From positions 1,116,001 to 1,180,000 of the forward strand of contig JBLDXI010000002.1 of the NCBI GenBank assembly GCA_047495785.1: a DNA stretch of 64,000 nucleotides, written 5' to 3'. Source of the stretch: Lepidodermella squamata (lineage: Eukaryota; Animalia; Gastrotricha). The translations under genes and the position numbers were made by a program. Positions 1 to 64,000 of the stretch are shown piece by piece (within the stretch, counting starts at the first letter, position 1; the number at the start of each line of letters is the position of its first letter). Under the pieces are notes generated by a model. The model was not told the DNA's origin and searched no databases. It was given only the letters and a program-made list of their open reading frames with translations.

Positions 1-1
1 A

Positions 2-1442
2 CCAAGTATTCTCTTCACGAAATCTGGCTACGGGTATGGGCACTTTTTTTAAGCTTCAATATTTTATTAATTTTCTATAAAGGTGTAGCTCTGATGTTGG
101 ACTGAACGGCACAGCTCAAACCATAATTCTGAACACAGGGTGCTTAACAGTAAATTTGCGAATATTGTTTTGAAAAATTAACTTTGGCGGCTATTTTAAA
201 GTCTGGAATCGCCGCTCACGAAGTCGGGCATGCTTTAGGACTGGTAAATCTAGTTATTTTTTTCAGATTTTTTTAATTCATGATCCATCCTCAAGATTCA
301 TGAGCATCAACGCAGCGATCGCGATCAATTTATCAAAATAAATTGGGCCAATGTTCCGAGGTAAGGGAACGGCAGACCGTTATAACAGCAAATACCCAAA
401 ACAGCAAACGCGACAAAACAGAAACTTTATCAATTTGTGACATAACAGCAGAAACACGATGCATCTTTTACATAGCAAAATTTTGCTGTTTTGTCGCGAA
501 ATGAAAATATTGCTGTTTTGTCGCATTCGCTGTTCTGCGCAGTTGCTGTTTTGTCGCCTTTTTTCTTATATTTTCAATGCCTTTAATCATTTAAGCCAAC
601 TGTACTCCGAATTCCAAGCAATGCCAAGTGGTTATGATATAAATTACGGATCAACCTACGACTACGACTCAATCATGCATTACGACGCTTACATGTACGC
701 TATTGACAGATCAAAGCCGACGATGGAACGAAAAGATGGTGGCGATCAAACGGTTTTAGGCCAAAGGTCCAAGCTCTCGTTTCACGACATTCGCCGAATC
801 AACGTTCACTACGACTGTTCTTGTAAGCGAATTCGCCCTCATCTTTCAAAGCCATTAAAAATTAATTTTCTAGTCATTTCATGCGGAACCGAAATGAGAT
901 CAGTGATGTGTATGAATGGCGGCTACGTCAATCCGAAAAATTGTTCGAGTTGCCACTGCCCGCCGGGTTTCACCGGACCTCGATGCCAACCAACTCCGCC
1001 AGTGATAACTCTTATTCAACAGGTGGGTGAATCCACTGTTTTGCCCGAAGATTGATCTGTTAACTTGGCCTCAAGTGTTCCAATCCTTCTCAATTCAAGT
1101 GCCGCAATGGAAAGTGTATTTCGAAAACAAAGCGATGCGACGAATTCAATGATTGCGGTATAGCTTTTGACTAAATTTAAGAAAAACATGTGGCAATTTA
1201 ATTTGTTTAGGTGACTGGAGTGACGAGATAGCCTGCGCATCACCTCTTGAAACATTTTTGATAGGAAGAGGCCGCGGATGCTTCTCCGACCAGTTTCAGT
1301 GCCGCAATCGCGTTTGCATCAACGGAGATTATCAATGCGATGGAGTTATCGATTGCAGTAGGTTTCATTCCTAATTTCTATAACATCTTCACTCCGATTG
1401 TTTCCAGGCGATGCAAGTGACGAAGCTAACTGTGATGCTTGA
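2..1442 (+). CDS. Astacin (M12A) metalloprotease with EGF and LDLa domains, 5' part outside the window, multi-exon
   Basis: Manual splicing gives GCSSDVG...[14 protein letters not shown]|[10 protein letters not shown] (astacin zinc motif HExxHxxGxxHE), the Met-turn YDYDSIMHY, an EGF domain [26 protein letters not shown] and a terminal LDLa domain [35 protein letters not shown]. Stop TGA at 1440-1442. Exon structure between 1023 and 1264 is uncertain. Confidence 0.93.
383..557. repeat. Foldback/MITE-like inverted repeat array in the astacin intron
   Basis: The left arm has repeats of AACAGCAAA/GCGACAAAACAG. The right arm has three copies of the reverse complement TTGCTGTTTTGTCGC. It lies in the enlarged intron 361-~596. 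No clean TSD was found. Confidence 0.6.
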
Positions 1443-1544
1443 ACATTATATATTATCCTGGAACTTTTTCGGCTTGATGTGATATACAAAAAATTGGCAC
1501 TGCCCGCTAATAAAACCGCAGCTTTGTTTGTTTTTATATAAATG

Positions 1545-3011
1545 TTAGAGAGTTTCGTATGGCCTGGCGTAGTTGTAGTTCCCGGCCGGTCCGTAGCTGC
1601 ACACTAGCACGAAATCAAAATTTACGTTACCACACTGCGCTACAGCACATCTGTAAAGCGTGAAAAATACATTATTTAATACTTTCCATGAAGTGATAAT
1701 TGAAACTCATATATACCCAACATGCGTCGTGTTCTCCCAGACAATTTGGGTGTAGTGGCCAACCATGGAACCAGCTGGTTTGGGACCGATACCATACTCC
1801 CAGTAGTTCCACTCCCAACCCCATGAATTAATGCAATTTGACAAGGAAAGTTGTAGATTCGCATCCCCGCCACTCCAACACAGATTTTCCCCAATTGCCG
1901 GCCATCCTTTATCTTGCATTGTCAGCCAATCTTGCGGCGAATGATTCCCCGATACACTATTTTTGTTCAAACTTCGGCATTGAACGGCCCACCTCTCAGC
2001 CATGGCTGCTAACTGATCGTCCCACTTCAAGTCGGACAACGGTTTCTTCGATCGGGGATTGACATTCTGTCGCCAGCAGTTGTGCAGCTTCAAGACGGCG
2101 TTAACAGAAACAGGAATGATCCTTAGAAGATTCGCAGAGTTATCGAGACACATCAGAGGACTTTCTCCACGGAAGTTACGGCAGTATTGCTTATTTACAC
2201 TTCTGCTCATCGGACCAGATTGTTCGTCGATTTGAGCAGGACATACCGTCAATGTCAAATCGTTGGTTGGGCAATCAACAGGTAGTGGCCAGTTTGCGTT
2301 CACCCCGTCCATGCATTTCACTGATGTGTGGACTTTCCCAGATCGCCCGCCGTTCGCTGTCGAACAACAGTAGTCAGCGAAATTTGTCTTTTTCCCAGAA
2401 GAGTCTTGCTCCCACCGAATACGGCAAATGGAGCCTCCCATGATTGTAGGAGGTTGGCCGCATTCCTTAAAAACTGGTTTTGAAGTAGTGGTGGGTTTCG
2501 CAGATTCGCGGTAAGTTGCTGTAGTAGAAATTATTGGAGGTGTATTGACCGTTGAGCTGGCTTTAGACGATTGGGTGGAAGTCGTAGTGGTTTGAGATTC
2601 AGCCGTGGATGTTTCGAAATAACTTTCCGTGGTGGTTGCAACAGTACTTGCCTTGGAAGTAACAACGGTAATTCTCGTAGGAAGAGGCGAGTGAGTGGTT
2701 TCGGTTATCGCTGTCAACAATGTTGTAGTCGGCGTTGCAGCACTCACCAAAGAGTCTGATTCGCCGATTGTTAGTGGTGACACAGAAGATGTCACTGAGC
2801 CTTCGAAAATCTTCGTTTGACCAAGCCGCTGTTTAACACGATTAGCTACATGTATGTGCTGCAAAGCTTCTCTTGCCAAGTTGATATGAATGTTGTGAAT
2901 CATTCGCGCTGAGTCAATAGTTTCATAATCGGAGTTAGGAGTGGTTTGACATGCGTCACTCCTACACGCGGCACAGATCAAAGTTATTAATATCGAAAGC
3001 AAAAATCTCAT
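1545..3011 (-). CDS. Secreted CAP/SCP (PR-1/CRISP-like) protein with signal peptide and Thr/Ser-rich stalk, 2 exons
   Basis: Signal peptide MRFLLSILITLICAAC. CAP motifs LHNCWR, LKWDDQLAAMAERWA, GENL and GHYTQIVW. The spliced last exon reads GCAVAQC...LVCSYGPAGNY, with stop TAA at 1545-1547. Confidence 0.92.
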
Positions 3012-3398
3012 AGTTGGCCCGGGTTAATTAAATTCAAATAGGTTTTCTATCTGGACCTTTGGATCGGGTTCGTAAAGCGTGACCAGTGGTTAAAACTCAA
3101 AGGTCAAAACGTGAATTCCAAGTTGTTCTGCGGTCATCGTTGGTTTATTATTTGAAATATCGCAAGCTCGCTTGATACAATAACTGCAACGAGCAGGTAA
3201 ATAATAATATAATCTCAAGCGTATCGGGTGGTCGTGAATAATAATTATCGACGTTGTTGATAAAATTACACACAATAACGAATATAATAAAAAGTAGCGT
3301 GGTAAAATAGTGTTTAAAAAGTAATCCGATAGACTTGTTCGAAAATCAGCTAGATTTGCTCAGTGAATTGCTCGAGGACTTCTTCGTTGTTCAACCAT

Positions 3399-6300
3399 TT
3401 AAGCCTCCGCAGCACGACGCTGAAATTTAAAGATAAATTAACAATTCACTCTTTCAAAAATCCGGCTATACCTGTCGCTAACAGCACCGCTGATGTCGTC
3501 ATCAAATTGCTCACTTCGCGGGATTTTTCGATTGTGCTTCTTCACCTTGGCCATCGGCTTTGTATACCTTACGTAAGGATCATCATCTCCCTCCGATTGA
3601 ACCTCGTCGTCAGATTCTGAGAAGCTATCCGAATCTGACAAGTTCCTGAACGACATGTCCCACGATGCGAGTGAAGTCGTCATAGAAACAGAATCTTCCT
3701 CGCGATCAGATGGTTTTCTCGTCGTCGATGTAATTGTAGGTAAGTCCGGCTGATGAGGAGGCAGAAGAGGGACTGGCTCGACGGAATACGTCTCGACAGA
3801 GGTCTTGGCTAGATTTTTCGCCGTCTTGGGCTGAACTTGCGGATTCGGTCGAAGGTAGGTAACGTCCTGGTCGTCCTCTTCATCAGAAGTTGAAGAGAAG
3901 GACTGAGTTTGTGGTCGTTCGAATGATTCTACTGGCGGGGGTAGAGGGGCGTGAATTATTGCCGGCTTCCCAACGATTTGCACAACCTCAGCCTGATAAT
4001 AGGTGACTGGTTCGTTAGGAACCACCGCTTCGGCCGTAACCGGTTGCGGAGGAATCGCGCTTTGAGATAATGAGGTTGGCTCTGCTCTTGTGTTGTGGGT
4101 GTTTTCTTCTGCAGTTATCCTATCCTCAGCTTTTTGTTTCGGGTCAACTGATGACACGGTTTTAATGGGTCTGATGACACCCAACGTAGGTCGTGCGGGT
4201 GCAGTTGATGGCTTTATGTTACTTTCTAGTGGAACTTCCTTCCCTGGATGGATGATTGCAGGTGTTGAAGTTAAATTGATTGCTTCAGCTTGATAAGTGG
4301 GAACTGGGGTGTCCGCTTCAACTACCACCACAGACTTTTTGTAGGCCGGATTCGGAATCGTCGTTGTAGCCCTTTCTTCCGCAGGTTTAACCGGGGAATC
4401 AGCTTGTGCTTGATTTGAGCCAATCTCTGGTGTGATCTCTGGTTCAGTTGAAGATTTCACGCCGTCGCGGTTTACCGCCGGAGTGATATGAACGTTCAGA
4501 GTTTCGGCCCGATAAGTGGATGCAGCGGGCGCAACAACATCCACCGAAGCGGTAGCAGGCTGAGGAAGCTTAGGAGCATCCTTGGGCTTAACCTTCACAA
4601 CGTAACGCGGTCGAGGTGTTTGCGTCTTCCCAGATACTTCAGCCGAGACGTTTTCGTAGGTTGATGACCAGTCATCAGCAGGGGTCTCTGCAGGTTTGGT
4701 TTCGAAGACCTCATCGCCGGAATCTCCTTGCGTCTTAGGACGCTCGTGTGCCATAGCAGCTGCTACTACGTCAGGTGGTGCCTCCACGCCCGCGTGGACC
4801 ACTGCCTCGGTGACTGAGGGGACGTAGCTTTCAGCGATGACAGAAGATGGCAGCTGTTTCGGCTCAATGAAAGCAGTCGGTGTCGAAGGTTGAGCAAACC
4901 AAGACCATCTTTCGGCTTTTGGTGATAAAACTCCCTTGGAGGAGATCGATGGCTAAAAAAGGAGAGTTGAAATTGAAATGATCAATCAGTTTCAAGATTT
5001 GCCAAAATTATCTTACCCGAAAGTTGGCTGGAGACACGGGTAGGGATGACGCTAGAAACTTTGACTTCGAAGGATCGTCCTTTGGCGCTGGGGGCGGTAA
5101 AGTTTTAAAGTTGAATCTATCTTCCGATGGGTTTTCAACGTTGTTTTCAGCAGATTTTTCAATCTCTGCTATTCCTTCATCGTGAATTATCGCTTCAACG
5201 CAAGAGGGTGAATAACTGGATGCGATATAGGTCTCAAAAGGTAGCAAGCTCTCTTCCAGCTTCCCGTCAACCTGATCATCCAGTTCAAGAGGCTGATTTT
5301 CCACTTGGACAGTTTGAATGATACCGCTGCCTGCTGGCTGTTCAATGTTTACGTTGTTTACAGCAGCTGTCTCGACAATTTCTTCAGCCTCAGCTTCGTC
5401 GCTGGACTCTTCAATTCCATCTGGGTGTATCACTGCTTCGACGAAAGACGGCGAAAAGCTTGATGCAATGTAGGTGACTTCGTTTTCGACAATTTTATCA
5501 TGTTCCTCTTCATCGGGCTTTTCTTCGAAAACAGAGCTGGATCTCGAGCTAATTGATCGATCGGCCGTCATCGGTTCCGCGACTTGTTCCTTATGAAAAG
5601 CCATCCCTTGGGTCGGAGCCGCGACCACTTGAACAGGACTTTCCTGTAAGGTTTCATCTGGAGGCCGATGTTGCAGTATAGTGGCATCTTCGCCGTTGAC
5701 ACTAAGCTCTCTGTGATGAGTAATCGCCGGCGTAGTTACTACTTCTGACTCGGGCTCGAGTTCAGCAATAGCTGACTCCAACTTCTCTGCTCGAGTCATC
5801 TGAGGGGTCGAAACGTTGGTATTAGCATAGATATCTTCGTCGAATTCCTGCACTGGTTCAATTCTCCCGGCCGGTGAAGTGGCGGCAGGTGAAGCTGGAG
5901 CATCGACCGATCGTTCTCGAATGGTATCATAAAGAGGAAACCTTAAAAACAAATTTGTTGCTTAATAGAAGGACAAAAGTACCAATACTCACTCGGGCAC
6001 TTCAACATCAGGATCGTCGTAGGTCAATTTTTTGCTCTTCCTAGGGCCTTTAGAAATCGTCGATTCGCGTTGCTTGTTCTTCGCTGAAGTAGATCTTGGC
6101 ACAAGGCATGAGAATATGCCGAGAAAACCACGATTTCGTTTCTTATCTTTTTTCTTCTTTGGTACATCTTTTGCGGCTGGCACTGTTTTAACGACTTGCG
6201 GCTGGCTTTGAGGCCTAAAACGTTTGGTGTAAAAAAGCCCCAAGTTATAAAAGTTTTACTCACGTTCTTATATCGGTCGTTGCAGTCGTTGTGATAGCCA

Positions 6301-9300
6301 CAATTTCCGGAGGCTCGGAGACTTGCCTTGCCGGTGTAGCCGCTGGCAGGGACAAAACAACCTCTTGCGTAGACAGAGAATCCGGCGCTGCTTCTAACCC
6401 GCGATTTGCGGCCTGTTGACGTAGTTCAGCTTCAACCAATGAGTCTACGAGCATACCATGCCGTCTAATTGACCGCCGGCTGGAGGCCCTAGAGGATCTT
6501 CGAGATGAGGCTTTACGCACAAATCCAGACGAATGAATTGGTGAATCTATCAAATTAAAAACGATTAGACATTTTGGAGCAGTTTGCTACTCAGAAATTA
6601 CCAGGTTGATCACTCTGGCTGTGTCTTGAAGAGGGCGTTGGCGAATTTCTGCCTGTATTCTCCTCAGCTTGTTCGGTCGGTGGTGTTTTAGGCCTTTGGT
6701 TCTCAGAATCCTGCTCCCTCTCACCAGGTAAGAAATAGCCGGATGGTCGATGCTTGATTAGAGGTAACTGGAACTTCAGAGTGTCGTATGGCGATACGAT
6801 AACACTGCTAGCTGTCGAGTTAATTGAAGTTCGCTGGCCCAGAGGAATTCTAACCGATTGAGTGATATCTGTCCCGTCCTTTCCGCGCGAATCTGTTGGC
6901 GAATCTTCTCGCAACTGAACTGTTGTAGGAGATACAACAGTTTCCTCCTCGTCGTCTGAAGAGGTAGATGAGAAAGATTGGTTCTCAAGGTTCTCGTCAC
7001 TTCCACCTAAAAGAAAGCTTTGCAAATTTCAGGGATAAAAACATTTCCAAAGCATACCTTCTTCGGATTGAAATTCAAACGTTTCATGGATAATGGCTGG
7101 GATTGGTTCCAAAACAAGAACGGAAGCCACATACACTGATTCGGGATCCTCTACCTCTGGCAGAACTGATTCTTCGAATTGATCAACTTTCTCAGTTTCT
7201 GCGGGTTTGTTTTCTTCGGCAACTACAATTTCACCTGGCGGTTCCTCATCTTCAGCTTCATCAGAGCTTGAAGAAGAGCTGAATGAATCTTCGCTAGAAG
7301 AGCTGTCTGGATCAGCAGTGACTTCAAGAATTGATTCGACAGGCTCATCAAGCTTTCGGGTTTCTTCCAGGGCAAAAAGTTCGTGAACAATAGCTGGGGT
7401 ACCTTCATTCAAATTCATCACATCGGCGATGTAGGAATTCACGACTAGAGGTTCCTCGACGACTTGAGAATCAGTTACTGAATCTCGTGATTGAGGTGTC
7501 TCACTGCCTGATTCTTCGTCCGCTTGATCTGGAGGCATTAGCTCAACCCTTCGCGCCGTCTCTTGGTTAACTGATGGCTCAACGATATTTATTAGCGCCT
7601 GTGAGTATTCAGGCTTTTCGGCTGTCTCTATTTGAGGAGGAGCGCAGCTTATTCCAAGCATGTCGAGCTCAACTTCAAAATTAGCTAGAATAAAGGCTCT
7701 GGAATTGATTCGAATTGGCGAATGCGGAGGAGAATATGAGCCGATTGACGGTGGTGGCGAGCAGTTGAAAATTGTCCTCACAGGCTTAGTTTTAGTCACA
7801 ACAGGGGCAACAGTTTCCACTGGTGATTCAACAGTTTGCTGTATCGTTGGAGCAACAAAGGAATCCAGCAAGGTTTTCGTTTTGATCGCTGAATGAGCGG
7901 AAGCGATTACGCCAGAAACAAAATCGGCAGCATTTGATTTTTCATGGGACAGGTCTTCTTCGACTTGAGTTGGTTGCTCAATATCCCCTTCTGAAACCAC
8001 TGATGATGCTGATGAGCTCGAAGAGACTACTCCCGGACAAATTGCTATAACTGGCGAGGTTGGAGTTGCTTCTTCTTCACTCTCCAGAACGAACTGAGAG
8101 TGAATTATCGCGGGAATAGAATCGTGGTGGACATTTGCACTTTCAGCAAAGTAAGGTGTGATAGCTTCTTCTTGAGGAACGTCTTCAACAGATAGCTCAA
8201 CCCATTCCTCAGGATTGAACTCGCTTTTGGGAGCTTCAACAGACACTGGAACAGCCTGTTCTGTGGAGGATCGAGGCGAATCTTTCGTGTGGACGATTGT
8301 TGCATGGATGACAATGGAGGCATCCAAGTTCTCATCTTTGTTTCCAAAATCGATCAAAGAGGTTGGTTTCTCGGGCCGTTGCTCGGCTTGATCTGGGATC
8401 TGTGGAGCTTCTTCACCGAGTTCGTGAGCAGGAGCTTCGACAGACACTGAGACAGCCTGCTCTGTGGAGGATCGAGGTGTATCTTTCGTGTGGACGATGG
8501 TTGCGTGGAGGACCACGGAAGCATTTAGGTTCTCATCTCCGTTCCCGAAATCAATCAAAGAGGTTGGTTTCTCCGGCTGCGGCTCAGCTTGATCTGGAAT
8601 CGGTGTTGTTTCTTCACCGAGTTCGTGAGCAGCAACCACAGTAGCGTGTAAAACAATGCTTTTCAGGTTGTCATCTTCTGGTTCGATAGGTGGCAAAGTT
8701 GCTGGAATAGCTACCTCTTGTGAAGTCTCTATTTCGAATGGATTGGCTTCATGCTGTGATTTTTCCACTGTTGGCTCAGGAATAGTTGCCACAACGGCGT
8801 CTTCTGAGGGAATCTGGAGCTCCTCCAGAATGAAGCCAGGGTGAATTACAGCTTCAGTCACATCGATTGCACCCAGTTCTTCGGCCTTGTATGATTGAAG
8901 CCCATTCGAATTAGCGAGTTCTTGAACTGTCGGCGGCTGTGCGATGGATGGGAGTGATGAATCATCTTCCTGGTTGGAAACAACTGGCTCGACTTCGATG
9001 GGTGGCAACGTTGCTGGAATAGCTTCCTCTTGTGTAGTCTCTGTTTCGAATGGATTGGCTTCATGCTCTGATTTTTCTACTGCTGGCTCAGGAATAGTTG
9101 CCACAACGGCGTCTTCTGAAGGAATCTGGAGCTCCTTCAGAACGAAACCCGGGTGAATTACAGCTTCAATCGCATCGACTGCATTCAATGCCTCGGCGTT
9201 ATATGATTGAAGCTCATTCGAATTGGCGAGTTCTTGAATAGTCGGTGGCGTTGGTTGGGATGGGAGTGCTGAATCATCTTCGAGATTTGAAACCTCTGAT

Positions 9301-10790
9301 TCATCGGCTTGGCTTACTGGCATAGTCACCTCCAAATCTGATGGTTCTTCTGCAAACGGATTCACTTCTTCAATCACTTCGGGCTCTGAGGCGGATATTG
9401 GTGCTGCCTCTTCCAACTGAATAAGCTGATCCTCTGGAGTGAAACCTGGATGGATAACCGCGTCAGTTGCGATGATTTCCGCGAGCTGATCGGCTGTGTA
9501 AATCGGAATATCTGCTGATAGCCCATCTTCGTGAATAATTGCTGGTTCCGTAATCAAAACCACCGTTTCAGCGTTGTAAGACTCCACTGGATCTTCGATT
9601 ACCGCTCCGTCTTTTTGCTCTTCACTAGTTTGAAGGGTGACTTCGCTCTCGAGGGTAGGTTCTATTGGTTCGGGCGACAGGATGGAAGTCGAGGTTGATT
9701 CCGTTTGAGTTGTCATGCAAGTTGAGCAAGTGCCACTTGATCCAGAGAAGGACTCGGTTGAACCTTCTGATGTCGGTGATTCAACTCGCTCCTCCACATC
9801 TTGTTGAACCGCCTCAGGCTCCTCTGGTTCAACAATATCAGCAAAAGGATTGGCCGTTTCTTCCGGTTCTTTGCCTAAATCATCTGGAGTTCCGGATGGA
9901 ACGAAATCGTCATCAACTCTGACAGTCTCTGCGAAGCTTTGAGCGGAAGGTTCTGGTGCATCGTCGTGTGAAGGTGAGTCCTCTTCAGAGTCTGATACTG
10001 ACCCGGACGAATGAGATCCGGAGCAAGTGGAACAGCTTCCTGAATAAGAGCCGCTGGACGAAGCGGAATCTGGCTCATCGACAACGTCATTCTCCTGAGT
10101 TGCCACTACAGCATCCGCTTCAACAAACGGATTTTCGACATCGGCAATGAGTTCATCGGTAATATCGGTCTGAGGATCTGCCATTTGGTATTCAGTTATA
10201 TCATCGGATTGAGGAGGGATTTCGTTCTCGCCCTCCAAAAAGGGACTCTCAGTTTGGACAATGGTTTCCTCCTGTGGGGCGACATCGGCAAACGGATTGG
10301 CACCCTCGTCGACTGGCGGTTCAGTTCTGATTGGGAGTGTTTCAGCTGTCCCATTCGGCACATCTGAAACTGATGATTCAGAGTCAGATTCCGAGTCAGA
10401 ATGAGACCCAGAACAAGTTGAGCAAGAACCGTCGGAATAGGAATCAGATTCGCCTAATTGGCTGCCTGCTTGAGGTTGTTCCACTTCGTTAGCTCTAAGT
10501 GTATCCTCCAGATCTTCGTCTGGCTGTTGACCTTCTTGCCGATCGCCATCCATCGAAGCGCTCCGTAAACTAACGGAGTCTTCGAACGGATTCTCGCCAG
10601 GTTGCGATACTGAGGATGATGAGTAAGAACTGGATGAATCTGAAGAGGAAGACGGCGAAATCGACGGGTCTTGAATTAAAGAATCGCGGTTCTCCGTGTC
10701 GACAGTTAGTGGCTCGTAAATTCTGTCTTGCTGGCCATTATTCTCGTTAGTGATAATATCGACATCCTTCAAAACTGTTGTTGTGCTCAT
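3399..10790 (-). CDS. Very large acidic, disordered multi-exon protein with NPF motifs and a repeated Y-x-A-[ED/S]...[P/E]A[IV][IV]H motif
   Basis: Same-strand ORFs 7029-10790, 6591-7025, 6260-6553, 5989-6243, 5008-5952 and 3438-4802 are separated by ~50-nt GT-AG introns (e.g. 7007-7057), and the peptide motif recurs in several of them. The end is either 3438 or 3399 (via a 30-nt intron). Confidence 0.8.
8230..9290 (-). repeat. Two intragenic tandem duplications (periods ~201 bp and ~312 bp)
   Basis: ACAGCCTGYTCTGTGGAGGATCGAGG occurs at 8251 and 8452. GCTGGAATAGCT with long flanking identity occurs at 8701 and 9013. Both periods are in frame. Confidence 0.85.
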
Positions 10791-12305
10791 TCGTGAGTAA
10801 TAAATAAAAGCTATATCAATTGAAAGGCGAGATAAGTTTGTTGTTTTGATTCTATGAAAGGCAAAAACTTTTAAGCTGGCGATTTTTAGTGAAAATGGTT
10901 TTTTGCTCGCGTTTCTAGCAAACAGCAGCTGAGGGGCGAGCTATTTTTACGATACGCCTCCAGTCGTAGGCTAGGCAAGTTCTCGCGCAATGATTAGCTC
11001 AACCTGTTTTTATTATCAGAGACACCACCTCAGCAGAACGGCACTCGGATGATGCGCACGCTTACAACCGGTGGAATTCGAGATAACAACGCTTTGCGAT
11101 AGCGTCGTGATTCTCTGTCGCGCCACCTAATTTGAATAATATTATATTATTACAGTTTTCACTGTGACGTCGAGATAAAAGTTGCTTAGATTGCACTACG
11201 TTTTGGTCCGATTTCGGTCACCTTATCAAAAACAGTCCTACAACATTAAAGCGGCAAAACTTGGCAGGTACGCAATTTTTTCCCAACACGATAAGAGCAG
11301 ACCGCGAAAAAATAGGTTCGTGAATTTTCAAGCTAATCATCTCACGCTAGCTGTTCTGCAGCACAATCACGGCTCCGCGCTGAGAAATTCCAACCACCTT
11401 AAAAGGAATTCAGCTGAAGTGCAATGTTAGCCCCAGCTGTTGTAGGAATTTTTATTAGTTCGAAGATTTATCAAGAATTGGGAACTAAATAAATAATAAT
11501 TAATAATTAATGATAAATTAATTAATTGAAAAATATTTTAAATCTCCGCAAATTTCCGTATTGATTACCTGGTATTTAATCGACTATATTCGATTCTTCC
11601 GCATTTTTAACCTAAAAAAAATCAATTGAATATTCAAAAATCGAATTTCCTCAATTTCCGATCAAATTTTATTCAAAAAGCAATATAACAATAATCAAGG
11701 CGCAAATGCTGAGAATTCGTGTCCTCGCGATTCGAGATGTACATATTCCGTTGAAAAATTCAAACTGAGTTAAAAGATGAATCATCACCTCTCGTATGGC
11801 TGGAATTCGAACAAATCACGTGCTTGCTGCGAAAAATAGAGCCAATATTTTCGGTGCCGAGAGAGAGAGAGAAAAAAAATTAAGGAGGAACTCGCTGACA
11901 CAGCATAGTAAAATAACAATCACAAGATGAGCATTAGAGAGAAAAAGCGGCTGCAGAGGACGGAGAAAGCGGGAAAATGTGATCCACAGAATGATAAAAA
12001 ACACAAGTGCGAGAAGTGCTGACGAGGCGAAAAATCGAGGTAGATGAAGAAGAGGTTCAACAAGCGAGAGGATAAATTTGGCGAAAAATGCCATCGAATT
12101 AATAATGCTGAGGTATTTTTCTCAATCAAAAAATCAATAATAATAATAATGTTATATAATGATAACAATAAAAAATGCGTATGATTCTTTGGAATGGCAG
12201 TTTCTTCATTTGGAATGATATCGAAAAATTCAAAATTGTTATACTATGTTGGCTGTTTTAAGGAGGTTAATAGCACGACTTTGCGCGATTTCTTGATAGA
12301 GTTTT

Positions 12306-15300
12306 CTAGCGCCGAGATGGAGACAGGGGGCGGGAGGGGCTGAGGCCGCGAGTATGCATGGTTGAGACGACCGGTGAAGGGGCGGCGCCGGGCGGGGGCG
12401 AGATGCCGTGGCGACGCAAGTGCTGGCTCAGCCGCTCGCGCTCGAATCGTTCGTGCGTCAAACTGCGCCTGCTTCGCTCGAGTTCGGTTTCGCAGTCCAA
12501 CAGACGCTAAAAAAAAATAAAAAAGTTAAAAGTTTGACAAATGAAAAACAAAAAACAAAATTTACTCAACGTTTTCCTTAATCCAAATACTAATTTATCC
12601 CAAAAAGTTTAGGAATAAAAAATTAGGAATTTTTGGCTATTATTTGGACAATTATCGCACCAAATAGAGATTACATTAAATACTTGAATTAAGCCTTTGG
12701 AGGCAGCAATCGATTCGTAATTGCTAATTGCGAAAAATTCTGATCGGAAAAAATCATGTAATTCTTGAAAATTTTAAAAATTCAGAAAATTCAGAAAATA
12801 TTATTGCAAAATTCTACAATAATTTCCAATAATGTCGAAATTAACTAGTTGAAGAATATGTTCGCTTTTAGCCGAAATTTGATAAATATTCGGATAGATT
12901 TTTCATTTTTTTCAAAATCCAGAGAAATTCGGTCCAATTATAGCTAAAAAATACCGATAATTACCAAACAAGCTATTATCGGTTTTTTTTCATTTTCAAT
13001 TTTTTCAATGAAATAGTGGATGGATGATGGGATATGCTCTTAGTATATTTTATTTATTTTAGGAAAACGAAAAATTTGCAACAAAAAGATGGAAAAGCGA
13101 ATTATGGGAATCGCTGTAACTATAAAGTGACTGGTAAAATATTGTGAAATCTTACCGTTCTGAGGGTGATGAGTTCCGAAGTTTGACTTTCGCATTTCGA
13201 CTCGACCATGCGCAACTTTTCAACCGTGCACTCCAAAGTCGAAACCGCAGACTGAGAAAATTAAAAAAAAATTAATAAACTCCACCTTAATTATTTTGTC
13301 GAATTACGCACCTGTTTCGCTGTTTCCGCTGCGTATTGATTTTGCCGTTCCGAGTGAAGAATTCTCTCCAGACCGGCCGCAGTTGACCGCTCAGCCGCAA
13401 CTTGTTGCCGCAAAAGTTCAACCTCCGTCCGCAACTCCTCGCCAACTCGTTCCGACGACGCTAATTCCGCCTCTTTCGACGCAACCTGGCGCTGCAGCAT
13501 ATCACGGGCCGACTCTAACTTGGCACACAAATCGCGAACAGCCTGCAGGTCACGCATCAACGACTCGCGCTCACACGCCGCCTGGCGAAGTTCGTCCTCC
13601 AGAGCAGCTCGTTTCCGATCGCAAGTGCCTAGCGCCAACTCAGTTTGATGCGCACCCTGCGTCGCTTGCCTCGTTTCATGCTCCAACTGGCGCAACCGCT
13701 CGCGTAACCGGCCAATATCAGCCAGGCGCAGCTCCAACTCCTGCCTCAGCCCAACAGTTTCATCCGAAAGGCGATTCGCGTTCAAGTTCGCTGCCTCGGC
13801 GTCACCACAAGCCCGGCGGTATTGGTCGAGAATCTCCTGTCGCTCCCGTTCCTTCGCCGCTAGAATGTCCTCAGCCCGTTGCACCTCGAACAAATAGTCC
13901 TGAACCTGCCGTTTCAGCTCGTCACGCTCTCGTGACGTCGCACCTAGCTCGGCTGAAAACGCACTACTCTCGCGGGATAGCGCCGAAACCTCCTCGCGAA
14001 GCCGCGAAACCTCCCGCCGGCTCGTATCCAACTCGACCCGGCTCTCCTTCAACTCACCAGCCGTTGCGTCTAGCTGGCGGGTGATCTGCCGAATCTCCCG
14101 CTCCTTCGACCTAATATTATCCTCAGCATCGGATAATTTCGTCTGAGTATCAACCAACGACTCGCGTAACGTTGCGTTCACCTTATTCGCCATAGCTAAC
14201 TCGTCGCTGAGATACGCACCCCGTTCGGTTTTTTCGTCGACCAGGTGCGATAATGAGTCGCGCTCTCGGTCCAGCTCCATCAAATTCTTGCGTAAACGGT
14301 CGATTTCCGACTCGAGACGCGACCGATTCTCCTCCAGCTCACTCAACCGCTTATCCTGGGCGATTTCGTTCTCGCGAGATGCGGCTAGCGCGGCCTCTTT
14401 CGCGGCGAGACGGGTTCGTAATTCGCTAACCGACGACTCGGCCTCGTCTAGGAGTAGTTTCAAATGCTGCCCGGTCGATCGTTGCCGCTCTAAATCCGAC
14501 TCGAGGCGAGATAAATCGCCTTCTAACCGAGATTTCTGCAACTCCAACTCGTCGACTCGCGACCTAGAATCCGCGAGTTGCGTCGATAGAGTCGCCCGGT
14601 CACGGTCCAGTGAGTCGATAACCGCACGCTGGTCCTCCGCCCTGAGTTCTGACTGGGTCCGCTCACTCAGCAGCTGCTCGCTATTCATTTTCAACCGATC
14701 CCTTAACGCATCTCGCTCGGAATTAACGCGACGTAGCTCTGAGGCGATTTCGTCCCGTTCCTGTTCGAGGCGGCGAATTGCCAGGTCGACCGAGGCCGGG
14801 GTGGGCCCGCGGCTGCTGGTCAAACGGCGGATCTCCTCCTCGCTGCGACGCGTGATATCAGAGGCGCGGTCACGCTCGGCCGCTAGGAGTTTATTCGCGG
14901 CGGTTACATCAGCCAATTGCTGGCGCAATTTCTCGACTAACCGGGCCATTTCCTCCCGCTCCCGGTCGAACCCGGGTTCGTTCGCGACCAGGTTCGGGTC
15001 AGACCGGCTGCGGGCTCGGCTACGCACCGGTGATTTCGACTCGCTGCGATTCTGCGCCGCCTTAGTCGGGCTGGGTGACCGGTGGGTCGAGCGGCCCCGG
15101 GTGGGTGACGCCGCCCCGCCGATCCCGGACGGTAGCCCGATCGAGTAGCGGCGGATAATTTCCTGCAAATGATCAACTTGTTGCCGCCAGTAGTCGCGTT
15201 CCGACTCCAATTCGTGGATCCAAGCGTCGACCTTGGACGGGCTCGACGCCCGGGTGGTCCGGCTAGCACCCGGCGGCGCCCCTTTCACGCGACCCCGGCC

Positions 15301-18300
15301 CGCATTCGGCACAGTTGCCGTAACGCCACATCCCGACTTCCGCTGGCACCTCTCCAGCTCTAAAATCAGTTCCCGCTCGTTCGACGTCAATCGATTAACC
15401 CGCTCCGTCAAACGGTGCTTATCCTCCTTAAGACACGCGCATAGCGTTGAGACGCGCTCGAGCTCAACCTCACGGCTCTGCAGGGATCGCCGGACCTCGG
15501 CGTTTTCAACCTCAAACCGGCTGACAGCCTCGCGTAATCGGGCTAGTTCGTGCTCGGCCTCTCGCAGCATTCGCCGGGTCTGGTCCAACTCGACCCTCGC
15601 AGATGATAGATTCATATCCACCGTCCTGATAGCGGCTTCTTTCTCGCGTTCCGCCTTTTCGACAGCGCAGTCCACTTCTTTAATGCTGACCTCGAGCTCG
15701 CGATTCACGGCGTCGAGTTCTACGCTGCGGCTGTGGGCGGCGCGGCTTTCGGCCGTCGCCATTTCGACCTGGCGCTCCAGTTCGCGCGTTCGTTCTTGCA
15801 GGTAGTCGACCTGGATGTTGAGTTGGGCGATGAGGCGCTCATTGGCGCGGTTTTTAGCTTCTAGCGTTACGATATCGACTGATTTTCCGCCGATTCCGCT
15901 CGCGCCGAATGACTCTAGCTCGCGTTGCAGGCGCTGGATTTCAGACTCGCGAGCTTCGACCTAATAAAGGAAAAAATCACAAAATTCAATGACCGATCGG
16001 GAAAATTGTGTAAAAATGACATCAAGCTTTGAATTTGGATCCAAGATACTTATCGAGATAGGTTTTGCCTAAAGACCAATCATTATAACAAATGAAGTAG
16101 GCATAAAATGTCGGAAAAATTTGACTAAATTTGCAAAAATAACTCTGAAAATATTTTTAGAGAAAAATAATGAATTTTTTCGGAATTAAATTCTAATTAA
16201 TTTCAGCCGGCCAATTAAGCTTGAAATCGAGATATGTATCAAGTTGTAGAAAACAGCAGATTAATTAACACAAACAAGCTCACAAACAGATAAACCATTT
16301 TTATGGGTTTCATGCGTTACATGAGACATTTACCTGAGCCGGAGCCCAATATGGAACCTTGATTCAGAAAAAAAGCAAACAATCGAATTTAATTGGGATT
16401 TCTAGAATTTCTCATTGATGAATCTTTCCAGTTGTTTTTAGAAGCTTTGCCCGGAGTTCCAACAAATCATCAATCAGTAAATTTTCCATATATTTTCAAT
16501 TCAATTTTTCAAAAATTGCATTCAATTTCAGCGAAATAAATTCTTTTTTTTATAAATCATTTTTTATGAAGGATCGTTTTAATTCGAAAAAAATATATAA
16601 TTCTGGAGAGTCGTATCAGCTTACAATCACTTTTATATTGCGATTTTCCCATGATGAAATTTAGCCTCGATTTCTGTACCCGATTTCCCCATCAATTCGG
16701 ATTTCTGAGGGGCTAGCCGTCACTAATAAAATTAGTCAAAATCTGTATTATTTGTTAGGGCAGTGATGTGAAGAGTAACTTTCAATTTAGTCCAGAATTT
16801 TATTGCAGAATATTTCCTATAAATACCGAATTCGAATACCAAAAAAAACGAACTGACCTCGAGTCGAACCGATCGCCTGGCCTTACTGCCATTACGTCGC
16901 AATGACATGGCTTACAAAATCAATTTAAAACTCAGCCGAAAATATGTGCGGCTCGTAAAAACAACCTAAAGTTAGCCGAGTAATATTGCGCAGTTATTAA
17001 ACGTATTCTGTTGTAAAAATTTGCGACAAAGCGCGGCGAACAATAGACGATTGGGTTGTGAAAAATTGGCGTAACACCGCGCCTATTGACAAAGTAAGAG
17101 TCGCCGTAAATCGCTGCAGATTATTGTGAAACGGATGAGTGCACAAGGTGAAGGGATTAAGGTCTACCGAAATCAAAGCCCGTGTGTTTACTCGCGCCTA
17201 GAATGAGATGATGATAACCCATTGACAAGGCATAAAGCACTTGAAAGGCAGTGAAAAAGATCATTTTCTCAAAAACAAGCTTTAATACTTATTGACTGGC
17301 AGTTGGTTGGCCCGCCTAAATCTGTGTGAATAGCGACGCGGGCCCGTAAACAGAAAAATCAAAACACGGCTAGAAAAAGGCCATCATCATGGTCAGAAAA
17401 CGGCCACCAGGTATATGAGCGGGCGCGCGCGGGGGCAAAAATGGGCGCGGCGTGAAGTAAAACAAAATAATAAATTAGGCAAAACAACGTGAAAAGAGAT
17501 GAATATTGTGGATCCACTTGATGATAAACACGGCGCGCGCTCGCCCGCCACAACATGCGCTGAATTATTCAGAAGACATTTTTGGGCGCACTTTTTAAGG
17601 AAGGTGCGACGACCCGTGTTGTTTTCACGACGGGTTGTGTTATTTACAATATCGGTACACTGCGAGCTTGCCAATAATTGAGAGCTGGATGGAGAGAGAC
17701 ACCGTTTCGCTACTACTACTACAACTGAACACAAATAACCCGCAAAGCAGGACATTTGTTGTTCTAATGCAGCTTTTATTTGAAAACAATTGAATGGCAT
17801 AACCTACTGGCTTTATGTGCGTGAAATCTGTATTAATAAATCGAGTCTATCAATAATAAATTGCGGCGACATTGATCAGCGAAAATGCCCGCTAATGGCT
17901 TGCAGTAAAAACAATAACCGCCCTCCGGATCTTTCGATTCCGCAGGCGGGTCAACGTTAAACAATAATCTCAGCTGAATACACACATTTTTATCGCAAAA
18001 ATAAACAAAGGTGATTGCCTAGTTAATTGCACGGCTTCGCAAATACTTATATAATTTTGTTTACAGGTAGCTAAAACGCTAAGCTCTAGGGCTTTTTGCG
18101 AGCGCGACAATCGATAACCATCAAGTAAAAATGGCAGGTTATTTTCGTTGAAAATTGAAAAACAAGAAAATCACTAGAGTCGCACTAAAGAATAAATTTA
18201 TTAACCCTCTCAACTACAAAAAATCGCCCTTAAAGCGCTAATTTATTCGATTTTCGCATGAGAGGCTGATGAAAAATGAACGGAAGTTTTCGTGAATTTT

Positions 18301-19550
18301 TTTGTCGCAACAGACCTGGCCTGTAAGAAGCTTAATTGTATCCGAGTGTGCGTCTTTTTCTGCGCTGAGGGCAAGATTTTTTTGCCGCAGAGTCGATAAT
18401 TCGTCCTCGACTAATTGCAGCATATCGGCGACGTATGGATCGACATGGGCGACTAATTTCGAAACGCCATTCGGGCCCGGATTTGCGGGCAAAGGACCCT
18501 CTAAAACCATTCGCTGACGTCGATAGGCCAACTGCGCCTTACGACCGCCCGGAGTTTGAACAACAGCTTGCATATTTCGCTCCTGAAAAATCAAATTAAA
18601 ACAAAATTTCAAATATTTTTTCAAAAAATGTACCTGAAGTTCGGCAATTCGATCGGCCCTTCGAGAAGCTTCAGCCTCAAGTCGCTGCAATTTTTCCATA
18701 GTTTGGTTGTGCAAAAACTTCAAATCAGTGTTTTCATGCTCCAATTTCCGAATTGTAGTTTTGAGAGCTTTCAGCCGCTCTTCGAAACTCTCGCGAGCTT
18801 TCAAATGTTGATGATTCAGTTGATTGACCAGGGCGGATAGGCGAGAGTTGTCGCTTCGATAAGCCTCGACGGCCTCTTCATGATGGTCCTTCTCCTTTCG
18901 AACGTCCTTCTCATTTTCTTTACCGATGTTGAGCTTGACCTTTCGAAGCGAATCCGTTGTGTGAATGAGGTCGGATAGTAAGCGTTCAACAAGCGGAACA
19001 GAATCTCGTCCGACGGCTAGGAGAAAAAATCATAAAAAAATACATTTTCGCTGAATTCAGCATTCAAAAATACCGCTACCCATTCAACCTAACTAACAAC
19101 TTGGAATGATCAAAATACGACCGATACCCCTGATTTTTTTGGGTTCTGGGTCAAACATACTATAAAAATGAAAATTAGACACTAGGTAACAAAAAATCAC
19201 TTAACCGGAAATATAGAAAATCCACCTTAAATTTTCTAAAATTGTCCTGATTTGGCCGTTAACAAAAGTATGGTATGTAGATTTCTACCCCATTTTTTCT
19301 GATTTTATCAAAAATAAATAAAAATGAAATAAAAATACCGATGAAATAAAATCCGCTCTGTCTCTCATATTTTTTCGAAAATGATAAACGACGAGATATT
19401 CGATGTACCTTGTGAATATCCGAACTGATCTAATCGCCTTCTAAGAACATTGTACCGCGACTCGGTACACGAATCATCGAGATCAGCGCTGAATTTCGAC
19501 TCGTTAATATTGGCCGAAAACTGCGACAGGCGCGAAGAGCTACGATCCAT
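12306..19550 (-). CDS. CEP135: Centrosomal protein 135 (Bld10/CEP135) homologue, about 6 exons
   Basis: The N-terminus RYNVLRRRLDQFGYSQ...VPLVERLLSDLIHTTDSLRK and the motifs AVVQTPGGRK and DPYVADMLQL match remembered CEP135. Long coiled coil in a 2.65-kb exon (~13311-15960). The last exon contains ERERLSQHLRRHG. Confidence 0.92.
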
Positions 19551-20103
19551 TTTTTTCACGATAACAAATTAACGGCCCTTTCGCCTAAAAAAAATTATCA
19601 CGACGATAATCAGGTGATGAATAAACAGAGTGCGGTGATTTTTCATGTTTGTTTTTTTTATTTTGATTTGTTGAAACAAATAATAGTGTTGCACTGTACG
19701 TTGCAGCCGTGACGTTGCATCAGCCCAACCGACAGCGGCGCGGAAGAAAGCTGGCAAGTAGCACAACGGATGTTTTCATATGAAAAGACATATCATTTGT
19801 GAATGTAATATATATAGATATTTAGATAGATATAGATATATATAATGACGGCATTTTTCCCACTTTCAACGCAAAGATACAACGCATTCGCAACGAAATA
19901 ACTTGCTCTGGTTTTAATTAAAAGAGAAAAAATCTCGTAAAATTTGAGCTGGGACGGCTCGTGCATATGATGTCCTAAAAAATAACCAGTGAATGCATTC
20001 TTAATAACACGGAAGTTTGTAACAAAAAGAGAGTCAATTTTCACTTGATGTCATTTAGTGAGCACACTTTTCATGTTGAGCATTCGATGTGGGTATACAG
20101 GGG

Positions 20104-21916
20104 CTAGTAGTACGTGGAAATAGCAGAAGCAGCGGCGGCGGTGGGTTGTTGGTGCTGCATTGTCTCAGCAGTTGCAGCATCGAAGGGCACAGCGCGAAGG
20201 TAATTTCGAGCCGACGTTGAATGCATCGGGTTATTCGCGATTGCGTTGGCAAGCACGCGCCCGGCCAGCGACAACTCGCCCTCGTCCGGATTATCCAACT
20301 TGGCCAGGTTGTGAATTGAGTCACGCGCGTTCGTCACCACCTTCGCAGTTCCGAAAATCTGGGAGCGCGCGCGCGCAGAACAAAAGCGGGATTAAAATTA
20401 TAATCCACCTTAAAAATTGTGCCTACCATTTTAAAACACGCTATCCAGTGGCGATCGATGCAGGCGATTGCCTCGCGCCAATTACTCGGCCGGCGGCGCA
20501 GGACACAAATGTCGGTCCACACCATTTCAGTCGGGCCGTAAGCGCTCTCCATTTCGCGAATGACGACATCGCTGAGGAAAGTCGACAGGGCGTCGTTACA
20601 GGGCGACGACGGCTGAAGTGATCGACGACCTCCTGCACCAGTAATAGGACGAGGCTGAGATTGCGGGTTGAAACGAGGATGAGGCGACTTACTGCCGGGC
20701 TGGTAATTCGGGCTTCGAGCGTAGTTCATCTAAAACCAGCAATTAAAAATTATTAAAAATTAAGGCGGATCAATTATATATATTTACGCTGGGAGGAGGA
20801 ACAGCTGACTGAGACCGTGGTTCCTGATCAAGCTCCCAGGGAATACTGCGACTTGAGGTCAGCTGCATACCCCTGCCGCCCATTTGCTGTGGGGCGAACT
20901 TCCCTCCTCTTGATTGATAATGTGACTGCAATTGGGGGATAAGTGGTTGCTGCTGGGGTTGGAGATGCTTTGGTACGATCCCATTATCACTCCAGTCAGC
21001 AGTCATTTGATGTTGATGTTGCGGTTGCATCGCATAATTGTTCACCGGAGCCATCGCAGGTCTATTCGGGAAATTCGAGACAATAGGGGTAGTCGGGTTC
21101 GGGGAGTCACCTACAAATCAAGAATCATCATCTGTTCCAAAAAAATCGGCAGAAAAATTACTGAAATCCATCAAATCTGAGCTAGATTGACGCCGTTCGG
21201 TGAAGACGCCAGATTGACGGCGGTCGAGAGATTCGATTTCGTCGGGCGGGGTAATTACGACATTTCGAAGCATTTGCGCAGTTCGAGAGTCGAAAGCTTG
21301 CGGCGGGGGTGGCAAGACAAATAGCTGGCCGTCTCGTTCGGCGATGACTGAAAGCCCACTAACACGGGTTTTGTTTGACAAAATGCGATCACCGGTGAAA
21401 ACCATGACCTGACGCAGGCCGGTCGGGTCATTGTGGCAGAGATAAAGAGCGCTGAGCAGAATATTGTCGTCATTTGTCGTGTGAGGTAAATTAGCACTGG
21501 CGCATTTAGCCGCGTCATTAGCAGTTTCAAATGAGAAGCTCAGATTGGCGTGTTCGAGAGATAAATCGAGAAGATGCGATATCACATCGACAGAGCTGTG
21601 GATGCTTTGAGCTCCGAATCTCTCGGCTGCATAATCAGTCCTGCGATTAGCTTTCATCGCATCAAGCTCCTGAACAGACATAGACAATTATACAAAATGA
21701 AGTTTTAAAATGATGATCAATCACCTGATGGACAACCCATGGGAAGTAAAACTTCAGATTATTTCGATAGTGGTGCAAAGTAGGCAGAATTCTTCCGAGC
21801 GCTTCGTGGTATTTTATAAAAGAACAGGTATCAACAACAACAATAATTTCATTGTTTCCAGGGGAAACAAGTTCGCGGAAGAATTTTTCCACCAGCAGGC
21901 TGTCAACTTGAGCCAT
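20104..21916 (-). CDS. SWT1: SWT1-like PIN-domain endoribonuclease, 5 exons
   Basis: PIN motifs VVDTCSFI, PWVVHQELDAMK, NDDNILLSAL and FTGDRIL. The SWT1 C-terminal block reads LSTFLSDVVIREMESAYG..W..I...RP..W.EAIACIDRHWIACF. The frame is maintained across manually placed GT-AG introns. Confidence 0.85.
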
Positions 21917-22079
21917 TCAATATCACTCTTTAATCAATTCTAACGAAGAAAAACCAATTTTCTAATCATGTTTTATGTTATAATCAGCGTGAAAAATTAC
22001 GAATACATAACATTTGAATAAGAGCAAAAATGAGCCATTGAAAAATCAGACGAAGTTGAGCAAGAGACAACAAGTCAGA

Positions 22080-22696
22080 TCAGACGAACTTCAGTTTCGA
22101 CTGGTAAAATTCGATCAGCTTCTGTGGCGCTTTTTTACGCAGCTCTTGAGAAGAAACCAGTTCTTTTGCATCACTTCCACGCCACTGCAATCACATCAAA
22201 ATTTAATTAATATGAAGAACAGAGGTTAACCAGCCAACCTTCACGAGAACCATTATCTTTTTTCCCTCCTTGATTGCGCCCAAAATGGTTTCGACTTCTT
22301 TCATAGATCGGTCTTCACTTGATGAGCTTGCTTGATCGACGACCTTGGATGCACTTTCAACCGGCAATTTACCTTGAGCAATAGCCTCATCTAGCCAAAC
22401 ATAAATAATGAGTGATGCGTTCGGAGAAATATGTATTTACTTTTGTGCTTTTCAGCGATCAGCTTAGCCATGTGTTCACTACAACCTTCGCCCAAATTCT
22501 CTTCATTAACCCACGATGCATCGCTCCTGTATTTGTGCGAATTTAATAAAAACAAGAGGCAGATATTACGGGCATACTCTGAATATCCTTTCCATTTGAC
22601 CAGATACTCGAGTTTACGCTTGTCCTTGGCTTGTCTCACATCTAGCAAGGCCTCCACCTCGTAAAAACCATCATCGGGGCTTTCATCGACAACCAT
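22080..22696 (-). CDS. HP1: HP1 family protein (chromodomain plus chromoshadow domain), 4 coding exons
   Basis: Chromodomain YEVEALLD...EYLVKWKGYSE|SDASWVNEENL. Chromoshadow domain KEVETILGA...MVLVK|WRGSDAKELVSSQELRKKAPQKLIEFYQSKLKFV*. Stop at 22080-22082. Confidence 0.92.
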
Positions 22697-25600
22697 TGAA
22701 CAACTATATAAATTAATATCTATGGATTGATGCCGCATACATGAAATCTCCTGACTTAATGAGATATAAAGCTTTATACAATACGCTGGTAACTCTTAAA
22801 ATACAGCTTTCTCCACAGTTTAGAGACTAAAATGGCAAGAATAACTACCAACGTGAAATCGGGCATGATAAGTATGTGCCAGGCAAAAAATAGTCCAACA
22901 TTTGAAACTCAACGTGCGATTTCGGTGCCAAATCGCTTTTTCTTGTCAAAGAATATAGTGTTGCGCAATAATGAATATGCGCCAGCTGTTGTCTTTGCAA
23001 ATGACTGCGAAGATAACGACTCGAATCGCTTATCGGGTCTCATATTTCGTAATATCGCATAATTTCAGCCAATGATGCATTAGCTACTAACTAGAGAATC
23101 GGCATGCGCGCACCCGAGTGTTCGGGAGGATGGAGGAAGTCCTATGAAAACGAGCTGTGTCAGCTGTGATCTGTGATCGAGAGCCAACTGTAACTATAAC
23201 TATTAAAAGCGAAATAAGTGATCCAACTGCTAACTGGCAGTCAACTTTCGATCACAGCCAATTCTCGTGTTATTTTCCGAGGCCTTGGAGAGATAGTCGG
23301 CGTTCAAACGCCAGGAGTTGCCAGATGTTACTGACGCCAAACCGTCGGGGCATCGATCGGGAGTGCTCACGGAAAAATTAAACAATAGGGGGCTTTCAAT
23401 TCTGTTAAGGCAAAAGCCGGAAGCGGAAGCCTTGCAGATCAAAAGTCTCGTAAGCCGGCATTTCCGGCCCTCCCAGGATAGTACCGGTTGCTACGCGCGC
23501 AGGTAAGAACGCTCAAGATTTGTTTTCATTGGCGCCGTGAACCATGTGACGTTTTCACGTGTGTTAGCTAGTACGTATTCAGCTCAACTAAAAAATTTTA
23601 AAATCAGGGTAAAGTCTTATTTGACTTTACACTTGAACTTTAAAATGAAGGGCATCAACTGACTTTGGGTCTTGCAATGCGGGGACGTGATTCTATTGAA
23701 GAAGTTTTGGATCAGCTGGGTTCTCTGCGGCTAGGGAAAGCCGGCCTCTTGACGGTTTACAAGTGTTTTCCTTTTTCTTCTCTTCGGCAAATTTTCAGAG
23801 GTATCTATCAACCTTTCGCAGCATATTACCTTTGCTTGCAGATTGATGCAGAAAGCAAAAACCATATATATCTATCTACATTTTAAAGTTCAAAGCGTTG
23901 AAAATTCTCATCGCAAGGAGTACCCATTTCAGCTTTCAGCAACCCCTAAGGGAAGCTGCAGTGGTAGTAAGTAATATTCACTCATGTTCAGAAAGCAAAT
24001 CTATGCATTTAGTGTCGCCGCATTCGCTCGCAAAGTTGCTTCATCTGTCATGCAGACTGTTTTCCAGTAGGTATTAATGACCGCAATATCAAATGGAGTT
24101 GACAGTTGACGCCCTCAGAAGCGTAGTATGACGTTGCTCAAGTTGAAAATATCCGGAAACTTTGCATTCAGCAACATAGACGTTCAGCGTTTTGCTGCTT
24201 TAATCATCACTTGGGCTTATCAAGTCACAGCTTCACGATTATCAAGTCACAGCTGTCGCTACTAAAGTTAAATTATATCGGATTTCAGCAAAACTGCTCA
24301 ATGTTTATTCCTCATTCCTCATGATAGCTGTCGTCGAGACCTTACTGCGAGTATTCAATAGTAGTTAACTAAGAGACCGATGACTTAAACGGCTGCTAAC
24401 TATTAGTCAACTGGCAGTTAACGGGATGCCGTAATTTAGTTTCAATTTCGCTCCAGTAAATTCAATCCAGTTGAACATTGCATACTAGGCATTTCAACAG
24501 ATTTGGTGATAAGTATTCGATACAGGAATACTTATATTTGGAGATCATAGGAAAAACAGCCCGTTACTACAATTGGTTAGATTGGAAATTGGCCCGATGG
24601 TCTGTAACGGTTGGGGTGGAATCTAACCTGGCTAATCGAATGTTAATCAAAATATGAGTCTTCATGTCGACGAATTCTGTCAGAATTTCCGCCACGACAG
24701 CCGTGCCAAATTACGTAAAACACCATTTGGCCGATTTTCAATCTTATCGCATTCATTTGATCGATTGTTCCTGGTTACTGATCAGTTATTCCATTTCTGA
24801 TAAGCACATGCACGATGCTGACCTCATGCTACCTTATTTTTCTGATAGCGAACATTGCTCATGTAAAATTACCAAACCATACCGCACCTATAATTTTTTA
24901 TATTTTATATTTTGATTGGGCTCCTGTTGCATTTCATGGTCGAATTGGCCGTTTCCGTTCGTTGCCATATGTATATTGAAAACTTTCGTCCAGTAAGATG
25001 CGATCTTCCGCGAGCCTCTTACCATTAGTTGAATGATAATTGACAAGATATTTTATTTGTGCGCTTATGTAGAAGACGTTACTAACGATTTCATTCTGCG
25101 TAACATGAATCTCGAACTGGAGTATGCAGTTTTTTCTCAGCTTCCGAGCTCTTTACTTTCTTATAGATGCTAGTTTTCATATACTTCCTTTAAAATAATA
25201 AGCTAACGCCTGTAAAAATACTTACCGGCGCATAAAAAATAGAAACAAAAGTAAATTGGCCTCTCGAGCCTTGCGTGCATGAGGTTTTTTGGGTCTTACC
25301 AGAAAGAAAGCGGCCGTGATTAGTGATTAATCGCTTCTATATTTCTTCTCGCGATTTTTTCATCCGCACCGCCGTGCACACGAATTTGCGGCGATAATAT
25401 TTTTTCGCTAGAGTATCGTTCCACGTCTTCTTATTAGTGTCCTTTAGCGCGTTGTTTATACTAATATATAACACATCGTATCTTTTTGCATCGTTGCATC
25501 CTAGTATAACAAGATCTTGTAGAAATATATACGTATGTATAGATTCCGCTCAATATATGTGTGTGCGTGCTTGTGTTTGTATTTTATGATTATTTTTTTC

Positions 25601-26026
25601 TATGTGGCTCTTTTTATCTTCGGATTGACCTCGCCTGTGGGCCGGCTAGTCAGTATAGCGCTTGCATGTGTGGTTTGTAGCAACTTTGCCGCGATGATAT
25701 TTTGGATCTCATGAAGTCCGCGGCGCCCCTATTTTGCTTTCTATAGGCCTCTGCTATTTATTATAATATATCGGCAAAAAGTTACTATTGAGCCGGCGCA
25801 AAACCTTGAAAATAATAATAATAATGTCGAAAAACCGCATTGCAATTTTAATAAGAGCAATTCAAAAGCAAAAGAACGTCGTCCCTTGTGAATTGATTCG
25901 CGGCTTTAGTCCCCATTCATCGTCACGACGGCTTTCTGCCCAACCTAATTGTATTATTACTATTTTGCGGTCTTTCTTTATAGACTACCTTTACAGACTT
26001 GTTATTATTTTTTGCGTTGAAAAATT

Positions 26027-26536
26027 ATGAGCGAATCTGTTTCTGGCGACCCAAGCGAAGGCGACCCGCCTCAGCAGAAGACTGAGATTGAGTTGTCTTT
26101 GGCTGGCACGGCAAATCTCATTGAAGACATCGATAAGCGTTTACTTGTTGTTCTACGCGACGGTCGGACCTTAATCGGCTATCTCCGAAGCGTCGACCAA
26201 TTTGCTAATTTAGTCCTTCACCAAGCTGTCGAACGGATCTACGTCGGGCAGAAATTTGGCGATATCGACCGTGGAATTTATATAATTCGTGGTGAAAACG
26301 TGGTCCTCCTCGGCGAAATGATGTCCCCTGAAGAAGTCGCAGCAGCCGAGGCGGAATCAGCGCAAAACGGCAAGAAGCCGAAGTTTGAAGAGGTGTCAGT
26401 CGCCGAAATTCTCGAACTGCAGCGTGTGGATCTCCAGCAACGAGCGCTTGCTGCGAACAATCGGAAACAGTTCCTCAAACAACACGGTCTCTATCAACCC
26501 TACGAGCATTACCACGAAGAATTCTTCGCAAACTGA
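26027..26536 (+). CDS. LSM1: U6 snRNA-associated Sm-like protein LSm1, intronless CDS
   Basis: GTANLIEDIDKRLLVVLRDGRTLIGYLRSVDQFANLVLHQAVERIYVG..GDIDRGIYIIRGENVVLLGE matches LSm1. Confidence 0.96.
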   Translation: MSESVSGDPSEGDPPQQKTEIELSLAGTANLIEDIDKRLLVVLRDGRTLIGYLRSVDQFANLVLHQAVERIYVGQKFGDIDRGIYIIRGENVVLLGEMMSPEEVAAAEAESAQNGKKPKFEEVSVAEILELQRVDLQQRALAANNRKQFLKQHGLYQPYEHYHEEFFAN

Positions 26537-26745
26537 GCTAGTCATCAAATTTATTCCATTGCCAATTGTGAATTGGGCGCTGAAAAAATATTTAAGGAGG
26601 ATTTTTTAATTAGCAATGGAAAATAATATTCCGGTGTAATATCTTCTTTGCAACTAAATCTATATCAAGTTTTTGTAGAATTATTTTCATCGATTGTGTT
26701 TCCTATATAGAGATTTTAATGAACGCATAGTGATTCGCTTCACAG

Positions 26746-29700
26746 ATGGCTTCGTCGTCCGCAGGCCTTTTCGGCTCAATTCTCTTCCCGCGATCCGGCT
26801 CACGACCATGGCACCTCTCGTTCGACACACCCTCGATTGAATCTGAATTCTTCAAGGCGGCCTTCCAACGGCGGCGGAAACTCTTCCAACAAGCCACGTT
26901 TCTACTCAGCGTAGTCTACGCGGCCTGGTTATCTTACATCGTCGCGAAAGGGTCGTCCCAGGAAATCGCGCACTGGAAACCGTACTCAGCGTTATTCGCC
27001 GTTGTCACAGTTTTCAGCATAGTGCTATTGATAATTTCGTTTCTACGCCGGTTTTTCAACCCGCGATTGTTGTTGGCCTACGGAATTTTCGTAGTCGTGC
27101 TATCATCGGCCGCGTTTATTATCCCACTCGCGACTGCATCTACCTCAGCACTGTCGCCTGTCGGCATTTTCTCGATCTACGCAATTACGGTGTTTCTATC
27201 GTACACCCTGTTATCGATACCCCTGGCGGTTTGCATCGGATTTTCACTGGCCCTGACCGGGGTGACTGAAATTTTGTTCATTGCCCTGTGGAATTTTACG
27301 AGGGCAGAACACATGGCGGCTCGAATTCTGGGCTATTTCGCCCTGCATGCCGTCGCTATCTTCTTCCACCTTTTGTACCAAGCCCGTCTGAGGACTAGTT
27401 TTTGGTACGTAGCTCAGTCTCTGTTGACCCGGCGAACGATGGAGGGCGAGAAAAGCTTGAAGCAGAAGATGATTTTGTCTATCATGCCGCAAGCGTTTGC
27501 CGAAAAGACGTTTTTGAATAAGAAGAAACGCGGCTCAGGGGCGGCCGGGCGTGACTCGAACCGGTCGAGCCAGGCCGGGGCGTTGGACCTGGGCGAAACC
27601 CTGGCGGCCGAGCAATCTATGAAAATCAAACGACCAGTCCGCGATTCGTCGGGCGACAACAGCGGGACCGGGTTCGGTCTCGAGGTTTTCCGCGACTTTC
27701 ACGTCGAAAAACTCGACGCTGTGTCGATTGTTTTCGCCGATATTTGCGGCTTCACGAAGATGAGCTCGAACAAACACGCCGCAGAGTTGGTGTTCCTCCT
27801 CGACGATCTGTTCGGCCGATTCGATCGAATTTGCGCCGTGTCCGGCTGCGATAAAATCTCAACCCTCGGCGATTGTTACTACTGCGTCAGCGGCTGCCCG
27901 ACCCCGCGTGTCGACCACGCCGCTTGCTGCGTTGAAACCGGCCTTGGCATGTGCAAGGCCATTCGTAAATTCGACGAAGACCACAAGGAGGAGGTCAACA
28001 TGCGAGTCGGTATCCACACTGGTTCGGTTCTGTGCGGTGTCGTCGGGTTGAAACGCTACAAATTCGACGTGTGGTCGAATGACGTGACCATGGCGAATGA
28101 AATGGAGTCGAGCGGCCAGCCGGGTCGTGTTCACATCTCGCACGACACTTACGAGCACGTTAAAGACGACTATGAACTGGAAGAAGGCCCGGAGATCGAC
28201 GATATTCGAAAGCCGAAAGAAATCGAGGAGTTTTACGACCCGCTCAAGAAGCGAATGGTAGTCGACGTTCGTGCGGTTGAGAAGTCAATCAAAACTTACT
28301 TCATCACCGGGCGGAAAAAGCCGTGCCGTTACCAGAAATTGACTGATGACGACGAAATTCCGGAGAACGCGAAAATTGCGGCTGAACCGGCGAAATCGCA
28401 TGACCATCATTCGAATCAGAACGCTGAGACGCCGTTGTTGAAGGAAAGCGCCAGCACTGCGGACGGCACGGCGAATACTACGCTGAATTTGCTGAGCAAA
28501 CGCACGGCTCTTTCAGCCAGCCAGGAGGGGCTGAATAAACCAGGCAGTGGCGCTGCTGCGTCTTCTGGCGATGAAAAACACGGCCAACATGCGAAAGGCA
28601 ACGATGAAAAATTGCTCGACGTTGTTCGCCAGGACATGCGCAAACCGAACAGCTTTACAAGGTTAGAATTTTTTTTGAAAAATCCGCCTTAAAAATTGGT
28701 GTTTCTCGGAAAGCTTGCCATTTTTTGCAATGAAAGAAAGAATTTTCCACCCAAATAAAAATCAAGATTTTTCTTGAATAAATTTTTGCACTGCATAGAG
28801 GTTTCAGAGCTTAATTTTCGGATTCTTCGATATTTCGGCTTTTTTATTAGTCGATACTGATGACCCTGGATTTTTTATTTGAATTACCTGGTCCTATCAG
28901 CTAGGCTGAAGAATTTTCAATTTCAATGTTTGATTCCAAGACTTCTGATATCGGAAAAATCACTGATTTTTAAAATCGATACTTGGAATCGATATCGGTC
29001 CTAGCTCGAAATTCTTACAATAGTGAGACCTATCGAATAGGCGTAAAACAAAAAATATTGAGGCTCTAGAGCATTAGGAAAATTTGAAAAAGGGTCTTCC
29101 TGTTACCGGAACCAAATTTACAGTGAGCGGAACCAAATTTGCTGTATCGGAACCAAATATGCTGTTAGCGGAACCAAATTTTAGAATTTTCTAGTGGCCT
29201 GAAATGGCTTTTCGGAAATTTATGGAATTGGCCCCAATAATTCTAGAAAATTCTCCAGTGAATTCAGCGCAACATTCTGTACAAGACGCAGTGTTCAATT
29301 CAGAATTCATGCTTGGCCTAAATTTCTTAGAAATATTCAAAAAATGACTCTTGGCCCATTTCGAGTTTGGTTCCGCAAAAAGCAAATTTGGTTCCGCTAC
29401 AGCAAATTTGGTTCCGCTCACTGTAAATTTGGTTCCGCTAAAAGATATTCCCTTTGAAAAATTGATGCGGGTGGTGGAGCCTCAAATTTAGTGCTGGAAT
29501 CTGAAGTTACGGGGGTTTAAATGTTAAAACAAAAAATTCCTCCTTAACAATACTGTTTCAAGTAAATGTGAATTAAATTCATTTCTGCGGATTTATGAAA
29601 ATGATTAGTAAAAAAATGACCAATTTTGTGACGAGCTTTTCGAGAAATGAGTTTTGCACGTCGCATTCTACACTCGGTCGATGATTCATCCAGCTGAGTG

Positions 29701-32301
29701 TATTTTTATTTCGTGCTAAATTACATGGTAAAACGCCAATACCAAAGTGGTCACGATTGATACTTCTGATCATTATTAGCACTGGTGTTACATTTCCCTG
29801 TTTTTTTTCTTATTTTAGACCACCTGTTGGCGTTATCTCGCTGCGATTCGGCGATCCGAGACTCGAAACTGACTACTGCTGCCACTCTGGCGACCCGCAA
29901 CCGTCCGAAGAAACAGTCACCGCTTCAACAGCCGGTGGCGCAAAGGCCAATCTGCAGCACCTGTCAAATACCGGCCCGTCGATTTTCGCGTCGTGGATTG
30001 TTTCGCTGATTTTCTCCGCTCTGATCCTAGCCGCGTGTTTCGCCGCGTTCCCGCTCTCGAAATTTTTCATCGCCGCCGCTTTGGTCAGTTTCATCCTGAT
30101 CGTACCGCTCTTCCTCGTACTGCCCGTTTTTTCAATGGTCGGAAAAGGCTGCGGACCATTCGCGCGCCGTTCATGGTTCCCGCGCCACGTAATTTTCATC
30201 ATTACCGCGAGTTTATTCGCGTTACTACCAGCTTTAATCACGCTCTTCGACTTCTCATGCGATGTTATTGGCCAGCAAGCGAGAGCCGCGGTTTACTTCA
30301 TCGTTTTAATGGTCGCCTTGATTCACTTCGCGTTATTCGCCCACGTGCCGTACTGGCTACGTGCCACCTTAAGCACGGCAGTTGTCATCACGATTTCGGT
30401 GCTGTTCGCCAAATTTCCATGCAACATCGCGAATATTCAACCGATTTCCGGCGCCCAGAATGGCACATCGCCGACTTTCCAAGCGATCACCGCCGTCGAA
30501 ACACCGGTCGATGCTGCTGACTCACCGATGGCGCAGGCCCTGCAGAAAATGAACGCAACCCTCCTCGCGCCGGGTCAGTTGTGGCTCGGCCCGACTGTTA
30601 TCATCTACTCAACGCCGAATCTGCTCTTCGTCGAGGCTGTCATCGCGCTGGCGAGTGTCGCCCTCATGGTTTGGCTGGTGGCTCGCGAGTCTGAGCTAGC
30701 CGCGCGCCTCGCCTGGTACTCAGCCATCGAAAACCGACTGACCACCTTCGCGGTTCGCCAGGAGCAAAAGGTGACCGACGGCCTTGTCGCCAACATTATC
30801 CCGCCGCATATTTCCGACAAATTCAACCAGCGCCAGGTGTTTTCTCAGCAACACGAAAACTGCGGCGTCATGTTTGCTTGCATCAAAAATTTCTCGGATC
30901 TATACGAGGAGGGGTTCAATAGTGGCGAGGGGTACCTGCGAGTTTTGAACGAGTTATTCGCCGATTTCGAGTCGCTGCTCGACAAGCCGCAGTTTAAAGA
31001 CGTCGAAAAAATCAAGACGATCGGACCGTGCCTGATGGCGGCCAGTGGGCTGGACAACACGCGGCGCGGCCAGAACAAGGACCCGAATGCGCACCTGTAC
31101 GCACTAATGGACTACTGTTTTGCGTTGATTAAGACGCTGAAGGACTTCAATCGCTCGATGCAGTCGTTCACGTTCAAGTTGTACATTGGTTTTAATGCTG
31201 GCGACCTGGTGTCTGGTGTCATCGGTTCGACGAAACTGCACTACGACATTTGGGGCGATACTGTCAACGTTGCGAGCCGCATGTATTCGACTGGTGAGAA
31301 ACTTATTTATTTCATATAAAATAAGAGTTTTTCAATTTTACGCTAATTTTCAGGGTTTTTTTTACTGAAATTGAGTAAAATAATTTGAAATTATAGCAGA
31401 GGGATGAAATGCAGCTACTGATTAATGTTTTGTTGAGGTTTTCTGCCCAAAAACAGAATTTGTGGTTGTTAACAAAGGAGGTCAAATTGTTGATCCTGCT
31501 TTTACTTATTTAGGTAACGAAAAGCTGGATGTTCGAAAAGCGGTGTCGGGGGCCCGTATTAAGTTATGCCGCAAAGCTTTCGGTGCTTGGAAGAAGTATA
31601 TTTTTGGTAATGAATAATTGATATTCGCGTAGAAATGAAATTTTATCGCGCCGATTCCTGAGGTACTTTAAAGATGAAAATCCCGAAACTTCAAATTCTA
31701 CCCAAGGGAAGAAAATACATTTCAAAACTGGCATTCTTAATAGATTTTCTACCATGTACCAGCGAGTTACGTCCTGAGACACCCCCATGCAAAAAAATCC
31801 GCCTTAAAACCCCAATTTTGACTCGGGTGTTAAGAATAGTAAGTTACAACATAATCGTATGAAAATCAGAAAAATTACAACTAAAATTAATATTGAATAT
31901 TTGTGGCGTCGTTATTAAGGATTAAGGGTTAATAAATCCAATCGTCAAATGGAGAGAAAGTCTCAATTTTCTAACAGCGATTTTTTAGGCTGTTCTGGGG
32001 CCTAGGCGGGTAAATTCAATAGCAGCAGTTGAAGTTATCTCATAGGTTGTTTCATTTTTTGTAATTATAATCGAAATTATTCTTTACTCAAATTATTTTC
32101 TTGTTTCTGCTATTTTTAAATCCGGATATGTTTGCTATTTTTCCAGGCAAGGATGGTCATATCCAAGTAAGCGAAGAAGTCGCCAACAAGCTGGGTGACG
32201 TTTACACGTTCGAGCGCCGTGGCACTGTGTTCGTGAAGGGCAAGGGCGATATGAACACGTTCTTCGCCGTCGACAAGAAGCCGGGAGCGACGTGGAACTG
32301 A
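26746..32301 (+). CDS. ADCY9: Membrane adenylyl cyclase, type 9-like (exons ~26746-28661, 29819-31292, 32147-32301)
   Basis: Two transmembrane clusters and two cyclase domains. C1 has [34 protein letters not shown] and [10 protein letters not shown]2 has VEKIKTIG and [18 protein letters not shown]. These carry type-9-specific features. Confidence 0.93.
29092..29452. mobile_element. Mutator/MuDR-type MITE with long TIRs built of ~20-bp subrepeats and a 9-bp TSD
   Basis: The element starts GGG and ends CCC. It has 4x CGGAACCAAA on the left and 4x TTTGGTTCCG on the right. TTTGAAAAA flanks it at 29083-29091 and 29453-29461. Confidence 0.85.
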
Positions 32302-33946
32302 CCGGAGTGAATGAATGATGAACTACACAAGTGCCAGCCTCAAAGATCTCACGAGTCGTTACAGAAAATCAACACTTTTTCGATGAAAGTAATAAAAATT
32401 GTACTTATTATCATAGCTCACGCTTACCTCTTGATATATAATGTATAAAAAATGTGTAAAATTTTCCGCCCGCTTGGCCGCTTTTTATTTGCATTATTTA
32501 CGGGTGTTTTGTTGTCTGTTCTATCGGGCGAAGGTGGAAAATGATCAACAGTAATAAAGACGAATCCTTGCCTCGTTGTATACGCTGGTTTTCAGACTTG
32601 CCACCACAGTCGAGTTATTATAATCTTTGGAACCTGAAGCACTGCCGAGAAATAGCCGTGTATTTCTATGTTATTGGTATATAGAATCTTAAATTAATTA
32701 TATTGATATTATATTGAGAGAATCACTGCCCGCTGTCATATTTCATGTAAAGTGTTTCAAATAATTTAACAGTCATGAGATGTGATCAAATATGCCGACT
32801 TTAACTATATACATTTAGAAATGCGATACAATTTGTGCGAAAAATATTTGTTTGACGGACTATTTTCTTGTTGGTTATATATATTTTTCTTACAATCCGT
32901 CCCTATTTTTGTGTCAGCCTTGAAGCAAGAAGAATAAAGCTAGATCACACTGAAATATCTTGACGATCCTTCCATCATTCGGCGTTACAAATATATTATT
33001 ATTTAGCTTACTATTTGATATATTACTTGATTTTTCGCAGCAAACTGTGAGCACAAGCTGAACCCGAGTTGATAAAAAATATATTATATATTAGTAAAGA
33101 ACTATATATTTCACATTGTTGTTAATTGGATGGAAATTTATGCTATTTGACGCAGACTGAAAAATTGATGTTGCTGTTGAGAGAACCGATTGCAAAATTT
33201 TTCATATTGTCGTGGGATAAATTTATAGTCGATCGAACTTTTTGCATGGAATTTTCGTCTCGTACACAACCGTAAATAGCCGCCATTCTTGTTATACTAT
33301 TATTATTATTATATACCATTTTGCCGACTTGACTTGAAACAAAGAAAAATAGATGAGCGGCTATCGTTTATAGTGCCGGAAAAATCGAGGAAATAAAAGT
33401 GAACATAACGCGAGAAAATGTGTGAGTTGTTTTTTACCGCGGCGCCACGGCAAACAAGCGATTTTAATAAAAAACACCGGCGCGATATTAAGGTGGTATT
33501 ATTAAAATAGCGCCTATTTTTCGGCTGCGCTTCAGACGCTATTTTTGATGTTGCTGCTGAGTATTAAGGCGGTGTGTGTTATTCGCACTTGCGGCTGCTG
33601 TTGCTGCTGCAGCGCTTCGATCGAATCGGGCCATTTGCTGCAATCATGATAACGCCGTGTTGAACTGAATGGTTTTATAATAAAAGGCAGGTCGAATTTA
33701 TGGCGTAGGCGTGTTCGAAATACAATATTATGATAATAAAGACCTGATTTATCCTCCTCCCACCTTGCAGGGCTAAAGCGGCGAGTTATTACGTGTGAAA
33801 AATAATAGCTTTATAAAAGTCAAAGTAATAGCGTTAGTAGTATATAACCGCCGGCGATTACTATATTGAATGCCCTGGGCCAGGTGTATTAATCATTATC
33901 GAAATTACTCAAAAGCCCAAAACCTGACAGATTATTAGACGAAAAT

Positions 33947-36900
33947 ATGGGGCCGAATTACCTTGTTCTCCTGCTGGGTAAATTTTACAAAAAAAATTAA
34001 CATTCACTATAATAAAGCAATTTTTTAGTCATCCTGTCGGCAATCTGCGATGCCAAAATTCGTTTAAAGCGCGAAAATCAGGACGATGTGGAAATTTTAG
34101 AGGAGGAGGAGGAAGACGACGACCAACCTGAACAATCTGCGTCAACCCCATTTAGCACAACCACCGGCGCACCGCCAGTTGTTAGAAAAATCTGGAATAT
34201 CGACATCGAATCGAAATTGGACGGTTTGAGCATCTCCGAGTCGCCATTTCGGCCTTATCACACCAAACCGAAAATTGTGGCTATTGATGGTGCGATTTTT
34301 TCAAGATTTTTTTACTGTGTTCCATAATCGTTGTTTTGTTCAGGACAAATTGTCGCATTTTTCTGCGCGTCAGCTTTTGAAGTCATTGCGATTGACGTCG
34401 AAGCTGGCTCAACTCTATGGCGCCGTTATTTAGAGTCAGGAAATCGCTCTTCATCATTTACAAATAAATGCCGAATCGGGTAAAATTATTATTTTTTTAA
34501 TTAACCTTGATTAACAATTCTTTTTAGATTCTGTGCTGGTGTCGATATTCACATTGACCTATCAAAAGTTAAAGCCGTGCCTAAAATCGGTAGACCAAAG
34601 TGCGACGTTCAGGTGTTCGCGATATCACCTGGTTCAGCTTTGTTCACCCTAGATGGAAGAACAGGACGAGATTGCCAAAATGCAGTGGTTCGCGCGAATA
34701 AATTTCAATTTAATTTTTAGCTAAATTAAAAAATGTCCTTAGAATCTTTTTACCGACACGCCGATTTCCATGTCGGAAGATGCGTCGCCATCAGCTGGTT
34801 ATGGTGTAACAATACCGCCTTTGATTGCCAAAGACTGGGTGGTAACCGCTATGGACACATCTCGAGCATGTAAGGCTTATTAAAGCGGTGATTTGAGTAA
34901 CAAAAATTTCATTTTTTCAGCCAACATTCGAGGTGGTTATATTGAAACCAGACTATTGGTAAGATGAAGTTATCCTTAAAAAATTATTTTATTTGAAAAC
35001 TTTGTGTTATACAGTCTAACACTTCGGTTATTGCACTTCGGAAAAGGTAGAGGAAAAAGCATCGATTTTTCAATTTCTCAATAAAATTGATGACCTAGAT
35101 ACGGAAGTGCGTTTAAAAGTCCTCTCGTTTACTCTGCTGAACTCGGTAGGTTGTTATGAATCAGCGATTATTCATCAATTTTTTACTCACGCGACAACTT
35201 TTCCACGTGCTTTAATTTTGCTTTGTGTAGATTTGATTTTCGCAATTGTCTCCCCGGCTAACTCGCCTTACGCTCCTTCAGCCGAAGACAGGTTTTCCTT
35301 CTGACTCCAACCTGATTTTTTTTAATTCCCACGCACATTTCTGTAGATTTGCAAATTCAGTTCTTGCGCTTCGGTTGCAAGATTTAACCGTTATTTGGAA
35401 TTATCGATTCCTTTACCACGATGATTTCGTCTTCGATTACCGCCATCCTCCAACTCTTGTCGAACTTGCCGACCCGGCTGGCCGGAAAACAACCTCACTT
35501 TTCATTGTAGGTTTTCAGTCCTAATAACTATCGAAACTTTAATTTCAACTTTTCAGTTGACGCCTTTCGGTAACATTTACTGGCTCGACGCAGCGACTGG
35601 GTACGAGCGGCATCAAGCTCATGTCAGGCCGCTGTACTTCGAGAAGGCAAATGAGGTCGACGAGAGGCGCGACAATTGGGTGCGCCTCAGTGGCGGCACT
35701 TTTGGCAACATTTTCAGCGACAACATTCCATCTGAAGAGACCAAATTCAGCGTAAAATTATAACTACGTTTTTAATTAGCCTCCTTAACAATTTTTTAAC
35801 AGAGATTCCCGAACTTGGAAATGCCGGACGAGGGAGTTGTAAGGCTGTCTCCTCCGGGCCTTGTTAACGGCAATTTGGTTATTGACGAAAACAGAAGGGT
35901 GGCCTATGTATCCTTTGTTCAGTCTTTATTTTGTAGGTTTTTACTAAAATTATTGTTTATTCTGATTATTCGATTTTCTATTTTTAGTTCTTGAACCACC
36001 TTCTAACGATGCGAATTCCGCTGGCGAGTGTTCAGCGAGTAGCAGTCACGTGACCGGGTGTCAACTCCCTAAACCGTTAGGCGTTGCACTTTGTCCGTTA
36101 AGCTGCGAGACGGGATTTATCGCGGCTTTAGAGGCCGGCTCGAATATGACCACCCCGGAGCAGATCAGCCTCGGCCATCAGTGGTGCGCTAATGTTTCAG
36201 AAAGCGGCGTCACTGCGATCCACCTTGACAACAGCTCAGTAGCTTGGTCATTTGCTATTACCCCAACACTGCTGCCTGATGGCCTCGTTCAGTAAGTTTA
36301 TTCCAAGTTTTTTAATTAATTAATTTTTTTTATTATTTTAAGGATACCGCAACTCCTCCATATTCGAGCATTTGACGTGCTTTTAGTGCCGCTCCTTTCA
36401 TCGATGCCGCAGCTAGGCGAAACAGTGTGGTTAGTCGATCCGTTCACGAGAGGTGAGTCATTTCTCCACAGATAATGTTCAGCAAAAAAATAACTTTATT
36501 GCGCGCACTGCAAAATTTTAAGGTAGACGTTTTTATATTTCAATAATCGCTAAATTTTATTCATTTATGTTGGCGCTTCAGACCTATTACCTTGGAATAG
36601 CAGGAATTTAAGGAATTGTACTAGTACAGTGTATTGTACTACAAGCCCATTACAGTGCGCGTACTTTGTTGTAATTTGTTATCATTGCGCGTGATTCATT
36701 GCGCTGCGCACGCGCCGTGTAAGGGGCGGAGCTTAGTCACACTATTGTTTGCACTACAACCGGGTCGATAATTACACGTGTGCATATGCAAATTTATAGC
36801 ATGGATGTGTCTTATCTCAGCCGAGAAAGGGGACCCGAAACTGAAGCGGAAAGAGTATCGCTTCTCGGCCTTTTTGGCTATGATCAAAGTGTAGTATCTT

Positions 36901-39699
36901 GTTAGCAAAACAGCTGAAAAAGTACAGGTCGACACCGCAGATGGCTGCGTTGATCGAGCGACGACATAAAGCGTTGCGACAGTACCGTTCTACGGGAAAC
37001 CCTGTGTTTCAGGCCAGGGCGGACGCGTTCTATGCTCGATTCAAAGAGTTAGCAGCCTTAGCTGAAGAGCGCAAGCACACGCGTAACCTTCAGCGGATGG
37101 AAAAGCGTAGAAGGGTAGATTCGGGGGCGTTCTTCCGGGCTTTTCGTGAGATCACAGCTGAGAGTGGGTCGGCACCAGGGCCAGCGATCCGCACCCTGAC
37201 CAACGAGGCAGGTGAGCTGGTTGTCGGTGACGCGGCCAGAGCCGAGTTGTTCCGCGATCATTACAAGTCGCAGTTGAACCCTAAGCCGAAGGTCGAGAAT
37301 GATCCAGAGATCAAGGCACATCATGCCGAGGTCGAAAGGATTGTTCAAGAGGATCGGGAGCTGTTCAACCCGATCGAGACCAAGGAGATTGACGTGAAAG
37401 TCATGATCTCAAGGGCTGAGATGAGAAGCGCGGTTCGACGTTTGAAGCTCAAGGCTCCAGGCCGTGATGAGATTTCGAACGTGCTCATCAAGAAGGGTGG
37501 GCCGGTACTTTGGGCGTATCTGCGCCATTTGTACAATTATAGCCTAGCTTGTGGGTTCGTGCCGGAGAGGTGGAAGTTGGCCGTTATCGTCCCGCTTCCG
37601 AGGTCAGGGAAGGACTTGTCGAAACCGTCAGGTTACCGTCCCGTGTCGCTTCTTCCGACAGTAGCGAAGCTGCTAGAGCTCATTTTGGCTACTAGGCTAG
37701 CTCTTCTTTTCAGGTCAAATAATATAATTCCTGATCATCAGTCTGGTTTTCAGATACGCCGATCGACGAGCGATCAAACTTTCCGATTCTCGCAGGCCAG
37801 AGCGATGGCGCGGCGTCGTCGAACGAAGATGGTGATGATCGCGGCCCTGCTGGATTTCGAAGGCGCCTTCAACGCGGTGTGTCACAACTCGCTGCGCGTG
37901 AAGCTTCGAGACTGCGTCGCTGTTCCAAGATCAATGGTGCGCTGGGTCTCGTCCTTCCTGACCGGCCGGACCTTTACGGTCAAGGTGAGTAGCTCCTTCA
38001 GTGAGACAGCAGATATCGGCTCAGGGGTTCCGCAAGGATCCTCATTGAGCCCTATACTCTTTGCCTTTTTCACAGCGGACTTGATGCCGGACAACAACAG
38101 CGACGAGCGCAAGGCCTTCACCGCTTCGTTCGCTGACGACGTGCTCTTGTTCGCTGTGGCTTGCTACACTGGGATGGCGAAGCAGCGGGTGCAGACGGCG
38201 CTGACGCGGGTCTCTCGATGGAGCAGACTCTGGAAGTTGCCGCTTAGTCCGCCGAAGTGCCAAATGCTGCGGTTTGGCGGACAAGTCAACGACGACGACC
38301 GGCTGTTTGTGGGTGACGAGAAGCTGCCGAAGGTCGCGGCGGCGAAGTACCTTGGTGTCACGTTTGACGCGATCGGGTCGTGGAAGCCGCATTTCGACAA
38401 CATCGAGGCGGATGCGCGATCTCGACTCGGGGCTCTTCGCCGGGTCTGCTTTCCGGGTTCGCCGCTTGGCTTTGCCTCGCGGAAGTTGCTGTATCTGACG
38501 ATCGTGAGACCGGTTCTTGAGTACTCCTGTGTGGCCTGGTTGGATGCGTCGTATGCGCAGAAAAAGCGCTTGATCGTGCTGCAGAACAACTGTTTGCGGG
38601 CGATCATCGGCTCGTCTATTCTGGACAAGCAGGACGAATCTGAGCTCTACCGCCTAACTGGAGTGGAGCCGCTGGAACGCCGCTGGCTGAAACTAGCAGT
38701 CGGCTTTGCTGATCGGGCTTTGCAGTTCGTGCCACCAGTCGCCGCCATGATCGCCGACCATCGTCGAGAGTGGGGCGTGGCTGGTACCCCGCTCGGACAG
38801 TTCATCAATTTTGTGGGCCGTTAGGCCTTGTCTATCTATGTATGTATATGAGCATCAGTCAGTTTAATACAGAAAATAAAACAACAAAAACCCATACACA
38901 ATACACATATATACACAAAATAAAATAAAAACAAAACCACATTAGCCCTGTGCCACGACTGTAAATGAGTGTGTGCGTTGTCATATATATTTCTTGTTTT
39001 TTATAAAAAGATGAAACGCATAACATATGCTGTTACTGTTATTAATTGCTGCTATTTGATATACTTGCTACTATTGTCGGTCAAAAGTTGTTAACAAGAG
39101 ACCGTTTTTCCAATAAAACAAGACCGTTGGAAAAAAAATGTAGTATCTGTTCTTTGTAGTTTAATATCTACAACGGCCTCCATGTGGGGCCTACGATATT
39201 AGCCCTATTTTTGGCTAGCCGGGCGGGAGCAGCCAGCTTGCTGGACCCCGTCCACGAGTCGGCCCGGTATTGCAGTACCTCCGGGATTCGGCTCACCCCC
39301 TGAAAAGGGGGATTGAAACTAAAAACAAATAGCCAGCTTAAAAAGTGTCTTCGCACAGGTATCAACGTGGCGAGGATAGATGACGGAGAGCTGATAATCG
39401 AGTCTGATCAAATCATCAAAGACGACGTTATTCACTTTGCGAAACTGGTCGCGCTCAGCGATTTATCGGCTATCAAAAGCAACACCCCCGATGCGGTCAT
39501 TTCCGACAGATTGGCCTCCTCAATTTTGCTCTATGGTGAGGGACATTCGTTCTCGAAATCTGGAAACGGCAAACAGCCTGCGACAAGGACCAACTTTCAC
39601 ATTTCTCTTCTACGTCTGGCTGATAAATCGTCAGCTGCTCAGCTTATTCCTCATTTGCATGTACTTCCCATCATTTTTTCGGCTCTTGTTTTGAGGTGA
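33947..39699 (+). CDS. Secreted, probably GPI-anchored PQQ beta-propeller protein homologous to bacterial quinoprotein glucose dehydrogenase (Gcd), 15 exons
   Basis: The frame stays open across 14 GT-AG introns. Signal peptide MGPNYLVLLLVILSAICDA. Gcd-like blocks: FCAGV..KCDVQVF...LFTLDGRTGRDC, YGVTIPPLI, and YSAELDLIF...EDRFANSVLALRLQDLTVIWNYRFLYHDDFVFDYRHPPTLVEL...GNIYWLDAATG. Hydrophobic C-terminus SSAAQLIPHLHVLPIIFSALVLR*. Confidence 0.82.
36723..36856 (+). promoter_or_regulatory. Putative U2 snRNA promoter (GC box and octamer)
   Basis: GGGGCGGAGC at 36723-36732 and a perfect octamer ATGCAAAT at 36786-36793, directly upstream of the U2 +1 at 36857. Confidence 0.55.
36857..36899 (+). ncRNA. 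U2: U2 snRNA gene, 5' part (nt 1-43), interrupted by a LINE
   Basis: ATCGCTTCTCGGCCTTTTTGGCTATGATCAAAGTGTAGTATCT is the canonical U2 5' end, with stem I, the U2/U6 helix region and the branch-point-recognition sequence GTAGTA. Confidence 0.97.
36899..38824 (+). CDS. LINE ORF2 C-terminal part (reverse transcriptase), uninterrupted; endonuclease lost by 5' truncation
   Basis: KAPGRDEI, YRPVSLLPTVAKLLE, QSGF, LDFEGAFNAV, GVPQGSSLSP, FADD, KYLGVTFD, then the Jockey-type tail RKLLYLTIVRPVLEYSCVAW...LQNNCLRAI. No C-terminal RLE or RNase H. The start codon in the ORF track is a TTG at the junction. Confidence 0.94.
   Translation: MLAKQLKKYRSTPQMAALIERRHKALRQYRSTGNPVFQARADAFYARFKELAALAEERKHTRNLQRMEKRRRVDSGAFFRAFREITAESGSAPGPAIRTLTNEAGELVVGDAARAELFRDHYKSQLNPKPKVENDPEIKAHHAEVERIVQEDRELFNPIETKEIDVKVMISRAEMRSAVRRLKLKAPGRDEISNVLIKKGGPVLWAYLRHLYNYSLACGFVPERWKLAVIVPLPRSGKDLSKPSGYRPVSLLPTVAKLLELILATRLALLFRSNNIIPDHQSGFQIRRSTSDQTFRFSQARAMARRRRTKMVMIAALLDFEGAFNAVCHNSLRVKLRDCVAVPRSMVRWVSSFLTGRTFTVKVSSSFSETADIGSGVPQGSSLSPILFAFFTADLMPDNNSDERKAFTASFADDVLLFAVACYTGMAKQRVQTALTRVSRWSRLWKLPLSPPKCQMLRFGGQVNDDDRLFVGDEKLPKVAAAKYLGVTFDAIGSWKPHFDNIEADARSRLGALRRVCFPGSPLGFASRKLLYLTIVRPVLEYSCVAWLDASYAQKKRLIVLQNNCLRAIIGSSILDKQDESELYRLTGVEPLERRWLKLAVGFADRALQFVPPVAAMIADHRREWGVAGTPLGQFINFVGR
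36900..39138 (+). mobile_element. 5'-truncated non-LTR retrotransposon (Jockey/I-group-like) inserted in U2 snRNA, with 10-bp TSD and A8 tail
   Basis: RT ORF to 38824, AT-rich 3'UTR, AATAAA at 39112-39117 and A8 at 39131-39138. TSD TGTAGTATCT at 36890-36899 and 39139-39148. Confidence 0.96.
39139..39298 (+). ncRNA. U2: U2 snRNA gene, 3' part (from nt 34 to the end)
   Basis: TGTAGTATCTGTTCTT, stem IIa TTGTAG-TTTAATAT-CTACAA, stem IIb GGCCTC..GGGCC, Sm site ATTTTTG at 39207-39213, stem III, and stem IV with loop ATTGCAGTAC. Confidence 0.97.
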
Positions 39700-41051
39700 A
39701 AATAAAAATTATTTATATTACGCAACAAAACACGTGAGAAAACAAGCTTTTTTATTACCTCTTGCAGCAACAATATTATTATTCTTCCATTTTTTATGAT
39801 AATAAAACGACTTTGTACAGATGGCTGAATCCGCCATTTTTAATACAGTCGATTCAGTTCGCAATATAATAATCGTAACAGTAGTGTTAAAAATAGAAAA
39901 GTATACATTTTTCACGTTTTGTTTTTTCCGAAAAGAGAAGATTGACCATCCGGCGTTATCATGTCATACAAAAACACAGCCATGCGCTTCAAAGGGCGAT
40001 TGAAGACTAGGCGGAATTTCGTCCGAGAGAGAGAAACAACTCGTGATGATATATATTGTACATTACAATAACGGCGGTCATGGCTCAGGAAATTATCAAG
40101 TGTATTAAAGCAAGGCTCGAGCAGTCGCTTCTTTCTTTCACAGCGAGAGAAATGGGACTTTGATTTGCATATCAGGAGCAGGCTACATCTTAATATTGTT
40201 ATAAAAACAGAGGAAGCAAAACAAGCAGCTGGTTTCATGTGACACGGAAACAGCATCGGCAAAAAGCAGCGTCGCGATTGTTCAGCTTATTATAGATGAA
40301 TTTGATTTCACTCGTTTCCAGCAGATCCTAAAAGAAAACAATAAGGAATTGAAAATTTGAACTCCTATTTCTAAAATAATCTAGCTTTAAAAAACTACTG
40401 GTCTCCTTCTGCCGACTTCTGCCTGATTTACCACTGACCCAGTTTAATAATATTCCGAAATTGATGACGACTCTGTTGAAAGAGCTAATTATTTATGTGA
40501 ACATCGCTTTTGCTGGAGATTTCTGTAGCCGCTCCTAGCGGATTTCCGACCGATCGCGCCCGCGTAGCCCGATCCCTTGAGTTTTTGAGCGCATCCGATT
40601 TTGCGATGCCCTTAGACGTCCGCGGCCGCCCCGGCGACTTAGCATTTTCGCGTGAATTTTTCTCAATTTCGAGATGTAGCTTCGACCCATGTTACAGCGC
40701 GGGTATACTTGATAGCTCTGCTAGAGCTATTTTGCTAAAGATGGTATACACAGTCGTTTTCCTCAGTGGTGCGGCGCTTTTCGCGACCGCTGTTGTCAAT
40801 AGTCGCTTTTTGACTAATGCTTGTGATAGTGTTCTGTCTCACGGACATTTTTGTTTCCTGTTTGTTGTTCACCCAGGTGAACGCGAACTTGTAAAAAATC
40901 ACGGAAAAACTGAAAAAAGTGACAGTAAAATTGGTCTAAGGAAAAAAGTCAGGCGTAGCGAGTCCGGCCGCAGGCAAGAAGATTGCGACGAAGAAGCCGG
41001 TGACGAGAGGAAAAGAGCAGGAGGTAGTTATTGAGAGTAGCCTAAGTCGGC

Positions 41052-41082
41052 CTTCTCGGCCTTTTTGGCTATATCAAAGTGT
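41052..41082 (+). pseudogene. U2: Second U2 snRNA 5' fragment (nt 5-36, 1-nt deletion), promoterless
   Basis: CTTCTCGGCCTTTTTGGCTAT-ATCAAAGTGT is identical to 36861-36892 apart from one deleted G. The upstream flank is unrelated to the U2 promoter. Confidence 0.88.
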
Positions 41083-42445
41083 TTTAACGCAAATTCGGAT
41101 TATTCTGATATTGCTTCATTTGATTTGATAAAAGTAGCATTGCTAGCACTCCTCTTACTATTTGCTGCCTTATCAAGCCCTCTCTCCTGAGATCGCGAGA
41201 TAGGCTTCTTATAGTATAGGCGTAAGCTATTAATGTTCTTTCACACCGAGGTCTAGCGTACTTCGCTTCGTCCGAGTAACTCAGGGTTTGGGCATTCCCT
41301 CTCCCTGCATGAAAAGCGAAGCCAGTATGTCTGGACTTCATAGGGGCGTAGTAGTTCGTTCCACCGAGATGAGCTCTGACTCTGATCGGTCGGCCCGTTC
41401 AGCGGGCAAGGTCAAGCCTTGCGATTGCAAGCAAGTCCATCGGACGGCCACTGCTTCGCGAGGAGTCCCCGAAGCCCTTGGTTGGATCCTTGAAGGGCCC
41501 CAAGTTGGCAGAGCGATGCTCCCCTGTCCGGCTCCGGCTGGAGATCCTCGTTGATAATGAGGGACTGTTCACGGTTGTGGCGTCAAAGACTTTGTCGTCT
41601 TTGTCTTTAGGTTCAATCATTTCAGTTACAAACCTTCCGCTTTCTGCGCTGGTTCTTAATATATACCAGTGTTTGCGCCGTAACATCCTCCAACGGAAAA
41701 GCAACAGGCCGTCTTTAAGGTTCTTCCTTAGTTCTTTCTACGATGACCCGACGTGGCCATTCCGATCGGAAAAAGGATTCCGACGTCGAAGAGCGCGTCA
41801 AAAGAGTTGAGGATTCGATGCGAGGGGTTAAAGGCACGATTGATCAAATGCATGAAATGCTCGTCATTCTGACTAACGAAAACTAACGATCAACCCCTAA
41901 CCACACATTGCAGCGCAAGACTGGACAACGCCTACTTAAAACCGAGTTTCCTTCAACTTTTTTTATTAGGGATGGTTGGGGTTTATTTCGGGCTTTGTGG
42001 TTCCGATTTGAATGTTGCTTCTGATTCTGCTTGCTCGCCAATGCCTTCTGCTTGGGTGAGCGACGACGTCTTTGTTTTTTCGGGCCCGCTTTCACTGACG
42101 AAGCCTTCTGCAACGGCAGTAGTAGCCGCTCCAAGCGGAAAGTGGCCTGTTTTTAACTACCTATGCTTTTTTCGCTTTTGCGGGCCCTCTGCTGAAGCAA
42201 AGTTTGCCGGGCTAGACCCGAAACGTCATCGCGAGCTCACTGCGGTCTCACCTGAGGCCAAGATCACGAAGCCGTGGATTTGTCGCTGTGGGGCACTTGG
42301 TTTGATGTGCAAGGACGCCGCGACTGTTAAGATGCTTCTTACGCGCAAAGGCTGGCCTGCGTCTGCGTTCAGCGGCAACGCCCGGCCGCGTCGCCCGACG
42401 TCGTTTGATTACAAGGACTTCGACCCGGAAATAATGAAGGCGGCA
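41083..42445 (+). mobile_element. Decayed retroelement-like segment (possible LINE 5'UTR plus frameshifted ORF1) fused to the U2 fragment
   Basis: GC-richer than its flanks, with no intron signals. Broken coding-like pieces: MSGLHRG.. at 41327, a coiled-coil-like KGTIDQMHEMLVILTNE, and KPWICRCGALGLMCKDAATVKMLLTRKGWPASAFSG. Family assignment is inference. Confidence 0.45.
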
Positions 42446-42922
42446 GTAGCCGCTCCTAGCGGATTTTTACCTTTTGCAAGTGCTCTCTGCCTCAGCAGAC
42501 ATGTTTATTGCTAAACATATTCTTGTAGACTTCGTTGAAGCCTTCAATTTGCCTATGCAGTCGGAACTATTTACGACGGCTAGATTAGTGTTTTATCACA
42601 TTACAATTCTGGACAGGACCCAATTTCGTGTACTCAGCAAACTCATTCTATGCATATCTCTACCAACCTTTCATCTACACAGCGAACTATTGTCCGCGAA
42701 TATGGCTTTATTGCCCTGGCTAACATTTCAACAACGAAACTAGCATAACTCGGCTTGAAATTTTGCAATGGAACTGCATGGAGAATATTCGAAATTGTTC
42801 AAAATTTTTAAGCTGATTTGTGCTAATTATTTGTTGACGGCAGGGCTTAAAATCTTAACTTGCAATTTCCCTGATAATATAACGGTATGTAAACCTTTGA
42901 ACCCATTTGATTAGTATCTGTA

Positions 42923-44447
42923 CTAATCTAATAATTCAAATTCGAACAACTTACCATAGCCATTATTATTGCCATTCGGAACGATAGGTGTGAAAGAAGA
43001 CGCAGACTGGTCGCCCAGATTGACCAGTTGCCCAGTTGTTATAAGCTGCTCGGTGGATGGTACTCGATGCGACATCGAAACCTGCCCAGATTCCAAATCA
43101 CTAGCCGAAGATTGCGCACGGAATCGGCACGGAAATTTGATGCCATCGACCGTGCTCGACGGAACAGGTACCAGCCACAGCTTCGGGTCATTGCCGAAAA
43201 CTTGGCGCCAGTTTTCAGCGTACGTAACACGGTAGCCGCGGCGATCTGGGCCGTTTTGGAAATAGGGCGGGTGGAAACTTTCAATTGTCGATTGGTTCGT
43301 TAGAGTCAGGTAAATGTGGTAGGAGAACAACGCGAACACGCTTAGAGCGAACATTAACGCGACGAAAAACACGAACAGCACGTTGAATTTGACTAACGAG
43401 GAAACATTGTCCCCATACGAGGTCTGCAAAAAAATTTAATTTTTTTCAAAAATCGAAATATTTTGAATAAAAAACACTCAGTGAACGAAATCACGCGCAT
43501 GCTTAAACAAATTAGGGGATTTTTTTAAACGCACTGGAGCAATTCTTGTTGAGGAATTATCTATATTTCGAAGTTCGTTCATGATTCCGTAGTATTGATC
43601 GTCCTGTTTCGATTTATCATTAAATTAATTACCCCAAATAAAATTTTGGAAATAATATTAAGGTGGAATTATCGCGAATTAAAACATACCGTCCATATTT
43701 GAACGAAAAATGGAGCCGTCGATAAGGCAACGTAGAGGCAATAGACAATCGCATAGAATAGAAACAGCATGAATAGCTTGTAGTTGGACCATCCAACCGT
43801 ATTGTTAACCCACGGGCAGTAGTGATCCATCTTAAAAATTACAAAAATTAGCAAAAATTATCTTGAGCAGTGGTAAAATTACTTTTAAAACACATTTTCC
43901 AATGACACCGCAGTGGTGAGTTCGATCGGGCTTGCAGCACTGACACTTGTCACAGAATCGAGTGCTGCCGTCTACGTTGCGTTGAGCCACCGGGAGGGAT
44001 CGTGCGAAATCAGCCAGCATTCGCCGCCGTTTATTCGCGTCATTTTCAGAATAGTAATTCATGATTAAATCGGCTGACGGGTAAAATTCATCCGGAACGC
44101 CGGCTGGGTCGCTGAAGATTGTGCGGTAGTAGACGAACACGAAAGTGATGAAGAAAATGTGGAAAAATATCAAATAGAAGACTATTGTTACGGTGTCATT
44201 GATGAATCCTGAAACAGACAATCGCAATATTTTCAAAAAATTCAGCGAATTTTCGTAGCTTACCAAAACATAGATTAACAACATAAGCGTAGTAAGACCA
44301 CGCGACTATTGTTGAGATGAAAGCTGGAGGAAACCATCGGCAGACTCTGAAACATGTGTCCTGGCATGTGTTGAGCTTCGACTTGCTGCTGCGAACCGAA
44401 GTTGCAGGGCAGTTCGGCCCATTCGCCGGTCTTGAAGAACCGTTCAT
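42923..44447 (-). CDS. Palmitoyltransferase of the ZDHHC2/15/20 family with a DHYC variant motif, 4 exons
   Basis: TM1 [19 protein letters not shown], the cysteine-rich domain [24 protein letters not shown]|[20 protein letters not shown], the TTxE-like NQSTIESF, and the PaCCT-like [17 protein letters not shown]. Confidence 0.92.
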
Positions 44448-44741
44448 AAAATTTAAAGCCTACGCGAGAAAATCAATGATAAATTTTCAACTGAGCACAA
44501 CAAACAGCATTTATTCAATTATATCAATTTTGCAGCTGTCGCTTTTCATTCAGCGTACAAGTGGAAGGTATTCAAATAAACATTAAGAACGAACGCAGAA
44601 TTATTGTGTGAAAACCAGCTATAGAGAAAAAATATAGTTAAAGGCAAAGTTCAAGGAGCAATTTTTAATCTGCTTAAAATTTGCTTTTTTCCGCTAAATT
44701 TTTTCTCCATAGGATTATAAGGCTTGTGATTAAATGATAAT

Positions 44742-46068
44742 CTACAGAATCGTTTCTTTGCAAGACGCAGTCATGAGACCGACAAGCACCTCTTGCACAA
44801 AAAGAGCCCGACTGCGCGCGTCATCGGTGCTCATCACATTAGTGATCGATTTTTCGCGTTCCTCACACCAGCGAGATAATGCTGAGTGCGAAGAACTGCG
44901 GGCGGCAGATGACTGCTGCTGTTGCTGCTGCTTGTTTTCTTGCCCAGTTTCAGCGCCACCGCCGCCTATTAATACGACATTTCCTTGCCGATTTTGCGGC
45001 GGTGCAGGGGCGCCTTGATTTCTTTGCGGCAGTCGCTCTAAATGCTGCAGTTCTTCTAGCAAACTTCTTGCGGATTGAAGTTGCTGCTCTAATTGAGCTG
45101 CGACCGAATTTCCACCGCCGCCTGATGGCGCTAGCATCGATAAGCCACTTCCGGCTAATGAACTAACGATTCGGCTACCACCCCGGCCCCGGCCGCTGCC
45201 CGAGTCATAAATCACAGCTCGCGAATTAGCCATGTGGCTTAACAACTCTGCCAGTGGGTCATTGCTATGTTCGCGTAAATTGGCAACCAGACGCAGCCCA
45301 GATTGCTGCTGTTGCTGTTGTTGGACATTTCCAGTGGAATTGTTTGATGTCGAAGTCCGTTCACGTGATTCACGCTCACGGAAAATGCCACGCCCACGCA
45401 CTAGATTGAGCGAGCGTTCTTCCGCATTTCCACTCGACGGATCGGCCAAGCGTGAAGAAGTCGCTAAATGATGATAAGCTTTAAGTTATTCTGAGGAAAA
45501 GTAAAATATATCTACCTCTTGAAGATCGACTCGCCATTCTTCCGGTACCCCGTCTCGCCATTTGCCTGTCTAACACAGTTCGCAGCTCGCCCGACGAACC
45601 TTCGGATTCAGTCCTAGGTCGGATTTGGTCACCATCGTTATATGAATCTGAGCGATGATCATGCTCAATATGAAGAGCAAATTCGTCAGTGAAATGATTT
45701 TGATCATAGGCAGGGCCAGTTGCTGTGGCGACGCAAATCGGGCATATTACTTCTCGAGCAGCATCGAAAGCATGATCAGCTAAAACATGGTCCCGAAGAG
45801 CTGACGCGGAATATCCCATTTGACCGCACAATGGGCAGGTGAAAGCTGCAACATGGCGAGCATTTTCTGATCCGTAATATAATTCGACGTCGTTAGGAGC
45901 GAGAATGCATTGAACGGGATGATCTGATGAATGATTTGCACTCGTAGCACCTCGCTCAAAGCAAGAGCCGCATAGATCGTAGTCGTAGCAAATCAGACAT
46001 TTGTATCTCTTGCCTGAAAAATTTGAGTCCATGCAGCTGTCACAGCTGACATCATCATGGCGCGACAT
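44742..46068 (-). CDS. KCMF1: E3 ubiquitin ligase KCMF1 (ZZ plus Di19-type zinc fingers), 2 coding exons
   Basis: MSRHDDVSCDSC..NFSGKRYKCLICYDYDLCGSC, FTCPLCGQMG, EVICPIC, DPLAELLS, QLEQQLQSAR and RALFVQEVL. Confidence 0.95.
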
Positions 46069-48018
46069 GATGTGTAATCAGCTCACCAAAATTGATAAAT
46101 CCTATGAAAATTAGGAAATCAATTAACAAGACACTAGCTCCACGGATCACGAATTAATCAAGTCTTATCTGAATTCTGAGTTGAAAACGATATAAATAAT
46201 AACTGTCCGTTCTTAAAAATATCAAAATTGAGAAAAAATAAAAACCAGTAGAAAACTGATTGCAAAGGAATCTAAGAATGGTAGATGGTAGACATTATTT
46301 ACAATCAAATTAATTGGTTTCGCTGATATTAATTAAAAAATAATACTATGGAGTGCGATCACAGCACCGATCTGAAGTAGCAAACTTCAAGTTAATTTTG
46401 GCAACATGAAATCGTTACTCGCGACTAGACGCAAATCAAGAATCAAATGTGATGATGGTAACAGGGTTTTACATACTTACATCCGACTACTCGCACAAAG
46501 AGCAATGACGCTTGACTGGTAGCCCACTTATTATAGTGATTGAAGAGAGAGCCATTCAAAATCTAAGAATATTACTCAACCAACTACACTATGAGTACAC
46601 ATATTTACACCGCGATTAAAGTCAGGTTTTCGCTTGACATTTGCGCAAAAATTTACATGGTTGATAGCCATAAGAACAAAGGTATACAAGCATTCAAAGT
46701 TTGTTCAATACGAGCTATCGTCTAGTGGTTTCCGATGCTTTCTCAAGCAAGCAAACGCGCAGTTGTTTTGTTGAAATGAGAAAACCCGATCGGAGAAAAA
46801 TAAATCACTCGGGTTTTTGCAGTTTTTTGCCTTTGATAAAAATTTTACAAAATTATTTATTCAACTATTTGTCTTTTATTCAAACGCATTTCTAATTTTT
46901 ATTAAAAATAAAATACCATAGAGACGCATACTCTTTTTAACCCTGGTTTCCGTGCGCACATGTTAGCAGCAGAATTGCGCTAAGCCGCTGGCCGCTGATC
47001 TTTACATTGTTCCATTCCCTAATCGTTACTCTTTGACACTTGCAGAGATGCGCATGATGCTATTAACTGTCGACTGCTGTGACGGCGTTACTCTTTTCAG
47101 AGGCATCGATTATTGCAAATTCAGTATCATTGATCGTCGGCAGATAACCTGTCAAATCAAGTAACGATAAAACTCTCATGATAACACATCATGAATCCTG
47201 ATGATTCCACGCTTGAAAACCTCTTTAATTCAAAATTTTTGGAAATATGCATTCCATCGACCCGTTGTGTAACATCGCCACCACGGTGACCCGGGTTCAA
47301 ATCTTCAATCAACGTATAAAATCAGGAAATCGGCGACTGAAAAGAACTATTTTCTTCTAGTCCCCGAGTTATCTTCTACTTTTTTCTAGAGAGCTGTGCT
47401 TGCTCTTTCTTTTTCAGTACTTCATTTTGCGGCGTTTGGAAGGAAGGATATAAGCTGATACTGATTTCATTTAACCTCTTCTTGACCGGCTTCTTAACTA
47501 CTAGTAATCGTCGACACCGCTTCTGGTTTTGAAGATAGCGAAGGCAGTCGAAGAAAGGTCCTCACCCACCGCCACGTTTAAAGATTCTGTTTTTTGTATA
47601 ACAACCATGTTTGACAACCATGCGCCGCGTTCTTTTTCAAATGAATATGAAACATGAAATTGTGAACATTGTTGCTTTCAGCGGGATCATCGAAGCAATG
47701 CTGAAGGCAACTATGCGGTCTTTTGCTGACACCTTATTTGCAAACTACGTATATTCTGATCGCTAAACATGGACAGGATCATTAAACTTACACTCTACAG
47801 CAGTCTAAATACGTCAGTTTGATATCAGTTGCTTGTGAATCTTTGACACAACTTCAGCCAGCTTGGTGTTTGGAATTACCAACGGCAAAGCGTTGTTAAC
47901 TGAGTGCCCTAAGAATTAAGAATGCATTTAATTTTCTCACGGCTATGTGATGTTGAAATATTCTTCTCTAATTATTTTATCATTAATATAGGTTATAGGT
48001 AGTTATTTTCATTGAAAA

Positions 48019-48744
48019 ATGACGACAGAAGAGCGCGAAATGCTGAGGACAGAATCGTATGAAAGGGAAGCTAAAACCATCGTCGGAAACATCTTACAGC
48101 AGTCCATCGGTCAAATCAGCGCGGGGAAGAGTCGGGAATCCGCTGAGTACTCTACCGCAGCGCCTCATTTTACTAACACATCCGAAAACGGCATAGCAAA
48201 TGACGAATCGGATGGTCAATCGGAATTAACCGTGAAAACCCGCAACATCGAATGGGGCGCGATTGGTGATTTTACCATAGAATATGGGGAGCGGAAAATT
48301 AATGAATACATAAAGGTGAGTTTTTCGGAATCGATTATTGTAACCTCGATCGAATCTTCATCATTCCAGACTTGCTGGGATTTTCAAAAATGTTGGCTCT
48401 TTTGCATTGATTATTTGAGCGTTCAAGAGCACGAGTTCGATATTCGTCACGTGTACAGAGTTCGATGGTCAGCCCCAACAAGGCGGAAGCCGATACCACG
48501 TGCAACTGCATGTGTCTACTTCACGATTTCTCTCCACAAATTTAAGCCACAGGTATTTTTACTTGAAATAAGAACCCAGACACTGTTAACAACGCTGAAC
48601 TTTCAGACTAGTCCACTTGATGTCTACTTTGTTATCGAGTCTAACCGATTCGTCCATCGACCCGGCGCAGCTCGTTTCCGGGAAACTTGGCTGAGTGACG
48701 TCATCGAATCCAAAGTGCAGCTCATGGCTACGATTAATTTCTGA
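48019..48744 (+). CDS. AKAP14: A-kinase anchor protein 14 (AKAP28)-like ciliary protein; two 54-nt in-frame introns (48316-48369, 48553-48606)
   Basis: NIEW...DFTIEYGERKINEYI, YRVRWSAPTRRKPIPRATACVYF and VYFVIESNRFVHRPG..RFRETWL.DVIESK. Confidence 0.85.
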   Translation: MTTEEREMLRTESYEREAKTIVGNILQQSIGQISAGKSRESAEYSTAAPHFTNTSENGIANDESDGQSELTVKTRNIEWGAIGDFTIEYGERKINEYIKVSFSESIIVTSIESSSFQTCWDFQKCWLFCIDYLSVQEHEFDIRHVYRVRWSAPTRRKPIPRATACVYFTISLHKFKPQVFLLEIRTQTLLTTLNFQTSPLDVYFVIESNRFVHRPGAARFRETWLSDVIESKVQLMATINF

Positions 48745-48904
48745 TTCTTGAACTTGCCAAAATATTTTATGAGATTATTTGTTACAATAAAATCAAGAAG
48801 ATGAAATCAGATCACGCCAACAACAATGGTATTTTATTCAATCTCATATTACAAAAATGACGGTCGATTCGGATTAGCTTTCACTCATCAATTCGTTTCC
48901 AGTT

Positions 48905-49174
48905 TCAAAAGGTCTTTGAGCCAATAATTGAAGGCACTAGAAGTAAAACAGAATGAAATATTCACCTAATCTTTCAAGAATTGAATTTACCAATTCGAAC
49001 TGCGCCAACAAAAAGGACAAAAGCAGCGACATTCAGCGCCAATAGACGATTCACAATGTCAACCTCAGACGGACCACCAACAGGCGGGGCACCAGAATTG
49101 CCTTTTTGAGGCCGAATATCGAAAACTGGCATGTTATCATCATGCTCTTGATTTTTCGCACCAGCAGGATTCAT
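48905..49174 (-). CDS. Small (~71 aa) tail-anchored membrane protein, possibly TOM5-like, 2 coding exons
   Basis: Hydrophilic N-terminus followed by NRLLALNVAAFVLFVGAVRI|VPSIIGSKTF*. The transmembrane segment ending R-x-x-P resembles remembered Tom5. Convergent with AKAP14. Confidence 0.45.
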
Positions 49175-50045
49175 TTCGGAAATAAAAGTTTTGAAATTCT
49201 AAGAATACACAACACATTAATTTACTCATCCGAAGCCCAATTCGTAGTCGGACATCAATTACCCAGCTTGTCATTTCCGTACCAATAATTGAATTATGAG
49301 AAAGAAAACGCGGACAGTAAGTCTGGTAACCGCAGGCTCTTATTTTGGATAATTTATGTTTTAGCGCCGCAACATCAGAGAAAATTAGAGCAGTTGGAAC
49401 TTACTATTTTTTCTGCGCATATTTTTGGTCCCATGTGCCTAGCAATTTTCTATTCACAAGCCACCATCCAGTATATGCTAAATGTATGTTTTACAAGAAG
49501 CCAAGACGGCGTCTAAGCTGCGCGGGCGGAAGTCATACACATACAAAAATGGCAAAATTACGCAACTCCGGGGAGAATAGCGCAAAAAAACGCATTATGT
49601 TTAATTTCTTACAAATGCCTGATGGCCTGCCGCGCCTTTGAAAAACATTACACTTGCAATCGATAATACACCCTTATGTTGGTATGTCGGCTTCACGATA
49701 AGCGGCATATCCAGTACACGGGGATAAAACCTAGGCCCAATTTCTTTCAAGTTTCATATTCACAAAATCGCCCCTATCACAAACTTAACGAACTTTTATT
49801 TCGCGATACGTTAAAATACTACGAGCAGAAAAATAATCAATTAGCAATTTATAAATGAGGTCGGCCGCGAAAACGAGTCATGTGACAGTATATATATTTA
49901 TATATTTATACATTAGACACATTTTACAGATGTTTGCTTCTCTACTGCTTTTTCTCTCCATCCATCGAGCGCATTAAAGAATGACGATTTTCCGCGTACG
50001 ACCATCATAAACATTAGACGAAAATACACGTTCACACATGCAAAG

Positions 50046-50068
50046 AAGAGAGAGAGAGAGAGAGAGAG
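50046..50068. repeat. (AG)n microsatellite
   Basis: About 11 AG units. Confidence 0.85.
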
Positions 50069-52314
50069 GAGTAAGAGCGAGAGCGGCTTATACAAATCAT
50101 CAAGACTTTTTTATATACCTAATTCAACTTCAGTTCGGTATAAGCAAACACAGCAAGGCGTGAAACCGCTCACAAGAGATGAGAGAAAAATTAAAATCGA
50201 AATAAATACAAGAAAATAGACACAGAATTATTCAGTTTGCATATAACCGAAATTGTAATGATGAGAGAGAGAGAAATTCATTCAAGTAAATATGATAAAT
50301 ATTAACGCTTCGGTCAGTTTTCTCACGACTTTTTGGTGAAACAGCTGTTAAAATATAGTGTCGCCACTTCTCTCTCGTTCTCAACATCGCAACCGTGAAA
50401 GGGGCAGAAAAAATTCGGTCTCAACGTAATAGTCAACTTTCATTCCGTCTCTAATGGTAAAATGCATCCAGGCGTAGGCACGCTATTAAAATGTTATCAT
50501 TATCGTAAAACAGACACATCACTAATCATCAACAAAACCGATGAAATGGGCGATTAGAAAAATGACCAAAAGTAGAAAAATATGTTTTATCTCGTTTTAT
50601 CAATAGACCAGATTAGATTTGTTTGTAATGTGTTAACTCGGGCCTTATTTTGAATAATTATCAAGGGCCTTCAATCACTTTTTTGAATTAAATTGAGTTT
50701 TTGATACAAATTATCGAGCGTTAATGTTAATGACTTGAAACGAGGCTACTTTGGCACAACGTGTTTCGCCTCGAGATTTCGACTGTAATTCATCCAGATA
50801 TTTCGTAAAAAATAAATTAAGGGGGTTCTATGATATGAACAACCGTGTTTTTCGAACTATCAATTCAAGTATTGCGCGAGTCACGCTCAATAAATGTATA
50901 AATTGATCTCTCATGTAGAAAACGCAACCGTCGAGTAACAGAGATATTTGTGTAGATTACGCCGTATATAATATATCAACAATATTTCTGAGATTCAGTC
51001 GATCTTACACAGAGATGGGGGCTGCTTAAAAATTGTGCACCATGGTTATTCTTTTTTCGCTCGAAGTACAAGTTATAGTTTTAAGGAGGATAGATTTTGT
51101 TGTTATATACTAACGAAAGTACTAACAAATAGCGCATTTGCGCTTACTCAAGCCACAGCACTCGCACTCCATTTCACGGGCCAATTAGATTTGCGAAAGC
51201 TGCGAAGCCGGTTGAACATCCACCGAGACGCATTTGTAATAAATATTATGTAAATATAGCTGAGATAGGGTAAAATCATTCATTTCTTTTCACTGAGTCT
51301 GTTTTGTTGCTGCTGATGTATTACGGGAATTGAGATATCATAAAATAGCTGTGGAGAATTAGTCGAGCTTAAAATACAACGCGGGCATCTCACAACAATC
51401 AGAAGAAAAATCAGTTGTCTCATGGGTTTTTTGTTTGTAAATAGCATGCTCATCAGGCTAGTGTTACGCGAAATAATGTTAAAGCAGGTTTAGTCCCAAT
51501 AAAATACAGGTTAAAATCCAATTTGTTGCACCTGCGATTTCAAAAAAAACAAGCTCAACATGGTCTAAAAATATTCAGTTTGCGTAAATATATTTATAAA
51601 TTCAGGATGAAATTTGTCGAATTGCAGTCATGGAATTATCGAGGCTTAGGAAATTGTAAAAATGGTAGTGCGCTAAGGTTGACATACCGCTCGACTCGAG
51701 AACGAAGTTTCATGTCATATTTACAAAGCTATATGATACAGTTTCCGAAAAAGCCGGCCCGAAATTTTGCAAGAAAATCGCGTTCATCTCTCTTCACGCC
51801 AGGACAGAGTATCAAAAATAAAATAGTAGCGATATAAATTAAGCGTCTCATGATCACGAGCAGAAAAAATAGATTATTCTATGCGTATTATCAAGAATAA
51901 TTTCAGTAAAAAATACTTTAAAGCGTAATTTAATAATATTTATAATCAAGATTTTGTCTGATTTCTACTATCACCATAGAAAAGTGTTGAGATTCGCCAT
52001 GATAGATAATACATGATTGTTTAAAACGAAGCTCGACACATCATCATCACACAACTCTTTGCATGTTTATGCTTATTATTGTCTTATCAATCATGCCGAA
52101 CTTCGAGCGAGATTGCTACTGTAGTATGCAGATGGTAGTGGGAGAAGAACAGGGCACCAGAAAACGAACGATCTTCGTCAGAGGAAATTTTTCCCTATAG
52201 AAACACGTGCAATAATAACGTAGTTTTTTTGTACAGAACACGTAGTTATGTATATTTTGTAGAGTCCAAGTAAATATTCTAAATTTATATAGTGTAGGTA
52301 TTTGAATTTTGATT

Positions 52315-55300
52315 TCAAGCTCGTGTCGAATCGCCGCTCCGGCTCGCGCCGTTGTTAAGCGGCCGCGACGTCGTCGCGCTGGCAGAGGTCGAGTTTAAGG
52401 CATGACTGTTATTGCTACTACTACTAGTAGTAGTGTGATTGTGGAGGTGCGCCCGCTGCGCCATGGCAGCCATGTTCGCGGCTGAAGAGTGCCGCGCCGC
52501 AGCCGCTAGGTTCGCCGGCGTGATGGCGGCCGACGCCGAGGCGAGTAGGATGAGATTGCGGAATTCGTCCATGTCTATCATGCCGTCACGGTCCAAGTCC
52601 GCCACGTCCATCATGTACGCTAGATCGTCATCCGATAACTGTTCACCGAGATGTCCCATCACCTGAACAAAATTCAATATTTAAAATTCGAAAAAAATCT
52701 TATTCTTTATTTTTGATTTATTCTTTGAACTTGGAACCCTCAATTTCCCCTAAATCCCAGAATTTTTGAAAATTTCAAAAAAATTCAACCGAAAAACCGA
52801 AAATTAAATTTTCTATGACTTTTTTCCCATTAATATTTCAGATCTTTGTACCAAAACACCAGCTTTTAAGACTTCCGGCATAAATTTTCAATTTTCTCTT
52901 ATTAAAAAGAGCAATGAATAAAATATCGAATTTCATTTCGAAAAAGCAATCCAGGGTGAGTTTTCTAAGAATTGAAGTACTTTTTGAAAATTGTGTTTTG
53001 AAAGCACTATTTATAATTGAGTACTGAGTAGTAGTGATGTTTATGCACTCAAGCCTAATCGAGTTCAAATTTCAAGCCGGTGTTTAATAACACTTTCATT
53101 CTTCTTGAAGCTGTTTGTTTTCTCGTTGCGCCCCACGCCGAGGCAATTACTGACAGGAAAAGTCAAAGCCATTGAGTTATTTTCAATGTTTGTCATCGTT
53201 ATTATTAGTAAAACTATTTGAGGGTGAGGGTGAAAAAATCAACACGCAAACTAACCGCGCGAAGTTCTTCCGGTGATATTTTTCCGTCGCAATTCTTGTC
53301 AAATATGCGGAATACGCGCTCGACTTCATCATCGGTCGAGCCGAGACCGCGCCCTTCGCCGAGCGCCCATTGTTCTTTCATGAGCTCAACAAACTCGCCA
53401 AATTCGATCTGGCCATTCTTATTCCGATCGATAGCCTTGATCATTGCCTGGGGAAGCCGGCGAGCACACACATAGAAAAAAATAGAAAACATATATTATC
53501 AAAAGAAAATGTTTCACTTTTCTCACTCCATTATTATTATCATCATTATTTCGTTATTATTAGCGCGCTGTATTATTATATAATAAGTGTACATGATGGC
53601 AAGATGATGATGATGATGAGGAGGATGATGATGGCGGCAGCGGCGGCGCTGATGATTTCGCTACGCCGAACTCAAGCTCAACTTTACTTACTGTAAGTGT
53701 ACACATACAGTAGGCGCAAGTTGTAGTAGGAAAAAACGAGCGAAAAAAACGGAGACAACCGCCGCCGCTACTATTACTACTACTACGACTACTAGGTCTG
53801 TCTTTATCAGCGCCGGCGAGCGAGCGAACAAAAAATCGATAGCGAATGATTTTTCGTTCATTCGCTACATTGCTTTGTCAAATGACTCAGGAGGCTTGTG
53901 TGCGGCGGACGTATCACGCAGGGCAGTAGATATGTCGTAATTAAAGCCACCGATTTTTTCAGTATATGTCTCGACTTATTAATTATTAACTATACACGCG
54001 GAAAATTAACGCAGCGAATTATGACTGCCAAAATGTAGAAATAAGCTGCGGACAATCTGGTTTATAATCGCATGTGAAATAAGAAGAAAAACAGCCTTGT
54101 TTCAGTTGATTGATTGCAAAGAGAGAGCACGCAAATGTCAGCGCGTTTTAGATATCGAAATTGGCTATTGTTATTCGCCAGCGTGTCGGAAATTTATTCG
54201 AGTAGAGAACACAATTACCTGAAGTTGATCTTGATTTTGCTCAAGACCCAGCATTCGCATCACATCAGCGAGTTCGTCTACCGAAATTGAGCCGTCTTTG
54301 TTTTTATCGAAAGAGTCGAAGCATTCTTTCATCTCGCGTAGGAATTCCTTAGCCAGGCCGAGCCGCACGACGCTGTTCGACCGCCGCACCACCGGCCCGC
54401 CCAGGCCCGTCACGTCTGGAATAGGGTGCGAGCCCGACAAATCGGCAATGTCGAAAAAGCTCAGCGGTTTTGAGGAAGAAAGCTCGTGTGCGTTTGATGC
54501 TGCGACCGCAGGCGCGACGCCTCGAGGAGCAGCTTGCATTTCACCTTGTTCGACTGCAGCGGAGGAAGATACCTACAGAATTGACACAAAAAACACTGAC
54601 ATTATCAAAACACCGCCTTAATCACGCATGCACGCGATTTTTTTTTATAGATCCCGCTTGTAGTAGTAAAAAACCAGAGGGGAAAACCAAAAACACGGTA
54701 GCCAATTAATAATGCGCACCGCAGTAAAAAAATTAAATGCTCGCTCTCGATCGCGACGGCAAACAATATTTCAATAATCGACCCTACCCTGTCATATATA
54801 TATTGCACAATAGGGAATAATATTAAGCGCGCGGTTGCACAGTAAAATCGACGCGCTACCAGCCTTCCTTCCATGGGAGCACTTGCGCCCTCTCTATACT
54901 ACTGTTGACTTGTGCATACATTAAATGCCGATAAACTTAGCTCGCGTGTTGGCCATTCCACTCTTCACTTTGCTATGCATAGTAATAAGGCGCTACAAGA
55001 CACGGCCTTAGAGCTATAATATTAAATGACGTCGTCTAGGCCCATCGATATGGTGGCAATAGTAAAAAATTGCGGGATCAATCGATAAAGAAAACACTGC
55101 GTTAAAAAATCCTAATGAATCATCTCCGCATTTTACCTGGACGCCGGCGTCCTTGTGAGCCTTGTTGCCCATGAGGCCGACCAAGTTTCGAGCAGCAAGA
55201 GAGTCGAAGTTGAGGAGCAGACCTATCCGCCGGTGATATAACTCGTCACGGGCGTACGGAGTCGGAGGAGTCCAGTTGTCAGGCCGACAACTAGTTGCCC

Positions 55301-55532
55301 AGTGCGGGGTTTGCTGAGGCGAACCGCAAACTGAGTTGTTATTGCTTGAGCTATCAAATCCTTCGTGGCCACGCGAAGCCTTGTAATGCCGACAACCGGC
55401 GGAACGGCACGACCTGCCTGGATGCTTCGAGGCGCAGGACGACGCGAAGTAAACAGTTAGCACGTCGTCCTTGTTATTCACTGGGCTTTCGTTGTTGTCG
55501 GAAGTGCTACTGATGTCATTATTACTGGCCAT
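52315..55532 (-). CDS. Calmodulin-like protein with four EF-hands and long N- and C-terminal extensions, at least 4 exons
   Basis: EF loops DKNKDGSISVDE, DRNKNGQIEFGE, DKNCDGKISPEE and DLDRDGMIDMDE. The upstream exon ~55138-55532 splices in frame (GVQ|VSSSAAVEQGEMQ). The true start may lie further upstream. Confidence 0.85.
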
Positions 55533-57500
55533 CGGCCAGACATATAAACTAGAATCGCATGAAAAAACAAAGAAAAACAACCAATTATCATCTGGAATAA
55601 ATAAATATTTTAAATTAAAGGTATAAAAATTCAAGTTTTCTTGTAACGGCAAATTATCTCGAGGCATAAAACTGATATCGCTTCGGCAAGCATAAAAGCG
55701 ACATGTATATTGGGGTTATTTCAGCTAACGTAAAGCCTTCAATGGAGAATCACTACCATTGAGCATGAATGAAGGCGTTTTCCATTGATGCAATAACAGC
55801 TATGTTAGTTTACATTCTCCTATAATAATGCGTACGACAGAAGCCGATGTCAATAGGGTGCTTTACAGTAGCAACGCAACGGTGCAGTTATATTAAAATG
55901 CGTCTAGGACATGCGGCTATGATCAATCAAAATGTCAAATATAACATATTTTTTCTAGCGGATGCTGTGACATTACAAATCATAGCTGTTGCTACATCAA
56001 CCGAGCCACAAAACTGAACGTTCAATAAGAAGCGCTTCAATGAGCAAACCTGAATAGCCGAGTTTTGAGTTAGTAAAACAAAAGAGGCTCTCGCTACAGA
56101 CCAATTTGTCATTGATAACCATTAAATTGCCTATTAGTTCCATTGAACAGACATTCGTTAGCAATGAAAGAATAATTACCATTGCGCATACAAATTACGT
56201 GTGATATTATAACTAAATACAGAATACGACGGTGAATATACAGCTGCTCGGCATTACCGTGGTCGCTGCGCAACTAAAATCAAATTGCACCATCGATATA
56301 AACCAAAAATAACAAAAAGACCAGCAACTATGGCGCATTAAAGCGCTGGGACTAGCAGATTACAATTAATAAACTCGATATCACGCCCTAAATCCTAAGA
56401 AAAACTATTCATGCACAAAACCAACTTAGTTTCCAATGAAATTCGATCAGTTAATCGCCATCAGGCAAATAATCGACACGTGCAAACATCAGCAATGTCC
56501 TGTTGCTATGATTGATTTACGATTAAAATAAAATTATGTGCAGCCTCCGCAGCAGCACAAGCCTTGGAGAAAAGACCTTTCATCAGTGAAACAGACACTC
56601 ATCTTCATAAGTGCTCACAATACAAATAAAAAGATAATGAAGACGCAGATTCGGCAAGCTGAACAACAAAGTGGCGTAGAAAAAGAGAGAAACCCTGGCT
56701 GGAAAAATGAAGTGAAATAGTGAAAAGTAGACAAGTTACTAAGATAGAAAAAAGCTGAAAGTTTGCCGAAGGGATGAATTTTAAGGGCTGGGGGTTGCAT
56801 TCGGTGCAATCGCATCGATTTCTGGCGAGCCACAGCCACCTAAAAAATAGCAGCCAAACGGCAAAACTAAAAATTATAGCGCTAAATTAAAATATTTTCT
56901 CACATATTTATTTTTTGTTAATATTTTAATTGTTTTATATTTAATTAATTATATATCCAATAATTATTATTCTCTTGACAACGCGTCCTCATTAGTTGCC
57001 ACAGCTTAGCACCTTTGCAAATTCTCTAAATCTCCTTGGTGGCTATTATATGTTTGTTGTAATAATAAAGCATGTTAGTAAGTAAGATGATTTCTCGTAT
57101 TCTCTTGCAATAAACGATACGATTGCCTGGTTGTTTCTGTCTGCTTACAGCGTTGTGCCTTGATGATGACCTACAATGCGCTTGTTCCGCTTTTTCTTTA
57201 GATATCTACTTCCTTTATCCGTCTGTCACATATGGGAAAGATTTGTATTCCAAATTGATAGCTGACATCTTAATCAAAACGAGTTAGAAACAATTCTGTA
57301 GCTCATGGCTTTGTCAGGGGTGTGTTTTTTAGTTGCACGGACCGTGAAATGAAATGGGTGAAGAGCAAGAAGAACGTGTTCGAAGATATCTCAAGCGAAA
57401 GGGAAAGGGCGTGGTTTGGTCAACGAAATTGAAGTTGGCGGGCCATTAATTTTAAGATCGATTTTACTACTTTCATGCGGCTTGGTGGTATTCTGATCGG

Positions 57501-57530
57501 TTAGGGTTAGGGTTAGGGTTAGGGTTAGGG
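57501..57530 (+). repeat. Interstitial telomere-like repeat (TTAGGG)5
   Basis: Five perfect TTAGGG units. Confidence 0.9.
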
Positions 57531-58867
57531 GCCTGAATGGAAAATGGCCCACTAACACGTGTCGCGACCACTCCGGTCAACAGGAATCTCGGTAAAATTC
57601 AACTGGGAAGATTCAGAATAGTGCCAAAATAGTGCCGAAAAGTTTTAGAAGTAAACAATATCGAGCTGATTTGACCACGTCCGTGCTCTCCCAACAAATA
57701 CCTATAAGGTAATTTTGAATAGTCATGAAATAATTTTATCTGAACTAGCCACCCCCTCGCTTGATATGCTCGAAACACGTGTTTCTTGGTCTACACTTCT
57801 CACGGCAAGTGCAACTCATGGCGGCCTTTTAGACCGTAATAAGAAAGAGCGTAATCAAGACCGTAATCAAGAAAGAGTCAAACTGAACTTCTACCAGACG
57901 GGGCTAAAACAGCACACCCCAGGGATACGCAGGCTCGAATGAAGCAAATTATAAGACCAGTTAACGCAAAACTTTTCGCATTTTGCGTGCTATTTGCTCC
58001 TTTCCGGTCAAGATTTTGCCCACTTTGCTCTTCAATCTTTTCCTCGTAATAAAGAATCAAGCTGTATCGAGAAGTATGGAGATCAGCGTGAATGCATGTG
58101 GGATGTACATATCGAAGGGCAACTAGATCAGTGTCTGAGTCTGTGACAAATTTCGGTTTGTTGCGTGGCTTTTTTGCTATGGAAATTTGAGGAACGAGTA
58201 AGTTTCAGCGCTATCAAACTAGGCTGAATCTATTTCCTCCTCTTCATGCATTACCCTTTCATGTTTATTGCGACAGGGTGCTCATGCTTTTTTTCATCAA
58301 AGATGAACGTATTTTCAGCTGCAGCTTATGTCCCTTCGTCAGGAATATAATTGATACTCTCTCATCCGATTTTTTGAAATGACGTGAAACACTGCATTGC
58401 TGACTATAGTTTGCTCTTCATATTCAACTTCGCCAAATGAATAAATTGATTAAATGGAATATAATAAAAAAGACTTATTCGAGACTGCTTTTATTTGTTT
58501 CCTTTCTGAATCGCATACGAAGACGTTAATATTACATAATGGTATAAAAAGAATTTTCCGATAATTTATCAATAAAATGTTTCGCTGTATTCTACAAACA
58601 GGAGAAGCCGATTCTCAACGTTGCATAACTGATTTTTAGTTAAAGCCGTAAATGACGACGACACAAACAAATAACGAGAATAACAGACACATCCAGAGAG
58701 GATCCAGTTATCAGTATAACATTATGAGAACACGTGAAAGACTTTGACAGGCTTAGCTGATGAAAATGATACTGCACTTGAGTCTGCATAGCTGGAGATT
58801 CATATAAACAACAAATAGTATAGCAATCAGTGACTCGCAGGACAGACATAAATACGCGATAATTAAT

Positions 58868-60935
58868 CTATACAAGGCTTTCGCTTCTAACTATTGTATT
58901 GCTGTTAGGAGCAATGCCGGCCATATCAACGATGATATTTCCGGGTAGCATGGAATCGGGCGCGTAGTGATGTTGACTGGTGCGATTTAGTGTTAGTGTA
59001 TGAGGAGCGCCCATCAGAACCCCGCTCGAGTAATCCAAATGATCGATGACAGTTCGCACTAAGCCGCCGGAATTAGACGCGCCGATGAGCGCCATGCCAT
59101 CGGGTGGCATCTGGAACGGCCCAGCTGCGGCTTGTTGAGTCGAAAAAATGCAATTGTGAGACGACGAGGGTATTGAGGTAGAGCCAGAATTAGGCGGAGA
59201 CGCAGAGCCGCTGCTGCTGCTGGCGGATGATAACAGATCGGCGCCCAATTTTTCAACATCGCTGGAACGGCCGTTGTTGCCGTTGTCATACGCGTTGCAA
59301 GGCGTCGATGTTGTGAACGGGTGAATCGATTGCTTGCCAGAATCTGGCGCGCCAACGACTTGAAACCGCTTCGGAGTTGTAGAAACAACAATTGCACGCT
59401 GCCGGCGGCTGCGAGGAGAATCTTTCCGCCTCCTGGAAAAAATATTGAAAAAATAAAATTTTAATATTTTTTATATAAATATTTTTTTATTTTCAATAAA
59501 ATTGAATTATTTGATTTAATTAAAAAAATCAAAAATTAAAATTTTATATTAATTTTTGGATGAATAAATTTATTTGATTTAATTTAAAAATTTAAGGATT
59601 TATACCTGTAGCACATGATAGCCAGGGCGATGGAGAGGGTTAGCATTAAGGCAATAACCGCCGCAACCGATGCGATGATGACTTCAGCCGGCGGCATGCT
59701 GGACGGCGTAGCCGCGGAAGACCCAACCTGGCTGCTCGCCTCGAAAGTCGGCACGAAAATCAACGAGTTACTGCTGTTGAACAAAAACAGCGGCATTCGA
59801 GTTGAAATAACTTCGGCCAGTCGCGTTGAAGGTTTCGTCGTCGTAGTCGACGTTGACGTAGTTGTGGTCGTTGATGTAGTTGTGGTTGTAGTCGAAGTAG
59901 TCGTGCAAACAAAATCAGACGGGCTCAACTTGGAAATGGCGACGCCGTTGAACTGCTGCGGCCACGCGCAACTCGGCGCTTGCTGATCGTCCCGCCGCGT
60001 GACCAACTCGGCACTCATCGAGGTCGAAAAAACGCTGGTCCAGTAAGCCCGGAGCGGCGCGAGTTGGCAGTCGCAGATGAAAGGATTGTGATCCAGCGAG
60101 ATTTTTTCCAACTTTCGAGCCGAGATGAACGAAACTGGGTTGACATGAGTCAGCAAATTGTGCGACAAATTTAAAATTGTCAACTCAGGAACGGTGATCA
60201 AAGCATCGGGTGACACGAAGCGAATCGCGTTGAAACTGACGTCGACATACTGCAGCGACGGCGATGTTAGAAAACCGGCCGGTAGCTCTTGAAGCAAATT
60301 CGACGCGACGTGAAGTTCTTTCAAATACGCCAATTTCGCGAAAGACGAGCCTGGTAAATTTCTCAGGCTGTTTTGATCGAGACGCAGCGTTCGCAAGAAC
60401 GGGCAGTGCTCGAAAATGCCGGTCGGCAGAGACGTGATTAAATTGTCAGTCAACGACACGACTTGTAAATTCGGGGTATTCGCGAAAAAGCCGTTTGGCA
60501 GCTCGATCAACTTGTTGCTGGGTAGTTGTAGCACTTCAAGGTTTCGCAAGGCCATCAACGCGTTGACTTGAACAGCTTTAAGATCGCTGTGTTGAATAGT
60601 CAACGACGTCAAATTTCGAAGAGTAACAAAAGAGCGGTCGAATAAAATCGGAATCGAAGCTCGGTTTAACGTTAACGATTTCGTCCACGGTGGAAGCCTA
60701 AAAAAATTACAGAAAATAAAATAAAATACGGAAATTTGGCGAAATTTTACCTGTAAAAATCTCCGATGGAAAAATCTACATTTCTGCAGATTACGTCGAG
60801 ATTAACTTCATCACATCGACATCCGGCTGGGCAGTTAACGCCGCCATCAACCAGGGAATCGAGGCTGTTTGGTGATTGAGAATTCGATATCGCAAGCCAC
60901 ATTGCAATATTGAAGAGACAAAGTAAAGTCTTCAT
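58868..60935 (-). CDS. Type I membrane leucine-rich-repeat protein (LRRNT-LRRs-LRRCT-Thr stalk-TM-tail), 3 exons
   Basis: Signal peptide, CPAGCRC, about 8 LxxLxLxxN repeats, NPFICDC..C..P, a poly-Thr stalk and TM VIIASVAAVIALMLTLSIALAIMC. The cytoplasmic tail ends ESLV*. Confidence 0.92.
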
Positions 60936-63900
60936 TGTTGCTTCGGGTCACGAAGCTGTAAATTGCGGTATAATCAATATATTGAGTAAAAGTCTGTACC
61001 TATATCGTTGAAAGAAAAAACGTTGAATTATAAGCGATTAGGAATAAGAATTAGGATAGGCACCTGTGTGTTTAATCGAGTGCGTAAATTGCTCGCACAA
61101 CAATCGCGCGCCACCTTAATAATTTTATTTGTATTATTGCCTTATATTTCCCACTTGAGAGCGAATAGACAATAAAAATAGCACTGAAGATTTATTGCGC
61201 GCGGGGCTCTTGTTGTAAAAACAACATCATAATATATTGGCTACTTAATTGTTGCGGATGGATAGGCGTGTAAAATATTTCCGTGAATTTGTGCGCAATA
61301 TATATCGCGCGGCTGTTGTAAAATAGATGAAAGAAAAAGTGGGGGCCTCATAAGCGGGATAATTCTACATATTTTTTTATGCGCAAGCCATGCCGGACAC
61401 TGGTCGATTATTTAATGGCGCCTGAGAGCCTAACCATTAATGATAGATGGGCGCAGCGAAAATTGTATATAGGTACCTTAATAGCCGGTGTGATTTGCGA
61501 TGTATTTTTTGTATTATTTGCGCGATCGCGATTCGCGCCTATCTATGACGAATATGTTATTATTGCATTAAAATGCTACTTACAAGTTGTAGGCAACAGA
61601 TTCATCAATAGTATACGCCCTAAGAATAATAAAAACAGCGCGATGATAAAAATCTCACCGGGCGCCTCTGATTGATGGTCTACTTTGATAAACAAGTACA
61701 TAACAAACGTGTGTTGGGGGGCGTCAAGAAAAAAATGATGTAAAAAAATTATAAAGGTGAGGTTGATGAAGTTATATCTAAGCGCAGCGGAGTGTGAAAA
61801 ATTTTGTTAGATAATAATAAATTTTAGCTTTTTTATTCTACCCAGCACGAGAATGGCTTCGACCCCACGACGGAGCCGCGGCGATGTTAATTAAGGTAAA
61901 CATTAAACAAAGAAATAAGAGAGTATCGCTTTCCAAGTGTCGAAACACGCGCGTGAAACTTTTCGGGTTAATCATTTATTTATAATTGTTATTGTTGCGG
62001 TGTGGATAGTGGTAATAATGACGATGATACCTAGGTGTACGGGGCGCGAGAGAGGCAACGTACGAATTTAATTGTAATAAAATGTTGACACAAAGCCATC
62101 ATTATCATGTTCGGCGAGCGCGCGTCTCGTGCGCGCTATTTGTGTTGTTCCTGTTTGTTGTTGTCCTAAACACAGCATCACACTTCATCATCATCGTCTT
62201 GTTCGCCGACGACGTATCTGCAGAGCTCGGCCCTAAACTGTATGTATATTTATAATCAAAAGTTTTGACGGCCTGACTCCTGTCGCGCGCGTGCGCGTGT
62301 GCGCTCATCTTTTGCGCGCGCGCTTCGCGCACTTTTTGAATAATAAATACGCGCGCTTAATTATTCGCGTAAAAATTTGTATACTGCAACATATCTTGCG
62401 TTCGACGCGTGTTGACACTGGGCGTTTTGACGGACAGCCCCAACGAAAGAAAGTTGATAAATAATAACAATAATTATTAATGTTAGCAAAACAATAAGCT
62501 ACTACCGAAAAATTGCGCGCATGTATCTATCTGATAAATTTAACCGCGCAAAACTGCCGTAATAAACAAGGTTGAGGATTGGTCAATTTTTGCCGAAGCT
62601 ACAACGCTGCGAACAATAGCTGCCTGGAGCGCTGGCGATGAACAAGAAGAAGGCGCGGATCAATGGCTACATAACAATAAAAACAACACGACAATTTGGA
62701 TACAAAAAGAGAAGATGAGGAAGGCACACAACACAATACACGTGGCATTGATTAAGTTGCCGGCAACTATGAAAAAGGTGCAGTAAACAAACAAATAGCA
62801 CACACGAGAAACACGATGAAACACACGTCAAGAGTCAGAAAAACGTTAATAAGTAGGTTGTTGTACGATATATACCTACCTATTCGTTTCCTACAACTAA
62901 CACGGGTTAGCAATTTATTATATCGCCCAGTTATTATATAATAGCAATTTTTATAGCCCCCGCGCCCGGCATTAATGCGGAAGAATCAGGAAATAAAGAA
63001 CGAGCCCGGCACGCAACTGACATTTTTACAATCAGGCGTTATGTTAATGATATATTAATTTTCCGAGGAAATATCGCGGTAAATAGCAACATATTGCAAC
63101 TTTCGCAGCATATGTTTCGGCGATTTTTATCGCCGATGAAGTTTGAATTTAAATTGACTAGATAACAAGATAATCGAGGGCGGGGGTTATATTGTGTAGA
63201 GAAGGCTTATTGCGCGCGGCATTTCAATAAAGGTATGTTATTTAAATAATGATGACAAGTGGCAATTGAAAACAGAGAGGTTGGGGTGGATTCTTTTGAG
63301 CGGCTTGCGCAACCATCTGCCGCGCCGCGATTGAAGTCGCACCGCCGGCGTGTGAACGCGCGCTCTTCCTGCTTTCGCGATAGACACTCGTGTGGCCGGA
63401 GTAACAAAACAAAGTTTCGGGAGATACCGATTTCGCTGTATCTATCCGTCCAGGGTGCGAGAGCAGCTTTGAACGCGCCGCTAAATCAGGACGCGCCATC
63501 GCTTGTCAATCAACACCGGCGCGCGCTTCATATTTTGAAAGCAGAGGCGCTAAAATAGTTAGTGGCCATCAAAACAAAATGAATAAACAAAAAACAACAA
63601 TAAAACGTGATCGCATGAAATGAAAAATCCTCCTTAATTTTGTAACATGTGTTGGCATAAGTATTATTCAGGCAACTACGTGTAATTCAGGTGGATTACG
63701 CGTTTGGAATAAATAATGAAGGGGCGAGAGGCCTAAAATCATCTTTTCCGCCCGTCTGCGGTTTTGTAATAATGCGAAAATTTTGCAACAAAAATTAATA
63801 TGCGCGCGAGTTACGACGCCGCGTTTAGGGATAGGTAATCCACGCATCATTTCCGGCGTGTATCATTGACAACGAAGTAAATAATTTTCATCTCGATGAA

Positions 63901-64000
63901 CACACCCGTCGCATTGTCATAGAGACATTTCGAACTCGATGGATAGATAAATAAATAAAGCAGCGTCTGGGGCGCAAGAATTCTACAGGGAGGCGGATAC

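What the first reader, a model, noticed from the sequence alone, without database searches (positions are those of the whole stretch)
36857..39298. Jockey/I-like LINE inserted precisely into the branch-point-recognition region of a U2 snRNA gene: candidate third lineage of U2-targeting retrotransposons
Seen in sequence: a complete U2 gene is split after nt 43. The insert has an uninterrupted 641-codon RT frame, AATAAA, an A8 tail and a perfect 10-bp TSD (TGTAGTATCT) covering the invariant GTAGTA branch-pairing sequence, so it is a young target-primed insertion. Established: the known U2-specific non-LTR elements are Keno (Tx1 clade, APE endonuclease) and Utopia (NeSL-related, C-terminal restriction-like endonuclease). 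This RT has no C-terminal CCHC/RLE and lacks Tx1-type motifs (NWRPISLLNxDYK). It has Jockey/I-type ones instead (YRPVSLL, KLLYLTIVRPVLEYSCVAW, LQNNCLR). The 3' junction (before U34 here, U32 in human numbering) also appears several nt upstream of the Keno/Utopia site as I recall it (~nt 37-38). Inference: an independent origin of U2 targeting in a clade not known to me for snRNA specificity.
Basis: partly seen in the sequence, partly recalled or inferred. Interest (0 to 1): 0.92.

Follow-up and report, generated by a model that had tools for sequence, protein, structure and literature searches.

The report
Leader-gene LINE stray copy in U2
A young, truncated jumping gene (LINE) really does split a U2 spliceosomal RNA gene, but 85% of its 86 genomic copies sit at one spot in a small spliced-leader-like RNA gene in the ribosomal DNA spacer, so the U2 copy is a stray landing at a look-alike sequence, not a sign of a U2-specific family.

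Summary
A 196-nt U2 gene is split after nt 43 by a 2.24-kb 5'-truncated LINE with an open 641-codon RT frame, AATAAA, A8 and a perfect 10-bp TSD.

Of 86 genomic 3' ends of this element, 73 lie at one site in the rDNA spacer, 12 are dispersed and 1 is in U2. The rDNA site is GAGG^TTAGTATC, the leader/donor junction of a multicopy spliced-leader-like RNA gene next to 5S. The U2 copy is 100% identical over 2,230 nt to full-length rDNA copies.

The U2 site matches the normal target at 11 of 15 positions (TC..AG..TAGTATC). The copy is therefore best read as a recent look-alike off-target.

Full-length copies encode an ORF1 with three CCHC knuckles and a 928-939-aa APE+RT ORF2. This is a Jockey/I-group-like layout, and the clade is not resolved.

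U2 is nevertheless hit repeatedly. Five of 47 U2 genes carry LINE 3' ends at nt 28-34, from four tail types. One other family carries a captured U2 head.

The scan has already reported this leader-gene-targeting guild, and a U2-resident LINE, on other DNA of this genome (s1-422642, s1-430868 and others).

The parts
36857..36899 (+). U2 snRNA gene, 5' part (nt 1-43), left attached to its own upstream region
   Evidence: Direct reading. Identical to the heads of 40 intact U2 genes.
36890..36899 (+). Target-site duplication, copy 1 (TGTAGTATCT = U2 nt 34-43)
   Evidence: Its length falls within the 10-15 bp TSD range of this family at its normal site.
36900..39130 (+). 5'-truncated body of the family A LINE. 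It starts at codon ~288 of ORF2 and lacks ORF1 and the APE domain.
   Evidence: 100% identical over 2,230 nt to full-length rDNA copies L043, L044 and L045. tblastn aligns aa 288-928 of the full ORF2.
36899..38824 (+). Open frame of 641 codons (C-terminal two thirds of ORF2). It has no ATG at its start, so it is a dead-on-arrival fragment.
37625..38365 (+). Reverse-transcriptase domain (RVT_1, aa 243-489 of the frame)
   Evidence: Pfam PF00078, E=5e-28.
38825..39130 (+). 3' UTR with AATAAA at 39112-39117, ending ...GACCGTTGG
   Evidence: At least 40 copies at 96-100% identity elsewhere in the genome.
39131..39138 (+). Poly(A) tail, A8
   Evidence: Other copies have tails of A6 to A21.
39139..39148 (+). 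Target-site duplication, copy 2 (TGTAGTATCT)
39139..39301 (+). U2 snRNA gene, 3' part (nt 34-196)
   Evidence: Rfam RF00004. Identical anchor to 46 other U2 genes.

Best explanation
The insert is a very recent, 5'-truncated and therefore dead copy of an active non-LTR retrotransposon, here called family A. Family A has an ORF1 with three CCHC knuckles, an ORF2 made of an AP-type endonuclease plus RT, and a poly(A) tail.

Its normal target is one position in a multicopy small RNA gene that lies beside 5S in the rDNA intergenic spacer. That position is the junction between a ~33-nt leader ending ...TTTTCTGAG and the following GTTAGTATC. The gene has the anatomy of a spliced-leader RNA gene.

Inferred mechanism: the endonuclease nicks the bottom strand opposite GAGG^TTAGTATC. 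The RT then primes on the poly(A) tail (target-primed reverse transcription). A second nick 10-15 bp downstream creates the TSD. The element always lands in the sense orientation, so full-length copies can be transcribed from the leader gene's promoter.

The U2 copy arose when the same machinery nicked AAAG^TGTAGTATC in a U2 gene. That site matches the normal target at 11 of 15 positions, including TAGTATC.

Shown here: the copy counts, junctions, TSDs, sequence identity and domain content. Inferred: that the endonuclease reads the TAGTATC-containing motif, and that the target gene is a working spliced-leader gene.
For: Counts: 86 exact 3' ends, of which 73 are at the spacer site, 12 dispersed and 1 in U2.

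Location: the spacer site lies between 18S and 5S/28S in rDNA units. 5'-truncated copies there have TSDs of 10-15 bp that begin with TTAGTATCA.

Age and activity: the U2 copy is 100% identical to L043-L045. At least 40 intact 928-939-aa ORF2s exist.

Domains: APE plus RVT_1 by Pfam. The APE catalytic residues are invariant in the family alignment, and the model has an AP-endonuclease fold.

Look-alike: 11 of 15 positions match. The chance estimate is about 0.0075 after allowing 5 offsets and 13 non-target insertions.

Relatives: metagenome relatives at 55-60% ORF2 identity sit at the homologous ...CAG|GTT.GTATC junction, one of them beside a 5S gene.

The target as a leader gene: the leader occurs 496 times. 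In dispersed copies it is joined exactly after GAG to many unrelated sequences. The 5' ends of those copies stop at a common AAATATCTGCG.
Against: None of the 12 other dispersed copies shows TAGTATC in its flank, so look-alike guidance is not general and the match was noticed after the fact. The nick is shifted by 1 nt relative to TAGTATC between the two sites. No RNA data were available to show that the leader is trans-spliced or that the element is co-transcribed. The Sm site of the target gene is unconvincing, and no Rfam SL family matches it. No contig in four other public runs bridges the U2/element junction, so the insertion rests on this assembly alone.
Confidence: 0.8

Rival explanations
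1. One reading: this element belongs to a lineage specialised on U2 snRNA genes, a third U2-targeting family beside Keno and Utopia.
For: The insertion is precise, in the sense orientation and inside the conserved GUAGUA region. Four other U2 genes carry LINE ends at nt 28-31.
Against: Only 1 of 86 copies of this element is in U2, against 73 of 86 in the spacer gene. No other poly(A) junction exists at this U2 position in the genome. Forty-two of 47 U2 genes are intact.
Confidence: 0.03
2. Pure chance off-target: the element occasionally inserts anywhere (12 other dispersed copies), one such event hit a U2 gene, and the TAGTATC match is coincidence.
For: The twelve dispersed copies have unrelated flanks, and L019 has an unrelated 11-bp TSD.
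Against: The estimated chance of an 11/15 match at the nick is below 0.01. Four further independent LINE insertions from three other tail types fall within 7 nt of the same U2 position, although U2 genes total about 9 kb of a 121-Mb genome.
Confidence: 0.13
3. Assembly artefact: a chimeric join of rDNA-derived LINE reads with a U2 locus.
For: The element is a high-copy repeat identical to rDNA copies. No bridging contig was found in other runs.
Against: Both junctions are clean, and there is a perfect 10-bp duplication of U2's own sequence with a poly(A) tail at the 3' junction. A misjoin would not create these. The locus lies inside a multi-megabase contig.
Confidence: 0.02

Closest known systems
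R1 / TRAS / SART type site-specific APE LINEs (R1 clade)
   Same: They share an AP-type endonuclease plus RT, an ORF1 with CCHC knuckles, precise insertion into one site of a multicopy sequence, a fixed orientation and frequent 5' truncation. The most likely working model here is the same: target choice mainly through sequence-specific nicking by the APE domain.
   Different: The target is a small leader-RNA-like gene in the rDNA spacer, not 28S/18S rRNA or telomeric repeats. ORF2 is shorter (928-939 aa) and has no C-terminal Cys/His motif. The APE profile matches human L1 EN (2.5e-21) better than TRAS1 EN (2.7e-16), and R1Bm EN is not among the 60 matches shown. Clade membership is therefore untested.
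Jockey clade (I group) LINEs
   Same: The layout is the same: an ORF1 with three CCHC knuckles overlapping an ORF2 of about 920-940 aa that is APE+RT, with no RNase H, no C-terminal zinc knuckle and a poly(A) tail. This comparison rests on established knowledge of the clade's layout.
   Different: Classical Jockey-clade elements are not sequence-specific, apart from the Drosophila telomeric elements. No phylogeny with named references could be run here.
NeSL-1 and CRE/SLACS/CZAR (spliced-leader-gene-specific retrotransposons)
   Same: The niche is the same kind: multicopy spliced-leader RNA genes. In the RLE world, SL-specific NeSL is reported to have branched from U2-specific Utopia (PMC4640811). 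That is the same pair of targets seen together here.
   Different: Those elements use a C-terminal restriction-like endonuclease. This family has an N-terminal AP-type endonuclease and no RLE.
Keno (Tx1 clade) and Utopia, the known U2-specific LINEs
   Same: They insert in the sense orientation into the 5' region of U2.
   Different: Their 3' flank starts at U2 nt 39 (PMC4640811); here it starts at nt 34. Utopia has an RLE. Most Utopia families are flanked by U2, whereas this family is flanked by U2 in 1 of 86 copies.

Membership tests
Non-LTR retrotransposon inserted by target-primed reverse transcription | RT ORF, 3' poly(A), variable 5' truncation, target-site duplication | tested here: met
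U2-specific LINE (functional class: Keno, Utopia) | Most copies of the family are flanked by U2 sequence | tested here: not met
   1 of 86 3' ends is flanked by U2. It is the only poly(A) junction at this U2 site.
Keno / Utopia | 3' flanking U2 sequence starts at nt 39 | tested here: not met
   Here the flank starts at nt 34. The value for Keno/Utopia comes from PMC4640811.
Utopia / NeSL / CRE (RLE elements) | C-terminal PD-(D/E)xK restriction-like endonuclease | tested here: not met
   Full-length ORF2 has an N-terminal Exo_endo_phos domain followed by RVT_1 and nothing after the RT. The C-terminus was read directly.
Keno (Tx1 clade) | RT groups with Tx1-clade references in a phylogeny | not testable with these tools
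   No named reference LINE proteins could be obtained. The Pfam Exo_endo_phos_2 hit fits the I/Jockey/CR1 side only by general knowledge.
Jockey clade | ORF1 with three CCHC knuckles; ORF2 = APE+RT without RNase H or a C-terminal CCHC | tested here: met
   The ORF1 translation shows three Cys-His knuckles. Pfam finds only APE and RT in ORF2.
Jockey clade | RT phylogenetic placement within Jockey (RTclass1 or equivalent) | not testable with these tools
   No named references were available. The Atlas neighbours are APE+RT clusters, commonest in Arthropoda, which is a lead only.
R1 clade | Phylogenetic placement with R1/TRAS/SART | tested here: inconclusive
   The APE profile hits TRAS1 EN at 2.7e-16 but L1 EN at 2.5e-21. 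Foldseek gives generic APE1/L1 EN matches.
Spliced-leader RNA gene (the family's normal target) | Short 5' exon ending in AG followed by GT; multicopy; often linked to 5S | tested here: met
   The junction reads ...TTTTCTGAG|GTTAGTATC. There are 496 leader copies, mostly in rDNA units that also hold 5S.
Spliced-leader RNA gene (the family's normal target) | The leader is found at the 5' end of unrelated RNAs, joined exactly at the exon end | tested here: met
   This was tested at the DNA level only. At least 23 dispersed copies join GAG| to different sequences, and their upstream ends stop at a common AAATATCTGCG. RNA was not examined.
Spliced-leader RNA gene (the family's normal target) | Sm-binding site between stem-loops | tested here: inconclusive
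   The fold shows a donor stem-loop and a 3' hairpin but no clear Sm site in the target gene. The neighbouring paralogue has AAUUUGA before its hairpin. No Rfam SL family matches.

The most novel reading that the evidence does not exclude
U2 snRNA genes may be a second, productive niche of an AP-endonuclease LINE guild whose home is a spliced-leader gene, so that a target switch from SL to U2 is caught in progress.

Five of 47 U2 genes carry ends of four tail types at nt 28-34. One family (tail ...CGCGTTGGC) carries U2 nt 3-36 as its own 5' end. It is found full-length both in a U2 gene and in leader genes, which implies that a U2-resident copy transcribed from the U2 promoter was once a master copy. 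Two low-copy tails occur only in U2 (3 of 3 copies).

This would mirror, in APE elements, the Utopia (U2) to NeSL (SL) switch described for RLE elements.
Probability: 0.45. Interest if true: 0.8.

Novelty: new variant of a known kind. Interest (0 to 1): 0.6.

Why it matters
Site-specific LINEs are the main natural examples of programmable, RNA-templated insertion, and how a new target specificity arises is poorly understood.

Here the home site and a natural off-target of one active element can be compared directly: GAGG^TTAGTATC against AAAG^TGTAGTATC. Sister families in the same genome have landed a few bases away in U2, and one of them has propagated from there. This gives a concrete, testable case of how look-alike sequences in two small nuclear RNA genes could bridge a change of target.

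In the papers I could search, spliced-leader genes are reported as targets only of restriction-like-endonuclease elements. An AP-endonuclease guild in that niche would widen that picture.

For the finding as written, the useful result is negative: this is not a U2-specific lineage.

Tried and rejected
- **Naming the RT clade.** The top 120 sequence homologues are almost all unnamed metagenome proteins. Cluster look-up of 10 more distant hits returned no names. PDB sequence search gave only generic R2/L1 RT hits. The Atlas gave generic APE+RT clusters. The clade therefore remains unresolved.
- **APE domain.** I built an alignment, a profile search, an AlphaFold model (pLDDT 88) and a Foldseek search. 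These confirm an intact AP-endonuclease fold but do not separate R1-like from L1-like.
- **Reads.** Contigs of four public runs did not bridge either U2/element junction. The single "skip" joint comes from intact U2 genes elsewhere. This is uninformative about presence or polymorphism. No run on record as RNA held the stretch.
- **Rfam.** No SL family matches the spacer, even at E up to 10.
- **Literature.** String searches for the leader found nothing relevant. I found no paper on gastrotrich spliced leaders or on APE LINEs in SL genes.
- **Shared promoter element.** I considered whether U2 and the leader gene share a promoter element, the 13-mer TGCAAATTTATAG. It lies at -70 to -58 of U2 but about 1 nt upstream of the inferred leader start, so I do not use it.
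- **The second U2 head in the window.** I considered whether the head at 41049 is the missing 5' end of this element. It is not.
- The other interrupted U2 loci were therefore read only as short pattern matches, and their coding regions were not examined.

Full report
**1. Observation**

Rfam detects one U2 gene in the window (RF00004, 118.6 bits). Direct reading gives these coordinates:

| Feature | Window coordinates |
|---|---|
| U2 nt 1-43 | 36857-36899 |
| Foreign segment (element body) | 36900-39130 |
| AATAAA | 39112-39117 |
| Poly(A), A8 | 39131-39138 |
| U2 nt 34-196 | 39139-39301 |
| TSD TGTAGTATCT | 36890-36899 and 39139-39148 |

The two U2 parts minus one TSD copy give the same 196 nt as the intact U2 genes of this genome. 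The frame 36899-38824 is open for 641 codons and holds only an RVT_1 domain.

**2. Where the other copies are**

The 305-nt 3' UTR has at least 40 copies at 96-100% identity. In the 30 loci fetched, all but four tails are followed by TTAGTATCA(A/T)CACC...; the four are the window's own copy, two unrelated flanks and one shifted junction.

Rfam places this flank in the rDNA intergenic spacer. The 28S 3' end and a 5S gene lie on one side and the 18S 5' end on the other. The element is on the 5S strand, antisense to 18S/28S.

A genome-wide census of the exact tail GACCGTTGG+A6 gives 86 ends:

| Location of 3' end | Count |
|---|---|
| Spacer site (64 with the canonical flank; the rest 1-14 nt shifted or in variant units) | 73 |
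| Dispersed, with unrelated flanks | 12 |
| U2 (the window copy) | 1 |

No other poly(A)-type junction exists at this U2 position. That condition is met.

**3. The element**

The genome holds at least 40 intact ORF2s of 928-939 aa. ORF2 has an N-terminal AP-type endonuclease (PF03372/PF14529) followed by RVT_1, with no RNase H and no C-terminal domain. The catalytic APE residues are invariant in an alignment with relatives. The modelled domain (pLDDT 88) matches APE1 and L1 EN folds.

ORF1 overlaps the ORF2 start. It is at least 500 aa long (it runs off the fetched loci) and has three CCHC knuckles.

The U2 insert equals aa 288-928 of ORF2 plus the 3' UTR. It lacks ORF1 and the endonuclease, so it is dead on arrival. 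It is 100% identical over 2,230 nt to the full-length rDNA copies L043-L045, so the event is very recent and the family is active.

**4. The normal target**

5'-truncated copies define the empty site as ...AAATTTTCTGAGG^TTAGTATCAACACC..., with TSDs of 10-15 bp. I tested this at the DNA level.

- The 19-mer ending in CTGAG occurs 496 times. Most copies are followed by GTTAGTATC... or by variant "introns" with the same leader.
- On large contigs the leader is joined exactly after GAG to many different sequences.
- In 23 such copies the upstream similarity ends at a common AAATATCTGCG, or at shorter truncated versions of it.

This is the signature of reverse-transcribed RNAs that begin with a ~33-nt leader ending at GAG.

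A paralogous unit with a clearer Sm-like site and a 3' hairpin lies 471 nt downstream.

I conclude that the target is very probably a spliced-leader RNA gene. RNA evidence is lacking, the target gene's Sm site is unconvincing, and Rfam has no match.

Metagenome relatives at 55-60% ORF2 identity sit at the homologous junction ...CAG|GTT.GTATC, and one of them lies next to an antisense 5S gene. The specificity is therefore old. A relative at 40% identity shows different flanks.

**5. Why U2**

When aligned on TAGTATC, the U2 site TCAAAGTGTAGTATC and the home site TCTGAGGTTAGTATC agree at 11 of 15 positions. Both nicks are G^T, one base apart. The chance estimate, after allowing 5 offsets and 13 non-home insertions, is about 0.0075. 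This estimate is post hoc.

Independent support comes from a survey of all 47 U2 genes with an exact anchor. Forty-two are intact and five are interrupted, all in the sense orientation, with LINE 3' ends abutting U2 nt 28-34.

| Tail type | Genomic copies | Where they lie |
|---|---|---|
| A (this element) | 86 | 73 spacer site, 12 dispersed, 1 U2 |
| B (...TTCGGAGCGTG) | 2 | Both in U2; one is a 22-nt stump with a 7-bp TSD |
| C (...CGCGTTGGC) | 5 | 2 in the leader gene, 2 dispersed, 1 in U2 |
| D (...GCTCGTTCC) | 1 | In U2 |

Family C carries U2 nt 3-36 as its own 5' end. It is present as a ~5.5-kb copy in a U2 gene and in two leader genes.

I infer that the guild's endonucleases recognise a motif shared by the leader/donor junction and the U2 branch-site-recognition region. 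I also infer that at least one family has propagated from a U2-resident copy. Their relatedness to family A therefore rests only on tail similarity and shared targets.

**6. Comparison with known systems**

PMC4640811 states that target-specific LINEs fall into the early-branching RLE clades, Tx1 and R1. It also states that only Keno and Utopia target U2, both with the 3' flank at nt 39, and that SL-specific NeSL branched from U2-specific Utopia.

This family is not Utopia or NeSL, because it has no RLE. It does not behave like Keno, because its junction is at nt 34 and 1 of 86 copies is in U2. Its layout is Jockey-type, but no named references could be obtained for a tree.

A review of TEs in rDNA lists no spacer-site-specific LINE (PMC10946416). 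I found no paper on APE LINEs in SL genes.

**7. Verdict**

The U2-specific reading is wrong for this element. The best reading is a stray, look-alike-guided copy of a leader-gene-specific APE LINE.

The wider pattern of recurrent U2 hits and a captured U2 head is the interesting part. Other agents of this scan have already noted it on other DNA of this genome (s1-430868, s1-421450, s1-422642).

Noticed in passing
window 41049-41120: U2 nt ~4-36 (31/32 identical, no promoter) is fused to TTTAACGCAAATTCGGATTATTCTG.... This equals the 5' end of another LINE family (tail ...CGCGTTGGC), which carries a captured U2 head in intact copies at C15:3235949, C51:185557 and C116:25460. It is an old, diverged copy of that family and not the missing 5' end of the element in the finding.
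   Followed up: partly
G000 C15:3235910-3241438: A ~5.5-kb copy of the captured-head family lies inside a U2 gene. The U2 head runs to nt 41, then the element's own U2 nt 3-36, and the tail is followed by U2 from nt 31 (TSD AAGTGTAGTAT). Read only through pattern matches.
   Followed up: partly
G000 C33:1806536, C42:728439, C19:1882059: Two low-copy LINE tails (...TTCGGAGCGTG, 2 copies; ...GATGCTCGTTCC, 1 copy) occur only in U2 genes at nt 28-29. The C42 copy is a 22-nt stump with TSD CAAAGTG.
   Followed up: partly
many large contigs, e.g. C4:456236, C7:4435450, C20:3091415, C81:3437: Dispersed repeats begin with the 33-nt leader joined exactly at GAG to several different sequences. They are probably retroposed leader-carrying RNAs or transposon families that carry the leader at their 5' end.
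   Followed up: partly
L005:2270-2380 (rDNA spacer); also L061:5030-5149: A second leader-like unit lies 471 nt downstream of the target gene (...CGATTTTCGAATTCTAAG|GTATGATCG, with AAUUUGA and a GC hairpin). It is conserved in a metagenome relative's flank.
   Followed up: partly
window 36787-36799 and L005 ~1396-1408: The 13-mer TGCAAATTTATAG is shared between the U2 upstream region (-70 to -58) and the sequence just before the leader start. The positions differ, so its meaning is unclear.
   Followed up: no
window 37754 (run X1) and window 41918-41947: In another organism's contigs, a sequence nearly identical to window 41918-41947 is joined to this LINE at position 37754 (loose end). This may be a recombinant or non-autonomous relative.
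   Followed up: no
G000 C3:1133965-1134166: A U2 match of 118.8 bits and 202 nt, similar in score to the interrupted window copy, does not contain the exact U2 anchors and was not read. It may be a sixth disrupted or divergent U2 gene.
   Followed up: no
The U2 gene and its LINE may therefore lie inside or next to that gene.
   Followed up: no

Follow-up and report, generated by a model that had tools for sequence, protein, structure and literature searches.

The gene at positions 33947-39699 (+) of the analysed window, a 64,000-nucleotide stretch of the genome of Lepidodermella squamata, is a real spliced gene, and we judge it fairly probable that its product is a functional host protein: a 710-residue extracellular propeller, probably GPI-anchored and non-catalytic, that descends from PQQ dehydrogenases. 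We give about even odds to an origin in bacteria through an ancient horizontal transfer with later intron gain. If this interpretation is correct, an animal has put a bacterial-type cofactor enzyme scaffold to new use as a surface protein without catalysis, which bears on whether animals use PQQ-type proteins at all and would favour scaffold reuse over quinoprotein chemistry. Precedents have been described both for intronised genes of transfer origin in small invertebrates and for PQQ-domain proteins in eukaryotes.

The 15 exons join into 2130 nt of coding sequence, or 710 codons, in a frame without interruption. All 14 introns have GT..AG ends; 13 of them measure 48-85 nt, and the last one 2906 nt. 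The spliced open frame of 15 exons and 14 introns put forward in the original prediction is borne out by the 710-codon frame, by the intron ends and by joints in RNA contigs (see below). Exons 6-9, which together occupy 34921..35291 (+), are four micro-exons, given as 38-61 nt long, located at 34921-34958, 35015-35046, 35099-35145 and 35231-35291, all on the forward strand. By eye, YSAELDLIFAIV..AEDRFANSVLAL in the micro-exon region resembles a segment of E. coli Gcd.

The only recognisable family for the encoded protein is the PQQ dehydrogenase propeller of the membrane glucose/quinate/shikimate type; this assignment is supported by profile searches, and the homology is real but thin. Scoring with Pfam, NCBIfam and hhalign was done exon by exon. 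Exon 10 (35347..35506, +), which carries the sole clearly conserved block (FANSVLAL..W.Y...YHDDFVFD..PPTL), matched Pfam PF01011 at positions 266-312 (E = 4.9e-5, 22.7 bits), and exon 3 (34344..34479, +), with the blade motif VIAIDVEAGSTLW, matched it at positions 61-99 (E = 0.025, 13.7 bits); no single exon reached the curated cut-off of 26.7 bits, which a rough sum of exons 10 and 3 would pass. The best NCBIfam model for both exons was TIGR03074, matched at positions 431-480 by exon 10 (E = 6.5e-4, 17.6 bits) and at positions 217-255 by exon 3 (E = 0.006, 14.4 bits) against a cut-off of 832, and the two exons lie 214 positions apart on the model vs ~200 residues apart in the gene. An ESM Atlas feature search with exon 10 gave a score of 0.96, with 20 of the 30 matches in PF01011. 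These searches, together with the hhalign results below, uphold the likeness to PQQ dehydrogenases that had been claimed from the letters alone. EMC1 and FAM234, which had been named as best matches that would speak against the claim, did not appear in the exon-wise Pfam scan; at E ≤ 10 no exon matched such a Pfam family, and readings of the protein as an EMC1, FAM234, IRE1 or AASDH-type member were rejected. A phmmer search of the PDB with exon 10 found no match at E ≤ 10.

Collinearity with E. coli Gcd, also part of the original prediction, holds above chance and is weak. As a tblastn query Gcd finds exon 10 only (Gcd 438-478, E = 0.002; ~34% identity over 41 residues), nothing in the rest of the gene being BLAST-detectable, and the alignable conserved block amounts to ~40 residues in this exon. 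With Smith-Waterman alignment to Gcd, 5 of the 13 other exons fell within ±40 residues of their collinear position (shuffled mean 1.6, P = 0.005). When single exons were used as hhalign queries against a template of 26 bacterial relatives, exons 3, 4, 5 and 10 were placed in order at template columns 109, 160, 202 and 312 (P = 0.004, 3.5e-4 and 0.03 for the first three, and a probability of 94.8% for exon 10). These four exons are collinear across Pfam, NCBIfam, the local profile and hhalign, with weak matches for exons 3-5. Exon 4 (34528..34687, +, with the donor at 34684 or 34687) contains FCAGV..C..ALFTLDGRTGRDC and was aligned by Smith-Waterman with Gcd 265-311, its three cysteines being spaced alike, and exon 5 (34743..34869, +), with YGVTIPPLIAKDWVVTAMD and the opening strands of the next blade, also has a local profile match at positions 182-201. 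Exon 8 aligns to Gcd 405-413. Exon 11 (35557..35751, +) carries the blade motif GNIYWLDAATG, has RNA joints on both sides and shows a local profile match at positions 350-356, and GNLVIDENRRVAYVS in exon 12 (35803..35932, +) resembles Gcd 592-604. An alignment made with mafft --addfragments placed exon 10 alone sensibly and was discarded.

The C-terminal 290 residues (exons 12-15) show blade-like motifs only and have no collinear profile match, so we infer their propeller nature, as we do the 8-blade fold of the protein as a whole. Eight blade-like motifs of the A-x-D-x-x-x-G-x-x-W type can be picked out by eye, in exons 3, 4, 7/8, 10, 11, 12, 13 and 14. The one in exon 14 (36343..36452, +), HIRAFDV..GETVW, is covered by RNA contigs, and hhalign matched it to an analogous motif of a different blade (P = 2.5e-4). 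Exon 13 (35988..36291, +) begins with a five-cysteine stretch containing three N-x-S/T sequons and continues with the blade-like GFIAALEAGSN and GVTAIHLDNSSVAW. With a first half that is Cys-rich and lineage-specific, it makes a poor query: a search of 1.84 billion protein representatives with this exon found no relative and returned six spurious, repeat-driven matches (FAZ1-type coiled coils, an LRR protein and others). Sushi-like Atlas leads for the same exon were taken as noise, the exon not being recognised (recognition 1807).

The origin of this propeller can be read in two main ways. The fullest version of the transfer reading, which we hold tentatively and do not regard as probable, is that of an enzyme-to-receptor conversion, in which a bacterial membrane-type PQQ glucose dehydrogenase was transferred, gained 14 introns, was retargeted by a GPI anchor, and persists as a catalytically dead descendant long kept under selection. 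In our main reading, the propeller body derives from the 8-bladed propeller of PQQ-dependent dehydrogenases of the membrane glucose/quinate/shikimate type minus their N-terminal membrane domain, and divergence has left a single blade segment recognisable by BLAST and removed the catalytic Asp and Lys. Vertical descent is possible though somewhat doubtful; the gene would then belong to an ancient line of eukaryotic proteins with 8-bladed PQQ domains and would never have been transferred from bacteria into this animal lineage. Both the extreme divergence and the number of introns (fourteen) are consistent with great age, and a July 2026 preprint (10.64898/2026.07.14.738520) reports 4,651 eukaryotic matches to the 8-bladed PQQ domain profile, metazoan ones included, and a clade of 100 domains across plants, fungi and metazoans that includes a bdelloid rotifer protein. 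These matches weaken the original prediction's premise of an essentially prokaryotic family; the same preprint proposes bacterial transfer for some animal members. Against descent stands the choice of the bacterial membrane-GDH model TIGR03074 by both exon 3 and exon 10, which is weak evidence because NCBIfam comprises prokaryotic families only. The 106 bacterial relatives that we collected (45 metagenomic and 61 genomic loci) were all retrieved with the seed FANSVLAL, so their identities of 35-50% are inflated and uninformative on the donor; these loci served as a family profile and were not used to judge donor or closeness.

It is improbable that the gene instead encodes a very divergent PQQ/BamB-like secreted or GPI-anchored propeller rather than a separate glucose-dehydrogenase-type gene. 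Exon 3 does touch PF13360 (PQQ_2/BamB) at E = 0.15; however, exon 10 matches PF01011 and TIGR03074 only and has the W..Y...HHD.WD.D-type block of true dehydrogenases. Cofactor-free use of such a scaffold, for binding or as a structural element, has parallels in the family descriptions of the 'empty' quinoproteins (TIGR04528, acido-empty-quinoprotein group A) and of BamB. Both of these are bacterial, and the exons had no match to the TIGR04528 and BamB models at E ≤ 10.

For the dehydrogenase-derived propeller that we favour, both ends of the protein suggest export to the cell surface: hydrophobic stretches lie at the N-terminus and in the C-terminal tail, in agreement with the signal peptide-like head and GPI-like tail that had been predicted. 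Exon 1 (33947..33977, +) contains the start codon and the first half of the signal peptide-like head (MGPNYLVLLL, followed by a split codon), and exon 2 (34029..34289, +) completes it with ..ILSAICDA and then runs through a linker, acidic and of low complexity, into the first part of blade 1. The complete head, MGPNYLVLLL(V)ILSAICDA, spans the junction of exons 1 and 2 and has a core mean hydropathy of 3.0. The ~98 residues ahead of blade 1 consist of this one hydrophobic head and the acidic linker, and a five-helix membrane anchor is absent. At the other end, exon 15 (39359..39699, +) encodes the last strands, a candidate omega site SSAA (39628-39639, +) and the hydrophobic tail LIPHLHVLPIIFSALVLR (39643-39696, +), and also contains the stop codon. 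The C-terminus, ..ADKSSAAQLIPHLHVLPIIFSALVLR-stop, climbs to a hydropathy of 2.8 in its last 11 residues; the tail includes two His and two Pro, and the GPI reading comes from hydropathy and small residues alone. A GPI anchor is the most likely reading of this end: the putative cleavable signal peptide would direct the protein into the secretory pathway, where the hydrophobic tail following the small residues SSAA would be exchanged for the anchor. Ten Cys follow the putative signal peptide, and the protein has five sequons.

The original prediction treated the gene as a homologue of glucose dehydrogenase, and a working enzyme of this kind is not what the sequence indicates. In E. coli Gcd, Asp466 is the residue that we take to be the catalytic base, and Lys493 is presumably catalytic as well. 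The codon at the D466 position (35429-35431, exon 10) encodes Val and that at the Lys493 position (35563-35565, exon 11) encodes Pro, whereas D occupies the D466 column in 96 of the 106 bacterial relatives (all of them FANSVLAL-seeded); what was measured here is conservation at these positions. The W465 position is Phe in exon 10, and neither Q458 nor the invariant blade-turn G is retained. With Val for D466 and Pro for K493, our reading is of a surface propeller that lacks catalytic activity and not of a glucose dehydrogenase; most likely the protein would act in binding or recognition at the cell surface rather than as a quinoprotein oxidoreductase. It is very unlikely, given these substitutions and losses, that the protein has remained an enzyme by rebuilding its active site as a surface quinoprotein supplied with PQQ from the diet; in addition, the family profile fails to match most of the protein. 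Three points speak for an enzyme nonetheless, namely the purifying selection described below, the retention of the H462, D463 and D468 equivalents in exon 10, and the argument of the same preprint that eukaryotic PQQ enzymes are active (10.64898/2026.07.14.738520).

Set beside known systems, the putative surface propeller shares with E. coli Gcd and TIGR03074 a collinear blade order and the block R-[FY]-A-x-S-[IV]-L-A-L..W.Y...H-D..D..P-T-L; as in Gcd, a YxAxLDL[IV][FY] segment precedes this block, and the cysteines of exon 4 are spaced as in residues 265-311. Unlike Gcd, it has a putative signal peptide and a tail of GPI-like character in place of the five-helix membrane domain, V, P and F in place of D466, K493 and W465, and fourteen introns. 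Metagenomic loci of Bacteroidota, Acidobacteriota, Gemmatimonadota and Verrucomicrobiota (L002, L007, L012, L038 and others) encode soluble mGDH-type quinoproteins of ~700-740 aa that include a cytochrome c domain internally. These bacterial proteins are of similar length, also lack the membrane domain and have the exon-10 block at ~aa 293 of 717, compared with aa 299 of 710 here. Their catalytic residues are preserved, and they have a CxxCH haem site at ~aa 470-555, whereas the Lepidodermella protein has near that place the five-Cys, glycosylation-rich stretch without a haem motif. The eukaryotic 8-bladed PQQ-domain proteins are likewise PQQ-type propellers whose genes lie in eukaryotic genomes, but they were picked for intact metal and PQQ pockets (10.64898/2026.07.14.738520), which this protein has lost.

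Expression and selection were assessed over 33900-36500, from RNA contigs of the animal itself and DNA contigs of a relative. RNA contigs of run X1, from the same organism (at least 99% identical), span the joints 35506>35557 and 35751>35803, and loose or contig ends agree with the junctions of exons 7>8 and 9>10, with the end of exon 12 at 35932 and with exons 14>15; for the latter, the letters ATCAACGTG found behind 36454 in two RNA contigs equal 39361-39369. The RNA check proposed for the predicted junctions thus supports six of the 14 (two spanned, the others by loose or contig ends) in same-organism contigs; the exon 1 junction was not seen in the RNA contigs, in which depth over the gene is low and coverage starts only at ~34600. 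In the DNA of relative X2 (~5% diverged), all 11 indels that are not multiples of three lie in introns, and the one 3-nt indel lies in the linker of exon 2, as do three of the four non-synonymous changes. Exon substitutions comprise 16 synonymous and 4 non-synonymous ones (among the 40 of 102 differences listed). Exon 1 is identical in X2, and intron 1 differs by 14 substitutions and 3 indels. The gene is under purifying selection in this comparison. A decaying pseudogene or chance open frame, to which the low RNA depth and its start at ~34600 might point, is close to refuted by the intact 710-codon frame over 15 exons, the correct splicing, the synonymous excess among the listed X2 differences and the confinement of non-3n indels to introns, and was rejected.

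The neighbouring genes are of eukaryotic or metazoan type (guanylate cyclases, a ZZ and Di19 zinc finger protein, AKAP28 and an LRR protein), as had been claimed. Contamination, considered unlikely from the outset, is ruled out by these neighbours together with the spliceosomal introns, the spliced RNA and the U2 gene and LINE in intron 14. This intron (36453..39358, +), which lies outside the protein, holds a U2 snRNA gene (Rfam match at 39101-39301, 118.6 bits) interrupted by a non-LTR retrotransposon with RVT_1 within an ORF at 36899-38824. The sequence TGTAGTATCT is duplicated in the intron, at 36890-36899 and 39139-39148.

The gene at window positions 33947-39699 (+) was predicted to be a spliced host gene, and this is borne out by its exon structure, RNA joints and substitution pattern. 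As read from the window sequence, its fifteen plus-strand exons are E1 (33947-33977), E2 (34029-34289), E3 (34344-34479), E4 (34528-34687, with an alternative donor 3 bases earlier), E5 (34743-34869), E6 (34921-34958), E7 (35015-35046), E8 (35099-35145), E9 (35231-35291), E10 (35347-35506), E11 (35557-35751), E12 (35803-35932), E13 (35988-36291), E14 (36343-36452) and E15 (39359-39699). Together they sum to 2130 nt, exactly 710 codons in a single frame, and all 14 introns start with GT and end with AG; twelve measure 48-56 nt, one 85 nt and intron 14 2906 nt.

RNA-like contigs at least 99% identical to the window (X1), evidently from an RNA run, support six junctions. They skip introns 35507-35556 and 35752-35802 exactly, the fit of one ends at 35932, and loose contig ends past 35046, ~35291 and 36452/4 match the opening bases of E8, E10 and E15 (ATCAACGTG), respectively; joints for E1-E6 and E13/E14 are absent from these contigs. 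Several X1 contigs within 34640-36088 switch from the plus strand to a neighbouring exon in reverse complement (e.g., 34640/34793 and 35436/35589); these opposite-strand joints are probably artefacts of the library, of strand switching or of assembly where depth is low. In DNA contigs from a relative ~5% diverged (X2), every indel that is not a multiple of three (11 of 11) falls in a modelled intron, and the sole exon indel is 3 nt long, within the acidic linker of E2. Over the 51 nt of intron 1 there are 14 substitutions, and in a sample of 40 out of 102 differences, 16 of the 20 classifiable exon substitutions are synonymous. This is how a coding sequence diverges when purifying selection acts on it in precisely the modelled frame.

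Family searches, all run per exon rather than on the joined protein, point to a PQQ-dehydrogenase propeller. E10 matched the glucose/ethanol/alcohol dehydrogenase propeller PF01011 in Pfam (profile positions 266-312, E 4.9e-5), as did E3 (61-99, E 0.025). No other exon had a Pfam hit, and EMC1 and FAM234, which the original prediction had named as the best matches that would count against it, and other eukaryotic propeller families were not matched by any exon at E <= 10. In NCBIfam, E10 (431-480) and E3 (217-255) both chose TIGR03074, the membrane glucose/quinate/shikimate dehydrogenase subfamily, at a spacing of 214 vs ~200 residues in the gene. An ESM Atlas feature search with E10 scored 0.96 to PF01011 clusters (20 of 30 matches in PF01011), and tblastn with E. 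coli membrane PQQ glucose dehydrogenase (Gcd) found only E10 (residues 438-478, 34% identity, E 0.002).

Used as a query on metagenomes and bacterial genomes, E10 brought up 106 loci, whose match to the window is limited to that exon; because all were caught via the seed FANSVLAL, their percent identities are inflated and do not indicate a donor. They are uninterrupted ORFs of ~700-790 aa encoding TIGR03074-type quinoproteins without the membrane domain, most with a cytochrome c domain (CxxCH) inside the propeller at ~aa 470-555 rather than C-terminally. The mGDH-type relatives (L002:2526-4676, L007:5134-7290, L012:1382-3511, L038:5131-7284 and similar) belong to Bacteroidota, Acidobacteriota, Gemmatimonadota and Verrucomicrobiota.

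A profile of these relatives, searched with hmmsearch without filters, placed E3, E4, E5, E10 and E11 at positions 89, 137, 182, 289 and 350, and hhalign placed E3, E4, E5 and E10 at columns 109, 160, 202 and 312 (P 0.004, 3.5e-4, 0.03 and 5e-8). Both sets are collinear, with spacing within ~10 residues of the gene. With Gcd as the sole reference, 5 of the other 13 exons have their best local alignment no more than 40 residues to either side of where collinearity would put it, vs an average of 1.6 for shuffled exons (P 0.005). By eye, YSAELDLIFAIV..AEDRFANSVLAL across E8/E9/E10 mirrors Gcd 408-446, and the predicted three-cysteine spacing of E4 is indeed that of Gcd 265-311. The claimed collinearity with Gcd stands for the N-terminal exons; E12-E15, the last 290 residues, contain blade-like motifs and gave no collinear profile match. 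E13 was not recognised in the ESM Atlas, and a protein search with it found no relative among 1.84 billion representatives. Its first half (35990-36120) contains five cysteines and N-glycosylation sequons, with no haem motif or detectable relative, and sits roughly where the bacterial relatives have the cytochrome c insert. On these alignments, the N-terminal 60% of the protein reads as a genuine, extremely diverged PQQ-dehydrogenase propeller of mGDH type; the remaining ~40% would be the rest of the propeller.

The E10 block retains the family-invariant W455, H462, D463, D468, P473 and L475 (Gcd numbering). A working glucose dehydrogenase is disfavoured: Val replaces D466, a column that is Asp in 96 of 106 relatives, Phe replaces W465, Arg the invariant Q458 and Leu a blade-turn invariant Gly, and in E11 Pro replaces K493. 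In E. coli mGDH, D466 is the catalytic base and K493 is essential; with both replaced, the protein most probably does not act as a quinoprotein oxidoreductase. Hydropathy and residue composition are compatible with the predicted signal-peptide-like head and GPI-like tail: the N-terminus (MGPNYLVLLL(V)ILSAICDA) is strongly hydrophobic, and the C-terminus (..ADKSSAAQLIPHLHVLPIIFSALVLR-stop) runs from small residues through a short spacer to a hydrophobic end, without a cytoplasmic tail. These features, and ten cysteines and five N-x-S/T sequons downstream of the putative signal peptide, would fit a secreted, glycosylated, GPI-anchored protein.

The first reading, of horizontal transfer from bacteria into the animal lineage, would account for the only recognisable kinship being to an overwhelmingly bacterial family, and for a protein length and layout like those of the soluble bacterial forms. 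However, the ~40 alignable residues are too few for a phylogeny, and a preprint of July 2026 (10.64898/2026.07.14.738520) reports 8-bladed PQQ domains in thousands of eukaryotic proteins, together with a clade that includes plants, fungi and metazoans and, apart from it, candidate transfers in metazoans. The original prediction is confirmed in its observation of a spliced host gene with a dehydrogenase-type propeller, and supported only in part in its interpretation. Intron-bearing bacterial-type genes in small invertebrates and eukaryotic PQQ-domain proteins are known kinds already; the particular twist of this gene is that its catalytic residues are gone.

Bacterial contamination, already judged unlikely, is excluded by the domains of neighbouring genes (guanylate cyclase domains, a ZZ and Di19 zinc finger, AKAP28 and LRRs) and by a U2 snRNA gene and a reverse-transcriptase (RT) ORF within intron 14. 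The U2 gene (Rfam; 36857-39301, same strand as the host gene) is interrupted after its first 43 nt by a non-LTR retrotransposon (U2 head 36857-36899, RT ORF 36899-38824, poly-A end ~39138), and 10 bp (TGTAGTATCT) are duplicated, at 36890-36899 and again at 39139-39148. Elsewhere in the window, two long tandem open frames at 26746-28692 and 29757-31319 (+) each encode an adenylate/guanylate cyclase catalytic domain (E 7e-56 and 7.5e-35), and an open frame of 823 aa at 13291-15762 (-), with Pfam matches of coiled-coil type only, has a local GC of 0.59 vs ~0.43.

Follow-up and report, generated by a model that had tools for sequence, protein, structure and literature searches.

Results

Organization of the U2 sequences in the window

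The window, i.e. the whole stretch of 64,000 nucleotides of Lepidodermella squamata DNA that we analysed, harbours one real U2 snRNA gene (36858-39301). It is interrupted after U2 nucleotide (nt) 43 by a 2.2-kb LINE of a family named R here, and restarts at nt 34. The target-site duplication TGTAGTATCT flanks the family R insert at 36890-36899 and 39139-39148. Rfam gives one match to the whole U2 in the window (39101-39301), and the U2 tail word TGTAGTATCTGTTCTT has a single occurrence, at 39139. The 20-mer CTTCTCGGCCTTTTTGGCTA is found at exactly two positions, one in the head of the split U2 gene (36861) and one at 41052, where shuffled sequences lead to an expectation of 0.00. The split gene and the second U2 head comprise the following features:

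36858-36900, plus strand: 5′ part of the genuine U2 gene (nt 1-43), with the upstream promoter region before it (direct read; exact 20-mer at 36861)
36901-39138, plus strand: copy of LINE family R, 5′-truncated, with an A-rich 3′ end; RT ORF at 36899-38824 (RVT_1 match)
39139-39301, plus strand: 3′ part of U2, from nt 34 on (Rfam U2, 118.6 bits; sequence read)
41052-41082, plus strand: element-borne U2 head, nt 5-36 minus G26 (direct read, exact 20-mer, alignment)

The second head lies 1.75 kb from the surviving U2 gene. Compared with the U2 of this species, its last bases are ...AAAGTGT, which are followed by TTTAACGC. A first-pass annotation of the window had described a promoterless second U2 piece of nt 5-36 at this place, and apart from the one missing base, G26, this description is accurate. 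The TGCATATGCAAAT-type box found about 70 nt 5′ of real U2 genes in this genome is absent from the 100 nt upstream of 41052, and these 100 nt match the ORF1 region of another LINE at ~80%. An Rfam search of 39400-43400 did not find a U2 3′ half downstream of the second head, the sole match being the head itself (16.9 bits, 41048-41183). Further downstream, the 12-mer TAGTATCTGTAC at 42912-42923 agrees with U2 nt 37-48 in 11 of 12 bases and adjoins the first exon-like ORF of a minus-strand gene. This resemblance is probably due to chance, as Rfam sees no U2 tail and there is no further U2 similarity.

A broken copy of LINE family B

By alignment, the region 41047/41052-41553 represents the broken 5′ portion of a LINE family B element, the fourth copy of this family known in the genome. 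The sequence 41052-41553 is 96.4% identical (504 nt) to positions 2438-2939 of locus L013, which holds a full-length copy, and to its two twin copies. Besides the head, the fragment consists of:

41047-41051, plus strand: extra bases TCGGC before the head (alignment)
41083-41308, plus strand: family B 5′ untranslated leader, 226 nt (identity to L013 and its twins)
41309-41553, plus strand: first 81 codons of B ORF1, open, with the ATG at 41309, broken off at 41553 (tblastn, alignment)

The window copy has the arrangement that defines family B, a U2 head joined to TTTAACGC and then the leader and the start of ORF1. Its ORF1 shows 96.6% identity in tblastn over amino acids 1-88, numbered from an upstream TTG. 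Past 41553 tblastn finds neither further B ORF1 nor any B ORF2 in the window, and neither the APE nor the RT domain lies within the fragment, which has no promoter and only 81 codons and is thus dead. The first-pass annotation had estimated the leader at about 245 nt and had read a frameshifted ORF1 up to 42445. Both have to be corrected: the leader measures 226 nt, and 81 intact codons extend to 41553 and are followed by pieces of three other families.

The bases TCGGC(T) 5′ of the head are shared by the window copy and one of the full-length copies, C51 (TCGGCT; L003 2003-2008, minus strand), in unrelated contexts. They do not occur in the other two, C15 and C116.

Full-length copies of family B

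Family B is a 5.4-kb LINE with APE and RT domains and three full-length copies, referred to by their contigs: C15, which lies in a U2 gene, and C51 and C116, which both lie at the putative spliced-leader (SL) RNA gene in the rDNA spacer. The three are mutually identical over their first 510 nt. ORF2 of C51 and C116 is essentially identical to that of C15 (100% when rounded, 99.9% on partial loci), and ORF1 is identical over amino acids 1-588. All three open with U2 nt 1 or 3 to 36, followed by the same body sequence, and the head of C116 starts at U2 nt 1. The junction AAAGTGT/TTTAACGC (the slash marks junctions throughout) is identical in the window, C15, C51 and C116 copies. While the window copy has diverged by ~3.6% from these young copies, its head/body junction is unchanged. 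The expectation that head and leader represent the 5′ end of a LINE is borne out by these copies, which run on into a gag-like ORF1, APE and RT. The window fragment likewise proved to be an older copy, as had been supposed, given its divergence from three mutually identical copies.

ORF1 of family B encodes a gag-like protein of 715 amino acids, in which inspection by eye reveals three Cys/His (CCHC-type) zinc-knuckle motifs, the first alone being an exact CX2CX4HX4C; a Pfam search of ORF1 gave no hit. ORF2 (925 amino acids, L013) matches PF03372 Exo_endo_phos at amino acids 6-213 (E=3.4e-9) and PF00078 RVT_1 at amino acids 531-771 (E=1e-27). As judged from these domains, family B is a two-ORF non-LTR retrotransposon with an AP-type endonuclease. 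A PDB sequence search with the APE domain alone returned nothing significant, and no Rfam ribozyme was found in L013. The leader sequence gave no match in the literature either.

The C15 copy is inserted in a U2 gene, and its locus (L013) reads in the order U2 promoter region, host U2 nt 1-41, a second U2 segment of nt 3-36, TTTAACGC, leader, ORF1 and ORF2. At its 3′ end the sequence ...GTTGGCA/AGTGTAGTATCTG leads into U2 from nt 32 to the end. The two copies in rDNA, C51 and C116, end in ...GTTGGCA/GGTTAGTATCATC, where the flank is the intron side of an SL-type gene. C51 shows the order SL leader, 270 nt common to copies of a further family (D), TCGGCT, full-length B and SL 3′ part. A query composed of the upstream flank and the SL tail of C51 found no match to an uninserted site; the flank is the 270-nt block common to D copies, which resembles the SL gene intron. 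At C116 (L002, G000:C116:23524-26992, 1924-2010) the head abuts the first bases of antisense 28S (...ggtatgt/ATCGCTTC). The SL 5′ part, 18S, 5.8S and spacers are all absent from this locus, an arrangement due either to extensive loss of DNA during integration or to an assembly error. Since the contexts of C51 and C116 are rDNA arrays, misassembly is possible for both. With two of the three full-length copies outside U2, the term 'U2-specific' is too strong for family B.

In the whole 121-Mb genome, exact 20-mer heads outside U2 genes number four, and all are B copies (the three full-length ones and that of the window). A variant head word, CTTCTCGGCCTTGATGGCTA, occurs in eleven dispersed copies (G000:C7:2480312, C9:391328, C11:1704969 and eight more), which may belong to a family of variant U2 genes or to a different repeat with a head.

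A patchwork of LINE fragments around the B copy

When 41084-42445 was used as a query against the animal's own 121-Mb assembly, four unrelated match sets were obtained and no locus spanned any of the junctions; a single repeat covering 41084-42445 was rejected on these grounds. Only 41084-41553 matches family B, with three genome loci at 96%. Intact copies had been anticipated by the first-pass annotation, and three U2-headed elements with APE and RT do exist, but they account for this segment alone and their RT is not that of the window's family R. The B copy is not inside a U2 gene and sits among fragments of three related families, designated R′, D′ and C′ here after the families R, D and C that they resemble:

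40525-41046, plus strand: 5′/ORF1 fragment of an R-related LINE (R′), directly 5′ of the head (blastn 80-85% to R copies, L018 1501-2284 and L028 8354-5902)
41554-41637, plus strand: spacer, weakly similar to the family D 5′ region from ~41563 (alignment; no genome match)
41638-41907, plus strand: 5′-region fragment of a D-related LINE (D′; 81% to L027 5239-4965 and at least six other rDNA copies)
41906-42140, plus strand: one unit of the R-type ORF1 ~246-bp subrepeat, its last element the motif CCGCTCCAAGCGGA (73-75% to subrepeats in L017-L021 and L028)
42223-42442, plus strand: ORF1 fragment of a C-related LINE (C′), amino acids 191-261 (88-89% nucleotide and 87% amino acid identity to C ORF1, L023/L005)
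42450-42463, plus strand: third copy of the R-type motif CCGCTCCTAGCGGA, at the right edge of the patchwork (motif search)

At the protein level, the piece at 40525-41046 is 72% identical to R ORF1 in tblastn and starts at the motif CCGCTCCTAGCGGA (40529), and that at 41906-42140 shows 56% amino acid identity to R ORF1 232-298. The arrangement is unique in the genome; all pieces lie on the plus strand and all derive from 5′ regions of four related LINE families. No close family copies exist by which the R′, D′ and C′ pieces could be dated. No remnant of a target (U2, U1 or SL) was found flanking the 40525-42463 patchwork. The short palindromic motif CCGCTCCTAGCGGA is present at three patchwork boundaries in the window (40529, 42126 and 42450), and each ~246-bp subrepeat of family R carries it twice.

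Families R, C and D

The reverse transcriptase within the split U2 gene belongs to family R and is 51% identical to B ORF2 at the amino acid level (36899-38824). The window copy of R shows 98-100% nucleotide identity to at least 39 other copies, nearly all of them on small rDNA contigs, and dozens of rDNA copies reach 100%. A full-length R element (L028, ~7.9 kb) starts in the SL gene at ...GACTGCT/ATTTGC with a 26-bp duplication and without a U2 head. The suggestion that the second head belongs to the same element as the RT at 36900-38824 is therefore not upheld: that RT is of family R, only 51% identical to B ORF2, and the R 5′ end is headless. In the R 5′ region (L018 3-3348) a single long open frame of more than 1100 codons runs through the ~246-bp subrepeats.

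Family D is a LINE located at the SL gene, ~1.35 kb upstream of 18S, with ORF1 and ORF2 downstream in L027; its ORF2 is 28% identical to that of B. In D, and likewise in the C51 copy of B, a block of ~270 nt separates the SL leader from the element body (L003 2006-2262, minus strand; L027 5330-5800, minus strand). This block is similar, at lower identity, to the intron part of the SL gene itself and may be an SL-derived captured head of D, an analogue of the U2 head of B.

Family C occupies snRNA genes on C10 (U1) and C19 (U2); in the latter, the U2 head extends to nt 26. The full-length copy in U1 (L023, G000:C10:2542000-2551500, 2259-7085) is flanked by ...ACTTACCTGGCA/ and /GATCATGAAGGGGGCC..., with ~13 nt of U1 missing, and eight clustered tRNA genes are found immediately upstream. 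We considered whether tRNA genes beside C copies are tRNA heads and rejected this, as the tRNA on C19 is a neighbour of the U2 promoter and the C10 element lies in a U1 gene. In family C a match to zf-CCHC has E=0.026; RRM_1 reaches only E=0.1.

Insertion sites in U2 and SL genes

On the 5′ side the junctions of these elements with U2 fall at nt 43 (window, R), 39-41 (C15, B), 36 (a stub in the U2 gene of C42) and 26 (C19, C), while the 3′ flanks of four insertions resume at nt 31-34. The internal end of the B head, nt 36, lies within this 26-43 junction window, in agreement with the earlier observation that the head stops at AGTGT inside the target region. The C42 U2 gene (L025, G000:C42:720500-729000, 7924-8145) is interrupted after nt 36 by only 23 nt, CAATAAAAATTCGGAGCGTGCCA, and AAGTGT is duplicated there. 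By its sequence the insert looks like an extremely 5′-truncated LINE 3′ end of this group.

The comparison of both target genes shows that B, R, C and D nick a 5′-splice-site-like word, AAA/GTGTAGTATC in U2 and GAG/GTTAGTATC in the SL gene. The uninserted putative SL gene reads ...TTTTCTGAG/GTTAGTATCATC, also read as GGTAAATATCTGCGATTGAATATTAAATTTTCTGAG/GTTAGTATCATCACC, and is present in 346 copies with the spacing of rDNA units. R and B reside mostly in this SL gene of the rDNA spacer, and independent insertions at the U2 site are found in C15, C19 and C42. Uninserted rDNA units repeat every 8,459 bp. At L029 (G000:C89:48000-56499), the rDNA unit has a 5S gene directly after 28S, on the other strand, and the SL gene precedes 18S by ~1.3 kb. 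The U2 genes, ~47 in 121 Mb, are clustered in the genome (C15 array). By simple arithmetic, the chance of the fragment lying no more than 2 kb from one of them is ~0.2%.

Origin of the U2 head and of the patchwork

The window head could in principle be an ordinary truncated U2 retropseudogene that happens to lie beside unrelated repeats, as a short promoterless U2 5′ piece in repeat-rich surroundings might suggest. snRNA retropseudogenes normally retain the 3′ part or a poly(A) tail, but neither is present at the window piece. Moreover, the next 470 nt co-occur with the same head at three other loci, where they continue into a complete LINE. The first-pass annotation had named other copies of the downstream element lacking a U2 head as the finding that would speak for a retropseudogene; all other B copies turned out to be headed. 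We regard this explanation as extremely unlikely.

It is also very unlikely that a second host U2 gene, interrupted by an insertion and subsequently deprived of its promoter, left its 5′ half in place as the head. U2 genes are clustered here, as in the C15 array, and the fragment lies just 1.75 kb from a real one. However, the head/body junction corresponds base for base to the element-borne junction of the other B copies. A B element inserted in U2 shows two tandem heads, whereas the window has one, which lacks nt 1-4, and R-type ORF1 sequence (~80%) instead of a U2 upstream region extends up to 5 nt from the head.

The identical junction in all B copies implies that the element inherits its head, which was most likely acquired a single time through read-through from a U2 start site. 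As the junction is the same in four copies, it goes back to a single event, and that of the window is not an independent targeting event; two independent U2/element junctions, which the first-pass annotation had seen here, are thus not present. Since the young copies are identical and the window copy is 3.6% diverged with the same junction, the capture predates their split.

We consider it probable, from the arrangement of the copies, that the B head was captured by co-transcription from the U2 start site; for the broken B front end in the window, serial homing is the most likely history. An ancestral B element would have occupied a U2 gene, joined to it at nt 36 on the 5′ side, and, as suggested by DNA structure, would have been transcribed from the start site of the U2 gene itself. 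Complete reverse transcription could then carry the U2 head into daughter copies, which would have inherited it since. The DNA footprint of such co-transcription would be the tandem heads in C15 and the head from U2 nt 1 in C116.

Alternatively, the head may have been added by a template switch from the 5′ end of an ancestral B RNA onto mature U2 snRNA, with the product becoming the master copy. Switching onto snRNAs is documented, L1/U6 chimeras being products of this process. It has also been proposed for the U1/U2-derived 5′ additions in the crocodilian SINEU (PMC4494074). The 5′ joining of B is indeed untidy, as seen from the junctions with other sequences in C51, C116 and the window. A switch would be expected to start at the U2 3′ end or at an arbitrary internal point, but the U2 part stops at nt 36, a position inside the 26-43 window and identical to the junction of the C42 stub (chance estimate ~18 in 190). 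The head also reaches U2 nt 1 in C116, as a start-site transcript would. Together these points make the template switch unlikely compared with co-transcription from the U2 start site.

The serial homing included in the favoured reading may account for the patchwork. Related LINEs would have homed repeatedly into the downstream copy of one target, now lost, 1.75 kb from the surviving U2 gene, and each newcomer, on joining at its 5′ end, would have removed the body of the preceding element, leaving a chain of same-strand 5′ fragments. Precedents for the removal of upstream DNA at the 5′ joining of B are provided by the C51 and C116 copies. Serial template switching in a single insertion was rejected as the main model, because the ends of the D′, R′ and C′ pieces do not coincide with RNA 5′ ends.

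A more far-reaching proposal would be that the head is a selected working part of B, and that the chain at 40525-42463 represents four LINE families which serially homed into one snRNA-type gene and destroyed it. We regard this combination as rather doubtful. If the head were functional, it might for example anneal the cDNA end to U2-like targets for 5′ joining or give the RNA an snRNA-like 5′ end.

Discussion

LINEs that reside in multicopy RNA genes serve as models of safe-harbour integration and of the way in which a parasite borrows a host promoter. The group described here is of the APE type and homes to a 5′-splice-site-like word common to the SL gene and U2, with one member also in U1. 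In one of its families, B, 36 nt of U2 have become a fixed component of the element. The older window copy with its identical head indicates that successive retrotranspositions, among them one to a non-U2 site, have passed the head on. The contribution of the window is modest, an older broken B copy and its patchwork context, and it adds no independent case of U2 targeting; the patchwork shows how such targets may wear away.

PMC4640811 and PMC4494074 describe Keno, after Kojima and Fujiwara 2004, as a Tx1-clade APE LINE that targets U2 snRNA genes. Family B resembles it as an animal LINE with an AP-type endonuclease that is found inside U2 genes, in the branch-point-pairing region. According to PMC4640811, Keno and Utopia both leave U2 from nt 39 downstream. 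In contrast, U2 resumes here at nt 31-34, which corresponds to a nick 5-8 nt further upstream in a U2 with one extra T. A further difference from Keno is the gag-like B ORF1 with its three Cys/His zinc knuckles, and the group resides mostly in the SL gene and not in U2.

No L1/Tx1-type C-terminal zinc finger was found by Pfam in B ORF2 (925 amino acids). The short ORF2 lacking such a finger may point, at the level of sequence, to the Jockey/I/R1 group. In elements of the R1/Jockey/I group, ORF1 contains RRM-type domains along with three CCHC knuckles in its C-terminal part, and ORF2 has APE and RT and no RNase H. The Atlas neighbours are arthropod proteins, some with PRE_C2HC or zf-CCHC (scores under 0.9).

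Utopia has a single ORF, whereas B has two ORFs and an APE domain and gives no RLE hit. Both systems share insertion into U2, several families per target and the frequent loss of upstream target sequence. Utopia is a U2-targeting LINE of the RLE type with a restriction-like (PD..D/ExK) endonuclease, and in Phytophthora the upstream U2 is lost on its integration (PMC4640811).

With R2 and R1, family B would share the reliance on host-gene transcription, with its own promoter not evident and with target sequence at the 5′ end of the transcript. The self-cleaving ribozyme of R2 removes the 28S leader, which is not inherited, while in B 36 nt of U2 persist as a heritable head. Its host promoter would be an snRNA-type Pol II promoter and not a Pol I promoter as for R2. 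NeSL-1, CRE, SLACS and CZAR insert in the spliced-leader RNA gene, which is also the main target of B, R and D; the former encode a restriction-like endonuclease and the B group uses APE. A text search of the available literature found no description of an SL-targeting LINE of the APE type, which may nevertheless exist elsewhere.

A likeness in the structure of the 5′ end, a U2 5′ fragment on a retroposon, is seen with SINEU. These non-autonomous crocodilian elements, thought to be mobilised by Tx1-type LINEs, carry U2 5′ fragments of ~32-36 nt as heads that are attributed to template switching, and have no known internal promoter (PMC4494074). The legend of figure 1B in the same paper refers to U1/U2-derived 5′ sequences aligned for some Tx1 families. 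U2-targeting LINEs, dependence on host transcription (R2) and heritable snRNA-derived heads (SINEU) are thus already known. What is new is their combination: in contrast to SINEU, the head of B sits on an intact autonomous APE LINE, is heritable, and ends at the U2 insertion site of that LINE group itself.
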